Shown: positions 1-64,000, numbered from the stretch's first letter. The stretch: DNA of 64,000 bases from Desulfurococcaceae archaeon (GCA_038816475.1 JAWBAI010000001.1:128001-192000); one strand, 5' to 3'. Made by a program: numbers and translations. Notes: generated from the sequence alone by a model not told the origin.

Positions 1-2
1 TT

Positions 3-674
3 GCTCAAAACCCAGCTGGAGTGTCTATGAGCTACGATAGGAAAAAGCATCTTCTGGAGATAGCATCAAAGTACGATCTTCTCGTAGTAGAGGATGACCC
101 TTACAGTTACCTAATTTTCGAAGAGGGTGTTGACAAAACTAATCTGAAAGCTCTAGATAGTGAGAACAGAGTTCTGTACATGAGTACTATTAGTAAAATC
201 TTAGCTCCAGGTCTCAGAATAGGCTGGGTAGTAGCTGGTCATGAGCTATCCAGGAAAATTGAGTTACTAAAGCAGTACGTTGACTTACACACGTCAACTT
301 TAACTCAGTTCATTGTAGGTGAAGCTATCAGAAGAGGAGTTGTTGATCAGGTTATAAGTAGGGCCTTAATTCACTATAAGGCTAAGAGAGATACGATGTT
401 GAAGGCCATTGGGGAAAACTTCCCAGATTATACATGGTACTCTAAACCGGTTGGAGGATTGTTCATATTTGTTTATGTATACAAACAGGGTTTCAACGCA
501 GGGGTTTTGCTAAGTAAGGCTATTGACGAGTACAAGGTAGCATACGTACCAGGTGGAAGCTTTCACGTTGATGGAACAGGGGAGAACAGTATGAGGTTAA
601 ACTTTAGTTACCCATCGCATGAGCAAATAGTTCTAGGTATATCGAGGATCGCAAAGCTAATAAAGGAAGCTTAG
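3..674 (+). CDS. PLP-dependent aminotransferase class I/II (LysN/2-aminoadipate transaminase-like), 5'-truncated by window edge
   Basis: Motifs VEDDPY, STISKILAPGLRIGW (PLP lysine), GGLFIF, MRLNFS; frame is open to the window start. Confidence 0.9.
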   Translation, partial: AQNPAGVSMSYDRKKHLLEIASKYDLLVVEDDPYSYLIFEEGVDKTNLKALDSENRVLYMSTISKILAPGLRIGWVVAGHELSRKIELLKQYVDLHTSTLTQFIVGEAIRRGVVDQVISRALIHYKAKRDTMLKAIGENFPDYTWYSKPVGGLFIFVYVYKQGFNAGVLLSKAIDEYKVAYVPGGSFHVDGTGENSMRLNFSYPSHEQIVLGISRIAKLIKEA

Positions 675-1564
675 CTCTTCAGAGAGATCACTGTACCTAG
701 TCCTCGCGGAGGTATAAGTCCAACGGTTTTTTCAACATCTTGAACGTCGATTACTTTGATAACTTTCTCTAGTTCTCTTAGGACGTTTTTCACGTGTTCA
801 GCATTGTAGTTGTTGCTTTTCCACAGGAATGTGACTTTGATGGAACCTTTCCTACCTGATGGTATAGGTATCCATCTGGTAAGCGACAAGGGTGTGACAA
901 TAACATGATGCACTTCTGTTGTTGAAAGTAGTGTGTACTTGGAAAAAGCATTGGTACTCGTCAACACAAGAGTACGCCATCTGCTACTAAGGCTTCCAGT
1001 GTGCTTGTAAACTTGGAAATCGAACATTAGTGCTCTACGAAGTCCTTCTTCGCAGTAGAACACTGGTTCAACCCCTATTTTCCTCAGCATTAACCCGGTT
1101 GCTACTCCAATGAGACCGCATCCCTCTATCAAAACGGGCTCTTCGCAGAGAGATGCCACTTCGGAGACATGTTTAACTAACGGTTTCAGCGAATCAAAAG
1201 GGGTGTACTGAATTAGCTCCTCGTCAAGATAGGAAGAAGTTAGACTTGCGTAGCTGGATAGTAATCCGTGAATATCTACACCTAGGATACCCTTATCCCC
1301 CAGCGGTGTTACACTATAGACTTTACCCGTATACTCGGTTGGACCGTCGAACACTTCTATGACTTTAACAATCCCCACCGAACCTAGAATCGTTGGCTTC
1401 GCTAACGGTACAACACCGTTCACAATACCGCGCTCTAAGTCCCCTATGTACACGTACATCGGTTTAACGAGAATGTTCTCGTGAACAGGTACCACGGGGT
1501 ATTCAACTACCTCTACTCGACCACTGTAAACCAGGGCTTTCTGCTTCAACAGTAAAACACCCAT
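671..1564 (-). CDS. Degenerate medium-chain dehydrogenase/reductase (zinc ADH-like) protein
   Basis: GroES-like N-terminus (ILVKPMYVYIGDLE..PTILG) and Rossmann VLIEGCGLIG; canonical Zn ligands (CxxD, GHE) are absent. Confidence 0.6.
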   Translation of the reverse strand: MGVLLLKQKALVYSGRVEVVEYPVVPVHENILVKPMYVYIGDLERGIVNGVVPLAKPTILGSVGIVKVIEVFDGPTEYTGKVYSVTPLGDKGILGVDIHGLLSSYASLTSSYLDEELIQYTPFDSLKPLVKHVSEVASLCEEPVLIEGCGLIGVATGLMLRKIGVEPVFYCEEGLRRALMFDFQVYKHTGSLSSRWRTLVLTSTNAFSKYTLLSTTEVHHVIVTPLSLTRWIPIPSGRKGSIKVTFLWKSNNYNAEHVKNVLRELEKVIKVIDVQDVEKTVGLIPPRGLGTVISLKS

Positions 1565-1640
1565 TTGTGGTGAGAGTATAGTACTTCAAAATTTAATAAT
1601 GAGGATTCCTAAACTAAAGTCTCCAGGCTAGAGGTGTTTA

Positions 1641-1988
1641 TTGTTGAGTGGGGAACCGGAGAAAAAAGAGTTTCCAATTCACTGGATAAGCAAGGATGCT
1701 AGGTACAAAGTAATAGAGTTCATGCTGTCCACTAGAAGTGTGACAGAGCTTGCTAGGCAACTAGGTGTTTCACCAACAGCCGTTAGAAAATACATTAAAA
1801 GGCTGTCACATCCTAGCGATGAAGTGTTTGAAAGAGCTATAAAGTCCCTTGCACCCTACGAGATGGAGCCAATACTGGAAATAATAACCGATGACTTAGC
1901 TACCGCTATACGCAAGCTCTATGCAGCTGTGGATGATAACTACAAGGAAACAATAAGAAGAAAGCTGAGAGAAATAATTGGGTTGTAG
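1641..1988 (+). CDS. Helix-turn-helix (XRE-like) DNA-binding protein
   Basis: SVTELARQLGVSPTAVRKYIKRLSHPS HTH; GAGGTG RBS upstream. Confidence 0.8.
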   Translation: MLSGEPEKKEFPIHWISKDARYKVIEFMLSTRSVTELARQLGVSPTAVRKYIKRLSHPSDEVFERAIKSLAPYEMEPILEIITDDLATAIRKLYAAVDDNYKETIRRKLREIIGL

Positions 1989-1990
1989 TT

Positions 1991-2368
1991 TTGTCTAGTG
2001 ATAAGCCTTTTTTATCGAGTAGCAAGATCATAGAAGACTACAAACTACTTTTAAAGTACATGGAGAAGTGTAGATTAACTGGAGCTGAGTGCGAGAAACT
2101 TCTTCCAACATCTCAGATTCTAGCTAAAATTAAAGCACTCATAGAATCACGTGTAGCAACCTTTGAAGATGTATTAGGCTTTGTTGAGAAGGAGTTCTAC
2201 AACGAGATAAACTGCGAGATCTGCGTAGACGCGTTCAAGGAAGTGTATGGTATTAGTGTTGACTGTGATAAGGCTAGAAGAGCTCTAATAGTGCAGATCA
2301 CTGGGTGGTTCATCGAAATACTGGATACACTCGGCTACGTTAAAATAAAGTACTCGTGGAAACCATAA
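1991..2368 (+). CDS. Hypothetical protein with several Cys (CxxC)
   Basis: 125-aa ORF starting 2 nt after the HTH gene; no recognised family. Confidence 0.65.
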   Translation: MSSDKPFLSSSKIIEDYKLLLKYMEKCRLTGAECEKLLPTSQILAKIKALIESRVATFEDVLGFVEKEFYNEINCEICVDAFKEVYGISVDCDKARRALIVQITGWFIEILDTLGYVKIKYSWKP

Positions 2369-2520
2369 AGCTAAAGTAGCACGTGTTATCCGCGTAATGT
2401 TATTCTGCAGTAAGTGTTGTTAGGTTACATTAATATCGATGGTAACCGAAAATACGGAGCATGGGAATGTACGTAGCGATATTATGTACTGAGTACTCTG
2501 GATTATATGGGTGTTCGTGA

Positions 2521-3516
2521 ATGAAAATTAGGACTAGCCATGTAGGTAGCTTTCCGCTCTCTTACTCAGAGGAGAACGTAGTTAGAGCATTGAAAGACAT
2601 GTGGAGTATAAACATAGATGCTCCTCCGTATCCTCAGTTGAGGAGTTTTATTGAAATTTACTTGAATCCCCTGGTATCTCAGGGGGTCTTACACAGAGTA
2701 AAAGACATCTTTGTTGCTGAAAAAAGCAAACTCGAGCTATCCAATGTTAGGTTTACCGGAATACCCGAGGCCGAGGTTACCATTAGGGTTGTCAAGAATA
2801 AGGGTTTAAAGTTTAAGTGGTTGAGAGCACCTGTTACTGGCGCTTTTACATTGGCTTCAAGAGTTTATCTTCATGAAGACTTTACAAAAGGGATTTCAGC
2901 AACAGCTTTAGCGGACAAAGGCTTAGTTAAGGAGTTTTTCGCCGCGTTTGTGAAGGAAGCTGTTAAATACTTATCCAACTTGGGTTACAACATAGTGTTC
3001 ATAGATGAACCATCGTTAACCCTTGTTGTTGGAAAGAAACGACTGCTGTTTGACTACAAAGAAGATGAAATAATAGAGGTTCTAGACGATGTTGGTAAAT
3101 CGACCAGTAGCGATGTAGGTATACATGTTTGTGGTTTGCTTCACCGCAGATTACTGGAGCTAATCGTACGAGTTCCCAGTATAAAGTACATCAGCATAGA
3201 GCTTCACGATACTCCCGAAAACTTTGAATTAATAGAGAAGAGTCTTCTCGAGCTCTACGATAAGGTATTGAGTCCAGGAATAGTTAGTTCCAAGAAGCCT
3301 GTTGTGGAAGACCTGAACGATGCATTGAATGTTCTAAGGGTGGCCTACGAGAGATCAGCGGGGAGAATAGACCTGGTATCGGGTGATTGCGGTTTCAGAG
3401 GTCTAAGGAGTTCTCTCGGGGATGAGGAACGCGAGTACAGTATTTCACTAGAGAAGCTAAGTGTTATTGCAAAAGCAGTTAGGCTTTTTGAGGAGACTAT
3501 CTCAAGGATGAGCTGA
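2521..3516 (+). CDS. Core (single-barrel) cobalamin-independent methionine synthase-like protein, MesC-like
   Basis: HVGSFP N-terminus, PPYPQLR, VTGAFTLA, FIDEPSL, Zn ligands IHVCG...E...GDCG; 331 aa with no folate-binding N-terminal barrel. Confidence 0.85.
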   Translation: MKIRTSHVGSFPLSYSEENVVRALKDMWSINIDAPPYPQLRSFIEIYLNPLVSQGVLHRVKDIFVAEKSKLELSNVRFTGIPEAEVTIRVVKNKGLKFKWLRAPVTGAFTLASRVYLHEDFTKGISATALADKGLVKEFFAAFVKEAVKYLSNLGYNIVFIDEPSLTLVVGKKRLLFDYKEDEIIEVLDDVGKSTSSDVGIHVCGLLHRRLLELIVRVPSIKYISIELHDTPENFELIEKSLLELYDKVLSPGIVSSKKPVVEDLNDALNVLRVAYERSAGRIDLVSGDCGFRGLRSSLGDEEREYSISLEKLSVIAKAVRLFEETISRMS

Positions 3517-3517
3517 A

Positions 3518-5359
3518 TTGCCAGTAGTTGAGCTTTATCCTGGCTACATTAGGGTAGAAGTCGAGAAAGGCTCTACACTGCTTCTAGCTGTGCAAAAAGC
3601 TGGCGTGCCCTTCACAAGCTACTGTGGCGGACTAGGCTCGTGTGGTAAATGCCGAGTTGTAGTGAGCAAGGGAGTTCAAAACTTAAATGCTCCAACTAGA
3701 GCAGAGTTAAGGTTTTTGAACCAGCAGGATCTCGAGAAGAACATTAGATTAGCGTGTCAAGCTAGGGTCTTTGGGGACTACGTACTGATTCGTATACCAG
3801 AGGAGTCAATGGCTGTATCGGGAGGAAGGCTTGTACCCGCAATCGCTTTGAGAGATGACCTGTACCCTCTTAACCCGGTTGTCAGAAAAATACATGTTGT
3901 GTTACCCCCACCAACCCTTGAAGACAATAGATCAGACCTTGATAGACTTACAGGTGCTGTTATCGAAAAAGGGATTGCAGTAAAAGAGCTACACGTTCCA
4001 TTAAAAATACTCCGTGAACTACCAGCTATCCTTAGAAGTAGTAACTGGAATGTGACAGTTGTTTTATACGGAGATGAAGTAATCACTGTAGAACCCGGAG
4101 ACACATCTAGCTACCTATACGGCGTTGCGGTTGACATAGGTACTTCTAAGATCATCGCTGAACTCGTGGACCTAAATAGTGGTGAAACACTTGCGCGAGA
4201 CTTCGTTGAAAACCCTCAACTGGTTTACGGTGCAGATGTTGTTTCCCGAGCTGTATACGCTCAGAGGAGTGCTGAGAACCTGGCTGAGCTACAACGAGTA
4301 GTCGTTAAAGCCATTAACAGTCTGGTGGATAAGCTTGCGGAGAAAAGTGGTGTGAATAAGAAGTACGTGTACGAAGTGGTAGTTGTAGGGAACTCTGTAA
4401 TGCTCCACTTGCTCTACGGCATACCCCCAGATCCTATCATACGATCTCCCTACGTACCTGTTGTTTCTCGCATTCAGAGTTATCGAGCCGAGGACTTAGG
4501 TCTTTCAATAAACCATCTGGGTTACGTATCTTCTCTTCCCATAGTCGGAGGCTTTGTTGGAGCCGATGCGGTAGCCGATATTCTCGCTACACAGATGCAC
4601 AGGAAAAGCGAGTTGTCTCTACTCATCGATATAGGCACAAACACTGAGGTTTTGCTTGGAAACTCCGAGCTGATACTTGCAGCATCAGCGCCTTCAGGAC
4701 CAGCGTTCGAGGGTGCTCACGTATCGCACGGTATGAAGGCTGTTCACGGAGCAATAGAGTCCGTTAGGATTAAGGGTTTAGACGTCGAGTACGAGACCAT
4801 TGGTGGAGTAAAACCTAGAGGAATATGTGGAACAGGGTTGGTGGATACTGTAGCCGAACTTTACAGAAACGGTATTATAGATCATCAAGGTAAGTTCATG
4901 GACGTTAAACACCCGAGGATTGTTAGAGAAAAGAACACTCTCAGATTCATTCTAGCATACGCCAAGGAAACGGCAACAGGAGAAGATATCTACGTTACAC
5001 CAAAAGACATAGAGGCTGTTCTGCTAGCGAAAGCGGCGATAAGGTCCGCGTGGACTCTTCTCATGAGAAAGCTCAATGTAAAAACCTCGGATATAACCTG
5101 GGTCTACGTTGCAGGTTCTTTTGGTACACGTTTAAACATTGACAACGCCATTGAAATAGGCTTGCTTCCCCGTATTGACACAGGTAGAGTAGTATTCGTG
5201 GGAGAATGCGCTATCGTAGGAGCGAAAATGGCTTTGAAATCCACCGAAGCTCGGAGAGAAGTAGAGGAGCTAGTGAAAACGAAAGTCAAGTATGTTGAGC
5301 TTTCAGCCGATCCAGAGTTTCGCAAGGAGTATCTTCGATCACTAGGACTCGGCGTGTAG
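3518..5359 (+). CDS. ATP-dependent reductive activator of corrinoid proteins (RACE; RACo/AcsV-like, ASKHA fold with N-terminal 2Fe-2S ferredoxin)
   Basis: CGGLGSCGKC...RLACQ 2Fe-2S motif; VDIGTS, ENPQLVYGADVVSR, GGFVGAD, IDIGTNTE, GPAFEG, GICGTG, AGSFG. Confidence 0.92.
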   Translation: MPVVELYPGYIRVEVEKGSTLLLAVQKAGVPFTSYCGGLGSCGKCRVVVSKGVQNLNAPTRAELRFLNQQDLEKNIRLACQARVFGDYVLIRIPEESMAVSGGRLVPAIALRDDLYPLNPVVRKIHVVLPPPTLEDNRSDLDRLTGAVIEKGIAVKELHVPLKILRELPAILRSSNWNVTVVLYGDEVITVEPGDTSSYLYGVAVDIGTSKIIAELVDLNSGETLARDFVENPQLVYGADVVSRAVYAQRSAENLAELQRVVVKAINSLVDKLAEKSGVNKKYVYEVVVVGNSVMLHLLYGIPPDPIIRSPYVPVVSRIQSYRAEDLGLSINHLGYVSSLPIVGGFVGADAVADILATQMHRKSELSLLIDIGTNTEVLLGNSELILAASAPSGPAFEGAHVSHGMKAVHGAIESVRIKGLDVEYETIGGVKPRGICGTGLVDTVAELYRNGIIDHQGKFMDVKHPRIVREKNTLRFILAYAKETATGEDIYVTPKDIEAVLLAKAAIRSAWTLLMRKLNVKTSDITWVYVAGSFGTRLNIDNAIEIGLLPRIDTGRVVFVGECAIVGAKMALKSTEARREVEELVKTKVKYVELSADPEFRKEYLRSLGLGV

Positions 5360-5451
5360 AGTAAAAACATGGTGAAACACTTAGCTAATGTAATGGTGAA
5401 CAAAGGAGTTCCCATGAGTAAAGCAGACTGGTCTATATGGTTAAGAGAGTT

Positions 5452-6735
5452 CTAGTAGGAACCATATTTCAGCACGGCATTAATGTATGCTTTTACACTA
5501 GCTGGGTTTACATCTGCTGGAAGTTCTGCAACTCCAGGTGCTATCATGAACCCCCCTTCGGGTTTAATCTTCTGAAGGATGTTTTTAACGTACTCTTCGA
5601 CTTTCTCAGGAGACTGGTAGAATAAAGATGGTGGAATACCACCTGCAACAGCTGTATGACCCTTCAGCTTGTCCCATACGTTTTTAACAAAATCCCTTGG
5701 TCTTTCAAACCACGCTATACCCCAGCCCTTCGGTAGCTCGAGTATAGTGTCCACGTGAGGAGAGTGATCTCCCTCGAAGAAAACGAATCCCTTGTACCCT
5801 TTGCTCACCAGGGTTTCTATGATCTTCCTCAGGTAAGGCCAGTAGAACTCTACGTAGAGTTTAGGTGGCAACATCTCGTTCAAGTGTAGAGGAATGAAGA
5901 ACAGCGTTAAAGGTTGCATCGGTGGTATGGCTGTAGCAACTCTCAGTATGGCATTCATTAGTGCGTCACAAGATGCTTTGAAATCCTCAGGGTATCTTCT
6001 GATGTCCACCATAGCTCCTGTCGGGTGTCTGAGGAAATCTCCGATCAAGTCAGCTGGAACATAAGCGTTGGTTAATGGAATTAACGGATACCACTTAAGC
6101 TGTGATAGTATTTCAACCATGAAGCTAATTGTCCTCTGAACAGCTATTCCAGCTCTTATCAACATACCGTTCCAATGCGTAGTACCCGGTGTACCCAGCC
6201 CTGGACAAGCTCTCGGCAGGATCACGTTGTGTATGAACTCAACAGGGTTCTCAGCCAGCTTCTTATATTCATTCGGCTCCATGAACGCTCCTCCGACGAA
6301 CTGTGGATGCATGTGGTCGTCTAACTCTCTTCCAGGCCATTTGCTCCACTTGTCTCTTAGCACATCGTGTAGTGGACCGGAGATGAACCTTATGAGGTTG
6401 GAGAAGTCGGGGAAGTCGGAGAAGGCTACAGCCAGTATGAAGCCCTCGAGAAGGTAAGGAACGAAGATCAGTCCAAAGTCAGATGGATATTCAAGAGTGT
6501 ATTTCAAAACAGCATTCTTCGCTCTGGGAGTTAACTCGTAGGAGAGCTCGTACCACGTTAAACCTGTTTGAGTTATCATGAAATCTCCACTGGGTGCAAG
6601 AAGTGGTACCCTATCGGGTGTTCTAAGTTCAATTATATTCATAATTCTCGTTAGTTTTTCCTTGGCTACAACCTCTGGTTCTCTTCTATGCTCCTCCATC
6701 CATTTAGTCAAATGCTCGAACCGGGTACAGCTCAT
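5452..6735 (-). CDS. Uroporphyrinogen decarboxylase-fold putative corrinoid methyltransferase
   Basis: PDRVP N-terminus, EFYWPYLRKII, FFEGD, AGGIP, GGFMIAPG; directly downstream of the corrinoid protein gene. Confidence 0.8.
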   Translation of the reverse strand: MSCTRFEHLTKWMEEHRREPEVVAKEKLTRIMNIIELRTPDRVPLLAPSGDFMITQTGLTWYELSYELTPRAKNAVLKYTLEYPSDFGLIFVPYLLEGFILAVAFSDFPDFSNLIRFISGPLHDVLRDKWSKWPGRELDDHMHPQFVGGAFMEPNEYKKLAENPVEFIHNVILPRACPGLGTPGTTHWNGMLIRAGIAVQRTISFMVEILSQLKWYPLIPLTNAYVPADLIGDFLRHPTGAMVDIRRYPEDFKASCDALMNAILRVATAIPPMQPLTLFFIPLHLNEMLPPKLYVEFYWPYLRKIIETLVSKGYKGFVFFEGDHSPHVDTILELPKGWGIAWFERPRDFVKNVWDKLKGHTAVAGGIPPSLFYQSPEKVEEYVKNILQKIKPEGGFMIAPGVAELPADVNPASVKAYINAVLKYGSY

Positions 6736-6739
6736 ATTT

Positions 6740-7393
6740 TTACCCCTTACGCTTGGATTTTTCTTCTACCCAGTTCAGCATTATCTTAATACCTTCTCCT
6801 GCGTCGTTAGCCCAAGCGTCTGCACCTACGTACTCGCAGATGTACTGATCCACTCTTCCTCCTCCAATGATCACCTTTATTCTTCTTCTGAGGCCAGCCT
6901 CTCTAATTGCATCAATGGTCTTTTTCATTGACTCTATTCCGCTTGTTAGTAAGCATGACAATCCCACTATATCTGGGTTGTGTTGCTTAATTGCCTCAAT
7001 AAACCTGTGAGGTGACACATCAACGCCAAGGTCTACTACCTCAAAGCCTGCAGCTTCAGCCAACGCTACTACGATGTTTTTGCCAATATCGTGTATATCT
7101 CCTTCAACGGTTCCAATAACGAGTTTACCTAAAACCTCCCTTGGTTTACCCAGTGTTTTCAGCTTTTCTCTAGCCATGCTAGAGATGGTTTTCATTATCT
7201 CAGCTGCCATAACCAAATCAGCAACGAAAAACTCTCCCTTTTCGTATTTTTCTCCAACAACTTCGGCAGCTCTCCTCAGATCCTCGAGGAGAAGACGCGG
7301 ATCCTCTACCTCTAACCGTCTCTTAGCCAATTCAATCGCTTTAACCTCATCGAGCTCGACAATGGCGTTCACAAGCTCTTCCGATAAACTCAT
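6740..7393 (-). CDS. Stand-alone corrinoid (B12-binding) protein, MtaC/MttC-like
   Basis: Four-helix cap domain plus GTVEGDIHDIGKNIV (DxHxxG), DLGVDV, GLSCL, IIGGG; likely start ATG at 7393. Confidence 0.93.
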   Translation of the reverse strand: MSLSEELVNAIVELDEVKAIELAKRRLEVEDPRLLLEDLRRAAEVVGEKYEKGEFFVADLVMAAEIMKTISSMAREKLKTLGKPREVLGKLVIGTVEGDIHDIGKNIVVALAEAAGFEVVDLGVDVSPHRFIEAIKQHNPDIVGLSCLLTSGIESMKKTIDAIREAGLRRRIKVIIGGGRVDQYICEYVGADAWANDAGEGIKIMLNWVEEKSKRKG

Positions 7394-7639
7394 ACAACCC
7401 ATCCTCAGACTACAAGCAATAGAATTCCCATGCTTAAAGCTTTTCTTTAAGAATGCAACCACTTAACTTAGCAGATTGTCCTAACCAATGGATAGCCGGT
7501 GAACCCAGCAATGTGTAGAGTACTGCATGATTAAACTACCTCGCACACATGTGAACAAGCGCCGTGCGCCTCGATTTGTGCTGAGCCATATTGGTCGATA
7601 TGTAACTGTGAAAGAATTCATAACACCTGGGGGACGGGT

Positions 7640-7945
7640 TTGCTTAATGTAGCAAAGCTTGTGGAAAACACTGTTAAGTATCTTAGAGGAGAAGGCATTT
7701 ATGTACTAGAATGTAGAATAAAGGAGAAAGCTACAAAGTTCGAGATTAACATGAAACTGGATAAAAATCCTGCCGGCCTAAGCTATGTTAAAATACAAAT
7801 TAGTAAGGATGGAAAAAAGATAAGGGTTTTTACTCGGAGAACTAGTTTTGACTTAAGAATAAAGAGGTTCATAAGAAGAGAACTGGAGAAAATGGCGGGT
7901 TACTTTGAAACTACCTCACAAGAAGAGGATACAGGTAGCAGTTGA
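7640..7945 (+). CDS. Hypothetical basic protein
   Basis: 101-aa ORF overlapping the next gene; G-rich RBS. Confidence 0.6.
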   Translation: MLNVAKLVENTVKYLRGEGIYVLECRIKEKATKFEINMKLDKNPAGLSYVKIQISKDGKKIRVFTRRTSFDLRIKRFIRRELEKMAGYFETTSQEEDTGSS

Positions 7946-8687
7946 GCTTTTGAGTGAGTTTATGAAGAACCTGGACAGCATTGATAGAAGTAAAGCTGTT
8001 GAAATGCTTAGAAGAATGTACGGTATTAGGAAGCTTCAGCCTATAAAGGGAAAAGCGAATCCACCAGATATATTCGACAAAGAAATGGCAACCTTGTACG
8101 TGATCGGGAAATACGGCTTAAAGCTCGATAGTGAATTCCCGGAGCTCTTCGACAAGGTATTCTACATTGAAAAAATACTAGACGATGCTGTAGGAGACGT
8201 ACTGGAAGGGAGGATCGAGGAGGTTAAAGAGAAACTTAAGAAGAGTTCACATAGCGGAGTCGTGGACAGTAACATAGTAGCAAGAATGCTCAGAATACCC
8301 TTAACAAAGTTCATTCTCGGATTTACTAACGAGAACGAACTAAGAGAGGTTCTGCAAAAAACCGCTAAAGCTTTACCGGATGAGGAGCGAACCGTTAATA
8401 ACTACGCGAAGTTCTTTGTTAGTTTAAAGCTTGCTGAAATGATCTATAAGGGTGAGGTCAAGTCCAAGGAGGAGAAAGAGGCGTTTAAGAAAGCACTAGC
8501 TATAAGGGTAGGCTTCCCGAGAGCAACTCCTAGTGATGACTACGTGAGAGTTATTGCGAAAAACGTTTTCGGAATAAGTGATGAGGTTCTTGATAAGCTT
8601 TTAACGAAGCCCCATGAACGCCATGGAACGACTGCTACTGTTGAGAAGAGAGCTGAACCAGAACACCGCGATCTTGGAGCTTCTTGA
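7905..8687 (+). CDS. DUF2192-like crenarchaeal conserved protein
   Basis: PPDIFDKEMATLYVIGKYGL and EAFKKALAIRVG..ATPSDDY motifs. Confidence 0.7.
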   Translation: MKLPHKKRIQVAVELLSEFMKNLDSIDRSKAVEMLRRMYGIRKLQPIKGKANPPDIFDKEMATLYVIGKYGLKLDSEFPELFDKVFYIEKILDDAVGDVLEGRIEEVKEKLKKSSHSGVVDSNIVARMLRIPLTKFILGFTNENELREVLQKTAKALPDEERTVNNYAKFFVSLKLAEMIYKGEVKSKEEKEAFKKALAIRVGFPRATPSDDYVRVIAKNVFGISDEVLDKLLTKPHERHGTTATVEKRAEPEHRDLGAS

Positions 8688-11286
8688 TAACCATATCGTG
8701 TAGTCTAGCTAGAAGCTTCCTCATATCTTCCATCAAAACGACATCGGTATACCCGTGAACAACTATGCTATGAGCGAATGGTGATGGAGCATCCTGCGAG
8801 TAGATCTGAACCACATCAATACTTCCGTTCTGAACAGCTCTAAGTACCTCAACAGCTTCATCTATGTGCATGTAGTCCATCAGTATTTCCCTGTAGGTTT
8901 CCTTCAGAACAGGAAAGTTGGGTATTTCTTCAACAGCTTTAAGTAGCTCCTCGGCATTCAGCTGAAGCTTGTAAAGTGATTTCTCAGCGTCCTTGTACCT
9001 TCTAAGTAACATAAAGCTTCTAACAGCAACATGCCTGAACCTTCTCTTTATCAGATCCGTTTTCCTGACAACCTTTACCAGGATGTCCCATGCATTGTCA
9101 ACAGGTATGGACTTGAATAATCTTACATAATCAGCGTTTGGATGTCCGGGGATACTCAGCATAAAGCCGTTGTCTGTGACAGTGATTTTAACATTTACTC
9201 CGAGAGATGAGCCAACAACGTAAGCGTATAGCCTCGCAAGGGCTTCGTTTGCTTTTCTCCCAAATATGGAGTGCACAATTATATTTCGCCTACTCGGTTC
9301 ATCGAATATTTCTATTGCTATAAGCTTATCTGAAGGCACAACGTTATTGGTATATAGCTTCTGCTCCAAAATATAGTTATATATTGCTTCGGCGGCGTGG
9401 GATTCTAACCGGTACTCTTTGACCAAGAACTTTATAACCTCTTCTTTACTGTACTTGTCTATGAGCTCTGATACCAAGCGCCTAAACTTACCCACTTCTA
9501 CTGCAGAATCATATGCTAACGGCAACATCTCGCTAAACCAGACAGGAACAGTAGGTCTTTGTCCATCAGCTCTCTTAACGATAGCTGTGAACCCCCTACT
9601 ACCTATGAACTCGTATACACGACCACCCAGTATGAACAAGTCTCCTGGTGTTAAGTACTCGACAAAACCCTCTTCTAGGTCACCCACGTATCTACCCTCC
9701 GTAGTGAAAACTCTAACTTTGCTCTCATCTGGTATTACACCCAGGTTCAAGTAGTAGATCATTCTAGTAGTCTTCTTTCTTCCGAACACGCTTTTCTCCT
9801 CATCAAGCCATATCTTTGCGTATACTCGCTGATGCTCGTAAAAGTCTCCGAGCCTACCAGCTAAGTAGTACACAACGTTAAGAAAGTCCTGGTAGCTTAG
9901 ATCGTGGAACGTATAGGTTCTTTTAATAAGCCTGTAGGCTTCCTTCAATCCCCAGTCTTTTTCAAGTGCTAAACCAACTATGTGCTGCGCGAGAACGTCT
10001 AGTGAGATCTTAGGAATCCTGATTCTATCGATCCTCCTTTCGGAGGCTAACTTGCATAGAACTGCACACTCTATTAGGTCATCCCTGTCAACGGCTATTA
10101 CTCTGCCCTTACTCACTTCGCGTATATGGTGCCCTGATCTTCCAACTCTCTGTAACAATCTTGTTGCACTCTTAGGGCTACTCAGTAGTACAACTAGGTC
10201 TATGTAGCCTATGTCTATACCTAGTTCAAGGGAAGTAGAGCTAACTACGGCTTTCAACTCGCCTCTCTTTAGCTTGTTCTCTATTTCTAGTCTTTGTTCT
10301 CTACTCAAACTACTGTGATGAGCTTCTATTTCATCAACATTTACTATTTTCTCCTTCTCCATGATCTTTCTAAGTTTGAATACTACTCTCTCGGTAGCGC
10401 TCCTCGTGTTTGTGAATATTAGTGTTGTTCTATGTCTCTTTACAAGCTCCACGATCTTCTTGTATATAGATTCGTTGATGACATCAGCTGGCGTGTGCAC
10501 TAAGTCTGTAACTGGTGCAATTACACGTATATCAGCTCTTTTATCGAATCTCGCATCTACTATATAGCAATCTCTCGGAGTGTCGTCATCGTTGAATCCT
10601 ACAAGGAATAAAGCGACTTCCTCGAGTGGAGCAATAGTTGCACTAAGCCCTATTCTTTGAATAGGTCTACCAACGAGGTTTTCCAACCTCTCGATACTAA
10701 CAGATAGATGACTTCCACGCTTACTTGATGCTAGGTCGTGTATTTCATCAACTACTACAACTCGAACATTTCTAAGAGCTTCTCTAAACCTGGGCGCGTT
10801 GAGAGCTAGTGCTAAACTTTCAGGGGTTGTTATCAGAATATGAGGCGGGTTTTTACTCATCTTCTGCTTCTCGTGTGGTGAGGTATCACTGGTGCGAACA
10901 GCTATTCTTATTTCGGGGAGTTCTAATCCCATGGACTTCGCTGTTTCAACAATACCCTGAACAGGTTCGTATAGGTTTTTCTTCATGTCGTTGTTGAGAG
11001 CTCTTAAGGGACTAACATATACTACGTATACGCCACTTGGCAGTTCTCCATGCTTTTCGTAGTACTCGTACATGTTGTCAATTATTCCTAGAAATACCGC
11101 GAGAGTTTTACCAGTTCCAGTAGGGCTTGAAACTAGAACATTGTACCCTTTCTTAACCAGTGGAATAGTTTTTCTCTGAACAGGCGTCATTTCTGTGTAC
11201 TTTCTTTTAAACCACTCAGACACGTATGGTCTTAAGAATCCAAGAACGCTTTTTTCATCGGGTTCATCGTTGCTGTAGATAAGCAC
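8635..11286 (-). CDS. lhr: Lhr-core ATP-dependent SF2 helicase
   Basis: SPTGTGKT, SPLRALNND, TTPESL, DEIH, SAT, HHSSL, LELGIDIG, QRVGRSGH. Confidence 0.93.
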   Translation of the reverse strand: MLIYSNDEPDEKSVLGFLRPYVSEWFKRKYTEMTPVQRKTIPLVKKGYNVLVSSPTGTGKTLAVFLGIIDNMYEYYEKHGELPSGVYVVYVSPLRALNNDMKKNLYEPVQGIVETAKSMGLELPEIRIAVRTSDTSPHEKQKMSKNPPHILITTPESLALALNAPRFREALRNVRVVVVDEIHDLASSKRGSHLSVSIERLENLVGRPIQRIGLSATIAPLEEVALFLVGFNDDDTPRDCYIVDARFDKRADIRVIAPVTDLVHTPADVINESIYKKIVELVKRHRTTLIFTNTRSATERVVFKLRKIMEKEKIVNVDEIEAHHSSLSREQRLEIENKLKRGELKAVVSSTSLELGIDIGYIDLVVLLSSPKSATRLLQRVGRSGHHIREVSKGRVIAVDRDDLIECAVLCKLASERRIDRIRIPKISLDVLAQHIVGLALEKDWGLKEAYRLIKRTYTFHDLSYQDFLNVVYYLAGRLGDFYEHQRVYAKIWLDEEKSVFGRKKTTRMIYYLNLGVIPDESKVRVFTTEGRYVGDLEEGFVEYLTPGDLFILGGRVYEFIGSRGFTAIVKRADGQRPTVPVWFSEMLPLAYDSAVEVGKFRRLVSELIDKYSKEEVIKFLVKEYRLESHAAEAIYNYILEQKLYTNNVVPSDKLIAIEIFDEPSRRNIIVHSIFGRKANEALARLYAYVVGSSLGVNVKITVTDNGFMLSIPGHPNADYVRLFKSIPVDNAWDILVKVVRKTDLIKRRFRHVAVRSFMLLRRYKDAEKSLYKLQLNAEELLKAVEEIPNFPVLKETYREILMDYMHIDEAVEVLRAVQNGSIDVVQIYSQDAPSPFAHSIVVHGYTDVVLMEDMRKLLARLHDMVIKKLQDRGVLVQLSSQQ

Positions 11287-11363
11287 GTAAGCATCACCTA
11301 GTATTAAAATTGATTGTTGTTAAGATTTAAACCAAGAATTCCGTGCTAGCGTAGATCGAGCTA

Positions 11364-12803
11364 TCACCTGTAGAACACGTCCTTTCTAAATCTCAGTGTT
11401 ACATAGAGGAATGGAAGCATAAACATGCACAGAGTAATGCTTGTTAAGTGGTACCCTTTCATAAAGGATGGAATGGCTCCAAACGCAAAGTATACTCCAA
11501 GAGCTAATTCTAGTGGAAACCTAGGGGATCTGTACATTTTCTGGTAAAGCCCTTTCGGAGTACGCTTGTACTCTTCCTTTACTCTGAGAAGAGCTTTAAT
11601 AGTAGATACTGCAACATAGGGTGAAGACGCTGTTCCCAAAGCTGTGAGTCTACCTGATAACGTGAGGAACTCTCTAACACTCTTTCTACGGGACTCGAAA
11701 TACATCAGTAGCGTGTATATGATCATTGTGAAGAACCAGGCTAAGAATAGTGGAAACACACGTTCAACGTAATCAGCAGGGTTAAGCGCTGTGATGGTGG
11801 ATAGTACCACAGCACCAGTAAAGGACAGAGCTGAAGGAACATACTGAAGAAGGTATAACAGAGCTTCCAGTTTTACGATCAACGGTGACTTCGAGAAGAT
11901 GAAGCACTTTAACCTTGATAATGCTGCATCCAGTGCACCATAGGCCCATCTTGATTGCTGAACCCTGAAGCTTTTATACGTTGAGGGGTTTTCCACCTTA
12001 ATTGCGTACTCATCTAGATACACTACTCTATATCCTTTGTAAAGTAACCTTGCTCCAAGCTCAGCATCGTCTTGTATTCTCGCTGGATCCCAGCCTTTCA
12101 AAACTTCTTTTAATTGATAGGCTTTGTAGAGCGTGCCCGTTCCGAGAGGGTATATGTGAAAGCCGAGTCTACTTCGAGCATCAAATAGTATCTTCCTGAT
12201 AAACTCCAACCCGAACGCAAGTGCCTCGCTTACTCTACTATCGAGATTTAGAGGTTCCCAGCGTCCCACTACTCCTAAACACGTATCGCACTCCTCCAGC
12301 AAGCTTACTGCCTTGTAGAAAAAGTCTCGTTCAGGCATAGTGTCAACATCGTAAACATAGATGTAACGGCCGATCGATGCATATAAGCCTACGTTAAGAG
12401 CACCTGTTCTCATTCCAACGGGTTCACTTCGCCAAATAAACCACACGTTAATACCTTCTTTTCTCGCGTTCTCAACTATCTTCAGGATCTGCTCTTTGTC
12501 TTCTTCACTATCGTCAGATACAAGAATGATCTCGTAGTTTGGCAACCCCAGAGATTTAACGTGGTTTAGAGCTCTAGATATGTACTCAAGCGGTTCTTTT
12601 CTCACAGGTAGAATGAAAGAGATTTCGCTTGAAGTTGAAGTAATATCTTTTGCTTGAACTACAGTTCTCTTACGCTTATTCACCCTACTCATCACAATGT
12701 AGAATGTGTGAACAAGAAAAGTGCATATTTGAGGTGCAAGAACAAGCACAGCTGCTACTACTCCAATGATGTACAGCGAGTTCAAGTTCGTAGACCCCTT
12801 CAT
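11364..12803 (-). CDS. Membrane-bound processive GT2 glycosyltransferase (cellulose synthase-like)
   Basis: N-terminal TM helix, VSDD, YDVD, QDD, QQSRW (QxxRW), several C-terminal TM helices, RTPK. Confidence 0.85.
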   Translation of the reverse strand: MKGSTNLNSLYIIGVVAAVLVLAPQICTFLVHTFYIVMSRVNKRKRTVVQAKDITSTSSEISFILPVRKEPLEYISRALNHVKSLGLPNYEIILVSDDSEEDKEQILKIVENARKEGINVWFIWRSEPVGMRTGALNVGLYASIGRYIYVYDVDTMPERDFFYKAVSLLEECDTCLGVVGRWEPLNLDSRVSEALAFGLEFIRKILFDARSRLGFHIYPLGTGTLYKAYQLKEVLKGWDPARIQDDAELGARLLYKGYRVVYLDEYAIKVENPSTYKSFRVQQSRWAYGALDAALSRLKCFIFSKSPLIVKLEALLYLLQYVPSALSFTGAVVLSTITALNPADYVERVFPLFLAWFFTMIIYTLLMYFESRRKSVREFLTLSGRLTALGTASSPYVAVSTIKALLRVKEEYKRTPKGLYQKMYRSPRFPLELALGVYFAFGAIPSFMKGYHLTSITLCMFMLPFLYVTLRFRKDVFYR

Positions 12804-12878
12804 CCGAGAGTACGGTTGCTACATAAGCTCTTTACATATATATGTGCCTTCTCTAATTTAGATAATGGGGATTGGATT

Positions 12879-13517
12879 TTGATTATAACGTGGCATGGAC
12901 ACGCTTGTATATCATTAACGATCAACGGCTACACAGTCGTAGTAGACCCTCACGATGGTACTAGTATCGGAATTAAAAGACCTGAGGTCAAAGCCGACCT
13001 TGTACTCGTTACGCACGATCACTTCGACCATAATGCGGTTAAGGTTGTCGCTAAGGAACGTACACGCGTTTTCAAAATGTTCTACGGAGAGTCGCTTGTA
13101 GACAATATCAGGATCACTGGCCTAAGAACATACCACGACAAGTTCAAAGGCAGGAGAAGGGGTGAAAACGCTATATATGTTATTGAGGCGGAAGGCTACA
13201 GAATAGCTCACTTAGGTGACCTCGGTGAAATACCGAGCGACGACGTGCTGTCGAAGATCAAAGGTGTTCACTTACTTGCCGTACCAGTCGGTGGTACCTT
13301 TACGATAGAGCCTGAGGAAGCTTGGCTCATCGTTGAGAAAACGCAACCCCTTAATGTTCTACCAATGCACTACTGGATACCTGGATCAACACTTCCGCTT
13401 AAACCAGTTGAAGAATTTCTCAAGCACGTTAAGAACTACGATGTGGTAAAACTGACCAAGAATTCGTTCAACATAGCCGATTACGCGAACAAGGTTATAG
13501 TACTTGCGCCTCCCTAG
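12879..13517 (+). CDS. MBL-fold metallo-hydrolase
   Basis: WHGHAC, VVDPH, THDHFDH, HLGDLG, PVGG, PMHY; TTG start at 12879 after GGGGAT. Confidence 0.88.
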   Translation: MIITWHGHACISLTINGYTVVVDPHDGTSIGIKRPEVKADLVLVTHDHFDHNAVKVVAKERTRVFKMFYGESLVDNIRITGLRTYHDKFKGRRRGENAIYVIEAEGYRIAHLGDLGEIPSDDVLSKIKGVHLLAVPVGGTFTIEPEEAWLIVEKTQPLNVLPMHYWIPGSTLPLKPVEEFLKHVKNYDVVKLTKNSFNIADYANKVIVLAPP

Positions 13518-13692
13518 CGGACCTACTGGTGTAAGACACGAAGAGGCTGTTTTAGCGGAGCTTAAATCCTTGAGAGAGCTTTCGAAAAAGTTCCTAAAGA
13601 AGTACTATGGGATGTTCAGCTACGAAGCAGAGGCTTTAATAAATAAAACTCTAATTACGTTTAGTATAGCTAGAGAAGTTTCTATGAGAAAA

Positions 13693-13746
13693 CTGTGATG
13701 AAACTTTAGGCCCCTGATGGATGAGGAGGGATCAACCGGCTGAGAG
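13693..13746 (+). ncRNA. C/D-box methylation guide sRNA targeting 16S rRNA
   Basis: C GTGATGA 13695-13701, D' CTGA 13714-13717, C' TGGATGA 13718-13724, D CTGA 13740-13743; guides are complementary to conserved archaeal 16S GGGCCUAAAG and CCGGUUGAUCC. Confidence 0.9.
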
Positions 13747-13757
13747 AGGGAAATACT

Positions 13758-14042
13758 TTGGCTTATACCTGGGAACCTCGATGGGAAGTTTTAGAGGTGA
13801 ACTACGAGGGTATAAGGTTCAAGACATGTAGAGATAAGACAACAGGCTTAATAGCATGCCCTATATGTATTCACGCGGCATCTAAGTGCTTAGGTGAAAG
13901 GCCCCCATCTAGCTACGAATACGAAAACACGTTCTTCTATAGTGTTGAGGACTTAATAGAGCATCTTAAAGGTTACCACATTCATGGCTTGAATAAGAAG
14001 ATTATGAAGCTTCTAAGCAAGAAAACAGAAGGCGAAGAATAG
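13758..14042 (+). CDS. Small zinc-finger-like protein
   Basis: ACPIC...F..VEDLIEHLKGYH (C2H2-like with insertion). Confidence 0.7.
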   Translation: MAYTWEPRWEVLEVNYEGIRFKTCRDKTTGLIACPICIHAASKCLGERPPSSYEYENTFFYSVEDLIEHLKGYHIHGLNKKIMKLLSKKTEGEE

Positions 14043-14044
14043 AA

Positions 14045-14881
14045 GTGAAAAAATTCTGTGTTTATGGTAATCCAACGATAGATGTAATTGAGCTGGAAAC
14101 GAGTGAAAAGTACGTAGCTTACGGTGGAGGAGCATACTACTCTTCACTACCACTACTGGAAGCTCGCGAAGAAGTAAGCATTTATTCAGTGTACAGTCCA
14201 CTCTTAGTTAAACATCCTGTTTCCCGGTTTTTAGTTAAAAAGCAGTACTCACCTAGAGCGAACATTTTCATTCTTGAATACAAACATGGTACTAGAAGAA
14301 TTAAGGTACTGGATGTAGCACCACCTCTGTATCCGTGGAATGTGCAGGAAGAAGAGTGCTACGCGATAGTAAACCCTGTTTTAGGTGAAGTAGGAGTAGG
14401 CATACTAAAGGAGCTTAGTTGTAGATCTCCGGCTGTAGCTATGGATGTTCAAGGATTCCTCAGAGAGGTGATCAAGGGCTACATTGAGATAAGGCCTTCG
14501 GCCGAAGCTCTGCTGGCGATTTCCATGGTTGAAGTTGTTCACTTGGATATCGAAGAACTATGCGCGCTTATGGGGTATACGGAGATTAAAGAAGCTCTTA
14601 GCAAGCTATCTCGATATGTAAAAAGAGTAGCTGTGGTAACAGTAAGACCCAACCATGCGTTTATAGTTACTCAGCATGGCTATAAAAGCGTAAGTTTCGA
14701 GAACACCCCTATAGTAAAGGATAAGACGGGATCTGGAGATTATTATCTTTCTTCTTACTTTTACAATTACATACTGCATGGAGATGAAGTAGAAGCAGCG
14801 TACAAAGCACACGAGCGCACGTCAGCGTGGTTGGCACGGCGTGGTAAGCAAACTCCAATAGCTAACTGTGGCTTAAATTAA
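14045..14881 (+). CDS. PfkB/ribokinase family carbohydrate kinase
   Basis: GNPTIDVI, GGGAYY, MDVQG, DKTGSGD. Confidence 0.85.
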   Translation: MKKFCVYGNPTIDVIELETSEKYVAYGGGAYYSSLPLLEAREEVSIYSVYSPLLVKHPVSRFLVKKQYSPRANIFILEYKHGTRRIKVLDVAPPLYPWNVQEEECYAIVNPVLGEVGVGILKELSCRSPAVAMDVQGFLREVIKGYIEIRPSAEALLAISMVEVVHLDIEELCALMGYTEIKEALSKLSRYVKRVAVVTVRPNHAFIVTQHGYKSVSFENTPIVKDKTGSGDYYLSSYFYNYILHGDEVEAAYKAHERTSAWLARRGKQTPIANCGLN

Positions 14882-15238
14882 CGCAACCTCCGGAAATCCA
14901 CCATCGAAGTTTACTTTACCCAGTATAAGAGTAGGCTGTTGCTCTCTCCTCTGGGGCAGACCCACATGGCTCATTATAGCTTCCTTGAGCTCTTTTCTCG
15001 AGGGAGCTCTACCAATGAACCTTAGTTTACCGTTGATGAATATTTTTGGAAGGTCAGCGATTTCCGATTCAAAAGGATCCGCAAGCCAGACGTGTATTGG
15101 AATTATTTCAACCCATGTATTGTACTTGTCGAGTAGTTCTTCAGCTACATCAAATAGAGTTTTGAGAGCTTTATCGCTTTCTACGCTAAAGTCGAGTTGA
15201 ATTTCAACAACAACCTTTTCCACGTCGCTTAGTTCCAT
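14873..15238 (-). CDS. Thioredoxin-fold protein lacking CxxC
   Basis: LPKIFINGKLRFIGRAPSRKEL resembles the C-terminal half of the thioredoxin fold. Confidence 0.6.
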   Translation of the reverse strand: MELSDVEKVVVEIQLDFSVESDKALKTLFDVAEELLDKYNTWVEIIPIHVWLADPFESEIADLPKIFINGKLRFIGRAPSRKELKEAIMSHVGLPQRREQQPTLILGKVNFDGGFPEVALI

Positions 15239-15287
15239 TAAATCCCTTTAGAGCTATCCACCTAGGTTTTACTTAAAAATCAAAAGT

Positions 15288-16673
15288 CTAAGTAATACTA
15301 CTTTCCTTCTTGTAAGGGTGTATGTAGTCTTTTGGTGCTCTGCTGAACACTTCAAGGTATTTTCTGAGGACTCTTGGAATGGTGATTGTTCCATCCTCAT
15401 TCTGGAAGTTCTCCAGTATGGCGGTTATTGTTCTTGTGCTAGCTATAGCAGTACTGTTTAGCGTGTGAACATACTCTTTAATCATCCCCTTTCTCCTTAC
15501 AAGCCTTATCTTTAGCCTGTAGCTTTGCCAATCCGTTGTATTACTGCAGCTCACCATCTCTCTGTAGAGACCCTGGGCGGGCATCCACACCTCAAGATCG
15601 TACTTCTTAGCAGCAGGTGCACCTAGGTCTCCGCTTGCTATGTTAACTACTCTGTAAGGTAGTTCAAGTCCTTGGAAAAGCTCCTCAGCATTCCTAATAA
15701 GCTCCTCCATCAGGTCCCAGCTTTCCTCGGGTTTAGCAAATACGTATTGTTCAACCTTGTGAAACTGATGAACTCTGAATATCCCCTTCAAGTCCCTAGA
15801 ACCAGCACCAGCTTCTTTTCTAAAACATGGAGATACTCCAACGTACTTTATTGGGAGCTCTTCTTCTGGTATATCCTCGAACGCGTGTAGCGCGGCCAAC
15901 GAGTGCTCAGCTGTAGCTATCAGGTAGAGGTCTTCCCCTTCGATCTTGTATATCGCATCTTTGAAGGTGTTTAAGTCTATTACACCCATCATCACTTTAT
16001 GTCTAAGCATGTAAGGTGGAAGAACAAGCCTGTAGCCTTTACTCGTAAGGTGATCTATAGCATACATCAGCAGAGCCATGTCGAGGAACACTATGTCGTC
16101 GAATAAGTAATAGAACCTGCTACCAGCTACTTCGCCTGCTTTGATGGTGTTTCCAAGGCCTAACACGTTCTCAAGCATATCAGCATGGCCTACAGGCTTG
16201 CGCTCTATAAGCTCATACTCTACTTTGAAACCGTACTTCTCGGTTTGTTGCTTAAACTGCTCTAGGTAGCCAATCCAGACTTTAGGTTTACCCCAGAATC
16301 TTATAGGAACATTGAATGAGTCGTCGGGTCCTATTGGTACACTTTCGTGAACTATATTAGGAAGAGCGAGAAGAGCTTCTTCTCTTTCATCTTCAATTTT
16401 CCTCAGCTCGGATTCTAGCTTTGCTAGTTCCTCAAGTGTTCTTTTCGCTTCCTCGATAGCTTGTTGTCTCATTTCACCGGTTAACTTGGCTATTTGTCTA
16501 CTGATCTCGTTGTGTCTATGTCTCAGCTCCTGAACAATAGTTAACAGCTTTCTCCACTTTACGTCAAGCTCGTAGGCTTTGTCTACGATGCTCGAATCCA
16601 TGAACCTTTTTTTCACGTGCTCTTTCAGTGTATCCGGGCTTGTTCTGAGCAGGCTCAGTATACTCCAGCTCAT
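15288..16673 (-). CDS. serS: Serine--tRNA ligase
   Basis: N-terminal coiled coil, [42 protein letters not shown]. Confidence 0.97.
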
Positions 16674-16689
16674 TAAAGTCCACCAGAAC

Positions 16690-17088
16690 TTAGCCTTTTT
16701 CCTCCTGCTCTCTACGAAGGGTGCTCTGGTACATCTCAACTATATCGTATCCGAATCTTTCTTTAAAGAGTTGCCTTCCTTTCTCGGTCATTCTTAGTGG
16801 TGTCCAGGGCGGATCGTAGATTATATCAATGTCAGCGTCTATTCTTAGCTTTTCCTTAAGCTGATCAATTATCATTAGAGGAATTATAGATGCTAGGGGG
16901 CAAAACGGTGTTGTAAGAGTCATAGTTATCTTAACATGCTTATCGTCGATCACGTCAATATTGTACACAAGTCCTAAATTGTACACGTCTACGCCCAGCT
17001 CGGGATCTACGATGGTTTCAAGGATTTCTACGATTCTTTGTTTAATTGTATCTTTGTTTACCGGGATCTCAGTCAAATAAATCACCAC
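16690..17088 (-). CDS. Fe-S cluster assembly factor (SufT/DUF59 family)
   Basis: [29 protein letters not shown]. Confidence 0.9.
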
Positions 17089-17118
17089 TACTAAGAGGGA
17101 AATAGTGGTTTAGGAATT

Positions 17119-17418
17119 TTAATAGCTTGTAAACAGCTCTCTGTACTCTACGAGAAGTTCGGCGGGCGATTTGCTTGAAAGCTTCTTGGCGATCTTGTGA
17201 AGTACTTTAACCTCCTCGGGTGAAGCATAATCTATTGGGCGACCCTGCTTACCACTTCTTTCCCATTTATCCATAACCTTACTCATTATCTCTTGAACCT
17301 CGTCAAGAGAGTAAAACACAACTTTGTAGATGGCTTCATTACTTTCATCTATTAACCTTACAACTTCATTACGAAGTTTTTCAATGTCCTCCTTGTGTTT
17401 TCTTACCTTAAATATCAT
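17119..17418 (-). CDS. Hypothetical protein
   Basis: 99-aa ORF in operon context; GGAG RBS. Confidence 0.65.
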   Translation of the reverse strand: MIFKVRKHKEDIEKLRNEVVRLIDESNEAIYKVVFYSLDEVQEIMSKVMDKWERSGKQGRPIDYASPEEVKVLHKIAKKLSSKSPAELLVEYRELFTSY

Positions 17419-17471
17419 GGTTGCACTCCGCGAATACTATGTAGTTCGTCCTTAAAATTGTTCAGCTCACA

Positions 17472-18473
17472 TTACTCGGCCAGTTCTTCTAGGAATGCGG
17501 CAAAGTCGTATGTGTGCACAGCTTTAACGGTATCAAGAGCCCATCCAAGCTTGTCTATCAGTATTAAAACTGCTGCTTGTGGTGGTATAACACCATACTC
17601 TGTTACTATGGCATCAATGTACTCTGGAGGTGTTACGTCGAATACTGGGTTTAATACCTTGACACGTGGATGCGATTTTAGCCAGTCGGATGGTACAACT
17701 TCTTCTTCGCTTCTGAACTCTATTTTGACGAGTTCTCCGAAGAGCGTTAGTGGTGAAAACTTGTACGATTCAGCTGCTACGTAAAACCTAACTCTAGCCT
17801 CCTTGGCTGCAAGAGCAACCTGGCTTGTTCCAATCTTGTTCACCACGGCACCATTACTGGCAACAGCGTCGGCGCCCACGATCACGTAGTCTACTTCATG
17901 CATGAGGTATCTAACAGCGCTATCTGGAATCTGCTCAGCGGGTATACCGTACTTCAGGAGATGCGCCATTGTAATTCTGCCTTGCATAAATGGCCTGGTC
18001 TCTGTACTGTAGACTTTTTCGATTCTGCCTTGTCTATAGGCTTCTGCTATTAGCTCTACAGCAGCTGTACTATGGCAGTGGGTGAGCACGATGGAACCGG
18101 GTTTTATCCTCTTGGCACCTATTTCGCTTATCTTTTTGACGGCTTCTCTGGAGTTTTTCACGAACTCTTCAGAGGCTGTTACAACAGCTTCTCTTGCTTC
18201 ATCAAAGTTCGTTTTACCCTTCAGAGACCTGAGAACGTACACGACAGCGTTCGGTAAACTTACGGCTGTGGGTCTCGTCGTGATCAGCATATCTCCGATC
18301 TTCACCATATACTTCTTGAAGTCCTCAACCGAGCGCAGACCACTGTAGCTTAGAGCAGCTATCTTGAGAGCGTTTGCAGCAGCTCTGGCTATTTCACCAG
18401 CGCCCCTTATTCTCATAGTTCTTATGCCATCTGCTATCTCGAGAACCTGCTCAGGGATGATAGCTCCGTTCAC
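17472..18473 (-). CDS. Ribose-1,5-bisphosphate isomerase (eIF2B-like family)
   Basis: MRIRGAG, TRPTAVSLPN, THCHS (catalytic Cys), ETRP, GAD (catalytic Asp), NKIGT, FDVTP. Confidence 0.9.
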   Translation of the reverse strand: MNGAIIPEQVLEIADGIRTMRIRGAGEIARAAANALKIAALSYSGLRSVEDFKKYMVKIGDMLITTRPTAVSLPNAVVYVLRSLKGKTNFDEAREAVVTASEEFVKNSREAVKKISEIGAKRIKPGSIVLTHCHSTAAVELIAEAYRQGRIEKVYSTETRPFMQGRITMAHLLKYGIPAEQIPDSAVRYLMHEVDYVIVGADAVASNGAVVNKIGTSQVALAAKEARVRFYVAAESYKFSPLTLFGELVKIEFRSEEEVVPSDWLKSHPRVKVLNPVFDVTPPEYIDAIVTEYGVIPPQAAVLILIDKLGWALDTVKAVHTYDFAAFLEELAE

Positions 18474-19387
18474 GTCTTGCTCACCAGTGAGAGAATATCC
18501 TCGATGGGTGTAACCTGCGGTGGGTACGAGCCGTAGATTAGTCTAAGGAGAATCGGAACAGCCTGCGGTGCATAGAGGCCATACTCTGTTATTATAGCAT
18601 CAACGTACTCTGGTGGTGTTACATCATATATTGGGACACGAGCTTTGTAGCCGCTTGGCAATTTCGCGATATCCTCCGAACTTACTAAAGCTGAGAAGTC
18701 CTTCTCGGGAACCCGTAGAAGCTCGCCGTGTACAGTTTCATAACTTAGCTTGAACGAAGGTGCAATCACAAAAATCCTTTTTCTGGCTTCCTTTGCTACA
18801 AGGGATATCAAGCTTGTTCCAACCTTTGATACTACAGCACCGTTTGATGCTATGGCCTCAGCCCCAACGAAGACCTTGTCAATGTCTTTCATGAAGAACC
18901 TTGCGGCGGAATCCACTATTAGGTGAACACTATAACCAAGATTTTCCGCGTACTCTGCCATGAGTAGTCCCTCGTTTCCGGGTCTGGACTCCGTTACGTA
19001 GAGAACAACCTCTTTCCCCTGGTCATGCAGAGTCTTTAGTAGTCTTCTAACAGCTAGGCTATTGCTGTTGGTTAACACCTTCTCTCCGCTTAAAACTCTC
19101 CTAGAGGCCATTTCAGCGGCTCTCCACAGCGAATGATCGTACCTGCTTCTCAAATCAGCTACGAAACCGCTAATGCCGTTGAACCCGTGTTCAATGTAGC
19201 GCAGAAGTACAGCTCTAAGTATGTTTATAGCACTCATACATGCTGGTCTCTCAGTTAGTACTTCCCTGGTAAGCTCTATGAGTTTACTTCGAAAGAGCTC
19301 TTCGTCTCCCTTGAGTGCGTATTCATGTAGCTCATTAAGGATGGAGAACGCTAGCTCCGAACCTGTAAGTCTAAAACGAGTGGTCAT
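18470..19387 (-). CDS. eIF2B alpha/beta/delta-family paralogue
   Basis: ERP, ESRPGNEG, VDSAA, VGAE, SKVGT, YDVTP; catalytic positions altered (TNSNS, GAE). Confidence 0.85.
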   Translation of the reverse strand: MTTRFRLTGSELAFSILNELHEYALKGDEELFRSKLIELTREVLTERPACMSAINILRAVLLRYIEHGFNGISGFVADLRSRYDHSLWRAAEMASRRVLSGEKVLTNSNSLAVRRLLKTLHDQGKEVVLYVTESRPGNEGLLMAEYAENLGYSVHLIVDSAARFFMKDIDKVFVGAEAIASNGAVVSKVGTSLISLVAKEARKRIFVIAPSFKLSYETVHGELLRVPEKDFSALVSSEDIAKLPSGYKARVPIYDVTPPEYVDAIITEYGLYAPQAVPILLRLIYGSYPPQVTPIEDILSLVSKT

Positions 19388-19496
19388 GCACCCCCCATTT
19401 AACCACTGCTTTATTATTACTTCTCTAACTGAACTCAGGGGTTTATATATACCTTCTCAGCAATTTCTGTTTCTGACAATAGTGAGAGGTGAACAC

Positions 19497-20963
19497 ATGT
19501 ACTTCGAGAGAAACCGCATACTTGTAATTGCACTTGTGGTTTTAGTGCTAGTCGCCACCTTAAGAACAGAAGCTCTACAGGGGGAGGATGAACCAAGCAG
19601 TATCTTCTTCGTTTATGCTCCATATGCTAATTTAACAGCGATCGCCGATAGACTTAAAAACTACAACGTATCAAGCGAAGTGCTGACAGCACTACCAGAT
19701 ATACCCGAACCAGATTACTTTATACTATGGGTGTTAACCGGTCACAGACCTCCCGAGAAAGCAACGATGCTTGATCCTCAGGACGAGCTCATTGAAAGAA
19801 CCATTAACGTATGGTACAATGCCGCACTGGTCGATATTCCACTAGCAGATCCCACGAGGCATAACTACTCCCTAAATCCTTTATTCAGAATCACGCTACA
19901 TTTACCACCACAAGTACTAACAGTACCTATAAATGGCTCAGATTACTGGGAGCTATTGAATACTACAATTACCACAACACTGAGCGACGTGAAACTCGAA
20001 GTAAAACTGGATAACTACGGAGTTACCTTAGTTTCTCTAAACATAACTACAATACGCGAACTGGGACCAAGACCCATTAAAATCAATGTATCAGACGAAG
20101 AATCCTACGATTACTACATATCGTTCTATCTGCTAGAGGTCAACGGAGATTATCTAAAGTTGTTCTTTCCAGGTGCTCTTAGCACCTCAGGATATATGTC
20201 ACAAGCTGTAAAGCCCATCGAAGGATTGAACATACACTGGTATGTTCCACTGGTTAAGTATAGGGACATTTTAACCAACCTTACAGCGGATGCAAAAACC
20301 TGGTGGATAACAAGGTCTATGGACTACTCGAGTAGAATCGTGATGAGAGCTGTATCAGATATCAACGTACCAGTATACCACATATACTTGCCTCATTTAG
20401 CTCTTGCAAGAACGCTTGAACTCGATGATGAAACTATGAATAACGTTGTTAGTAGGTTTGAAGACCTGGTGGTTGACGTGGTTTATCAATTTATCCTCTT
20501 AGAGAAAAAGCATTCGGTTGTAGTTGTTATTGGATACGCTGAGAAGGAAAACGTACTAGTAGCAGGTGCAATAGAGGGTTTTGAAGAGATTGGAGTAGAG
20601 TTAACCATGACGATGTTAGCTGGCATGATACTCTCGTACTCAGCGGCATCTCCGTTCCCCAACGCAAGGCTTTTGAGTGTAGCTGATAGAGCTAGGAACC
20701 TGGAAACAGAGCTTAGCGATGTTAAAACCAGGTTGTTTTCCATAGAATTCGAGCTCAACGATACAAGAAAGCAACTAAGAACTTGTGAAGGTGATCTTAA
20801 CTTAGCTCAATCAAGGTTGGCGAATTTAAACGAGCTGGAGAGTAAAGCGAGAGAGATCTACAATACCGCATTATTCTACCTATCAACCGGGCTGATTGCA
20901 ACAATCGTAGTCAGCTGTTCGCTCGGTTACCTAGCGTACAAGGTAGCATCTAAGAAAAAGTAA
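19497..20963 (+). CDS. Surface-exposed protein: signal peptide, coiled-coil stalk, C-terminal TM anchor
   Basis: GAGGTGA RBS then ATG 19497; hydrophobic N-terminus; many N-x-S/T sequons; heptad region; TM followed by KKK. Confidence 0.8.
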   Translation: MYFERNRILVIALVVLVLVATLRTEALQGEDEPSSIFFVYAPYANLTAIADRLKNYNVSSEVLTALPDIPEPDYFILWVLTGHRPPEKATMLDPQDELIERTINVWYNAALVDIPLADPTRHNYSLNPLFRITLHLPPQVLTVPINGSDYWELLNTTITTTLSDVKLEVKLDNYGVTLVSLNITTIRELGPRPIKINVSDEESYDYYISFYLLEVNGDYLKLFFPGALSTSGYMSQAVKPIEGLNIHWYVPLVKYRDILTNLTADAKTWWITRSMDYSSRIVMRAVSDINVPVYHIYLPHLALARTLELDDETMNNVVSRFEDLVVDVVYQFILLEKKHSVVVVIGYAEKENVLVAGAIEGFEEIGVELTMTMLAGMILSYSAASPFPNARLLSVADRARNLETELSDVKTRLFSIEFELNDTRKQLRTCEGDLNLAQSRLANLNELESKAREIYNTALFYLSTGLIATIVVSCSLGYLAYKVASKKK

Positions 20964-21044
20964 ATGGTAGGCTCTGCATCTGCAACTCTCTACTCGTCTT
21001 ACATCTGAATTGTTCGTTATTTTGGAGGTGATTCAACTACGAGG

Positions 21045-22043
21045 ATGGGAGCAACCAAGAGAAACAGACTATTTATAGTAAGAAATCTAGCATTGGTGCT
21101 TTCTGTACTGTCAATAATTGCACTTGTACTATATGTTGTTCCTGTTCCGGAAGTAGGAGAACCTGTAACTAGTATAGCACTACCTGATAGTAGATTCGTG
21201 GAAGTAGATGGTGTATTAGTTCACTACGTAGACCATGGCGGAGGAGATGTTCTGTTCGTTCTTCTCCACGGTTTCGGAGCAAGCTTTTTCACTTGGCGCG
21301 AGTTAATACCTGAACTATCAAGGATAGGCAGAGTTGTTGCTTTCGACAGACCCGGATTCGGCTTGACAGAGCGAGTGGACCCTAGCAAATTAGGTTTTAA
21401 TCCCTATCACGTTGACGGAGCTGTTCGGTTAACGTGCAACTTCGTTAAACAAGTTCGTAGAAACGAGTCCAGATTAGTAGTTATAGGTCACTCGGCTGGA
21501 GGAGGACTAGCTCTTTTGCTCCCATTAATGTGCGATTTGAACATATCAGCTCTAGTTCTTATCGCTCCAGCGTGGAAACAGCTAAGGAAACAGTGGCATG
21601 AACACGTTCTTTACGGTACACCACTCGCTGACAAGTATGGACCATTACTAGCAAGAGCTATGGTTAACCGTCTAGAAGAGATTCTCTACAGAGCATGGTA
21701 CAACAAGTCATTGATAACCCCCAGCATCCTGGAAGGATACAAGTACCCGCTCAGAGCAAGAAACTGGGATAAAGGACTATACTGGCTGATGAAATACAGA
21801 GAATATCCCGATATAAGAGACGATTTGAGCGAGATCAAAGCCCCCGTCTTGATCATACATGGAGTCAACAATGAAATAATTCCACTAAGCAGTAGTATTG
21901 AACTATACGAGTTACTTTCTACTCACACGTTCACGGATTTGGTTATAATCAACGAATGCGGGCATCTTCCACACGAGGAAAAACCAAACTTAGTACTAGA
22001 TGTAGTAAAGAGGTTCTTGAAAAATACTATTAATAATGGTTAA
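21045..22043 (+). CDS. Membrane-anchored alpha/beta hydrolase
   Basis: N-terminal TM, LLHGFG, FDRPGFG, GHSAG nucleophile elbow, CGHLPHEEKP. Confidence 0.9.
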   Translation: MGATKRNRLFIVRNLALVLSVLSIIALVLYVVPVPEVGEPVTSIALPDSRFVEVDGVLVHYVDHGGGDVLFVLLHGFGASFFTWRELIPELSRIGRVVAFDRPGFGLTERVDPSKLGFNPYHVDGAVRLTCNFVKQVRRNESRLVVIGHSAGGGLALLLPLMCDLNISALVLIAPAWKQLRKQWHEHVLYGTPLADKYGPLLARAMVNRLEEILYRAWYNKSLITPSILEGYKYPLRARNWDKGLYWLMKYREYPDIRDDLSEIKAPVLIIHGVNNEIIPLSSSIELYELLSTHTFTDLVIINECGHLPHEEKPNLVLDVVKRFLKNTINNG

Positions 22044-22149
22044 GGGTTTGCTACCGTTTTGAGTGCTGGGTTTTGTGGGTTTTCATGGATGCTTAGAGCT
22101 CTTGACGTGATCATGTTTAGCAATGTTTATAGATCAATGAGTAGTAATT

Positions 22150-22272
22150 GCTCCCGGTGACCCTGGGTTTCCGAGACCCACAGCAGACCGTGGGGAGGGA
22201 GCTCAGGGAAACCGTGATGATCAGCCCTAGGAAAACCTAGAGCGGGAAACGGTTCCTCAAAGAGAGGCAACA
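22150..22272 (+). ncRNA. Candidate structured non-coding RNA of unknown class
   Basis: GC-rich intergenic island with long stems; TATA-like TTTATAGA at 22126-22133. Confidence 0.5.
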
Positions 22273-22294
22273 TAATCAGCCGCGTGTAGGGTGT

Positions 22295-22720
22295 TCATAG
22301 CGTGGTTCTCAAGCTTATCAAAGCAACTGATAGTGCTGAGAGCAGAAAGTTGCATGCAAAACTATTGGATCTGCACAATCCAATTTTGAATCCTCGATTG
22401 GAGAAGGGGTAGAACATGTAAACACCTTTTACAGTGAGAGCATCCAGTAGTATATGGCTTAGCCACCCTAAGACGAATGCTGAAACGTACAGCTCTATTC
22501 CACTGAACTTCGAAAATACTATAATGAGTAGTACAGCGATTATGAACGGTACGAATAAATTGTGAAGAGCTTTTCGATGCTTAAACCTTAGGTCTAGATC
22601 TGGAACTGTAGATCCTATTCCTGACAGCACCGAGAGGAGGGCGATCGCGAGGGGGTCCCGCACCGGGTATAGCCAAAGGATTAGTGCTACCGAAAAGAGG
22701 ACATGAGTACTACCTAGCAC
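22295..22720 (-). CDS. Membrane metal-dependent hydrolase (YdjM-like)
   Basis: TH, PDLD, HRKALH, SHILLDALT, FYPF with TM helices. Confidence 0.85.
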   Translation of the reverse strand: MLGSTHVLFSVALILWLYPVRDPLAIALLSVLSGIGSTVPDLDLRFKHRKALHNLFVPFIIAVLLIIVFSKFSGIELYVSAFVLGWLSHILLDALTVKGVYMFYPFSNRGFKIGLCRSNSFACNFLLSALSVALISLRTTL

Positions 22721-23441
22721 TATTGCTCACCACTTTCTTTTCCAATTCGATTACTCGGTCCTCGTAACCAACGATCACGACGTCTACCAGCAGATCCGAT
22801 GGAAACAACCCTGTTTCAACAACACCGTGCATGAACTTAAGTTCTTGGTGAGCCTTCAAGGGATTGGTGATTGGTTGCAGAGGTTTTAGGTCTACTATGT
22901 AGTTTCCGTTGTCAGTTACCAGGGGACCCAGTTTTCCACCAGAAGTTCTAACTGTAGGCTCGTAAACACCCAGCTTATTAATGTTTTTGAGAAAGTACCC
23001 AAGAGCAAAGGGAACGACTTCAACGGGTATCGGCTTCCTGTAGAGATATTCCAGTCCAGTGTACTTCGAGTAGTCTACAATGTAAATTCTCCAGTTCGAC
23101 ATGTAAGCTAGAGTTTTCTCTCTCAGCAATGCTCCACCGTGTCCTTTAACCATGTCCAGTCTAGTACTTACTTCGTCGGCTCCATCCACGTAGAGGTCCA
23201 GTGCGTCAACGCTGGTTATATCCACTGTAAGTAGATTGTGTTCGAGTTTAGCGTAAAGCGCTGTATCAATAGATGAAGCTACTAATATGTGATTTCTCAA
23301 AAACTCTGAGCATACATCCAAGAAGACCTTTACTGTGGAGCCGCTTCCAATACCTATAAAGCTCTTCTTCTCAAGCTCGCCTCTAAGTTTATCACAGAGC
23401 TTCTTTGCAGCATTGTATTTTGAGATCTCCTGAGAATTCAC
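22710..23441 (-). CDS. rpiA: Ribose-5-phosphate isomerase A
   Basis: GIGSGST, DGADEV, KGHGGALLREK, TDNGNY, GVVETGLF. Confidence 0.95.
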   Translation of the reverse strand: MNSQEISKYNAAKKLCDKLRGELEKKSFIGIGSGSTVKVFLDVCSEFLRNHILVASSIDTALYAKLEHNLLTVDITSVDALDLYVDGADEVSTRLDMVKGHGGALLREKTLAYMSNWRIYIVDYSKYTGLEYLYRKPIPVEVVPFALGYFLKNINKLGVYEPTVRTSGGKLGPLVTDNGNYIVDLKPLQPITNPLKAHQELKFMHGVVETGLFPSDLLVDVVIVGYEDRVIELEKKVVSNSAR

Positions 23442-23592
23442 CCTACCAACCCGTTAAAACCTACTGATATATGTTGCACTTTAGCTCAAAAGTAGTTTTA
23501 CTCGAGACATTCTACAAGCTGATCATTATCACCTCCACACATGTTACCAATGCTCAGGAATAATAGGCTCCGGGTTTAGAGTATATTGAAGG

Positions 23593-23652
23593 AAATGATG
23601 ATATGCACCTCAGCGGACGATTAGCCCGTGAAGAAGCTGGCCTGGACTGATG
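23593..23652 (+). ncRNA. C/D-box methylation guide sRNA
   Basis: C ATGATGA 23595-23601, D'-like CGGA 23614-23617, C' GTGAAGA 23628-23634, D CTGA 23647-23650; first guide is complementary to archaeal 16S GAGGUGCAUG. Confidence 0.8.
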
Positions 23653-23716
23653 TGTGATCGTAGAAAACCGCTACAAGGTGTAAGCTACGTAGGTTTGCTC
23701 TACTAAAAACGATTTT

Positions 23717-24565
23717 CTACCTTAGGTTTGCTTTGAAGCTCTCTATTGCATATCCCACTAGAGATGCTATTTCTATTACATTGAAGAGCTTCCCAGCCGT
23801 ATCAGCTGTAAACCTTAAGGTGTAAGCATCTATTCTCTCCATTATATCCCAGTTCTCAAGCACGTCTGCAACCAAAGATTCTCTGAAGACGAGTTCAACA
23901 CGGTACGGCTTGTTGAACTTGACTGTTCGAAGTTCCCCCTTCTTAAGCTTTTCGCAGGCTTCTCTAACACCAGCTCTAAGCATCTCTTCGACTTTGGCAA
24001 GTCCAGGGCTAATAGCAGAAAACCTTGAAACACCCTTTTTAAGAGGAACGAACACTGCCCATGGTGCATGGTCTTCTACTTCTCGTCTAAGATGATCGTC
24101 GCCTGCTAGCAACGCCACGGGAACACCGAGCTCTCCAGCGTATAGAGAGTTTATCAAGAACTCGCTGGATCTAACACCGTTCACTCTTATTTCAAAGAAT
24201 ACCCTTCCACTATAGGTATGTTCTAGGATACCGTGCCTAGTTCCAGCAGCTGCATGGTAACCTAGAAAGAATATAGCAGCGAACTGATCATCAAGCATTG
24301 ACACCATTGAGAACGGTCTTGGGTAACCTTGAATAATAGTTGCTCTACTATCCAGCTCAAGGTATTCAATGTTTGTCATCAGCCCGTGACTATCGGCTAC
24401 GTAAACCTCGCTAAAACCGTTCTTGAAGAGCTCATCCACCACGATATTCGTTAGCTTGGTCATAACCTTGGATGCTCTAGCAAACTGACTACTCCAAGGA
24501 CTCAGCATTGTACCGGAAACAACACCGGGCAAACCCTCAACATCTACTGAAACATAGGCTTTCAT
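23717..24565 (-). CDS. dppA: M55 family D-aminopeptidase (DppA-like)
   Basis: SVDVEG, ADSHG, GYHA, LEHTY. Confidence 0.9.
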   Translation of the reverse strand: MKAYVSVDVEGLPGVVSGTMLSPWSSQFARASKVMTKLTNIVVDELFKNGFSEVYVADSHGLMTNIEYLELDSRATIIQGYPRPFSMVSMLDDQFAAIFFLGYHAAAGTRHGILEHTYSGRVFFEIRVNGVRSSEFLINSLYAGELGVPVALLAGDDHLRREVEDHAPWAVFVPLKKGVSRFSAISPGLAKVEEMLRAGVREACEKLKKGELRTVKFNKPYRVELVFRESLVADVLENWDIMERIDAYTLRFTADTAGKLFNVIEIASLVGYAIESFKANLR

Positions 24566-24682
24566 TGAATGCACCAAAAGTTAATACATCAGGGTACGCA
24601 AATAAAAAGCCCAAGACACCACGGCATTTGTACGACGCGAAATCTGGCTTTGTTCGGTAAACAGCATCCTTATTCCATGTTA

Positions 24683-24697
24683 TTGCATAATATGCAG
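24683..24697. promoter_or_regulatory. Palindromic putative transcription-factor site (Lrp-like box) between divergent genes
   Basis: TTGCATAATATGCAG; perfect TGCATA-A-TATGCA dyad. Confidence 0.35.
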
Positions 24698-24762
24698 TTC
24701 AATAGAGTAAGGGTGAAAGATAAAAGCAACGCGTGCTCTACTTCATTCGGCGTGGTGATTTA

Positions 24763-25740
24763 ATGAAAGTCGTCTACATGTTTGAACCGCACAAAGCGGG
24801 TCTTGAAATACTAAAGAATCATGGAATCAATTTCGTATTCTACCCTGGCAGAGAAGCCTCTAGACCATGGCTCGAGAAAGAAATAGGTGATGCATCTGTT
24901 TTAGTCGTAGCTCCGTGGAATAAGGTGGATAAATCCTTGATAGAGCTCGGTAAAATGCTTAAGCTCATATTTGTTCACGGGTCTGGACTTGACAAGGTAG
25001 ATGTATCGGAAGCCACTCGAAGAGGGATTCTTGTAGCAAACGCTCCTGACTTCATAGCCGAAAGCGTAGCTGATCATATATTAGCCTTGATCTTAGCGCA
25101 TTACAGGAACATTGTTAGAGGAGATAAGTACATTAGGCAGAGAAAATGGACCGGCGGCACACCTTCCGACCTGGTGGGGCATGTCCTACGTGGAAAACGC
25201 GTAGGGATAATTGGGTTAGGTAGAATTGGAGCTGCTGTAGCAAGAAGACTGAAGCCCTTTGGTGCTGAAGTGTACTACTGGGATAGGAAAGTTAAACCTG
25301 AGATGGAGCACGCGCTAGAGATATCTAGACTAAACATTGATCAGTTAATCGAAACGTCTGATATCATAGTAGTGTCTGTGGCGTTAACTCCTGAAACCCA
25401 AGGGTTGATCAACAAGGAGAGGATATATAGAATTAAGAAGGGCGCTTTACTGGTTAACGCAGCTAGAGGTCAAATAATTGATGAAGAAGCATTGATCGAA
25501 AGGTTAAGGCAAGGTGAAATTTACGCTGCACTTGATGTTTTCAAGGAAGAACCTCTTTCACCCAACAGTCCTCTCATAGAACTAGAAAATGTTATTCTAA
25601 CTCCACATATAGGCGGTCTCTCCTGGGAAGCCTTAGAGGAGACCTCGAAGTTCGTTGCAGAAGCTATTGTCAAGTACATAAAGGAGGGTCAACTTCCAGC
25701 AACAGTTGTCAACAAAGAACTTGCTTCTTTCAGTTGGTAG
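24763..25740 (+). CDS. D-isomer-specific 2-hydroxyacid dehydrogenase (glyoxylate reductase-like)
   Basis: GIIGLGRIG, VNAARG, ALDVFKEEP, TPHIGG; GGTGA RBS before ATG 24763. Confidence 0.9.
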   Translation: MKVVYMFEPHKAGLEILKNHGINFVFYPGREASRPWLEKEIGDASVLVVAPWNKVDKSLIELGKMLKLIFVHGSGLDKVDVSEATRRGILVANAPDFIAESVADHILALILAHYRNIVRGDKYIRQRKWTGGTPSDLVGHVLRGKRVGIIGLGRIGAAVARRLKPFGAEVYYWDRKVKPEMEHALEISRLNIDQLIETSDIIVVSVALTPETQGLINKERIYRIKKGALLVNAARGQIIDEEALIERLRQGEIYAALDVFKEEPLSPNSPLIELENVILTPHIGGLSWEALEETSKFVAEAIVKYIKEGQLPATVVNKELASFSW

Positions 25741-25878
25741 TTAAACAATAGGATTCTATTAACACGTTAATCAACAACGTGCAACTTGTACCATGTAGAT
25801 ACCCCTTGAGTTTTTCGGAGCCTCGATTAGAGCTATCTTTTAGTAGTGTTCGATGCAAGCATACTATGAACTTTTAAG

Positions 25879-27102
25879 TCATCCTGTAGACGTCTTCTGC
25901 GGATGTGTGTTTTCAAGGAACTCTTTCATTAACTTAAATCCTTCAACTAGTTCTTCTTCCTCCATTGTTACAAATGTTATTCTCAGATGTCCTGCACCGG
26001 CTTTACCAAATATTGAACCTGGTAGTACTACAACACCTTTTGACTCTGCGAGTTTAATGGTGAATTCGAGGTCGTTTAATCCCAGCACTTCCAGGTATGG
26101 TCTTATATCTGGGAACAAGTACATACTAGCAGTAGGCTTGTGAACTCTTGCTTCAGTAAAGAGTTTCCTGAACGCTTCGTAAGCAACATCCCTTCTTCTT
26201 CTGTATATGGGTATTACTTCGCGGAGATACTTCTCCTTGAAGCCCTGTGCAAGGTAGTAGTAAGCTAACCATTGCATTGGAACAGGTGATACTATACCAA
26301 ACAACGCTTTGAGCTTAACGATCTCTGTTACTACATCTCTTGGACCGTAAATATAGCCTAGTCTACCACCTGGGATTGCTATATCCTTGCTGAAGGAGCC
26401 GCAAACAAGCATGTAGTCAAGTGAAGGTGCGTACTTCTCCATCCACACGTGCTCACCTTCGTAAACAAGATGCTTGTAGGCAACGTCGTAGACTATCCAA
26501 GCTTTCTTCTCGTAGGCCACATCTACGATGGTTTTAGCCACTTCGTCGCTTATGACTCTCGATGTTGGGTTGTCAGGGCTAGCTAGTATTATGGCTTTTG
26601 CTCTAGACCCAAGCTTCTCCTTTATGCACTCGGGATCTGGGTTAAAACCTCGCTCAAAGGTTTGCTCGCAGGTTTCAACTCTGAGTTTGGCGAGCTTAGC
26701 TTGATCCCAGTACACGCTATACGAAGGGTCTAGAAGCAGAATGGTGTCTCCTTCGTCGAGAAGAGCGTACATGGATAAGAGAAGTGCTTCAGCGCCCCCA
26801 GTTGTAATAACGATCTGATCCGGCGAGACATCTACCCCTCCGTATTTTTTGATGTCCATGCTTATGGCTTCTCTGAGTTCTGGTAATCCCTGTGTAGGCA
26901 TGTACCTGAAGTGGTCGAAAGGATTTCTTCTAACCATCTCCATGAAGTATTCTAGAGCATCCCTATCTGGAGGAAGACCGGGTTGACCAGCAGTGTAATC
27001 GTACACTCTTACGCCTCTTCTTCTGAGTTCGTGTGCTTTAGCAATGAGAATTCTGTGAGGGTTCTGAGGGATCTCCCTAACTCTTCTCGAAGCACGGTTC
27101 AT
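25879..27102 (-). CDS. PLP-dependent aminotransferase class I/II (aspartate aminotransferase-like)
   Basis: AGQP, GLPELREAI, SPDNPT, DVAY, SFSKDIAIPGGRLGY, LRITF. Confidence 0.9.
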   Translation of the reverse strand: MNRASRRVREIPQNPHRILIAKAHELRRRGVRVYDYTAGQPGLPPDRDALEYFMEMVRRNPFDHFRYMPTQGLPELREAISMDIKKYGGVDVSPDQIVITTGGAEALLLSMYALLDEGDTILLLDPSYSVYWDQAKLAKLRVETCEQTFERGFNPDPECIKEKLGSRAKAIILASPDNPTSRVISDEVAKTIVDVAYEKKAWIVYDVAYKHLVYEGEHVWMEKYAPSLDYMLVCGSFSKDIAIPGGRLGYIYGPRDVVTEIVKLKALFGIVSPVPMQWLAYYYLAQGFKEKYLREVIPIYRRRRDVAYEAFRKLFTEARVHKPTASMYLFPDIRPYLEVLGLNDLEFTIKLAESKGVVVLPGSIFGKAGAGHLRITFVTMEEEELVEGFKLMKEFLENTHPQKTSTG

Positions 27103-27244
27103 ACATACACCTTCGTAACATACATACATGTATCTTCTGGGGTGCAAATGTACTTATACATGTTTACAGTATAAATAAATCCAAGAGAAGTACGCATTGA
27201 AGCAGTTATTGTACTTTGCTTCATTGGTTTTAGAGAAAGCAATG

Positions 27245-28594
27245 CTATGCCAACTTGACGACAACATCGTATTTTACTTGTCCATCAAAACCAGCTTTCT
27301 CCTTACCAAACCTCTCAATGGGTTTCATTAAATGTTTAAAAGCCGAATAGGGTGGTTGATACCAACCAGGCTTTAGATCACGTGGTAGTGTCACAGAGAC
27401 CTTTGACGCAGAAGCATCCTTGTACTTGCACTTACGACAACGGTAACCTTTATTCTTACCCATGCTCTCCATGCGAGAACCACAGAGAGGACACCTAGGG
27501 TTTTCGAAAACAACGACTTCGGTCAATTCAATAACCCTGAGTTTTTCGAGGTTTAGTGTTATTCCATGGGTCGGACCTGGTGGTCTTATGCATCCATAGA
27601 CTTCGACGAGATCTCCAGGATAAAGTTTCTCGGCTATGTTCCTGAAACCCTTCGTTGGTTCATAAACAGCAACAGTTATGCAGCAATTCTCGTCGCAGAG
27701 TTCGAAGAAGACATGTCCTCCAGTACTTCTTCGGGGTTTACTCTTTACTCTTCCTACGACCTTGACGCAGGTATAGGGTCTTACACGGCATATGGTGTTA
27801 ACAGGGTGTATATGGCTGTCCGTGTGCTGATTTGTTCTAAAAATAGCGATGTACTCGATGGGCTCATATACTTTAACCAGTTTAAACGCCTCTGCGAGAA
27901 CACCGGGATCTTCTCCTCTCAAGCCGAGTAGAACCGGGTCTGAACCACGCGGAGTTACTAGGATTCGTCCAGTTTGGGGGTCGTAGTTGAGTATCATCAG
28001 GTTACCGTAGAGCTTATCGAGTTCAATAATGCTGTGGGGATCAACAAGCCTCGGTGCCCCCCAGTACTCTCTCTTCCTGTAGGCGATGAGTTCGTAGGTG
28101 TGGTCGATGTTAAGCATTGTGTAGCCTATAGAAGCCAGTGCTCCCACTAGTCCACGCTTTAAACCCTTGGGAGCATAGTACTTGATATTAGTTTTCTCTG
28201 CAACCCGAAACGCGAGATCCAGCGGTACAATGTCGAACAGAGCTTTCTCAGCTAATCTAGACAATTCCTCGTTAACATCTCCTTCCAGTAAAGCTATAAC
28301 CGGCTGGTGCTTTGGATCTTTTAGCTCAGACGTATAATCGTACACCATTTGCTTTGCGATCTCCCATATCTCCGAAACATCATCCTCTGACTCTACCGCG
28401 ACTCTTATCGCAACGGCACCATTACCTCGCGTTTTATAGGGAACAGAAGGGTTTAATCTAACGAGATTCAAGTAGTCCAGGAATTCAACGTTAACCTCCC
28501 GCTTCAGTCTATAGGCTAATATCGTTGAAAAATGAGTTGTACAGCCCCCTTGTATAGAGTCAACGTCGTCTACTCCTATGTGTACTCTGATCAA
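27245..28594 (-). CDS. tiaS: tRNA(Ile2) agmatinylcytidine synthase
   Basis: GVDDVDS..GGCTT, RLNPSVPYKTRGNGA, TNQHTD, OB fold, CPLC...CRKC. Confidence 0.95.
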   Translation of the reverse strand: MIRVHIGVDDVDSIQGGCTTHFSTILAYRLKREVNVEFLDYLNLVRLNPSVPYKTRGNGAVAIRVAVESEDDVSEIWEIAKQMVYDYTSELKDPKHQPVIALLEGDVNEELSRLAEKALFDIVPLDLAFRVAEKTNIKYYAPKGLKRGLVGALASIGYTMLNIDHTYELIAYRKREYWGAPRLVDPHSIIELDKLYGNLMILNYDPQTGRILVTPRGSDPVLLGLRGEDPGVLAEAFKLVKVYEPIEYIAIFRTNQHTDSHIHPVNTICRVRPYTCVKVVGRVKSKPRRSTGGHVFFELCDENCCITVAVYEPTKGFRNIAEKLYPGDLVEVYGCIRPPGPTHGITLNLEKLRVIELTEVVVFENPRCPLCGSRMESMGKNKGYRCRKCKYKDASASKVSVTLPRDLKPGWYQPPYSAFKHLMKPIERFGKEKAGFDGQVKYDVVVKLA

Positions 28595-29562
28595 AAGCTA
28601 GACCCCAAATAACAGAGTGCACCTGTAACTATCAATGGAAGAACTATTGTTGCATCACCGTAAACAACAACACTTTTTCCAGAGGCTTTCACTTTACCCC
28701 AGCTAATGGCTTCTCGTGGATGCGCGCCACTAAGGCTTCCATCGTACTCTACAGCCGTTGTTACATAAACAGCATAGTCTAACCCCTCTTTGAGCTGAGC
28801 CCACCAGATCGTGTGATGTTTACTGATACCTCCACCGATTATGAGAGCCCCCAGTTTCTTTGACGATACTACAAGCTCGATGATCTTTTTTTCATCGGTG
28901 ATTAAGTCGAGTTCTACTCCAAGTGTGCTATGATTGAACACTACTTGTGAACCGAAGGCTCCATCGTAGATACCGGGAACGAACACGGGTGTAGAAGTTT
29001 CATACGCTGAGCGAAGAATACTGTTCTCGTCATTAAGCCTTTTTCCTACCTCGTGCAAGATCTCACTAACACTCCACTTTTTCTTAATCTTTGCTAGCTC
29101 TTCCAGTAGACCACGCGTGAATTTCTCAATAGCTACCCCGTAGTTTTCAACAGGAATGAGCACGTTTCCGAGTCTATGAATCCCAAGGCTGTATAGCATA
29201 GCATCGTCATACATCCATTCACCCTTAAAGTACTTGTGCTTAGTGCTTCTAGCAATGTCGTGGTCTATGGTACCACATGTTGTAACTATTGCGTGAAACC
29301 ACCTGCTTTTAACAATCTGAGCGAGAACACCTCGAAGCCCCGTGGACACAATATTCCCTGTAAATGACAGAATTCTTGTTGTATCAGGATCCTTGAGCAT
29401 CTCAGCTAGAACAACAGAGGCTTTATACACATGTCCAGCCATGAATCCATGAGCTTTGCCGAAAGATTCTATCAGCTCGCAAACACTCATATCTGCGCGG
29501 ACTCTGTAGTCCACAACTTCTTCCATGAGAACTCTATGTTTAACTTCCTCGATGAACTCCAT
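28591..29562 (-). CDS. dys: Deoxyhypusine synthase
   Basis: FTGNIVSTGLR, HRLGNV, GGGISKHH, YDGSLSGA, EAISWGK, GDAT. Confidence 0.95.
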   Translation of the reverse strand: MEFIEEVKHRVLMEEVVDYRVRADMSVCELIESFGKAHGFMAGHVYKASVVLAEMLKDPDTTRILSFTGNIVSTGLRGVLAQIVKSRWFHAIVTTCGTIDHDIARSTKHKYFKGEWMYDDAMLYSLGIHRLGNVLIPVENYGVAIEKFTRGLLEELAKIKKKWSVSEILHEVGKRLNDENSILRSAYETSTPVFVPGIYDGAFGSQVVFNHSTLGVELDLITDEKKIIELVVSSKKLGALIIGGGISKHHTIWWAQLKEGLDYAVYVTTAVEYDGSLSGAHPREAISWGKVKASGKSVVVYGDATIVLPLIVTGALCYLGSSF

Positions 29563-29656
29563 TCTCCGAGCTACACCCCTATGCCCATGATTTTAACATA
29601 GAGAACTATTATTTAGTAAGCTTATTCAACAAATGCTAATTGGATAGGGACTTAAA

Positions 29657-30325
29657 TTGACTCTTGAGACAAAAGTACTGTATACAATGCTAAAACACAG
29701 AAAGCTTTTAATCGAAGAAATATCCATGTTAACTAATGCTTCAATCGAAGTTGTCGAGAATATCATAGATAGGTACAGAGCGTATTTCAAAACTCTCAGA
29801 GAAGAGATTGTACTAGTTAAACCTGTTGAACTAGCACTTGTACTTATAAGCAGAGGTATCGAACCAGCAAAAGTCTGTGAAACTCTGAACTGGAGGGACT
29901 TCGAGGAGATTTCTCTACGCATCCTCTTGGAATCAGGATATGAAGCTGTGCACAGGTTGATGCTTACAAGCCCCGTAAGATTAGAAATTGACGTATTTGG
30001 TGTTGAGCCGGTTAGCGGCATAGGAGTAGCTATAGATTGTAAGCATTGGTCTGCGAACTCCGAGGCTAAGCTCGTGGAGGCTGCAAGTAAGCACATTGAG
30101 CGCATGAACAAGCTACTGAGATACTATACATGGTTAAAAGCAAGGTACAGAGAGCTAGCTAAGGCTAAGTACGTTCTACCAGCTTTAGTGACGCTGTTCA
30201 AACCTCCACTAAGAGTATATGGCAACGTTCTAGTGCTAGGCATTGAGGAAATGCCACAGATCCTCAGAGATATACGTGTTGTAATAGACGCCTTTAGCTT
30301 AGAGCTGATCAAACTACCCACGTAG
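29657..30325 (+). CDS. PD-(D/E)XK nuclease (Mrr-like restriction endonuclease domain)
   Basis: LNWRDFEE..., EIDVFG...IDCKHW. Confidence 0.75.
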   Translation: MTLETKVLYTMLKHRKLLIEEISMLTNASIEVVENIIDRYRAYFKTLREEIVLVKPVELALVLISRGIEPAKVCETLNWRDFEEISLRILLESGYEAVHRLMLTSPVRLEIDVFGVEPVSGIGVAIDCKHWSANSEAKLVEAASKHIERMNKLLRYYTWLKARYRELAKAKYVLPALVTLFKPPLRVYGNVLVLGIEEMPQILRDIRVVIDAFSLELIKLPT

Positions 30326-30379
30326 AAGCATCCGGAGTTTTAAAATACAGCCAAGGATTCTATATTAGGGGTGTTAGCA

Positions 30380-31123
30380 GTGACACGCGTTGTACTCCCT
30401 GAGGCAAAGCTTTTCAAGGAAATAGTGGAAGCTATAGGGAACATAGCCGAGGAAGTAGCATTAAACCTTACACCTGAAGGTTTAAAGCTCAGCGCGTTCG
30501 ATGTGGATCAGTCTTCATTGTTCATGGTGAATTTTCCACCAGAGATGTTCATTGAGTACGATGTCGGGGAACCAGTTAAAATAGGAGTTTCGGTAAGCAA
30601 CCTGAAGAAAATACTTAAGCATATTAAGAAAGGTGAAAACCTGGTTATAGAGCCGGAAGGTGACTATGTAAAATTCACCATTGGCGCTGGAGCAGTAGCT
30701 ACAAGCATGTACAGGTTTAGAAACCTGGATGTACCAGTTCAAGAGATCTCGGAGCTAGAGTTAAACTTCACGGTAACAGCTAAACTAATGGCGCAGGCAT
30801 TGAAGAGAGTCATAGAGGATATAGAAGCAACCGGTGGAAACACTGAGTTCAGCGCTGATGAGAACGCTCTTGTAATAAGAGCCGTGGGTGCAGGAAGACT
30901 TGAAGCAAAGTTCACCAAGGGCTCTCTCGCGCTAATATCCTTTGAGCTGCAGGAACAGGCTAAAGCTACATACGACACAGCAAAGCTAGTCAACATTCTA
31001 GCCGTAGCTAAGGTCTCAGACACCGTTACAATACAGTTTGCAAACAAAATGCCACTTAAAGCGGAGTTTGTCGTAGGACCTGGCAAAATAGTGTACTTGC
31101 TCGCACCATTCGAAGTATCCTAG
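30380..31123 (+). CDS. pcn: DNA polymerase sliding clamp (PCNA)
   Basis: AKLFKEIVEAI, EGLKLSAFD, LKKILK, MPLKAEF, YLLAP; about 250 aa. Confidence 0.92.
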   Translation: MTRVVLPEAKLFKEIVEAIGNIAEEVALNLTPEGLKLSAFDVDQSSLFMVNFPPEMFIEYDVGEPVKIGVSVSNLKKILKHIKKGENLVIEPEGDYVKFTIGAGAVATSMYRFRNLDVPVQEISELELNFTVTAKLMAQALKRVIEDIEATGGNTEFSADENALVIRAVGAGRLEAKFTKGSLALISFELQEQAKATYDTAKLVNILAVAKVSDTVTIQFANKMPLKAEFVVGPGKIVYLLAPFEVS

Positions 31124-31148
31124 GATAAAGCACCTAACCTGGATAGGG

Positions 31149-31799
31149 GTGAACAAGACCATAGGTTCTTTGATAGTTGAAAAAGTATTGAATACACTGA
31201 GTGAAGTCTACAGAAAGCACAAAAGCTGTAAATACGCTGTTCTAAACGATGTATCGGTAGTACTCTACGGGCTAGTAAAACCGATCGAAGAGGTTAGAAT
31301 TGTTTCAAAGAGAGATTGCGCTGAGGAACTACTATACACGCTGCTAAAAGCATTCAATGTCGAGGAAAACTATGCTGAAGCTGTCAAAAACCTCAGAGAT
31401 CATGGTGTAGTTGCTGTATCAACAATATTCTACCCATTGGTCGTGGTTGAAACCGCTAGATCAAGCATAGATGAGCTACTAGTAGAAAACACCATTGATG
31501 TAGAACTGGATAACTACTTTTTGAGAATACCTAAACTACAGCACCTAATAGCGAAGCTTATTCACATTGGAGTTTACCCATATACCGAGTACGCTTACGC
31601 TCTATTAGTTCAGTGGTTAAAGCGAATCGACACGGACGAGCTCATTTCCCTCTTCGTGAAGTCTGAAATAGACCTTGAGAAAGTAGTGAGTAAGCTCAGA
31701 ACCATACTGGAACTCTTCACGGGATTTCCAGATCTTACGGAGGAGTTTAAACTTGGAATGAGCTTGATAGATAAGCTTCAAAGAAAACAAACCCAATAA
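31149..31799 (+). CDS. Hypothetical protein, possibly a degenerate nucleotidyltransferase fold
   Basis: YAVLNDVSVVLYG..KPIEEVRIV and LRIPKLQHLIAK resemble nucleotidyltransferase-like families without catalytic residues. Confidence 0.55.
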   Translation: MNKTIGSLIVEKVLNTLSEVYRKHKSCKYAVLNDVSVVLYGLVKPIEEVRIVSKRDCAEELLYTLLKAFNVEENYAEAVKNLRDHGVVAVSTIFYPLVVVETARSSIDELLVENTIDVELDNYFLRIPKLQHLIAKLIHIGVYPYTEYAYALLVQWLKRIDTDELISLFVKSEIDLEKVVSKLRTILELFTGFPDLTEEFKLGMSLIDKLQRKQTQ

Positions 31800-32073
31800 C
31801 TGTTTCAATCGAAGTCTTGAAGACCTTGAGGCACGGAGATCCAAGACAGAGTTTACAGCCGACACTAGGCATTCTTAAAGTGATGCTTACTGAATACAGC
31901 ACTATAACTTTGTTCTTCTTTAAGGCGCATACGTCACCGGACTTTTTCCATCCTAGGATATTCTGCTGGAAGATTTTACTTAATAGAACCGTTGCAAAAT
32001 TTTTATAACACTTTATTGTTTGTGTTTCCATTATGGTAAATCATCGTTTAGATGGTAAGGTGTGCAGTAGGCT

Positions 32074-33258
32074 ATGAGTGAAAGCATATTCGCAAAATTG
32101 CAGCCAATGTCACCCGGACAAGAGGAGATGATCAAGGTACTCGCTGATAGAAAGTACGAGATAGTTGGATTGTTTGGACCTACTGGTAGCGGGAAAAGCT
32201 TGTTCAGCATAGCCTATGGAATAGACTCCGTTCTTTCTGGAAGGTACAGAAGGTTCGTTATCACAAGACCTCTAATTGACGTTGTATCTGGAAAAGAGCT
32301 AACAGCAGCAGATATGGGTGAAATGTACTACAGAGTAGTACAGTCTTACGTTGAGGATGTGATATCAGGGCTTTTAGATTGGAGCAAAGTTCAGGAGATC
32401 ATCTCCAAGGGTCAAGTAGTGTTTGCAGATACGCATTACCTCAAAGGTAGAACATTCGATGATTCCATTATACTACTAGATGATGCACAAAATATTCCCG
32501 TTGAAACAGCTATTGAGGTTATAACGAGAGTAGGTAAGAACAGTAGATTGATAATAGCAGGTGACCCGGTATTCCAGAGGAGCATTGGAAGCAGAGACGC
32601 GGCATCACTACTAAGAGAACTGCTGATGGGAGAAGAAAAAGCGAGAATAGTAGACCTTGGGTTAAAGGACATTATTAGACCAGGAGCTAGAATGGGTATT
32701 AAGCTGTTACTAGAGTCTAAAATGAGAGGCAGAACAATGAACGAAGTGGAGAAGCAGGTCATGTCATCTGCCAATGTTCACGCACCAGACGCTGACCTGA
32801 TAACAGTTGTAGATCTCATAGGATTAAAGAAGAAGTTCAACATAACAAGTGAGCATACTCCAGACGCTTTAATAGTTGTAAAGGAGGGCTTCCAGGGAAG
32901 ATTGATTGGCAAGGGAGGAGAGAGAATAAACGCCATCGAAAAGGATACAGAACTTAAGCTTAGAGCTGTAGAATTGACACTAGATTTCAAGCCGTTCATA
33001 AGAGCTGTTCACCCGGTTAGCTGGATCTACAAGCACATTGTAGACGTAGACTTCGCCGGGCCATACCTAGCAGTAAAAGTAGAGAGTAATGCCTACGGTG
33101 CATTTGTTGGTCAAAAGGGTGTTCACGTAAGGTTCCTTGACGCGTTCTTCACAAGCTTAATGGACATTGGAGTTAAATGCTACGAAGTTGAAGCGGTAGA
33201 AGAAAAATCCAGGAAGAAGGCAAAAGAACGTAAACGAGAAGAAAGAAGTAGAACATGA
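32074..33258 (+). CDS. PhoH-family ATPase with C-terminal KH domains
   Basis: GPTGSGKS, ITRP, LKGRTF, LDDAQN, IAGD; KH GxxG motifs IGKGG and VGQKG. Confidence 0.9.
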   Translation: MSESIFAKLQPMSPGQEEMIKVLADRKYEIVGLFGPTGSGKSLFSIAYGIDSVLSGRYRRFVITRPLIDVVSGKELTAADMGEMYYRVVQSYVEDVISGLLDWSKVQEIISKGQVVFADTHYLKGRTFDDSIILLDDAQNIPVETAIEVITRVGKNSRLIIAGDPVFQRSIGSRDAASLLRELLMGEEKARIVDLGLKDIIRPGARMGIKLLLESKMRGRTMNEVEKQVMSSANVHAPDADLITVVDLIGLKKKFNITSEHTPDALIVVKEGFQGRLIGKGGERINAIEKDTELKLRAVELTLDFKPFIRAVHPVSWIYKHIVDVDFAGPYLAVKVESNAYGAFVGQKGVHVRFLDAFFTSLMDIGVKCYEVEAVEEKSRKKAKERKREERSRT

Positions 33259-33260
33259 TT

Positions 33261-34121
33261 TTAACTCACATGAACATCTACAACGACTTGGTGCATTCGC
33301 GGACCCACATTTCTGATCTTTCTTACGTTTAAAATCCTGTAGTTTCTTACACCTACTTCGTGGAGTTTTGCATCAACAATACTTAAGGCTTTATGTTTCC
33401 AGTGTTCACCTCTCTCTGTTTTAACGTGTAGGTACACGTGAATGTAACCTCTTCTACCTTGAAGAGCCTCTAGGGCGTACGCTAGGTACTCAAGTGCAAG
33501 CTCTGGATATGGCATAAGTACGCGGTTGGCAACGTTCCTTAGCTTGGTCATGATGACATCTTTTGCATCCCCTAGCAGAGCTTCAACGACGTGTTCGACT
33601 TTGTTCAGCTTGATGTTTTCAACCATGTAGTAGTAAGCGTCAGGGTTGATGTCTATGCTGTAGACTTTCAAGGGGTTTGAGTACTTCGCTATTATTATGC
33701 TGAAAAGCCCAGCTCCTGCGAACATGTTGACAACAACTTCGCCGGGTTCAACGAGCTTTGCGATCCTTATGTGCTCGTAGTTTAAGCTCGGTGATATGTA
33801 TACCTTGTTAATGTCAACCTTGAAGAGGCACCCGTGTTCCTTGTACACGGTTTCGCTTCTCTGCTCGCCGGCAAGCCATATGTATTTTCTAAGTCTGTAA
33901 GCTCCTTCTATGCCAGGTATAGCTGCCCACACGCTTTTCACGTAAGGGAACCTCTTGATGATCTCCTCGGCAAGAGGTTTGAGTAGTAGCGGCTCCAAGC
34001 CGAGAGGGGTTCTAATGAGAGCTATATCACCTATGAACTCCAGTCTTTTCCATAACCTGGAAGCGATCTCTTCACCAAGAACTTCTTTAGCTATTTTCCT
34101 CAGTAGCTCTCCACGAGTCAC
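33261..34121 (-). CDS. Trm5/TYW2 (Met-10+) family tRNA SAM-dependent transferase
   Basis: EFIGDIA, YKEHGCLFKVD, NMFAGAG, IDINPDAY, RVLMPYP. Confidence 0.88.
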   Translation of the reverse strand: MTRGELLRKIAKEVLGEEIASRLWKRLEFIGDIALIRTPLGLEPLLLKPLAEEIIKRFPYVKSVWAAIPGIEGAYRLRKYIWLAGEQRSETVYKEHGCLFKVDINKVYISPSLNYEHIRIAKLVEPGEVVVNMFAGAGLFSIIIAKYSNPLKVYSIDINPDAYYYMVENIKLNKVEHVVEALLGDAKDVIMTKLRNVANRVLMPYPELALEYLAYALEALQGRRGYIHVYLHVKTERGEHWKHKALSIVDAKLHEVGVRNYRILNVRKIRNVGPRMHQVVVDVHVS

Positions 34122-34795
34122 TTTGCATCTTCCGCAGGGTATCTACAGTATTTCCTTATTGCACACCCAGAGCATAGCGGTGATCTCGAGCGGCAGATTT
34201 TTCTACCGTGAGTTATGAGAAGAAGATGTAGCGGAAGATAATACCTGGGTGATGTGTTTTTCATCCAGAAGCTTCTTACAAGCTCGTAGTTCTTCTTGTT
34301 CACGAAGCCCAGTCTAAGCGTTATCCTCATAATGTGCGTATCAACGGGGAACGTGGGTACACCGTATCGCATCAGCAGTACTACATCAGCTGTTTTGGCT
34401 CCAACTCCGGGAAGGTCGATTAGAAGTTTTCGAGCTTCATCATATCTTCCGCTTTTAACGTAGTTTGTTAACGCATTCTCTAAGTTTCCTTCCACAAAGA
34501 TCTTTGCAAGCTCGATCAGCTTGAGAGATCTCTGCTTATGCATTCCAGCTACTCTTATACTCGATGAAAGTTCGTCTACACCCATTTCAATGACAGCTTG
34601 AGGAGTAATAACTTGAAGTTTCTTCTTAAGGTTTGCGTAGGCTCTCCAAGCGTTCTTGTCACTAGTATTCTGGCTGAGCACTACGGCAACGATGAACTCG
34701 AAAAGCGGAACACTGCTAAGTTTAGGAGCAACAAAGTCGTCGATATTAATCTTGTGGATTCTTGAGAGATTCTCGTATATTTCATCCCCGATCAT
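34118..34795 (-). CDS. nth: Endonuclease III
   Basis: VLSQNTSD, HhH LPGVGAKTA, VDTH, C-x6-C-x2-C-x5-C 4Fe-4S motif; start uncertain. Confidence 0.92.
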   Translation of the reverse strand: MIGDEIYENLSRIHKINIDDFVAPKLSSVPLFEFIVAVVLSQNTSDKNAWRAYANLKKKLQVITPQAVIEMGVDELSSSIRVAGMHKQRSLKLIELAKIFVEGNLENALTNYVKSGRYDEARKLLIDLPGVGAKTADVVLLMRYGVPTFPVDTHIMRITLRLGFVNKKNYELVRSFWMKNTSPRYYLPLHLLLITHGRKICRSRSPLCSGCAIRKYCRYPAEDAK

Positions 34796-34877
34796 ACTGT
34801 TCGCCTTTGAATACCTTGCATGCTTTTTACACGATGAACACACGTTCGATCAGGACTCTTAACTCTCTATCTTCTAT

Positions 34878-36176
34878 CTACGGGTATATTCTCTCTCTGT
34901 ACCTTGGAAACGGAATAGCCTCTCTAATATGGTCTAGTCCTGCTATCCACATTACAGCTCTTTCGATACCCAGACCGAAACCACTGTGTGGAATACTACC
35001 GTACTTTCTCAGGTCAAGGTACCACTTGTAGTCCTCGGGGTTTAACCCTTGTTCGAGGATCCTTTGGTGAAGTATCTCGTAGTTGTCTTCTCTTTCACCA
35101 CCACCGATTATTTCTCCGTAACCTTCAGGAGCTAGTAGGTCAAAGCCTAGGACTACATCTGGTCTTGACCTGTCGATCTTCATGTAGAAGCTCTTAATGT
35201 GCTTTGGGAAATGCGTTACGAAGAATGGTGTCTCGAACTCCATTGATAAAACTCTCTCCTCGTCAGCACCCAGGTCATCGCCCCACTTTACGTTAACTCC
35301 TTTCTTCTGGAGCATTTCAATCGCTTCATCGTATTTGACCCTTGGGTAGGGTGTGTTTAAAGCCTTCTTCAGGAGGTTTACATTCCTTCCCAGTTCTTCG
35401 AGATCCCTTCTGCGCTCTTCGAGAACTTTTTCAACAATGTACGCTACTAGCTCCTCGGCGACTTTCATCATGTCCTCAAAGCTGTACCAGGCTGCTTCGG
35501 GTTCAAGGTGCCAGTACTCTGCTAGGTGCCTCCTTGTTCTTGATTTCTCAGCTCGAAAACTAGGAGTTAAACTCCACACCTTCTCTAACACGTAGACTAG
35601 TGCTTCCAGGTACAACTGAGCGCTCTGGCTTAGGTACGCTCTCGAGCCGAAGTAGTCTACGGGAAACAGCGTTGCTCCACCTTCGCACGCTGATGCTGTG
35701 AGTATCGGTGGTGTTACTTCCCACCAGCCATTGTTCGTGAAGTATTCTCTACCGGCTTTTAGAACGGTGTGTTTTATTTTGAAAATCCTAGCGTATTTTG
35801 GGCTTCTAATCCACAAGTGTCTTACATCAAGAAGGTACTCTACTCCTTCACCGCCTTTGATCGGAAAGTCTCTGCTGTACCCGGTTATTACGAAGTAGTC
35901 GGAGTCGAGTTCGTAGCCACCTGGAGCTCTCTCCTCTCTTTTCACAGTTCCACAGGTTACAACGCTCGCCTCCAGTCCTATATCCTTCAGTGCATCTACG
36001 AGTGGTTCGCCAAGCTTAGCAGCATCAACAACTACCTGGATAACACCGGTGGAATCTCGAACTCTTACAAATGCTTTTTTACCAACTACGCTCCTCCTGT
36101 ATATCCATCCGCGTATACAAACCCGCTGATCCACATAAGCATCGTTCATGACTTCTTCAACATGTTTGAACTCCAA
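34878..36176 (-). CDS. asnS: Asparagine--tRNA ligase
   Basis: OB fold, ACEGGATLF, YLSQSAQLYLE, FRAEKSRTRRHLAEYW, PHSGFGLGIER. Confidence 0.95.
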   Translation of the reverse strand: MEFKHVEEVMNDAYVDQRVCIRGWIYRRSVVGKKAFVRVRDSTGVIQVVVDAAKLGEPLVDALKDIGLEASVVTCGTVKREERAPGGYELDSDYFVITGYSRDFPIKGGEGVEYLLDVRHLWIRSPKYARIFKIKHTVLKAGREYFTNNGWWEVTPPILTASACEGGATLFPVDYFGSRAYLSQSAQLYLEALVYVLEKVWSLTPSFRAEKSRTRRHLAEYWHLEPEAAWYSFEDMMKVAEELVAYIVEKVLEERRRDLEELGRNVNLLKKALNTPYPRVKYDEAIEMLQKKGVNVKWGDDLGADEERVLSMEFETPFFVTHFPKHIKSFYMKIDRSRPDVVLGFDLLAPEGYGEIIGGGEREDNYEILHQRILEQGLNPEDYKWYLDLRKYGSIPHSGFGLGIERAVMWIAGLDHIREAIPFPRYRERIYP

Positions 36177-36246
36177 AGTAGCTCAGCCCTCTCTAGTGTA
36201 GTTTAAGCAGTCTAAGGAGTAATATAGAGAGCTACAAGAGGTTTCT

Positions 36247-36789
36247 CTAGGGTAGTCTTCTCGCCATGACATAAGCGTCTTCTCCATCGAGGTAGTAGCC
36301 TTTTTCTATCTTCATTACCCTGTACCCTAGTTTTTCGTACAGCTTTATTGCAGGCACATTGGATACTCTAACCTCGAGGTATGTTTCACCACACTTGTAC
36401 TTATCGTACAGGTTCTTCATAGCATGCGCCATTAAAGCGTACCCCAGTCCTTTCTGTCGGTGTTTTTCGAGTACTGCTATGCTTACTATGTGACCGCTCT
36501 TAACAAGGAATTTTTTGAAGAAACCCGGTTTCATTTCAACTCTGCACATTACGTACCCAACTACCTCTTCCTCTGGTGACTCAGCAACGTAGAAGGCTTC
36601 ACCCCAGTTCTCCAGTAGTTCCACGAAGAAGCTCCTGGGGTAGTGTTCTGGTAGTGAGAGCATGTTGATCTCTATGACCTTGTCTATGTCGTTGCTTGTT
36701 GCACATCTAACTCTGTAGCCGGGAGCTTTGGTAGATAAGCGTCTTCGAGCTTCCTCGAAAATACTCTCGACGCTAGGTTCATACCCCAT
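36247..36789 (-). CDS. N-terminal protein acetyltransferase (Ard1/RimI-like GNAT)
   Basis: LPEHYP, GHIVSIAV, RQKGLG, LEVRVSN, YYLDGEDA. Confidence 0.92.
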   Translation of the reverse strand: MGYEPSVESIFEEARRRLSTKAPGYRVRCATSNDIDKVIEINMLSLPEHYPRSFFVELLENWGEAFYVAESPEEEVVGYVMCRVEMKPGFFKKFLVKSGHIVSIAVLEKHRQKGLGYALMAHAMKNLYDKYKCGETYLEVRVSNVPAIKLYEKLGYRVMKIEKGYYLDGEDAYVMARRLP

Positions 36790-36832
36790 ATTAAGCCCTG
36801 GTTTATAGTAAACCGTGTAAAGGTGTTAATTA

Positions 36833-38077
36833 GTGTTTAAGGAGACGTGGAGATTACCGGAGGACATTGGGTTATCGGTTTACACCCCGCTCTACGGGAA
36901 GAACATAGTTCTTGGCGTCACTGGTTCAACAGCGGCTTACAGATCCGTAGACCTCGCTAGAGCCCTGATTAGAGCTGGTGCGTCTATCAAAGTGGTAATG
37001 ACAAAGTTTGCGGCAAGGTTGGTAAGCCCAGACCTATTCCACTGGGCTACCGGTTCAAAACCCTACGTGGAGATGACAGGTGAAACCGAGCACATAGACC
37101 TGGCTAAGTGGGCTGATGCCGTGGTTATAGCACCAGCCACTCTCAACACCATCTGTAAGCTTGCAAACGGGGTTCTAGATGAGCTTCTGGTTTTAACAGC
37201 TACAGCTGCGATCGGAAGCGGTAAGAAAGTCATAGTTGTACCAGCGATGAACATAAGGCTTCTCAGATCACCCGTTTACGGAAGATGCGTAGAGATGCTG
37301 AGAGAATACGGTGTTCTCGTTGTTCCACCCTACGTAGAAGAGGACAAAGCCAAGTATCCTCCACTTCAGGACCTAGTGCACTACATTGACGCTGTGGTCA
37401 ACAGAGGCAGAGACCTCGAGGGTGCTCGAGTACTTGTTACAGCAGGACCTACGAGGGAGTACATAGATCCAGTTAGAGTTTTAACGAACCCGAGCAGTGG
37501 GTTAATGGGGGTTCTCGTAGCACGTGAAGCTGTAGCTAGAGGCGCAATGGTCACCCTGGTTCATGGGCCTCTATCCACGGATGCCCCCTACATGGTTGAA
37601 AAGGTTCACGTGGATACGACAGAAGATATGGCTAGAGCGGTTAATGAGTACACGTCTAAGTACAACTACGATGCAGTAGTTCTTGCTGCAGCACCAGCTG
37701 ATTACAAGCCTAAGGTGAAATCGGAGAGCAAGATACCTACGAAGCAGTTCAGAGAACTTGTTCTCGAGCTCGAGTCCACGCCAAAGGTTGTAAAGGCTAT
37801 TGTTAACAAACCAAGGGTTCTTGTAGGTTTTGCTGCTGAGACAGCGCGTGGAGATGAGCTACGCAGGAAAGCCCTCGAGAAGATCTCCGAGTACGGCTTC
37901 GACATTATTGTAGCAAACAACATCTTATCCGAGAAGGCTGGATTCGGAAAGATCTTCCTTGAAGCAGTAATACTGAACGATAAGGATGAACTAATAGCTG
38001 AAGGGCTACTCACAAAACACGAGATAGCCAGATATGTAGTTGACTACATTTCAAGAATCCTTAAGAAAGAAAGCTAA
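36833..38077 (+). CDS. coaBC: Bifunctional phosphopantothenoylcysteine decarboxylase/synthetase
   Basis: GVTGSTAAY, EHIDLAKWAD, PAMN, TAGPTREYIDPVR, AAAPADY, VGFAAET. Confidence 0.95.
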   Translation: MFKETWRLPEDIGLSVYTPLYGKNIVLGVTGSTAAYRSVDLARALIRAGASIKVVMTKFAARLVSPDLFHWATGSKPYVEMTGETEHIDLAKWADAVVIAPATLNTICKLANGVLDELLVLTATAAIGSGKKVIVVPAMNIRLLRSPVYGRCVEMLREYGVLVVPPYVEEDKAKYPPLQDLVHYIDAVVNRGRDLEGARVLVTAGPTREYIDPVRVLTNPSSGLMGVLVAREAVARGAMVTLVHGPLSTDAPYMVEKVHVDTTEDMARAVNEYTSKYNYDAVVLAAAPADYKPKVKSESKIPTKQFRELVLELESTPKVVKAIVNKPRVLVGFAAETARGDELRRKALEKISEYGFDIIVANNILSEKAGFGKIFLEAVILNDKDELIAEGLLTKHEIARYVVDYISRILKKES

Positions 38078-38115
38078 ACCAGGGTTGCTCTTCTAGCCTT
38101 CTCCGGAGGATGCGT

Positions 38116-38895
38116 TTAAGGGAAACTAACTATGAGCTTGGACTCTGATAGCTCCTGCAGTCTTCTAAGAATGTATCTTAGCGCTTCCTGTAGTACAGAG
38201 TTGTTGTCGTAGCTACTCACTATAGCTTCTAGCTCACCGCGGTTTTTGCTCTTGAACTCCTTGACCTTCTGGACAAGCAATGGCATCGCTCTCACAACGT
38301 TATCCACTATCGTTACGGACGCGCTTCTAGCAGTTCTAGATAGGGGGTTTAAGTCTATGGCTACAACTGTTTTACCCATTTTTCGAAGAGCCTCTGTTCT
38401 ATCCCCGTCCTCCAGTGGTACGAGTACAACATCTGCTATCAGAATTCCACGCGGACTCACACGCCTTCTCTCGCTGAAGAGCTCTGGTATCGTAGCGGAT
38501 GCATCGTCTCCTACCCCGAGAACCTCGGTAGCACCATGTTCGCGGAGCCATTTAGCAATAGCTTCTTCTCTTTCCCTTGTTCTGTAGAACAGGTTAACTT
38601 CGATCTTCGCGTTTGCCTCTTTAGCTAGTTCCACGATTTCTCTGGGGACGAGAGCAGCGGTATTACCGTTGACCGAGATAACGGGGTACTTGGCGAGTAA
38701 GAGGTAAGCGGCAGCAGCTTCAATGGCCTTCTGTGCGAACGATTGCGTTGTTTCACCTAAGAGGTAATCAAAGCATTCACCACGACCGTGAGCGATCAAT
38801 CCTTCTTCGACTACAAGTCCTCTGCGGAAACCCTCAACCAATTTCTCTCTAATCAGTAGACTTGTTCTCCTCGGATGATTAATTGGTATGAACAA
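38116..38895 (-). CDS. 4-phosphopantoate--beta-alanine ligase (phosphopantothenate synthetase)
   Basis: [43 protein letters not shown]. Confidence 0.93.
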
Positions 38896-39718
38896 GGTTT
38901 ACACCAATAGGTGATATTGTTGTCTTAAAGGCTCTAATACCTTTGCTCCTAATGGAGCTCAGGACATCATCAGCGTACTCTCTCTCAACCCATACTACAA
39001 GCGCGGATTTCTTCATGTAGTAATCGATAACGCCTTTAAGACCGCTCAGCAGAGACTTGGCCGGTGTGTAATCAAACAGCATACTCGTGAACTTCCTAGC
39101 ACTCTCGAAGAAGACGTGAACATCCTCTGTTTCTACAACCCTGTTCAACAGGTTTTCACCCACTCGGTAGACCTCGCTGGTGATCCTCGAGAGCATTCGC
39201 GAAGTGTCTTCAACTCCATTAAGCTCAGCAACCACGAGGTCAACTCTTTGTCTAGGAATAACCCTGTACGCTAAACCAACACCTGGTGCTCCCGGTTTAA
39301 CTCTAATTGCTAATCCACCCGTATACTCGGCGATCACATCGCCAAGACCAGTTCTGTACTTGACTTCAACAATGTGAGCTACTTGCAGAGCTCTGAGACT
39401 AGGTTTACCTGCTAGTGCATGGGACACGAGAGAGTGCGCGATAAGCAAAGCAGCTGATGCACCAAACCCTTTTCCCAGCTCAACCGGGAGTTCAACTTCA
39501 ACACCGGTACTTGTTCCCGCATGGTTGCATACTTCTAGAGCTTGTTCACGAAAAACCTCAAACCTGTTCACCAGTAGTCTGCACGACCCAGCAAGCTCTC
39601 TTCCCACAGCGTAAACTGCTAGGTTTAATCCAGCACCGAGACTACCCGTCTCCAGAGGATCATCCGAGTACTTAGCAATCCAAACCCCGGAGACATGTAA
39701 AGGCACTATGATCTTCAT
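38879..39718 (-). CDS. Pantoate kinase (GHMP family)
   Basis: [40 protein letters not shown]. Confidence 0.9.
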
Positions 39719-39890
39719 CAGCTAACCCCACTCTCTGAACAAAGTACTCAGTGCATCCCGAAGATCCATGCATATCTCACAGTAGTATAGTATTAAAACA
39801 TAGTCTGCGTTCAAACTATAAATAGTGTTCATGACCAGTCGAAAACATATATAGGGATTCGTGGAGAAAAATGGGTAAAGGACGCATAGT

Positions 39891-41255
39891 GTGGGATTGG
39901 GTAGTAAAATCCTCTATGTGTTATCGGCATTAATCATAGCGTTGATCGCCACACCATTCATTACACTTCATATCCTTCAAGTCAACGATGTAAGCACTTC
40001 TGCACCTGGAGTCGATCTATGTTCTCTCTCGGAGAAGGTTTCACTCTACTATGTGGAGTACCTACCACCCGAGTTCATGAGACTTCTGAAGAATGTAGGA
40101 CTTGATAAAGCTGTGAAGCAATTGGACCACGATGAAGCCGTGCTCGAGAGAGCCCTAGTGTTTGTTCACTCAGAGAGGGTTGCAAAGAACTTACCTTTGT
40201 ACACGGAGCTTCTGACAACCATTCTGAGTACTTGCAGGAAATGTGCTGTAGCATACTTGAACACGGGTCCCAAGGTAAGAGGATTAGAGGCTGTAGACTC
40301 GCACTCTGCTGTTCTCAAAGCGTTAGGTTACATTGGAGTTGAACCAATTATCCCTCTAAGCCCTGATCAGACGGTAAACGATGATAAGCTTGGAATAGGG
40401 CTCATTCACCCGGTACTTGAGAGTGCAGATATGATAGTGTTCACAGCTGATCCCCCTGGATTAATAATTGTGGAGACCCTCAGCGTTAAGGACTTTCACA
40501 TAGTACTTGGTGCTGTACTGGAGTGGAGTGAGTTGCTACCTCAGAGCGAGATTCCACCTGAAGCACGCATACCGCATCAAAGTATAATCTCAGAACCTAC
40601 TAACATGGTGTTACTGGGGTACATAGGGTGGATCACGAATCCAACGTACGGAAGAGGTTGCAGTGAAGAAACGGGAAGGCAGTACGTTTACGTTAGGTAC
40701 TATTGTGGTGATACCACAACAGTTACTGGAGATGTGTATCACGTATGGTACGTGTACACAATGCATGCTGGTGTTGGGTTTAAAACAAAGTGTAACTGGC
40801 AAACCTTTGATCACTACCCTAGGCTCTTTGAAACCACTATACACTGGCGCAGTGATACATGGCCTGGTCAGATCCTAGATGACTGGCAACCTAAGGGCAC
40901 TGGCTCAACTCGCTCGGTGCAGTATACGACATCTGGAATCAACAATGCAAAAGTGTCTGTATCCTACAGCATAGGTTTTACTGAGCCGGAAGCTCCATAC
41001 TTCACTATAGCGGATTACACGGATCCCGGTGAGGGTAGAGTTAGAGTGAGGCACTGGATTGAAAGAGGTAACTTTAGTGAAAGCAGTTTAAGTAACCTGG
41101 TGTTTACTGTAGAGCCGAGTTCCTTCGGCTTCCTTGACTCAGAGAAACCTGGAGGAGACATGCCAATGATAGTACTTCAGTCGTTCTACATGGAGTTAAA
41201 CACAGGAGACAGCGTAAACATCACGTTTCAGGTACGTCTCCGCAACACGAGCTAA
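39891..41255 (+). CDS. Secreted/membrane-anchored hypothetical protein with a putative leukocidin-like beta-PFT C-terminal domain
   Basis: Hydrophobic N-terminus; beta-rich C-terminal half containing YPRLF...GQILDDWQPKG and an alternating Ser/Thr-hydrophobic stretch. Confidence 0.6.
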   Translation: MGLGSKILYVLSALIIALIATPFITLHILQVNDVSTSAPGVDLCSLSEKVSLYYVEYLPPEFMRLLKNVGLDKAVKQLDHDEAVLERALVFVHSERVAKNLPLYTELLTTILSTCRKCAVAYLNTGPKVRGLEAVDSHSAVLKALGYIGVEPIIPLSPDQTVNDDKLGIGLIHPVLESADMIVFTADPPGLIIVETLSVKDFHIVLGAVLEWSELLPQSEIPPEARIPHQSIISEPTNMVLLGYIGWITNPTYGRGCSEETGRQYVYVRYYCGDTTTVTGDVYHVWYVYTMHAGVGFKTKCNWQTFDHYPRLFETTIHWRSDTWPGQILDDWQPKGTGSTRSVQYTTSGINNAKVSVSYSIGFTEPEAPYFTIADYTDPGEGRVRVRHWIERGNFSESSLSNLVFTVEPSSFGFLDSEKPGGDMPMIVLQSFYMELNTGDSVNITFQVRLRNTS

Positions 41256-41298
41256 AGCTTGTTCTCATCTTAAATTGTTTTAACTTCCGTCTGGATAA

Positions 41299-42600
41299 TT
41301 ATTGCATTTCCTGAACTTCCTTGTCCTGAATCTTCTTGATAATTCTAGGCAAGAGCATCCATCCATGTTCTATTGTTCCGAGCGCTCCTTTAATGCACTC
41401 CTTTTCGGTGAACTTTTCAACGCTATCTGGCTGTATTCCCGGCATGTAGAATGCTACTGGCACGGGATCGTCTGTGTGCGATCTCTTGCTTGGTGGTGTA
41501 GCGTGATCCGAGGTTACCAGGATAGCGAATCGATCTTTCAGAGCATCGATCAGGGGTTGAACAAAGAACTCGTCTATCTCCTCGATCCTCCTCTTCTTAA
41601 GCTCAAAGTCACCATCATGTCCAGGCTCGTCTGGTCCCTTAAGGTGAACGTAAACGATGTCGTTTTCCTTAAGTGCCTCCAGGGTTTTCTCGAGTCTAAT
41701 TGCGTAGTCTGACCTTGGGTTTCCGGTTGGAGGCTCTAGAAGTATGGTACTTGCTCCAAAAGCTCTTCCTATACCAACTTCAACGGGCATTTCTGCTAGC
41801 ACAGCGAACTTGCACTTGTACTTGGAACCCAAGGGCTCGGCTCTCGGCAGGCTTCCACCAGCATCTCTCAGGAGTATGGCGTTGGCTGGAGGTAGACCTC
41901 TGCTGATCCTTTCCTTGTTAACCGGGTGTTCCTGCAGTACTCTGGTGGATAACTCGAAAAACCTGTTGGCTAGTTCAGTTGTGATCCTAGCTTCCCTTGT
42001 GTAGTCCAGGGGTTCCACGGGTTTAACGTACGGTTCAAACCCACTTACAGCAATGCTTGTTAACCCTTTTCTCGCGTACGCGGGGTCATTGTTGCTAACG
42101 TGTGGTGATAGCTTCTCTCTTCTACTACCAATCAATACGACGGCTCGATGTCCCACGGTTGCTACCACCTTTGCGTATCCATCGTGTAAGCCTAGATCCA
42201 CGTACTCCAACGCTTTTGCAAGCTTTCTAGCCTCTTCCGTGGAAAGGCTTCTGCCAACACGTCTATCCAGTATCCTCATAGTAGCAGGATCTACCGTAGC
42301 AAAATTAGCTCTGAAAACTACCTCGTATCCCTCTGTGAAAACGAGTCCAACTCCTAGAGCCTCAAGAGGGCCTCTACCAGTGTAAACTTCATGTGGATTG
42401 TAGCCGAGTATCGAGATCACCGCTTCATCGCTCTCGGGCGCTATGCCTTTTTCAACAGTGTACATAACCCCGCAGACACCATTCTTCGCTATCCAGTCTA
42501 AACCGGGTTTCCGGCTAGCTTCCAGTGTTGTAACGGGATCACTAAGGCTGTCGGCAGCACCATCTATAACCAGGTAGATCAGCTTGTACTTCAAAACCAT
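41299..42600 (-). CDS. apgM: 2,3-bisphosphoglycerate-independent phosphoglycerate mutase (archaeal)
   Basis: VIDGAAD, PESD, YTGRGPLEALG, HLKGPDEPGHDG, TSDHATP, HTDDPVP. Confidence 0.93.
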   Translation of the reverse strand: MVLKYKLIYLVIDGAADSLSDPVTTLEASRKPGLDWIAKNGVCGVMYTVEKGIAPESDEAVISILGYNPHEVYTGRGPLEALGVGLVFTEGYEVVFRANFATVDPATMRILDRRVGRSLSTEEARKLAKALEYVDLGLHDGYAKVVATVGHRAVVLIGSRREKLSPHVSNNDPAYARKGLTSIAVSGFEPYVKPVEPLDYTREARITTELANRFFELSTRVLQEHPVNKERISRGLPPANAILLRDAGGSLPRAEPLGSKYKCKFAVLAEMPVEVGIGRAFGASTILLEPPTGNPRSDYAIRLEKTLEALKENDIVYVHLKGPDEPGHDGDFELKKRRIEEIDEFFVQPLIDALKDRFAILVTSDHATPPSKRSHTDDPVPVAFYMPGIQPDSVEKFTEKECIKGALGTIEHGWMLLPRIIKKIQDKEVQEMQ

Positions 42601-42692
42601 GGCAAACACCTCTTACTCATTGTTACTGGAGCTGTCTTAATTACATCTAAAACCAATGATTAAATAAATGTCCAGAGGTAGAAAAAGGTGCT

Positions 42693-43427
42693 TTGAGATT
42701 GGAGTATGCTGTTGAAGTAAGAGACCTTACGAAGGTCTACAGCGGTGGTGTTATAGCTGTAAATGGGTTGAACTTAACAATCGAGCACGGCTTAATATAC
42801 GCTTTGATAGGTCCTAACGGGAGTGGTAAAACAACTACTCTCAGAATAGTTGCTACACTGCTGAAGCCTACAAGGGGGACCGTGAAGGTTTACGGTGTAG
42901 ACGTAGTTCGAGAACCGTTAAAAGCGAGATCCCTGATAGCGTATCTTCCAGAAGAAGCAGGTGCTTACAGAGATCTCACAGGCTTGGACTTCATAAAGTT
43001 TATGCTGTCACTTAGGTTTACTGGTAGAAAACTAGAAGAAGCTATTGGTGAAGCCGTCGAGATCTCAAGCCTCGGTAAGGACCTTAAAAGACCAGTTAGA
43101 ACATACAGCAAAGGTATGAAGAGAATTCTTGCTCTAAGCGTTGTTCTAGCTCTTAGACCCAAGCTACTAGTTCTAGATGAACCAACAGCTGGTTTAGACG
43201 TTGAAAGAGCTCTGCAAGTTAGAAACCTCGTAAAGCACTACAACAGAAGATACGGTATAACAGTACTAATGAGTAGCCACAACATGCTCGAAGTAGAGTA
43301 CTTAGCCGATAAAGTTGGCATGATATACGCTGGCAAGTTGCTGGCTGAGGGAACTCCTGAAGAGCTTAAAAGAAAAACCAACTCAGCTAATCTCGAAGAA
43401 GTGTTCGTAAAGCTCAAGCAGTCCTAG
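42693..43427 (+). CDS. ABC-2 type exporter, ATP-binding subunit
   Basis: GPNGSGKTT, YSKGM, LDEPT, SSH. Confidence 0.93.
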   Translation: MRLEYAVEVRDLTKVYSGGVIAVNGLNLTIEHGLIYALIGPNGSGKTTTLRIVATLLKPTRGTVKVYGVDVVREPLKARSLIAYLPEEAGAYRDLTGLDFIKFMLSLRFTGRKLEEAIGEAVEISSLGKDLKRPVRTYSKGMKRILALSVVLALRPKLLVLDEPTAGLDVERALQVRNLVKHYNRRYGITVLMSSHNMLEVEYLADKVGMIYAGKLLAEGTPEELKRKTNSANLEEVFVKLKQS

Positions 43428-43438
43428 GGTGGAAAGCA

Positions 43439-44731
43439 ATGGTTCTTGCTCAGCTTGTAAAAAGAGAGATCAAGGTGTTCCTAAGGAACCCGGCATTCCT
43501 TATCTCAATAGTAGTACTCGTGGTCTTCTACGGCATCCTCGGTGGTATTGCCAGGAGAGGTGTTGAAGAAGCTGCTCAAGTTGCATTAGCAATGAACATC
43601 GGTGTAGTCTTAGAAGAGGATACACCGTTAACCAGGGAAGTCGTGAGAATTTTGAACGAATTAACGAAAGGTCGAGTGCTTGTTTGCAAAGACTTGGGTG
43701 AAGCCGTAGAAAGAGCAGGTCTGGGTATACTCATAGCTAAAGGATTCACGGATAACGCGACGAACCCGTATGCACCCTTGTTCCTGGAGGGTTTGATTAA
43801 GATTGATGCTACATCGCAGATCAGTGTACAAGCCAGATTAAACCTCATAGCTCAAGTCAGGAGTCTAGTTAGGTACGCAATTGGTGAAGCGTTCAAGAAC
43901 GTCTACGGCGAGGAACTCTATAGAGATAAAATGGTATATATACGTGGAAGAGCACTGTTCTACGGGCGTGAAGTCGACTCAGAACATCTGCTAAGCTTTA
44001 TAAGCTTTATTTCCTTTCTGCCACTTCTCATAAGCATAGTTGTTGGTCCCAACGTTGCATACGCTTCTCAGCTGGTTGCTCTCGAGAAGGTTGAGAAAGC
44101 TTTTGAGCTACTACTATCACAGCCTATTAAGAGAAGCAGAATAGTTCTAGCGAAGATCATAGGTGCGTCGATCGCTTCAATGATAATAGCATTAGCGTAC
44201 CTTGCGGGTTTAATTTTACTGGTAATGGGTTTCGCGTATACGTCGCCCACGAATCAGCCTGCAACCGCTGGTGGAGAAGGCTTCTTGATAACCATTGGAG
44301 GATTACTGGGGGAACTCGGGGGTAACACTATGAAACTAATTGTAGTATCAACAGGAGTAACTCTTCTTCTAGGTCTTTACTCCTCTGGAGCTCTAGGTAT
44401 CATTCTGGGCTCCATATCAACCGATGAAAGAACAGCGGGTATTCTGACAACACCAGTAACGCTCGTATACTTTGGTATAGCATTCGCGTTAATCTTCATG
44501 GGCATGGAGCCGAACCTCGCGTTTGCTGTAGTATCCGGGATGATCGTAATACCGATCCCCGCTCTCTACGTGCTATCAAGTATCACGGGTCAACCTATTT
44601 ACGGGTTGATCTCGGTTGCTGTTGCAATATTCTTCAGCGTTGTATTGACAATGGTAGCAACGTACATATTCAACCGCGATATTGTAATACTGGGTTTAAA
44701 GATCAACTTGAGAAAAACGAGATCCCAGTAG
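43439..44731 (+). CDS. ABC-2 type exporter, permease (NatB-like)
   Basis: TM helices with a large extracellular loop; EKVEKAFELLLSQPIKRSRIVLAK. Confidence 0.9.
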   Translation: MVLAQLVKREIKVFLRNPAFLISIVVLVVFYGILGGIARRGVEEAAQVALAMNIGVVLEEDTPLTREVVRILNELTKGRVLVCKDLGEAVERAGLGILIAKGFTDNATNPYAPLFLEGLIKIDATSQISVQARLNLIAQVRSLVRYAIGEAFKNVYGEELYRDKMVYIRGRALFYGREVDSEHLLSFISFISFLPLLISIVVGPNVAYASQLVALEKVEKAFELLLSQPIKRSRIVLAKIIGASIASMIIALAYLAGLILLVMGFAYTSPTNQPATAGGEGFLITIGGLLGELGGNTMKLIVVSTGVTLLLGLYSSGALGIILGSISTDERTAGILTTPVTLVYFGIAFALIFMGMEPNLAFAVVSGMIVIPIPALYVLSSITGQPIYGLISVAVAIFFSVVLTMVATYIFNRDIVILGLKINLRKTRSQ

Positions 44732-44765
44732 CTTTTACACAGGTTCAATAGAAGCCTGTTATGAG

Positions 44766-45581
44766 CTAATACCCCTGGTCCTGGGAGTAAAAGTAGTGCT
44801 CGCGGGATGGAAAAGCACCGGTTTTAACTTCCTCGACATACCTTCTAATGGCATTTACTACTATGGTTCTTAGATCAGCGTAGGCTTTAGCAAAGGGTGG
44901 AGGAGTCTCCGTTAAGCCCAGAACATCTGTTATAACTAAGACCTGACCATCGCAGAACGGTCCACTGCCAATGCATATAACAGGCACAGATGTTTCCTTG
45001 GTTATGGTTTCAGCTACGTCGGCAGCGGTGTATTCTACTACAATCGAGAAAACACCAGCTTTTTCAAGCTCTTTGGCATCTTCGAGTATTTTCTCACGTT
45101 CCTTAACCGTTAACCCTCTTTTCCTGTAGCCTCCAATGAGAAGCGCTCTCTGAGGGTTGAGCCCTATATGACCCATTACAGGTATACCAGCTCTAACTAG
45201 AGCCTTTACAGTATCAACCATCTCGTTACCACCCTCCAGCTTTACAGCATCTGCTCCCGCGCGTATGAGTAATCCCGCGTTTCTAACTGCTTCCTCAACG
45301 TTTACCTCATAGCTTAGGAATGGCATATCGCCAACGATCAGAGCTTTCGGTTTAGCACGTGCAACGCTCGCGGTGTGCATGAGCATCATTTCCATGGTAA
45401 CTGGATGCGTTGACTCATAGCCGTGGACAACCATTCCTACGCTGTCACCAACTAGTATAATGTCAACTCCTGCAGCATCAACAAGCTTAGCTGTTAAGTA
45501 GTCGTATGCGGTGATCATGGCTATCCTTTCTCTGCCTTTCATCTTCAGGATGTCTCTAACGCTGATCTTCTTTCGCAACAT
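44766..45581 (-). CDS. panB: 3-methyl-2-oxobutanoate hydroxymethyltransferase
   Basis: MITAYDY, LVGDS, GDMPF, VKLEGG, GHIGL, DGQVLV. Confidence 0.96.
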   Translation of the reverse strand: MLRKKISVRDILKMKGRERIAMITAYDYLTAKLVDAAGVDIILVGDSVGMVVHGYESTHPVTMEMMLMHTASVARAKPKALIVGDMPFLSYEVNVEEAVRNAGLLIRAGADAVKLEGGNEMVDTVKALVRAGIPVMGHIGLNPQRALLIGGYRKRGLTVKEREKILEDAKELEKAGVFSIVVEYTAADVAETITKETSVPVICIGSGPFCDGQVLVITDVLGLTETPPPFAKAYADLRTIVVNAIRRYVEEVKTGAFPSREHYFYSQDQGY

Positions 45582-45646
45582 TCATCGACCCGGCTTCTAC
45601 ACCACAGTAGGATAACGATCATAGTGTTATTTATTCAGGTTCCAGC

Positions 45647-46603
45647 TTACTTCATGTTCGCGGACTTCTCCAAAAGCTTAATCAGTAGAGTAATAGATCG
45701 GTTCACCTTGGCTTCCTCCCCAAGAGTTTTCCAGATGAAGCCGTTTATGTAGTCTATCTCCGTTGTTCTACCCATTAGAACATCCTGAGCCATGCTAGAA
45801 ATGTTCTCGGATACAGCTTTTACGCTTCTCTCTACATAGCTTAGCAGTCTTTTCATATCCAACGTGTAACCGTGCTTTTTTGCTGCTTTGCACACTTCTT
45901 CAAGGATCATCTCGGCTAACTCCATTCCCTCCTTCTCTAGTACAATCCTGTTCTTGAATCTCGCTAGAGCAGTTATGGGGTTCACTACGGCGTTTAAGGC
46001 TAGTTTTAGCCATCTGTAGTAGTCTATGTCGTCGACTACTCTGAACTCTAATCCACCCAGTCTAAGTATTCTGGATAGTTCTAGTAGCTCTATACAGGGC
46101 TCTTTTCTACATCCGGTCAACACGGTATCTCCACCGTGGTAGACTACCTCAGCTCTGTTCACGCGTTCCGCGCCGAAGTAAACAACACCTCCAGCAACCT
46201 TTAGAATACCTGAAAGTGATTCCTCGGCTAGTTCTAGTGAGCCGAACCCGTTCTGAGTCATGATCACGACACTGTGAGGAAGTGTTATTTTCTTCATCAA
46301 CTCCAAGGTTTTGTCGACATCGTATGCTTTTACGGTGTTGAACACAAAAACGCACTTGTCTAAGGGATTTATGTAATACCTTGGTGCTACTGGTACTACT
46401 AGGCTTGCTTTTCGCTGTTTATCATGTAGTAAAACTCCACCTTGCTCGGATACAGCTTTAACACTATCTTCTGAGCCATAGTACACTGGTATTCGCTCTA
46501 AACCGCTTCTGTAGAGGAAGTAAGCGATGCTAGACCCTACAGCGCCTCCACCAATAATGCAGACTTCAGAGTACATTTTCGTCTCCAAAACGTGTGAATC
46601 CAT
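45647..46603 (-). CDS. panE: Ketopantoate reductase
   Basis: GGGAVG, VKAYD, QNG, WLKLALNAVVNP, SSMAQD, TEIDYING; start uncertain. Confidence 0.92.
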   Translation of the reverse strand: MDSHVLETKMYSEVCIIGGGAVGSSIAYFLYRSGLERIPVYYGSEDSVKAVSEQGGVLLHDKQRKASLVVPVAPRYYINPLDKCVFVFNTVKAYDVDKTLELMKKITLPHSVVIMTQNGFGSLELAEESLSGILKVAGGVVYFGAERVNRAEVVYHGGDTVLTGCRKEPCIELLELSRILRLGGLEFRVVDDIDYYRWLKLALNAVVNPITALARFKNRIVLEKEGMELAEMILEEVCKAAKKHGYTLDMKRLLSYVERSVKAVSENISSMAQDVLMGRTTEIDYINGFIWKTLGEEAKVNRSITLLIKLLEKSANMK

Positions 46604-46733
46604 ATGTGGGTTTTAAGAGCAATTGTTATACTACTTCAGCTAGAGTAGCATTGCATATCAAAGACAGTATTCGAAGTTCAGTTGTTCTACAGCGGTATAA
46701 TACTTTCGTTCGACAACTACAACGTGCGTTGTT

Positions 46734-47435
46734 CTACACATTGAGGTCCTTGTCGTAACCAACATATTCTCTTGAAACTCTGCTTTGGGCTAACGCGCTC
46801 AAGTACTCTGTGTGTGCTGTTGAAGTAGCATGGGGTTTCTCTATTCTACTAGAGACAAGGTCAGCTAAGTGTAGTAACTCTTTAAGAGTAGCTATCTCTC
46901 CTTTGAACACTTCTTCGTATTTTTCCATTTCACTAATCAATTGTGTGATCTTATCTAGCTCGGTGAATACGAAGTTCTTGAAGAGCTCTTTATCTGCACT
47001 TGTAAGCTTATCCTTAGCTAGGAGTCGTTTAAGCCAATCAAGCCTTGTCTTAGGCTCCAGGCTTTTGTACTTAATATGTAGTGCTTTGATTGCTGGATCC
47101 TCAAATGGCGTATTGTAATACTCGGATAGAACTCTTCTTACAGTTTCTATATCTACGAATCTCCACCATGTTTGATTAGAGGAGCTGTAGGACTTTTCTA
47201 TAATACCGTACTCCTTCTCGAGTATTCTCAAGAGATTAACAGGATTGTAGTTGAATCCTATTGATGTAAGTTTTAGAACTAGGTGTTTAAAGCTAAAATC
47301 CCCCAGCCTATGGTCAATATGAGGGTCTTGCGATAGATCAAACGCTGTCTTCAGCACAATTAACCCTTTTTCACTGTATTTTTTAAGAAAGGCGATTAGC
47401 CTAGTATCGGTTTGTGTGTACACTCGTGAGTACAC
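46734..47435 (-). CDS. Hypothetical protein (winged-helix-like N-terminus)
   Basis: 233-aa ORF containing LGDFSFK and NLLRILEKEYGIIEKSYSSSNQTWWRF. Confidence 0.7.
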   Translation of the reverse strand: MYSRVYTQTDTRLIAFLKKYSEKGLIVLKTAFDLSQDPHIDHRLGDFSFKHLVLKLTSIGFNYNPVNLLRILEKEYGIIEKSYSSSNQTWWRFVDIETVRRVLSEYYNTPFEDPAIKALHIKYKSLEPKTRLDWLKRLLAKDKLTSADKELFKNFVFTELDKITQLISEMEKYEEVFKGEIATLKELLHLADLVSSRIEKPHATSTAHTEYLSALAQSRVSREYVGYDKDLNV

Positions 47436-47557
47436 CCAAGTAGAGTTTATAGCGTATTACAGTATATAACTGTAGCCAGTTGAATAACCATGAAGGTATT
47501 ACTTGATCTCTCGAGAGTGATTTAAAGAGACTGTTAAGCCTAGTGTTCACCAATTCA

Positions 47558-48692
47558 CTAAAGTTTAACCTTGTATATCCTGGTGGTTAAACCACCATGC
47601 ATTACAGTTCGCTGATGCTCTATCTCGAGGCCCACTTTTTCGGTAGATTGTTCAAATCGCTTTACAGAAGCTGTTATTAAAACAATTCTTGCACCCGGGA
47701 AAACCTCGGCTAGAACTTTAGCAAAGCTTTCGTAGAATTCACCGATCTTCTCTATTCTGTGGGATCTAATACCGTAGGGTGGATTCGTTACCACATGCGA
47801 TGCGTTTATACCTTTGTAGCTTTCTTTTCTGGTTGCGTCTCCTAGTAAAAACTTGATCGTGTCGTCGACGAGAGCCGACCTAGCATTTTCAAGAGCACAT
47901 CTAAGATGCTTTGAACTAATATCCATGCAGTAGATCTCGTAGATGACTCTTCTGGAAGTTTTGAATCAGCTTCTCAGCAATGTTCGCTTCTAAAGCAAGA
48001 TCGTATAGCTTTAAATTCTTGAAAAGGTAATCCCTTCTGAAAACCACAATGGGTATTCTTCTAGCCAAGTGAGCAGCCTCCACCGGAATTATGCCACCAC
48101 CACATAAAGGACCCAGAAGCGGTTGATCCTTGTACTCGCCTATTCTAAGCATTCCAGCAGCTATCGTTGTTTTGAGAGCTGCAGGATGACTGTAAACTCT
48201 GTACCTTCGTTTGTGCAAACCTTCATCCGTTGTGTTAATACCCACAATTAGCTCATCATACCTTAGAAAAACCCATATTTCAACGTCAGGTTCATCTAAG
48301 TTCACCCTGAGTTTCAACCCTTTTGATTCAATGTAGGAGTCTATAATAGCTTGTCCTGCAACTCTTGATACATCAAGGCTTGTAAAATCGTGTTTACCTA
48401 CGCGTTTGCTTTTTATTGCGAAGGTTTTGTCCGGTGGTTTTAGGTCTTCGTAATCAACGGACTTCATGAGCCTGTACACGTCCTCGAGCTTTGATACACC
48501 TTTTTCGCGAAGAACCTGTATGAATAATCTATTAGTCAACCTCGAGGAGAAGTTAACAGTGTAAATGGCTTCCACACTATCGTTGAAGAAGACCTTGCCT
48601 ACATCAACCTGGGGTTCAACACCAATGAGCTCCTTTAGCTCTGCAGCGCAGACATCCTCTAATCCTGGAGCCGTTGTAGCGAACATCTTCAT
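47558..48692 (-). pseudogene. trm14: THUMP-domain tRNA m2G methyltransferase (Trm14-like), frameshifted
   Basis: N-terminal part ATTAPGLED, THUMP, LHKR..HPAALK (47916-48692); C-terminal part MDIS..GDA..VTNPPYG (47558-47926) lies in another frame. Confidence 0.75.
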
Positions 48693-48735
48693 TGTAGACA
48701 GCACCGGTCATTGTACTCGTGCTCGGCGGGGTTGT

Positions 48736-48790
48736 CGTCAGAGCCTAGCACACGTCTTCACGAGTTCTGACCCGTTCAATTCATCATCTG
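48736..48790 (-). ncRNA. C/D-box methylation guide sRNA
   Basis: Minus strand: C ATGATGA (48787-48781), D' CAGA (48769-48766), C' GTGAAGA (48761-48755), D CTGA (48741-48738); guides of 11 and 13 nt. Confidence 0.8.
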
Positions 48791-48864
48791 CCCGTGGTAT
48801 AAACATAAATTACTAAGGAGTATTAAATAGAAGGCCACTGAGATCAGATGGCTGGGTAGAGAGT

Positions 48865-50241
48865 GTGAATGCTTACGAAGACGTTGTAGAGCATATTAGA
48901 TCAGGAAGAATCGACAAAGTTCTCGAGCACATAAACAGGCTTTCGCAACACGAGATAGTAGAGTTCTTACTTAGGCTTGAGAGCGAAGATAGAAGAAGAA
49001 TACTAGTTCACATGGATCTTGAAAAAATACTAGACGAGCTTGCTAAGCTTCCAGCAGAGGTCGTATCGGACATAGTTGCGATCAAGGGTTTAGATGACAT
49101 AGTCAGAGCTGTCGAAAAACTTCCTGTGGACGAAGCCGCGGACTTCCTTTCAAAGTTCCCCTCGAAAACCAGGGTGGAAGTTCTCAGGTCTCTACCAAGC
49201 GAACATGCTACTGTAATAGCGCGTCTCATGAAGTTTCCGCCTGAAAGTGTTGGTGGGGTCATGACAACAATGGTCCCCGTCTTTCCAGAGAACGCGACTG
49301 TTGGTGAAACTCTGGACACGTACATACATAAAGCTAAGCTCGGTCTGTACGAGAGTAGCCATTTCATCTACGTGGTCGACAATGATGGGAAGCTCCTAGG
49401 TTACACGGACCTCAGAACACTACTAACGAAGCCAAGAGATACCAAAATAGCTAAGTGTATAACTCTTGTGAAGGTTCACGTAACACCTTTCGATGATCGT
49501 GAAACAGCAGCCAAACTCGCTGTTGAATACGACCTCCTGGAAGTCCCCGTAGTGGACTTCGACGGAAGATTCTTAGGAATAGTAACACTCGACGACCTGT
49601 TGGACGTCGTTATTAGCGAGTACTCCGAGGACCTACTGAAGTACGCTGGATTTGCCGAGGTAGTAAAGGGAAGCTATGTTACTGAATCACCTTTCAGATT
49701 AGCACTCAAGAGAGCACCTGTTTTAATGTACTTGTACCTCATTAACACTGTAACAGGAAGCATTGTAGCAGCCTTCACGGAGGTTATCGAGAGGATAGTG
49801 CTACTAGCAGCGTTTATGCCCATGCTGGCAGATAACTCGGGTAACGTGGGTTCACAGGCCTCTGCGCTTATTTTAAGAGGACTTGTAACAGGTGAGATCA
49901 AGGTTAACCGAAGAGATATGCTCATGGTTTTAAGAAAAGAGTTCGTATCAACAACGTTCATGCTTCTGCTCTTACTGCCACTAGCATTCGCTATAGGATT
50001 CACCATACCGTTCATTGCCACGCAGAATCTCTACTACTCTCTAAGGATCGCTCTAGTTGTAACATCAGCTCTCGCTGTTTCATCCTACATAGCAGACGTT
50101 GTAGGTTCCTTCCTACCCATATTACTAGCAAAGCTAGGCATAGACCCTGCAGCGGCTTCAGCTCCTGTAATTACAAGTATTGGGGACATATGCACAGTTA
50201 CAGTTTACTTCTTCGTAGCATCAGCGCTTTTCGCAATTTAG
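48865..50241 (+). CDS. mgtE: Magnesium transporter MgtE
   Basis: N domain, CBS pair (GGVMTT, LGIVTLDD), TM region GNVGSQ, DPAAASAPVITSIGD. Confidence 0.94.
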   Translation: MNAYEDVVEHIRSGRIDKVLEHINRLSQHEIVEFLLRLESEDRRRILVHMDLEKILDELAKLPAEVVSDIVAIKGLDDIVRAVEKLPVDEAADFLSKFPSKTRVEVLRSLPSEHATVIARLMKFPPESVGGVMTTMVPVFPENATVGETLDTYIHKAKLGLYESSHFIYVVDNDGKLLGYTDLRTLLTKPRDTKIAKCITLVKVHVTPFDDRETAAKLAVEYDLLEVPVVDFDGRFLGIVTLDDLLDVVISEYSEDLLKYAGFAEVVKGSYVTESPFRLALKRAPVLMYLYLINTVTGSIVAAFTEVIERIVLLAAFMPMLADNSGNVGSQASALILRGLVTGEIKVNRRDMLMVLRKEFVSTTFMLLLLLPLAFAIGFTIPFIATQNLYYSLRIALVVTSALAVSSYIADVVGSFLPILLAKLGIDPAAASAPVITSIGDICTVTVYFFVASALFAI

Positions 50242-50354
50242 TTCTACGTAGCAGGAATAAAATGGTTCATCAAGGTAGCATGGGACTTCATCGTGGAATA
50301 GCATTAAGTAAAACTCCATGCTTATATACCCCGTTTATCACAATAATAACAGCG

Positions 50355-50398
50355 AGCCTCCAGACACCCCTGATCGTCAGGGGAGTGTGAAGGAGGCT
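50355..50398 (+). other. Strong GC-rich hairpin upstream of the mre11 operon
   Basis: AGCCTCC/GGAGGCT, ACAC/GTGT and CCCTGA/TCAGGG nested stems; TATA-like TTATATA at 50322-50328. Confidence 0.5.
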
Positions 50399-50449
50399 AA
50401 CTGCGGGGTTCACACACTATTTAAGTCTCACTGTACTAGGGGGTATGCA

Positions 50450-51742
50450 TTGGTTTTAATAGTGCACACTAGTGATGTTCACCTTGGAGTTGATAAGTAC
50501 GCGAACTCTCCTTTAGCGGCTGCGTACGTGGATGTTTTCAACGAAATAGCTGAGAAGACCGTTGAAGCTGGTTCTCGCTACTTAGTTGTAGCCGGAGACA
50601 TGTTTCACTCGACGGATCCATCAACAGAGGTTATTCTTTCAGCTATCCGAGTGCTAAAGAAGCTCAAGGAGAGTGGAGTGAGAGTTGTTGTTGTACCCGG
50701 CAATCACGATAACTCTTCTATCAGAAGAGGTATACTGGATGTTCTAGCTGAAGCAGGCTTAATACATCTCCTAGAATACAGGGAGGAGTACGATTACCTC
50801 CTTCTTAAACCACTTGTCTTCGAGGATGATAAACTGGTGTTCTACGGTATTCCCGGTTTCCGGGGGCAAAAGGAACTGAACTACATTGGCAAAGGTATGG
50901 TAAAGTACCTTGAGCGTAGCAAGTACGAGAACTACAGTACCGTGGTTGTAGCACATACAAGTGCAAAAATGTACAACTACGATCCAACCAGTTATAGCAC
51001 GAGGTATGGTAAGATCGCTACCGACGAAGGGGAACTGCTTCGCAGAATTCCACAGGGTGTGGAGTACATAGCACTTGGTCATATACACATTCCTGTTCCA
51101 CTCGAGAAGACGTTTAGGAGCAGTTCAGCATACCCTGGAGCTCCAATTGGAATGGATGCAAACGACTTAAGGGAATCAGCATGGCTCGCTGAGATGGGTG
51201 TTAAAAGAAGAATTCTGCTAGTTGATATACAGCAGTATCCTTCAAGCATTAGAGCTATTGAGCTAGAAAACACCCCCTTCGTTGCCTACCGAGAGATCGA
51301 AGCTCATGGTCCTAGCGATGTAATGAACCAGCTAATGAAGATTGTTTCGGAACTACCAAGTGAACCCAAGCACAAGGTGGTTTTACTGTATTTAAAGAAC
51401 GTCGAAGAGCTAGATGCTAGGATACTTGGAGTAGCAAAGGAGATGTCAATAAAGCGAGGTGTTCACGTAGAAGTGAACATCAGTAAACCCGAAGAGTCAT
51501 CAGGACTATTCTCAGCTCTGTCTCAGCTGGGTGAGTTAAAGGAAATGGATACTGAAAGGACCTTGCTAGACATAGATACCCTCGAAGAAAGAATACTAGA
51601 AGACTTAGCTAGAAGATACAAACTACCACTCAGTCTTGATAAGCTGAAATGGCTGTTGAACAAGCTCGCTGAACCTGTTCCAAGCAGCTCCAAGTACAGG
51701 GATATACTTTTACAGATTGAGAAGGAACTTTTGGAGTCGTGA
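50450..51742 (+). CDS. mre11: DNA double-strand break repair nuclease Mre11
   Basis: HTSDVHLG, AGDMFH, PGNHD, ALGHIH, YPG; probable TTG start at 50450. Confidence 0.9.
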   Translation: MVLIVHTSDVHLGVDKYANSPLAAAYVDVFNEIAEKTVEAGSRYLVVAGDMFHSTDPSTEVILSAIRVLKKLKESGVRVVVVPGNHDNSSIRRGILDVLAEAGLIHLLEYREEYDYLLLKPLVFEDDKLVFYGIPGFRGQKELNYIGKGMVKYLERSKYENYSTVVVAHTSAKMYNYDPTSYSTRYGKIATDEGELLRRIPQGVEYIALGHIHIPVPLEKTFRSSSAYPGAPIGMDANDLRESAWLAEMGVKRRILLVDIQQYPSSIRAIELENTPFVAYREIEAHGPSDVMNQLMKIVSELPSEPKHKVVLLYLKNVEELDARILGVAKEMSIKRGVHVEVNISKPEESSGLFSALSQLGELKEMDTERTLLDIDTLEERILEDLARRYKLPLSLDKLKWLLNKLAEPVPSSSKYRDILLQIEKELLES

Positions 51743-53079
51743 GATGCTTGGAGGAGAGTAGACTCTACGATGTAATCAGAAAACTCGCAGAGGAGATGTA
51801 CCAGGATTATAACGTATCCAAGGGAAGCAGTATAGTTAAACTACGAGAAGAACTGTACAGCAAGTACTACGTAGTTGAACCCTTGCGAGAAGTAAAGCAG
51901 GAGCATCCTGTAGTGTTTGTTGATGCGGGTTTCCAGGTTTTTGAAACAGATGTGGCGATCCTTATTCCTGTCAACTTAGGAGCACGAATAAGAGACGAAG
52001 ACGGCAACCTCCGTAGAGTTTCAGAGATATCGGATTTTCCCCCAATTGAAACCTACTTCATATATGGAAGAATAATTGAGGAGGAAAGCAAACCTGGGTT
52101 CAAGTTTCGCATATTCCCAGTGGATGAATCACCTCTTCTTCTTCCTCAACCTTTAGCTGAAGAGATTTCAAACAGTGTAACCGGTATAGTTAACACCAGG
52201 TTAAACATTCAGCCGGAAGACAGATCGCGCGCTTCGCTTAAGACAAGAGAAGATCATGCAAGAAGATTCAAAAGGCTTGCGAAGTATATTGAAGGATTAC
52301 TTGAGATAGCCTACGCGATAAGAGCAGGAGACATGATAGCCAGAAGATCTATTAAGGTTGTCGATGGAACGCTCGTTAGGTGGTTTGGATTAAAACAACT
52401 GAGAATGTTTAAATTCGAAGGACTAGATATCCTAAGCGCTATTCTAAAAGTAGACAAGGAGAAGATCGCTAGGAAAATCGGAGAGATATATGGGCTCGTG
52501 AAAACAACGAAGTTTACCTCTATAGCGAGAGCCAGAACTATCTTCAGGAAGTATGGTTTCAGCGACGCAGGGTTGTACGCGAACGTAACAGAGGAATCAG
52601 TAAAAGCCGTATCAGAGGAGCTCAACAAAATGCTACTTGAAGGTGTTATTGATAAAACCACGGCAGAAGATGTGTTGACATCGTTGATCAGGACAGCTCA
52701 CCCCTACACGGGAATTCAAGTTGCGAGATTCCCGGTTACAGCAGACAATGTGAACATAATGTACCTTGAGGTGCACCACGATAAACCAGTGTTAAACATA
52801 GCTAACAACGAAGTTCATTTCGACTCGACATCAGCGAGAGAGCTTCATAGTAAGGTCGAAGAAGCGGTGAACAACATATTAGCGTATAGATCGACGATTG
52901 AAGGGTCTCCTCCGCATGGATTCATGGAGGTTGATAGAGACGTTAGATTAGGAGGTAATATGGCTCGTAAAATAGAGTACATGATAGTGAATTCCATAAG
53001 AGAGGTTACAAGAGAGCTTGGTCACCCGTTGGAGCTCGTATTTAGTAGTTCGTGGAGAATGAGAATAGGATACAGGTGA
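51739..53079 (+). CDS. nurA: NurA 5'-3' nuclease
   Basis: FVDAG, LLEI, VVDGTL, GLVKT, PPHGF..VD..VR; lies between mre11 and herA. Confidence 0.8.
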   Translation: MRCLEESRLYDVIRKLAEEMYQDYNVSKGSSIVKLREELYSKYYVVEPLREVKQEHPVVFVDAGFQVFETDVAILIPVNLGARIRDEDGNLRRVSEISDFPPIETYFIYGRIIEEESKPGFKFRIFPVDESPLLLPQPLAEEISNSVTGIVNTRLNIQPEDRSRASLKTREDHARRFKRLAKYIEGLLEIAYAIRAGDMIARRSIKVVDGTLVRWFGLKQLRMFKFEGLDILSAILKVDKEKIARKIGEIYGLVKTTKFTSIARARTIFRKYGFSDAGLYANVTEESVKAVSEELNKMLLEGVIDKTTAEDVLTSLIRTAHPYTGIQVARFPVTADNVNIMYLEVHHDKPVLNIANNEVHFDSTSARELHSKVEEAVNNILAYRSTIEGSPPHGFMEVDRDVRLGGNMARKIEYMIVNSIREVTRELGHPLELVFSSSWRMRIGYR

Positions 53080-53085
53080 TAATCA

Positions 53086-55116
53086 ATGCCGGGGTTTCAA
53101 GTAGGTCTTGTAACCGGTTGGGAAAGTGATGCTGTTAGAGCGCTTTTAACGAACAAGAAGTACGCTCCATCTCTCGGCGATATTCTTTACACTATTGAAG
53201 TGAGAGAGGATGGCTACACGAGAACAGTTCTCATGGAGATAGTTGGGTTCGAAGGAGGACTCCCACCCTATGCATCCACACCAATATATCAAACTCAATC
53301 ACAGTACTACCTTGCACAGCAAGAGGTTATCGCAAAAGCCAGGTTGTTCATTGAAATAGTGAAAACTAGTAGTGGGAAATACCTAAGTAAAGCTTCACGT
53401 CCACCTTCACTTCTATCTCCAGTATACCTACTGAAAGTAGGTGATGGAGAATCCGAGGAAATAATGAGGGATATAACAAGGCATGTAAGCGCTGAGGGAA
53501 TACCTGTTGCGTTGCTAAGATCGGGTATTGCTCATAGTGAAATACAGGCGAGAGAAAGACACTTTGAGAATGCTTACTTCAGATTAAACCTGCGTAGGCT
53601 TGTTCCAAAGCATATTCTGATCACGGGTCAAACCGGGTCTGGTAAAACAAGTAGTTTAATGGGTTTACTATTGAAATACGCGCTGGAAACTGATGAACCA
53701 ATAGGATGGCTCATTATTGACAGACACGGCGAGTACACACCTAAAGAGGGATATGTTGAGGACAAGTTCATAGGATTACTTGTTAGAGCTGTAGCGAGTA
53801 ATCATAGGATAAACGATAGAGTTACAATTAAGACATTCAGACTCGCCTACAGTACTAGTGGAACTGATAAGCTGTCTACATATCGACCGTTGTTTGACAT
53901 TGTTGAAGCCCCGATGTGCGCTAGTAGTATTACATTGGCGGACTTTGCGTCTCTTGAAGGTGTTGAGCCTGAGCGTGCTGCAGAGCTGGAGGAGTTTATT
54001 CTAACGATCATGCCTGTACTAAGCAAAATGACGGAGAGAACCGATACTGCAGATGGTGTAATATTACATACGAGTTTCACACAGGGAGATACACCGGACT
54101 TGGCTACAGCAAACGTGTTGGCACTAGTACCTCTCCTAGTTGACAACGTGATCAGGTACGAAGGAATTGGTTTATCCAGAGATAGAAAAAGAGGTCTTCA
54201 CAGAGTTCTAGTAGATAGAGGAGTAGATGCTCGAGTTTCCCGTATTCTAAGGAAGCTTGTACTCATAAAACTGGGGTGGAGAACAAGGCCTCAACGCTTA
54301 GGAGACCATGTTATACATGTTCTCGACGATTCTCGTAGCGTGGTCAAAGTGTCCAGCACTATAAAGAACCCGGAGGAGCTTTCATGTTTTCTGAAAAAGT
54401 TCATGGACGCTTTCAAAAAAGTTTACTCTGGAGTAGAAGTAAACTATTCGGATTATCCTTGGAATAAATTGTGCAAAAGCGAGAAGGTGATTGAGGTCAA
54501 GAAGGAGGACGGTATGGATTTGGATGTAGTGGTTAAGCACGTGAGTGATGGTAATGTAGACATATTGGACGTATCCGGAGTTGACAATGCTCAGGCAGAT
54601 CTGATCGCTTTAACAGTTGCTAGAAGACTATTCGAGTTTAGATTTGAGAAAGGCGTTGAGGAGTCATCGAGGCTTCCCGTTGTTGGAATAGTCTCGGAGG
54701 AGGCGCCTCTCTATCTAAGCCGAGAGAAGGTTCTTACACCCTTCAACCCGTTTGCTAGAATAGCACGTGAGGGTAGAAAATTCGGTTTAGGCTTAATTGC
54801 AATTACTCAAATGGCTACGATGATAGAGAAGCAGATACTAGCAAACTTCAATACCATGATCATTCTAAGAACTCGTAGTAGAAGCGATCTGGAGTTCTTT
54901 GCCGACATAGGTGTACCAGTTGAAACTCTACCTTACCTCGGAGACCGAGAAGCGTTTCTATATACACCAGACCTGCCGATCAAGGAGCCAATACCCGTTT
55001 ACCTGCCTGGATGGTTCGAGAACAAAAAGTTCGTCGAGGATCAGGAAGAGTCTACGTTGAACAGGTCGGCGAAGATCGGGAGAGAACTTGTCAAGCTCCT
55101 TGGTGAGGAAGAATGA
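53086..55116 (+). CDS. herA: HerA helicase/translocase
   Basis: HAS-barrel N-terminus, HILITGQTGSGKT, IIDRHGEY, EEAP, IAREGRKFG, ITQ. Confidence 0.9.
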   Translation: MPGFQVGLVTGWESDAVRALLTNKKYAPSLGDILYTIEVREDGYTRTVLMEIVGFEGGLPPYASTPIYQTQSQYYLAQQEVIAKARLFIEIVKTSSGKYLSKASRPPSLLSPVYLLKVGDGESEEIMRDITRHVSAEGIPVALLRSGIAHSEIQARERHFENAYFRLNLRRLVPKHILITGQTGSGKTSSLMGLLLKYALETDEPIGWLIIDRHGEYTPKEGYVEDKFIGLLVRAVASNHRINDRVTIKTFRLAYSTSGTDKLSTYRPLFDIVEAPMCASSITLADFASLEGVEPERAAELEEFILTIMPVLSKMTERTDTADGVILHTSFTQGDTPDLATANVLALVPLLVDNVIRYEGIGLSRDRKRGLHRVLVDRGVDARVSRILRKLVLIKLGWRTRPQRLGDHVIHVLDDSRSVVKVSSTIKNPEELSCFLKKFMDAFKKVYSGVEVNYSDYPWNKLCKSEKVIEVKKEDGMDLDVVVKHVSDGNVDILDVSGVDNAQADLIALTVARRLFEFRFEKGVEESSRLPVVGIVSEEAPLYLSREKVLTPFNPFARIAREGRKFGLGLIAITQMATMIEKQILANFNTMIILRTRSRSDLEFFADIGVPVETLPYLGDREAFLYTPDLPIKEPIPVYLPGWFENKKFVEDQEESTLNRSAKIGRELVKLLGEEE

Positions 55117-57521
55117 GAATTCTAGGCGTGTACATGAAAAACGTTAGAAGCTATCCAGAAGCAACTGTGGTTTTTCCTCACGATGGTGTAACAGTAATAT
55201 ACGGTCCCACAGGCAGCGGAAAAACATCTATACTTATGTCGTTAAGCTTCGCCCTCTTCGGATTTCTAGGAGGATCGAAGAAGATATTTGACGCTTACGA
55301 GCAACCGAGCGGTTTAGACCTTCTCAGAGCTGGAACTCAGGATGGACTTGTCAGAGTACTGGTGAACCTGAGGGGTAAACTCTACTTGGTAGAAAGAAGA
55401 TTCAGAAGAAAAGGCGACGTAGTCGAGTTCGACGGAGGGCTTGTAGAGGAGTACTTTATCAACAAGGAAACAGGCAATGTAGAGCTCAAAGCGAGGTATT
55501 CAGCGCGCAGTAGTATTGAACTCAATAGAAAGGTATTTGAACTTATAGGAATCAGGGAGAAGGTTAATAGGGCAAGTACCGTTAAAGCAACATTTTTCAC
55601 AAGCGCTCTCTATGTACCGCAGTTCAATATACACGAGATACTCGAACACGACCCCGAAGATAGAAGGGATGTCATTGAGAAAGCTATAGGACTTGAAAAA
55701 TACAAAATAAGGAAGATCAACATAGAGAACATTCGTAAGCAGCTAAGAGACGAGATCAGTAGACTAGAGGGTGCAATACAGCAGATCACGCTTCAGCTGA
55801 GTAGGATTAACAGGGATCAACTGCGAAGGAGGCGGGGAGAGATCGAGACTAAGATAAAAGAGGTTGAGTCTGCACTCGAGGAGCTGAGGAAGCGCAAGGA
55901 GGTCCTGGAGAATACGGAGAAAAAGTTGAGCAAAGACCTTGAAAGCCTAATAGAGAAGAAGTCAAACCTGGAATCTCAGATCAGCAAGTACATGCACGTG
56001 CAAGAGCAGATGGTAAACTTAGTTAAGAAAGTAAAGATGCAGATAGCATCAGCTTTAGCGAGTGAACTAGATTTGAAAACCGTGGAGAGTTTGAACTCGA
56101 GTGAGGACAAGGAGTTCGTTGAAAGAGCTCTTCTCACGGTTCTGGAGAAATTAAGGGAAAAAATGAATGCTGTCCTAGTGGAAGAGAGCAGTTTAAGGTC
56201 CGAGCTAGCGCAGATCGAGTTAACAATAGAGCATTTAGAAGCCGAGGAAAGAAAAACACTAGAGGAACGTGGAGTTTTAAGTGGCAAACTTAATGAATTG
56301 AAGCAGAGACTGAGTGACCTCGAGAAAGAGCTCTCTGAGAAGAGAGAACTTCTCGAGAAGGGAGTATGTCCAACGTGTCATCAGCCTGTTCCACATCAGC
56401 ACGGATACAAGCTCATATCGGATATCGAAACTGAGATATCGATTAGGAAAAGTGAGATTAGCAGATTAGAAGCCGAGCTGGAGAAACTCGATAGCAAGCG
56501 AGCTGAGCTTAGACGAAGCATTGAAAACACAAAGAAAGAGTACAACAGCAGGAAGCTTCAGCTAGAACAGATTACGCGCTTAAAAAACGAGCTTATGGTT
56601 TACGGGGAGAAGTTGAACTCGTACATGGATGAGCTCAGTAGACTTGAACAGGAGGCTAAAGCAATAGACATCGTCAGAGTAAAGGGGGAACTCAAAGAAG
56701 TAATCGGGAAAATAGAGGAGATCAGGGGATCCATTCAGAGTGTTCAAAACGAAAAAAGAAGTCTCGAAATGCAACTTGAAGATTTAGCAAAACTACGGGG
56801 AAGCCTAGAAGGAGAGCTGAAACTCATCGAAAACCAGCTCAGAGAAGCCGAAAAGCTGGAGGGGGAGCTCTCGAAGAGTATGATCAGGAGGGATAACTAC
56901 AAGAGGCTTCAGGATATGTTGTCCAAGTCTGAGGAGATCAACGAGCTAATCGAGAAAGAAGTAATAAGGTTTCTGGCCAGAGGGTTCAAGGATGCGTTCT
57001 CCAAGTACGTGAGAATACTACTGCACGATCAACCTTTAGAGGCAGTAGTAACGGACGACTTCGGACTAACGTTCAAGGTCCTTGTGGGTAACAGGTCTTA
57101 TGATATAAGGTCTCTGAGCGGGGGTCAAAGCATTGCATTGAGCCTAGCCTACCGTCTTGCCCTCAACGCCACGGTTAGAGCATACTCACCTCACTTGAAG
57201 GGAAGCGTTTTGATTCTAGATGAACCTACAACAGGTTTTAGCAGAGAACTTGTGGTTAGACTCAGAGAACTGCTGGAAGACCTTGGTTCTACGAAGCTTG
57301 GTCAAATCATTGTTGTTACTCACGATAAAACCCTCATGGAGATAGGAGACTGCAAGATAAAGCTTGAACTGGATACTTCAAAACTCGAAACAAAGATCAG
57401 CTACGAGGAGTGCACGTACGGAAAAGAAGGTATCTCATTCGATGAGTACAGGGAGTTTATTGAGGGTATACTTAGGGGCAAATTCAGAGGTCCTATAAGG
57501 CTCGAGGCTGCTCAGCACTAG
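55113..57521 (+). CDS. rad50: Rad50 SMC-like ATPase
   Basis: NVRSY, GPTGSGKTS, YVPQ, coiled coil with CPTC zinc hook, LSGGQ, ILDEPT, VTH. Confidence 0.92.
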   Translation: MRILGVYMKNVRSYPEATVVFPHDGVTVIYGPTGSGKTSILMSLSFALFGFLGGSKKIFDAYEQPSGLDLLRAGTQDGLVRVLVNLRGKLYLVERRFRRKGDVVEFDGGLVEEYFINKETGNVELKARYSARSSIELNRKVFELIGIREKVNRASTVKATFFTSALYVPQFNIHEILEHDPEDRRDVIEKAIGLEKYKIRKINIENIRKQLRDEISRLEGAIQQITLQLSRINRDQLRRRRGEIETKIKEVESALEELRKRKEVLENTEKKLSKDLESLIEKKSNLESQISKYMHVQEQMVNLVKKVKMQIASALASELDLKTVESLNSSEDKEFVERALLTVLEKLREKMNAVLVEESSLRSELAQIELTIEHLEAEERKTLEERGVLSGKLNELKQRLSDLEKELSEKRELLEKGVCPTCHQPVPHQHGYKLISDIETEISIRKSEISRLEAELEKLDSKRAELRRSIENTKKEYNSRKLQLEQITRLKNELMVYGEKLNSYMDELSRLEQEAKAIDIVRVKGELKEVIGKIEEIRGSIQSVQNEKRSLEMQLEDLAKLRGSLEGELKLIENQLREAEKLEGELSKSMIRRDNYKRLQDMLSKSEEINELIEKEVIRFLARGFKDAFSKYVRILLHDQPLEAVVTDDFGLTFKVLVGNRSYDIRSLSGGQSIALSLAYRLALNATVRAYSPHLKGSVLILDEPTTGFSRELVVRLRELLEDLGSTKLGQIIVVTHDKTLMEIGDCKIKLELDTSKLETKISYEECTYGKEGISFDEYREFIEGILRGKFRGPIRLEAAQH

Positions 57522-57933
57522 TTGTTTTTAGCCTAAATACGTAGGGAAGTAGCTCACTCAAGGATGTTACAACACGCTTTCCGCTCTTCGCGCTGTAGAG
57601 TACGACTTTAGCCTCTGGATTGAACTCCGCGATGACTTGTCTACAAGCTCCACATGGAGGTATAGGTTCATCCGTGTCAGCTACTATTACAACGAGTACT
57701 GGTTTTTTATCTCCACCAGTTACCATGGCTGATATAGCTGATCTCTCGGCGCATATAGTTAAACCGTAGCTGGAGTTCTCGACGTTTACACCGTAGTACA
57801 CCCTACCGCTCTCTGCTAGTATGGCTGAAGCAACGTGTATTCCACTATAGGGTGCATAGCTGTTGGAAAGCAGTTGTTCAGCTTCTCGTATAAGCTTCTC
57901 AACAATTCCTGGATCTAGGGTTTGCTTACTCAA
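57493..57933 (-). CDS. cdd: Cytidine deaminase
   Basis: SYAPYS, GVNVENSSYGLTICAER, PCGACRQ. Confidence 0.95.
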   Translation of the reverse strand: MSKQTLDPGIVEKLIREAEQLLSNSYAPYSGIHVASAILAESGRVYYGVNVENSSYGLTICAERSAISAMVTGGDKKPVLVVIVADTDEPIPPCGACRQVIAEFNPEAKVVLYSAKSGKRVVTSLSELLPYVFRLKTTSAEQPRAL

Positions 57934-60900
57934 CAGGTTTAACCTCTAGTACGTAGTTTTCCTCGTCTATTTCCCATTCCTCTACATAGCCTCCCAGGCT
58001 TCCGGCTCGATCCCTGCTACTGGTTAATATGAGGTCAACGCTACGGGTTTCAGACATTATGTAGTTCTTTCTCAGTTCTATTAAGTTAAGCTTGTCTGGT
58101 GGTGCAACAATGAGAGTTTTGATCTTGGCTGTAAGCGGAAGGTCCAGTTTCTTCCTCATGACCTGTACTCTCCTAACGATGTCTCTGGCTAAACCATCCG
58201 CAAGCTCATTCAAAGTCAGCCTTGTATCCAGGGCTATTACACCGAACTTAAAGTCCTCGACCAAGTAACCCTCTACATAGTAGGGTGTTATTTCCACGTC
58301 GTTCGCTGTTAAGACCACTTCTGTGCCGTTTACAACCGTTCTGTGAGAACCTGCTTCAATTATATCCCTGGCGATGAGATCACTATACTTCTCGAGGTAA
58401 TCTACTAGATTCTTCATTATACTCTTGTACTTTGGTCCAAGTACCTTGTATACAGGTTTTACCTTGTACCTTGTTATCTCCTTTACTCTCTTGGACTCGT
58501 GAATGCTAACAGACTTAGCGTTACACATGTACTTAACAACGTTTAGGTATGCCTCAAGGGATTTTCTAGCCTTCTCGCTATCTGTGTAGACTATTAGCTC
58601 CTTAACGGGTTGTCTAAGCTTAAAGCCAGCGCGCATGCGAGCACTTGCACAGGCTTTGTAAACTTCGCGAACAATCTCCATAGCTTCCTCCAAGTCTACA
58701 TTAATGAACTGCTCGTCGGGTTCAGGATAGCTAATTAAGTGAATGCTCGGTTCTCCGTAGTAGTCTCTAAACATAGCTTGGTACAAGTACTCGGATATGT
58801 AGGGTGTTATGGGTGCAAGCAATCTGATTATTCTATCAAGTACGTAGTATAGAACAGAGTAGCATGCTAATTTCTCTGGTACGTTTTCCTCGATCCATAC
58901 ACGCGGTCTAATTAGCCTTATATACCAATGACTCAGATCTTCAACGATGAACGTTCTTATGAGTCTAACAGCTTGCCCGATATCGTACTTTTCCATGTTT
59001 TCTGTAACTTTAGCTACTAAGTTATTAACTCTACTGAGGATCCACTTGTCTTCGGGGCTCAGGTAATTCGTGTACGCTGTGAGCGGGTTTTTAACAGGAT
59101 CGAATTTATCCACTTCCATGTACATCTTCGCGAAGAGAGCTACGTTCCAGAGTATTGATAGATCACGCATTGCTTCTTCGATCTCCTTCCACGAGAACTT
59201 AGCATCCTCCCAGACAGTATTGCTCAGCAGCCACAGTCTCAGAGGGTCTCTACCAGCTTTCGCAATAGCTTCGTCCGTGCCAACGTAGTTTCCAAGGCTC
59301 TTGTGCATTTCTCTGCCTTGCTCATCCAGCATGAAGCCGTGCACTAGAACTGTTCTGTAGGGTGCTCTCTGGAAACCTATAACACCTGCTCTCAAAAGCG
59401 AGAAGAACCAGCCTCTTGTCTGGTCATGTCCTTCAGCGATGAAGTCCAAAATGACTTCTTCCTCGCTCATTTCCTCGGGATGTCCTCTAGACGCGTAGAA
59501 GGATACACCACTATCGAACCATACGTCAACAACATCAGGAACTCGTCTCATCTCCAAACCGCAGTACGGGCATTTGAACTTCACTTGATCTATCCAGGGT
59601 TTATGCAACTCTGGAGGCCTTATACCGGATAGTTCTTCGAGTTCTCTAATGCTACCGATAACTACTCTGTGATTGTTGGGGCATTTCCATACGGGGAGCG
59701 GCGTACCCCAGTACCTTTGTCTGGAGAGAACCCAGTCTTGCAGATTTTCAACCATGTTGATTAGTCTTGTTAAAGCCCAGGATGGAATCCACTCAACCTT
59801 CTCAGCTTCTCTTCTTATGGTATCCTTGAGCTTCGTAACTCTGATAACCCACTGCTTAGTTGCTCTGAGTACTATTGGTGTTTTACATCTCCAACAAACA
59901 GGATATCTGTGAACAATAGAACTACTGTATACTAGCGCTCTGCGCTCTTTGAGGACAGAGATAATGTAGTTGTTTGCTTCTCTTACATACATTCCTGAGA
60001 GCACTCCTGCTTCGCTCGTAAACCTGCCCTCCTCGTCGACGAGGCAGATCACGGCATCGCTGAAATTGTTCTTGACAGCAACATCGTAATCCTCGAACCC
60101 ATGAGCTGGTGCACCATGTACTAGTCCAGTTCCCTCGTGCATTACAACGTACTCTGAAGACGCAACTACTCTGTGATATTTACTCAGGATTCTCTGAGCG
60201 GGAACTATGTCCTCGAGAGGACTTCTGTAGGTGTAAACAGTAAGCTCTGCACCACGCTTTCTCTCCACGAGTCTGTAGGAATTAATACCAACGTCTCTCA
60301 TTACTGCTTCAAGTCTCTTCTCCGCGAGTATCCAGTACTCACCGTTAACCTCGACTTTAACGTAGACCTCGTCGGGATGAGCCATAATGAAGGCATTTGC
60401 TGGTAGAGTCCACGGTGTTGTTGTCCATACAACTAGAAAGGTGTTCTCCTCCTCGTTAACAGGGAACTTAACGTATATGCTCGGGTCCTCAAGTTCATGG
60501 TACTCAACTTCGTACTCAGCAAGTGTTGTGGAGCATCTTGGACACCAGTACACGATTCTGTAGTCCTCTTCGAGTAGCCCGAGTTGATCAGCTTTCTTTA
60601 TAAGCCACCATTCAGCCTCTATGTACTCATCCCTCATAGTTAGATACGGGTTCTCCCAGTCCATGAATACTCCGAGCTCCTTGAACCACTTAGATAGCAT
60701 AGAAACGTTCGTTAAAGCGAACCTCTTGCACTCCGAGATAAACTTCTCTACGCCGATGCGGGACTCTATTTCTTTCTTCGATCTTACGTTAAGCAGTTGC
60801 TCAACTTTCACCTCAATTGGGAGACCGTGGCAGTCGTAACCAGGAGTATCTACAACGTTGAAGCCTCTCATTCTCTTGTACCTGAGAACAGCATCCTTTA

Positions 60901-61096
60901 ACGACTTATTCCAAGCTGTTCCAATGTGCGGTACTTCGCTTGAGGGGTATGGAGGCCCATCGTTAAACCTGAATACTCTGCTACACCTGCTACTCCTCTC
61001 TTTAACTAACTTGTAGATTTTCTTCTCGCTCCAATAGCTCGAAACAGCATTTTCAACTGCGTGCGGGTTATATGCTCCCTTTACTTCCCACTTCAT
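57926..61096 (-). CDS. ileS: Isoleucine--tRNA ligase
   Basis: DGPPY, HIGT (HIGH-like), GYDCHGLP, WTTTPWTLP, SRQRYWG, EGHDQTRGWF, EMHKS (KMSKS-like). Confidence 0.97.
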   Translation of the reverse strand: MKWEVKGAYNPHAVENAVSSYWSEKKIYKLVKERSSRCSRVFRFNDGPPYPSSEVPHIGTAWNKSLKDAVLRYKRMRGFNVVDTPGYDCHGLPIEVKVEQLLNVRSKKEIESRIGVEKFISECKRFALTNVSMLSKWFKELGVFMDWENPYLTMRDEYIEAEWWLIKKADQLGLLEEDYRIVYWCPRCSTTLAEYEVEYHELEDPSIYVKFPVNEEENTFLVVWTTTPWTLPANAFIMAHPDEVYVKVEVNGEYWILAEKRLEAVMRDVGINSYRLVERKRGAELTVYTYRSPLEDIVPAQRILSKYHRVVASSEYVVMHEGTGLVHGAPAHGFEDYDVAVKNNFSDAVICLVDEEGRFTSEAGVLSGMYVREANNYIISVLKERRALVYSSSIVHRYPVCWRCKTPIVLRATKQWVIRVTKLKDTIRREAEKVEWIPSWALTRLINMVENLQDWVLSRQRYWGTPLPVWKCPNNHRVVIGSIRELEELSGIRPPELHKPWIDQVKFKCPYCGLEMRRVPDVVDVWFDSGVSFYASRGHPEEMSEEEVILDFIAEGHDQTRGWFFSLLRAGVIGFQRAPYRTVLVHGFMLDEQGREMHKSLGNYVGTDEAIAKAGRDPLRLWLLSNTVWEDAKFSWKEIEEAMRDLSILWNVALFAKMYMEVDKFDPVKNPLTAYTNYLSPEDKWILSRVNNLVAKVTENMEKYDIGQAVRLIRTFIVEDLSHWYIRLIRPRVWIEENVPEKLACYSVLYYVLDRIIRLLAPITPYISEYLYQAMFRDYYGEPSIHLISYPEPDEQFINVDLEEAMEIVREVYKACASARMRAGFKLRQPVKELIVYTDSEKARKSLEAYLNVVKYMCNAKSVSIHESKRVKEITRYKVKPVYKVLGPKYKSIMKNLVDYLEKYSDLIARDIIEAGSHRTVVNGTEVVLTANDVEITPYYVEGYLVEDFKFGVIALDTRLTLNELADGLARDIVRRVQVMRKKLDLPLTAKIKTLIVAPPDKLNLIELRKNYIMSETRSVDLILTSSRDRAGSLGGYVEEWEIDEENYVLEVKPVE

Positions 61097-61184
61097 TTAC
61101 ATCACGTATATACCGTTCTACTCGTGGATACAGTGCTACTACCTCGATTCATATATCGCTAGGGTTAATAAAGATGCAAATTCT

Positions 61185-61955
61185 TTACGTGCTTAGAATT
61201 CTAGCAAGTACTGTGACTAGTACGGTTAAGGCTAGGACTGCGAAGATTAAAGCTATCCTGCGCCACCCGAGCTTGACCAGTAGCTTCACGTACGATAGCA
61301 TAACATTACTCGAAAGCTTCGATGAGCCACGCGCTCTACCCCTGAACAGGTAGGGTTCTTCGCATACTCTCGCGTTCTTGTGTGTTCCAAGGATTTCCAC
61401 CAGTGCTTTGAACCCACGTGGTTCAATGGGTTTCCATGCCTCGGCAACTTCTCTTCTAAGCGCAAAGAACCCGCTTACTGGGTCTTTGACCCTCGAGCAG
61501 TTGGGAACCAGAATACGTGCTAGGAGAACAGCACCACTAGATACCAGTTTTCTCACTGTACTCCAGTTTTCAACGCCTCCACCTGGACAATACCTTGATG
61601 CAACCACAATATCACATGTCCTGCTTCTCTCGATAAGCCTGGGGATGACCTCTGGGGGGTGCTGTAGGTCAGCGTCCATAACCACGATGACTCTACCGTG
61701 CGAGGCTCTCATACCATCGTAGATCGCTGAGGTAACTCCCAGCTTGCCGGGTCGCTTCAAGACTCTCACAGGGTATTTCTCCGAAAGCTTCTCAGCAACC
61801 TCCGCTGTACCATCTGGGCTGTTGTCATCCACTACTACAACCTCGTAGCTGAACAAACCCCTGAGCTTCTCATCGATGAGCTCAATAAGCCTGGGAACAT
61901 TCTCCCTCTCGTTGTAGGTGGGAACTACGATACTCACCTCCACCAACGAGAACAC
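61185..61955 (-). CDS. Polyprenol-phosphate mannosyltransferase (GT2, DPM synthase-like)
   Basis: VPTYNE, VDDNSPDGT, MDADLQHPP, ASRY, DPVSGF; C-terminal TM. Confidence 0.9.
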   Translation of the reverse strand: MFSLVEVSIVVPTYNERENVPRLIELIDEKLRGLFSYEVVVVDDNSPDGTAEVAEKLSEKYPVRVLKRPGKLGVTSAIYDGMRASHGRVIVVMDADLQHPPEVIPRLIERSRTCDIVVASRYCPGGGVENWSTVRKLVSSGAVLLARILVPNCSRVKDPVSGFFALRREVAEAWKPIEPRGFKALVEILGTHKNARVCEEPYLFRGRARGSSKLSSNVMLSYVKLLVKLGWRRIALIFAVLALTVLVTVLARILST

Positions 61956-62032
61956 CCGCTGAATCTCCTGATTTCTCAGCTAGGTACTCGTTGTTTATTC
62001 CAACTATAATGAGCTAAAGGTTGCCATTTTCT

Positions 62033-63691
62033 TTACTCTTTTCTTGACTCTAACTCCTTGATGGTGATTGAAAGGTAAGCTAGGGCTTGGTTGCGACCCA
62101 TTAATGCTAGTAGTGGAGCAATTCGTGGACCACTGCTTCTTCCGCATATCAGCATGTAGAGGTACTCGTAGAACGTCCTGATCGCATCGGGGGTTAACTT
62201 CGATGTCACTTTGACCAGGGCTTCTTTGATGGATTCCTCGGTCCAAGCTTCCAGCGAACTCAGGTTCTCGTAGGTATGCTTGAAGAGCTCTACGTACTCG
62301 CTCGGTATCTTCCCTGCTATCCACCTGGCTTCGTCCAGGGTGTTCAACGCTACTATCAACTCGCGTGGACCATACCTGTGAACCCAGTTGAGTGCTCTGG
62401 GAAGAGTTTCCAGCACTCTCCTCAAACCGTACTCAGTTGGAGCATCTGGCAGGTGCCCAGTGTTCTTCAGCCTTGCTACGGCTTCGGTGGTCCACAGCTC
62501 GCGTGGAACAAGCTGACTCAGTATTGCGAGGTGAAGGTAGGGAACCTGCTCCGGTGGTTCACGCGGTGGACCTCCACGCGGATAGCTGAGCTCGTAGCTT
62601 CTAGCCAGGAGAACCTTCTCCTCTTCGCTGGTGGTTTTCTCCAGCCCATAGTACACTCTCTCAGCTCTGTAGTACAAGCTGTAGTAGTGGGGTATCTCGT
62701 GCAGTCCTACAGCGAGCTTCTTGAATGGTGGAGTTCTCAGAACCAGGAACCTGAACACGTGAGGATGCGCTACTTCGAGCCATTCTCTCGGAGTGAAACC
62801 AAGAAAATCACTACTACCCATGTCCACGACTCGACCATTCGGTTGCTTTAGTTCAACCCACTCGTAGGGTAGTCCCTCGGGTGGTTTAAACCTGTAGACG
62901 TTGACAGCTAGATCCACACAACTGTCTCTGCTACCACCGGGCATTGCATGGTCTTTGCCGAAGGGCTCAAAGTCGACTCCTAGAGTCCACCATACACCGG
63001 TCCACTCAATTCTCCACATCAGTTTACCGTTCTCCAGCGAAGACACTCCTCTGTGTCCACAGCTGGTGCAAACGTACTCCACGTGGTCTTCGTCAACTAC
63101 TCTTACAGCTTCCGTGGTATCTATTCTTCCGCACTTCTCGCACACAGCTTCGAACGGTATCCAGCCCTCCGAGTAGGGTTTTCTACCTCTGTACTTGTTC
63201 AGAACTCTGCGTACCTCCTCTTTCTTCTCAAGGGTCAACTTGATGAACTCTCCGAGCCTCCACTTGTACAGCTCCGTGGTGGAAACAACCTCTACTTCAC
63301 CATCCGTGAACTCCTTGATGAAAGGCCCAAAATCCTCCCAGTAGTGTTCAACCCAGTTTGAGTGGCAACCATAGGGATCGGGTACTTTTATCAACGGCCA
63401 CCCAGTATACCTCTTCCCCTGCTCGGGGTCTCTGAAGGTACGTACTTGTGCTTCCTTACCCTTCCAAGCGTCCTGCGTGTAGAGAGTTAAGTACTGCTTT
63501 ATCCTCAGTCCTCTAGCTGTTAGTATTCGTCTGAGTGTTTCACCGATTATGATCTCTCCGCGTAGTCTTCCAACGTGCTGTAGCCCGGAGACCGATAACC
63601 CTCCGTTGAAGACGTAAACTTCCTTAGCTCCTCTACCTGTGAGCTTTTCGTAGAGTTGATCAGCAAGCTCGTCGATCCAGTGCTTAACCAT
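62033..63691 (-). CDS. lysS: Lysine--tRNA ligase, class I
   Basis: HWIDELA, SVSGLQHVGRLR, GKLMWR, EPFGKDH, MGSS, GPRI; likely start ATG at 63691. Confidence 0.95.
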   Translation of the reverse strand: MVKHWIDELADQLYEKLTGRGAKEVYVFNGGLSVSGLQHVGRLRGEIIIGETLRRILTARGLRIKQYLTLYTQDAWKGKEAQVRTFRDPEQGKRYTGWPLIKVPDPYGCHSNWVEHYWEDFGPFIKEFTDGEVEVVSTTELYKWRLGEFIKLTLEKKEEVRRVLNKYRGRKPYSEGWIPFEAVCEKCGRIDTTEAVRVVDEDHVEYVCTSCGHRGVSSLENGKLMWRIEWTGVWWTLGVDFEPFGKDHAMPGGSRDSCVDLAVNVYRFKPPEGLPYEWVELKQPNGRVVDMGSSDFLGFTPREWLEVAHPHVFRFLVLRTPPFKKLAVGLHEIPHYYSLYYRAERVYYGLEKTTSEEEKVLLARSYELSYPRGGPPREPPEQVPYLHLAILSQLVPRELWTTEAVARLKNTGHLPDAPTEYGLRRVLETLPRALNWVHRYGPRELIVALNTLDEARWIAGKIPSEYVELFKHTYENLSSLEAWTEESIKEALVKVTSKLTPDAIRTFYEYLYMLICGRSSGPRIAPLLALMGRNQALAYLSITIKELESRKE

Positions 63692-63792
63692 GGTTAAACA
63701 ACCAGGCTTTATCGCTAAGAAATATACACCCGTTAATACTTTTAAGTTTCCTGGTACCTTATCAACGAGAAGACGCGAAAACAGGTGGAACA

Positions 63793-64000
63793 TTGAATTC
63801 AAAGAAACAGGAGTTCATGGAGTGGCTTAGAGGTATTGAGAGAAAATGGCAGAAAATATGGAAAGAAATGCGTGTGTTTGAAGCGAACTCAGAGCCTGGT
63901 AAACCAAAATTCTTCATAACAGTTCCATACCCTTATGCTAATGGTCCACTGCACATTGGTCATGGAAGAACCTACACAATTGGTGATATTGTTGCAAGGT
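63793..64000 (+). CDS. leuS: Leucine--tRNA ligase, N-terminal part (runs off the window; not in the ORF track)
   Basis: My translation from TTG 63793 reads ...IERKWQKIW...KFFITVPYPYANGPLHIGHGRTYTIGDIVAR. Confidence 0.92.
   Translation, partial: MNSKKQEFMEWLRGIERKWQKIWKEMRVFEANSEPGKPKFFITVPYPYANGPLHIGHGRTYTIGDIVAR

Follow-up and report, generated by a model that had tools for sequence, protein, structure and literature searches.

The window, the whole stretch of DNA analyzed, is 64 kb long. At the locus under study it holds four intact genes: one encoding a 331-aa MetE-like protein, one encoding a RACo-type activase, and a corrinoid-protein/UroD-fold operon (Table 1), with coordinates and domains that agree with those given in the preliminary description. 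The MetE-like and activase genes meet at a TGA-A-TTG junction, where the 1-nt gap claimed there can be read directly. On the other strand, the UroD-fold gene starts 4 nt past the stop codon of the corrinoid-protein gene, and the two operons do converge, facing each other across a short spacer. Purifying selection acts on all four genes, with dN/dS values of 0.08 to 0.20 against the nearest relative (locus L007). A search of the entire 64-kb window turned up no Rfam family. The host is a hot-spring archaeon.

Table 1. Genes of the locus and the spacer between the two operons (positions in the window).
Feature	Coordinates	Strand	Size and Pfam domains
Core single-barrel MetE-like zinc methyltransferase gene	2521..3516	+	331 aa; Meth_synt_2 (30.4 bits)
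RACo-type reductive activase gene	3518..5359	+	613 aa; Fer2, RACo_linker, Raco_middle, RACo_C_ter
Spacer separating the two convergent operons	5360..5451	.	92 nt, from sequence
UroD-fold methyltransferase gene (CdmB/MtoB/MtvB kind)	5452..6735	-	427 aa; URO-D (61.7 bits)
Stand-alone corrinoid (cobamide-binding) protein gene	6740..7393	-	217 aa from ATG; B12-binding_2 and B12-binding

PF01717 has no match in the genome other than the MetE-like gene, and the AlphaFold2 model of the product of this gene has a pLDDT of 95.6. Foldseek matches the model best to T. maritima MetE (1xdj) and to MesD (3rpd), at query TM-scores of 0.67-0.72, the match to MesD being structural only (16-17% identity). As modeled, the protein folds like the C-terminal barrel of MetE, as a single (beta-alpha)8 unit that lacks the folate-binding N-terminal half. 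The zinc ligands H202, C204, E227, and C290, the equivalents of MetE His641, Cys643, Glu665, and Cys726, are invariant in 34/34 members of the family, which bears out the earlier statement that the zinc site is intact. The same holds in all 34 for the homocysteine-binding residues S10, Q39, and D162, equivalent to Ser433, Glu484 (or Gln), and Asp599, and all seven positions align with their counterparts in the C-terminal halves of split MetE. Residue Q39 is aligned to Glu in split MetE and to Gln in the MesA-like and MesC-like groups, and a Gln at the Glu484-equivalent position is described for MesA and MesC (Price et al., 2021, PMC7857596). This protein falls far short of the cut-off in every NCBIfam methionine-synthase model. 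The role proposed for it on sequence grounds is that of a methyl-corrinoid-protein:homocysteine methyltransferase (MT2).

Core methionine synthases are described as MetE-type barrels that lack the folate domain and expect a corrinoid protein as methyl donor; for MesA, MesB, and MesC, the predicted donors are MtrA or CoFeSP, which belong to central pathways (PMC7857596, PMC7005905). MesD, found in aerobic bacteria, is linked to a partner, MesX (DUF1852), and to oxygen. The family was placed in a tree built without MesB or MesD references, in which NCBIfam NF002119 / PRK00957 is used as MesA, an inferred equation, and NF004712 / PRK06052 as MesC, a choice inferred from the H-x-H signature and from matching control genomes. 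The preliminary description had set its proposal against a clustering with split MetE. The tree places the four C-terminal halves of split MetE as a clade (SH-aLRT 100) within the MesA-like PRK00957 group (SH-aLRT 98) and the PRK06052 rows as a clade of their own (SH-aLRT 100), and it keeps the window's clade separate (SH-aLRT 99 and 98). Identity with MesA was rejected at about 45 bits (45.8 and 44.9) against a cut-off of 258, the clade standing apart from 13 PRK00957 rows. MesC was rejected at 64.1 against a 387-bit cut-off, the window's protein having H-V-C where the PRK06052 rows have H-L-H. Split MetE was rejected as well, as its N-terminal half (Meth_synt_1) has no match in the host genome (G000) and the tree places the window's clade elsewhere. 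As for MesB, defined by Price et al. as scoring at least 130 bits to DET0516 in a genome with CoFeSP (AcsC/AcsD) (PMC7857596), its reference is absent from the tree, no CdhD match in the host genome exceeds the cut-off, and the nearest sister group of the MetE-like family is an Asgard family rather than one bearing a Dehalococcoides name. The protein thus appears to belong to a small, distinct MetE-like family outside the MesA-like, MesC-like, and split-MetE groups, in a tree that holds neither MesB nor MesD.

The activase consists of an N-terminal 2Fe-2S ferredoxin domain, a RACo middle region, and a C-terminal ASKHA ATPase domain (Pfam scores of 37.7 bits for Fer2, 89.8 for the linker, 194.4 for the middle, and 277.5 for the C-terminal domain); its score of 492.6 bits does not reach the NCBIfam AcsV cut-off of 800. 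The order of MetE-like gene and then RACo is repeated at L007, L008, L009, L056, L058, and L065. In the corrinoid protein, a B12-binding_2 cap is joined to a Rossmann B12-binding domain; NCBIfam pyl_corrinoid scores 162 bits, and D99-x-H101-x-x-G104, S146-x-L148, and G177-G178 (the DxHxxG, SxL, and GG motifs) are invariant in 12/12 aligned corrinoid proteins. It is predicted to be a methyl carrier of the MtaC/MtoC/CdmC type. The genome has only one such methyltransferase-type corrinoid protein, and the other three B12-binding matches are radical SAM proteins, one of them below the Pfam cut-off. Because this protein is single, no second client is available to the RACo beside the MetE-like gene, nor a second carrier to the MetE-like enzyme.

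The UroD-fold gene is likewise the sole URO-D match in the genome, and its orthologues in genus g15, with 62-67% identity, adjoin a corrinoid-protein gene. The closest solved relative of its product is CdmB, albeit a distant one (PDB 9rui; phmmer E 1.4e-55, residues 25-427 against 20-429), and MtaA-type structures gave no phmmer match at E up to 1. CdmB is described as a zinc-free MT1 akin to the O-demethylases MtoB and MtvB (PMC13222342). Full-length homology to a proven MT1 favors the role claimed at the outset, and the UroD-fold protein is proposed to be an MT1 (substrate:corrinoid-protein methyltransferase) of the CdmB/MtoB/MtvB clade.

The neighborhood was compared by tblastn across 67 related loci for five partner genes. 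Near the MetE-like gene, the corrinoid-protein gene is present in 40/67 loci, RACo in 34/67, MtrH-like genes in 24/67, MttB in 9/67, and UroD-fold genes in 5/67; either the corrinoid protein or RACo is found in 42/67, and partner identities were confirmed by Pfam at 13 sampled loci. Flanks of 5 kb or more on each side are available for 32 loci; the corrinoid protein is encoded at 19 of these, in every case together with a methyltransferase gene (19/19). Physical linkage is not universal, because 25/67 loci, 12 of them among these 32, show none of the five partner genes in the sequence available around them. By the same test, the corrinoid-protein gene is near the Asgard sister family in 0/80 loci. 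Together with the purifying selection on all four genes, this makes the arrangement more than a chance one. The four-gene set of the window is kept together at L007, L008, and L009, and the genomes of the latter two, with the same gene set, retain MtrH elsewhere. At L022 and L031, MtrH-like and MetE-like genes lie in one cluster. The loading enzyme varies by lineage, being MtrH-like in most, MttB-like in some, and of the UroD fold in the window's. The MetE-like gene is thus linked to corrinoid genes in relatives, as the proposal of the preliminary description requires, and where the genes are unlinked they still occur together, a corrinoid protein being present in 56 of the 59 genomes that have the MetE-like family.

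This last count comes from a survey of 201 genomes of the organism's order, 59 of which (59/201) have the MetE-like family. The corrinoid protein (B12-binding_2) is found in 60/201 genomes, 56 of them inside those 59, and RACo in 55/201, 54 of them inside. All 47 genomes with MtrH-like genes and all 21 with MttB are among the 59, as are 21 of the 23 with URO-D. Split MetE (Meth_synt_1) occurs in 122/201 genomes, four of them inside the 59, and in 118/142 of those without the MetE-like family; since related genomes are not independent, all these counts overstate the statistical weight. The distribution suggests that the MetE-like family replaces split MetE across the order, and that only the window's lineage relies solely on a UroD-fold loader. 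Pterin independence is not a trait of the whole family, because an MtrH-like methyl-pterin enzyme loads in most relatives.

In the host genome, tblastn found no MtrH, MttB, or MTHFR, and family searches found neither MtrH nor MttB; the MetH homocysteine domain (PF02574), CobS, and a FecCD-type permease were not found either, although the genome is 92% complete and MtrH, MetH, or a transporter could be in the missing part. G201, the genome of the nearest relative, which holds L007, has no MtrH. SAH hydrolase is present and complete in G000. A true Cys/Met-metabolism PLP enzyme is absent, the best match scoring 27.6 bits versus about 375 in members of the same genus. In this gene content, the UroD-fold enzyme would be the only loader. 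The lack of the MetH homocysteine domain, of CdhD over the cut-off, and of MtrH speaks for the proposal of the preliminary description. Its statement that Desulfurococcales are not known for the Wood-Ljungdahl pathway stands for this genome and is too broad for the order, because the pathway is reported in some Ignisphaera genomes (PMC6421429).

We think it fairly probable that the four genes form a self-contained cobamide relay in which a methyl group passes from a donor to the corrinoid protein and on to homocysteine, and comparative genomics supports the original proposal of an MT1/corrinoid/activator/MT2 system with the core MetE as terminal enzyme. As far as sequences can tell, each refuting outcome named in the preliminary description was decided in favor of that proposal. 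The genes present, the ligand residues, the fold, the linkage and co-occurrence of the genes, and the purifying selection on them are established and consistent with this, and the direction of transfer, homocysteine as acceptor, and the donor are as we infer them. In such a relay, the RACo-type activase would use ATP and a low-potential electron to reduce the cobalt of the corrinoid protein from Co(II) to Co(I). The UroD-fold MT1 would then transfer the methyl group of a small methylated substrate to Co(I); by analogy, we guess this substrate to be either a methoxylated aromatic compound or a methyl halide. Finally, the MetE-like MT2 would take the methyl group from the corrinoid protein to homocysteine, giving methionine. 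Homocysteine in this genome most likely comes from the SAM cycle, and therefore the module would serve to recycle methionine, not to synthesize it de novo.

It is unlikely that the acceptor is instead another thiol (sulfide, a coenzyme-like thiol, or a small mercaptan) and that the module disposes of or transforms the methyl groups of the MT1 substrate. Zinc thiol-alkylating barrels do take varied thiols, and some anaerobes are known to transfer O-methyl groups to sulfide, so there is a precedent, to which the weak Meth_synt_2 match (30 bits) and the low NCBIfam scores can be added. However, the MetE-like family appears to replace split MetE across the order, and SAH hydrolase yields homocysteine in G000, where no other remethylating enzyme was found. 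Also improbable is the view that the two operons are merely neighbors, with the corrinoid/UroD-fold pair as an Mto-like methylotrophic leftover that has lost its MtrH-like MT2, and the MetE-like enzyme and RACo using another donor. This would fit genus g15, where about 200 kb separate the pair from the MetE-like gene and where the UroD-fold gene of G004, a complete genome, has two stop codons; it would also fit L008 and L009, which share the gene set yet keep MtrH elsewhere. But the single methyltransferase-type corrinoid protein leaves RACo and the MetE-like enzyme without alternatives, selection is purifying on all four genes against a relative that is also without MtrH, and the four remain together at three related loci.

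The relay could also run in reverse, with the MetE-like enzyme demethylating methionine or another methyl thioether onto the corrinoid protein and the partner methyltransferase taking the methyl group onward; we hold this to be quite unlikely, and find it just as hard to credit that it serves to harvest the methyl groups of peptide-derived methionine. Zinc-dependent thioether demethylation by corrinoid systems is known chemistry (the MtsA-type enzymes) and provides a precedent. An MtrH-like gene is present in 47/59 MetE-like genomes, and MtoA, which is MtrH-like, is described as an MT2 giving methyl groups to tetrahydromethanopterin (PMC8630106), so the common MtrH/corrinoid/MetE-like clusters do not by themselves fix the direction of methyl flow. 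Yet no MT2 recipient is left in G000, where MtrH, MttB, and MetH modules were not found and the sole partner is of the MT1 kind. The near-exclusion with split MetE (4/59 versus 118/142) fits a methionine synthase, and MttB-family and CdmB-like partners are described as methyl-loading enzymes (PMC12478193, PMC13222342). Least credible is an ordinary cobalamin-independent, methyl-pterin-dependent MetE, the function given in the public annotation of relatives ('5-methyltetrahydropteroyltriglutamate--homocysteine methyltransferase'), as the protein is a single 331-aa barrel with no Meth_synt_1 half anywhere in the genome, is separate from the split-MetE C-terminal halves in the tree, and co-occurs almost perfectly with the corrinoid protein and activase.

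As a proposed cobamide relay to homocysteine, the module shares with MesA, MesB, and MesC the zinc and homocysteine residues, and with MesA and MesC the Gln in place of Glu484. Its MetE-like protein forms a clade apart from the MesA-like and MesC-like groups, in a genome with no CoFeSP match over the cut-off, and its donor would be a small corrinoid protein reserved for it and served by a dedicated activase and an exchangeable loader. Its MT1, corrinoid protein, and activase match MtoB, MtoC, and MtoD of the MtoABCD O-demethylase in size and domains, the Methermicoccus proteins being described as 47-48 kDa, 22 kDa, and 68 kDa with an N-terminal 2Fe-2S domain, respectively (Kurth et al., 2021, PMC8630106). 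Unlike that system, G000 is without the MtrH-like MT2 (MtoA), the core MetE-like gene is in its place, and the acceptor proposed here is homocysteine rather than tetrahydromethanopterin. The chloromethane dehalogenase/methyltransferase CdmBCA of Acetobacterium is likewise a three-part corrinoid system with an activase, but its MT2, CdmA, is pterin-binding, and the window's UroD-fold protein is only distant kin (Bernhardt et al., 2026, PMC13222342). The eight text supplementary files of that paper make no mention of Ignisphaera, Desulfurococc-, Thermoprote-, Bathyarchae-, Thermovenabulum, or Tepidanaerobacter. As described for MtgBCDE of Ruegeria pomeroyi and the three-part split MetH of Phaeobacter, one stand-alone corrinoid protein serves both an MttB-family demethylase and homocysteine methylation, with a pterin methyltransferase alongside (PMC12478193), and the MttB-type and MtrH-type clusters of the relatives' loci follow the same logic. 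Those are aerobic marine bacteria with a MetH-type homocysteine module (PF02574), whereas the present hosts are anaerobic hyperthermophilic archaea with a MetE-type barrel, PF02574 not having been found in G000.

More tentatively, and with some doubt, the SAM cycle here may be fed from outside, the corrinoid relay being its only remethylation route, with an environmental methyl donor, no pterin step, and a scavenged cobamide. The family would then be a fifth kind of core methionine synthase and the first with its own corrinoid protein, activase, and plug-in loader, and the 'orphan' MtrH of non-methanogenic Thermoproteota would be the methyl-pterin loaders of a four-piece MetH analogue. MetH itself combines a pterin methyl donor function, a B12 carrier, homocysteine methylation, and reactivation. 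The common MtrH/corrinoid/RACo/MetE-like clusters would supply these four functions as separate proteins, with homocysteine and reactivation modules that are not homologous to those of MetH, and the window's lineage has the putative UroD-fold MT1 in place of the pterin module.

ORF listing together with family scans bears out the anatomy of the four-gene methyl-transfer module proposed in the preliminary description. The gene for RACo, the reductive activase, begins 1 nt past the TGA of the MetE-like gene, and this pair converges with the corrinoid protein/UroD-fold operon, leaving 92 nt between them. In the corrinoid protein, the His-on motifs DxHxxG, SxL, and GG are invariant in all 12 aligned proteins. 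When compared with the nearest related locus (L007), dN/dS is 0.08 for the MetE-like gene, 0.20 for RACo, 0.15 for the UroD-fold gene, and 0.16 for the corrinoid-protein gene. The two small proteins encoded upstream, one a 115-aa HTH protein that may be a local regulator and the other a family-less protein of 125 aa, are kept in L007 only. No Rfam family, and hence no cobalamin riboswitch, is found within the 64-kb window.

Locations of the module and of related features (G000, the window's own genome; G004 and G113, other genomes of the same order; L022, L031, and L074, separate loci)
Feature	Location	Strand	Remarks
MetE-like protein, 331 aa	window 2521-3516	+	Meth_synt_2, 30.4 bits (weak); catalytic MetE domain is the sole match
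RACo-type activase, 613 aa	window 3518-5359	+	Fer2, RACo linker, middle, and ASKHA C-terminal domains
Corrinoid protein, 217 aa	window 7393-6740	-	B12-binding_2 and B12-binding
UroD-fold protein, 427 aa	window 6735-5452	-	4 nt after the corrinoid-protein gene
HTH protein and 125-aa protein	window 1641-2368	+	same strand as the MetE-like gene and directly upstream of it
PterinBD-DUF4346 protein, 461 aa	G000:C7:58630-60015 (L074:1144-2529)		
SHMT	G000:C11:23234-24346		
UroD-fold MT1 orthologue, interrupted	G004:C1:1065781-1067700		genus g15, complete genome; two in-frame stops (TGA, TAG)
MetE-like gene, truncated	G113:C2:23978-24580		93%-complete genome; internal TAA
Same-strand clusters in Desulfurococcaceae	L022:4890-8976; L031:5814-10076		MtrH-like, MetE-like, divergent UroD-fold, corrinoid protein

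The residues S10, Q39, D162, H202, C204, E227, and C290 of the MetE-like protein are invariant across 34 family members, and align with Ser433, Glu484, Asp599, His641, Cys643, Glu665, and Cys726 when split-MetE C-terminal halves from genomes of the same order are used as the reference. Gln thus stands in place of Glu484, as it does in the MesA-like and MesC-like groups, and the pattern agrees with that given for core MetE by Price et al. (PMC7857596). By these residues, the protein has what is needed of a putative homocysteine methyltransferase. Its AlphaFold2 model (pLDDT 95.6) finds its best structural matches in MetE C-terminal barrels and in MesD; a phmmer search against PDB sequences gave no meaningful match (best E 0.99), and the placement comes from the fold search only. 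Complex prediction with the corrinoid protein stayed below the mark of 0.32 (scores 0.21 and 0.14), which speaks neither for nor against binding.

Profile and tree evidence set the MetE-like protein apart as a distinct family. Searching 1.84 billion representatives with a profile recovered 288 proteins at E <= 1e-3, 55 of them at E <= 1e-30. Of the 108 representatives that reach 280 aa or more, 84 were scanned with NCBIfam: the PRK00957 cut-off was passed by 10 and the PRK06052 cut-off by none (best 372 vs 387 bits). Close relatives of the window protein fit neither model well, and the protein itself scores 45.8 bits with PRK00957 and 64.1 with PRK06052. From the control genomes matched by each model, and from the H-x-H signature in the PRK06052 rows, we infer that PRK00957 corresponds to MesA and PRK06052 to MesC. 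The 77 rows of a rapid maximum-likelihood tree comprised 12 of 120 listed proteins, 60 of 150 profile-search representatives, 4 split-MetE halves, and the window protein; fragments under 280 aa were excluded, and MesB and MesD were not included. The window protein falls in an 18-row clade (SH-aLRT 99) nested in a 38-row clade (98), apart from both the PRK06052 clade (100) and the clade uniting PRK00957 with split MetE (98). In this tree it therefore does not cluster with the folate-dependent split enzymes. The closest sister group of its clade consists of Asgard proteins, a large family of core MetE-like proteins, one of which carries the depositor's annotation “putative methylcobalamin:homocysteine methyltransferase.”

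The UroD-fold protein is putatively of the MT1 kind, the enzymes that load a methyl group onto a corrinoid protein. Its sole strong match among solved structures, over its whole length, is CdmB of Acetobacterium (9rui, E 1.4e-55). CdmB, most closely related to the O-demethylases MtoB, MtvB, OdmB, and VdmB, is a zinc-free chloromethane:corrinoid methyltransferase belonging to a three-part system (PMC13222342). Six taxon names are absent from the 8 text-form supplementary files of that paper. In the archaeal Mto system, MtoB, MtoC, and MtoD correspond in size and domains to the MT1, the corrinoid protein, and the activase encoded here, and an MtrH-like enzyme, MtoA, is the fourth component (PMC8630106). 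The window MT1 has close homologues in Desulfurococcaceae, Ignisphaera, Nezhaarchaeales, Bathyarchaeia, and thermophilic Bacillota.

Linkage was followed in 67 loci, mostly of Desulfurococcales, from a scan of species-representative genomes in which partner genes were detected by tblastn with several queries per class; their identities were verified by Pfam in 13 sampled loci. The link between the MetE-like gene and corrinoid genes is retained in relatives, with a corrinoid-protein gene nearby in 40 of the 67 loci. The corresponding counts are 34 for RACo, 24 for MtrH-like, 9 for MttB-family, and 5 for UroD-fold genes; 25 of the 67 have none of these five classes within the locus DNA examined. 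Thirty-two loci have 5 kb or more on each side; 19 of these contain the corrinoid protein, all 19 with a methyltransferase gene, and 12 have none of the five. The commonest layout (22 loci) has an MtrH-like gene, RACo, and the corrinoid protein beside the MetE-like gene, with 77-188 nt separating the latter from the divergently transcribed corrinoid-protein gene upstream. Named Thermogladius genomes (L048 and L052) are among the carriers of an MtrH-type cluster. The order seen in the window, MetE-like then RACo, recurs in L007, L008, L009, L056, L058, and L065. L007-L009 are the only 3 of the 67 with a UroD-fold gene of the window's type. The clusters at L022 and L031 are an Mto-like set with the MetE-like gene added. 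The Asgard sister family served as a negative control: in none of its 80 metagenome loci (L084-L163) is there a neighbouring gene for a corrinoid protein, RACo, MtrH, or MttB, and in 2 of them a UroD-fold gene lies at a distance of 4-5 kb. The notion that the linkage is common to the whole larger clade was dropped on this ground.

Co-occurrence was counted in one set of 201 genomes of the order; these are related rather than independent, and the counts are taken as patterns, not as statistics. The MetE-like family is present in 59 genomes. The corrinoid protein (B12-binding_2) is found in 60, with 56 of them among these 59; RACo in 55 (54 among the 59); MtrH-like in 47 (all 47, and none of the 142 genomes without the family); MttB in 21 (all 21); and URO-D in 23 (21). 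Split MetE (Meth_synt_1) occurs in 122 genomes, only 4 of them carriers of the MetE-like gene; it is present in 118 of the 142 others, and the remaining 24 have neither form. Exceptions are few. A MetE-like gene occurs without a corrinoid protein in three genomes, of which two are incomplete and the third has a stop codon in the gene; the four in the opposite situation are all less than 90% complete. The two URO-D matches outside the 59 are a cross-match on a split-MetE gene and one in a 75%-complete genome. In genus g15 the genes are unlinked but all present, and the corrinoid protein/UroD-fold pair forms a conserved unit in itself. In G004, a member of this genus, the corrinoid-protein gene beside the interrupted MT1 orthologue has shrunk to a 72-aa frame, and the pair looks like a decaying copy. 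In G113 the MetE-like gene is truncated and the corrinoid protein, RACo, MtrH, and MttB are all missing; the components of the system appear to have been lost jointly.

The window's own genome, G000 (1.15 Mb, 18 contigs, 92% complete), has one MetE-like gene, one URO-D gene, and one methyltransferase-type corrinoid protein, its remaining B12-binding matches being radical SAM enzymes. MtrH, MttB, and MTHFR were not found in it, nor was split MetE. The proposal of a self-contained module accords with its content: the genome shows no MetH homocysteine domain and no CdhD match over cut-off. A 21-bit CdhD match on contig 7 was rejected as CoFeSP, since it is the PterinBD-DUF4346 protein, which we take to be a pterin-biosynthesis enzyme. 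With SHMT also encoded, a C1 pterin probably exists, and no enzyme taking it to the methyl level was found in G000. No other carrier among the 59 has the UroD-fold protein as its sole candidate loader. MtrH is likewise missing from the L007 genome, which encodes a MetE-like protein 98% identical to the window's; the L008 and L009 genomes have an MtrH gene elsewhere than at the locus. SAH hydrolase is complete in G000, where searches turned up no true enzyme of trans-sulfuration or sulfhydrylation, so homocysteine should derive from SAM-dependent methylations. CobS and a FecCD-type permease were not found in this 92%-complete genome, despite its corrinoid protein and two B12-binding radical SAM enzymes.

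One scheme fits all three cluster types. A constant trio would consist of the corrinoid protein, its activase, and the MetE-like enzyme passing the methyl to homocysteine, while a variable fourth enzyme would load the methyl onto the corrinoid carrier. Clusters with MtrH would form a four-piece analogue of MetH. Those of the MttB type parallel MtgBCDE of Ruegeria, in which betaine demethylation and methionine synthesis share one corrinoid protein (PMC12478193). In the window, with the UroD-fold MT1 alone, a methyl group would go from some compound directly to homocysteine. The same parts could be read as running methyl flow in reverse, or as methylating a thiol other than homocysteine; the two operons might also be unrelated, or the enzyme an ordinary MetE. 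None of these rivals explains both the distribution complementary to split MetE and the conserved homocysteine site.

A corrinoid protein as the donor of core MetE is an old idea, and corrinoid systems of modular build are well known. The physiological donor has been an open hypothesis ever since work on the first archaeal enzyme, in which a corrinoid protein was proposed but never identified (PMC7005905, PMC7857596). Within a literature coverage that excluded subscription journals, no published account was found of a core MetE in Thermoproteota with a dedicated corrinoid protein or RACo, or with a loader of the MtoB, MttB, or MtrH type. Here the candidate donor, activase, and loading enzyme are encoded beside the synthase and co-occur with it across an order; all the parts for in vitro reconstitution are thus named, and the donor question becomes testable. 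In Thermoprotei, split MetE is the sole methionine synthase that Price et al. found (PMC7857596); the MetE-like family is a candidate for this function in the 55 of 59 carrier genomes without split MetE. A 2019 paper described what MtrH does in Ignisphaera and other non-methanogens as unclear (PMC6421429); a candidate role is the loading of a corrinoid protein that feeds methionine synthesis. If the reading of the window version is right, a hot-spring heterotroph would depend directly on environmental methyl compounds and cobamides to regenerate its methionine.

DNA near-identical to window positions 2400-7600 is present in hot-spring metagenomes from several studies. Contigs of an RNA library (X19) cover 25 of 30 bins of this segment, with pieces in all four genes; bins without cover carry no meaning, and the library is not counted as proof of transcription because RNA libraries can contain DNA. 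Parts of the segment also occur in runs labelled manure (X17, with contigs at 95-99% likeness) and insect gut (X18), odd places for a hot-spring archaeon, which may reflect carry-over between libraries.
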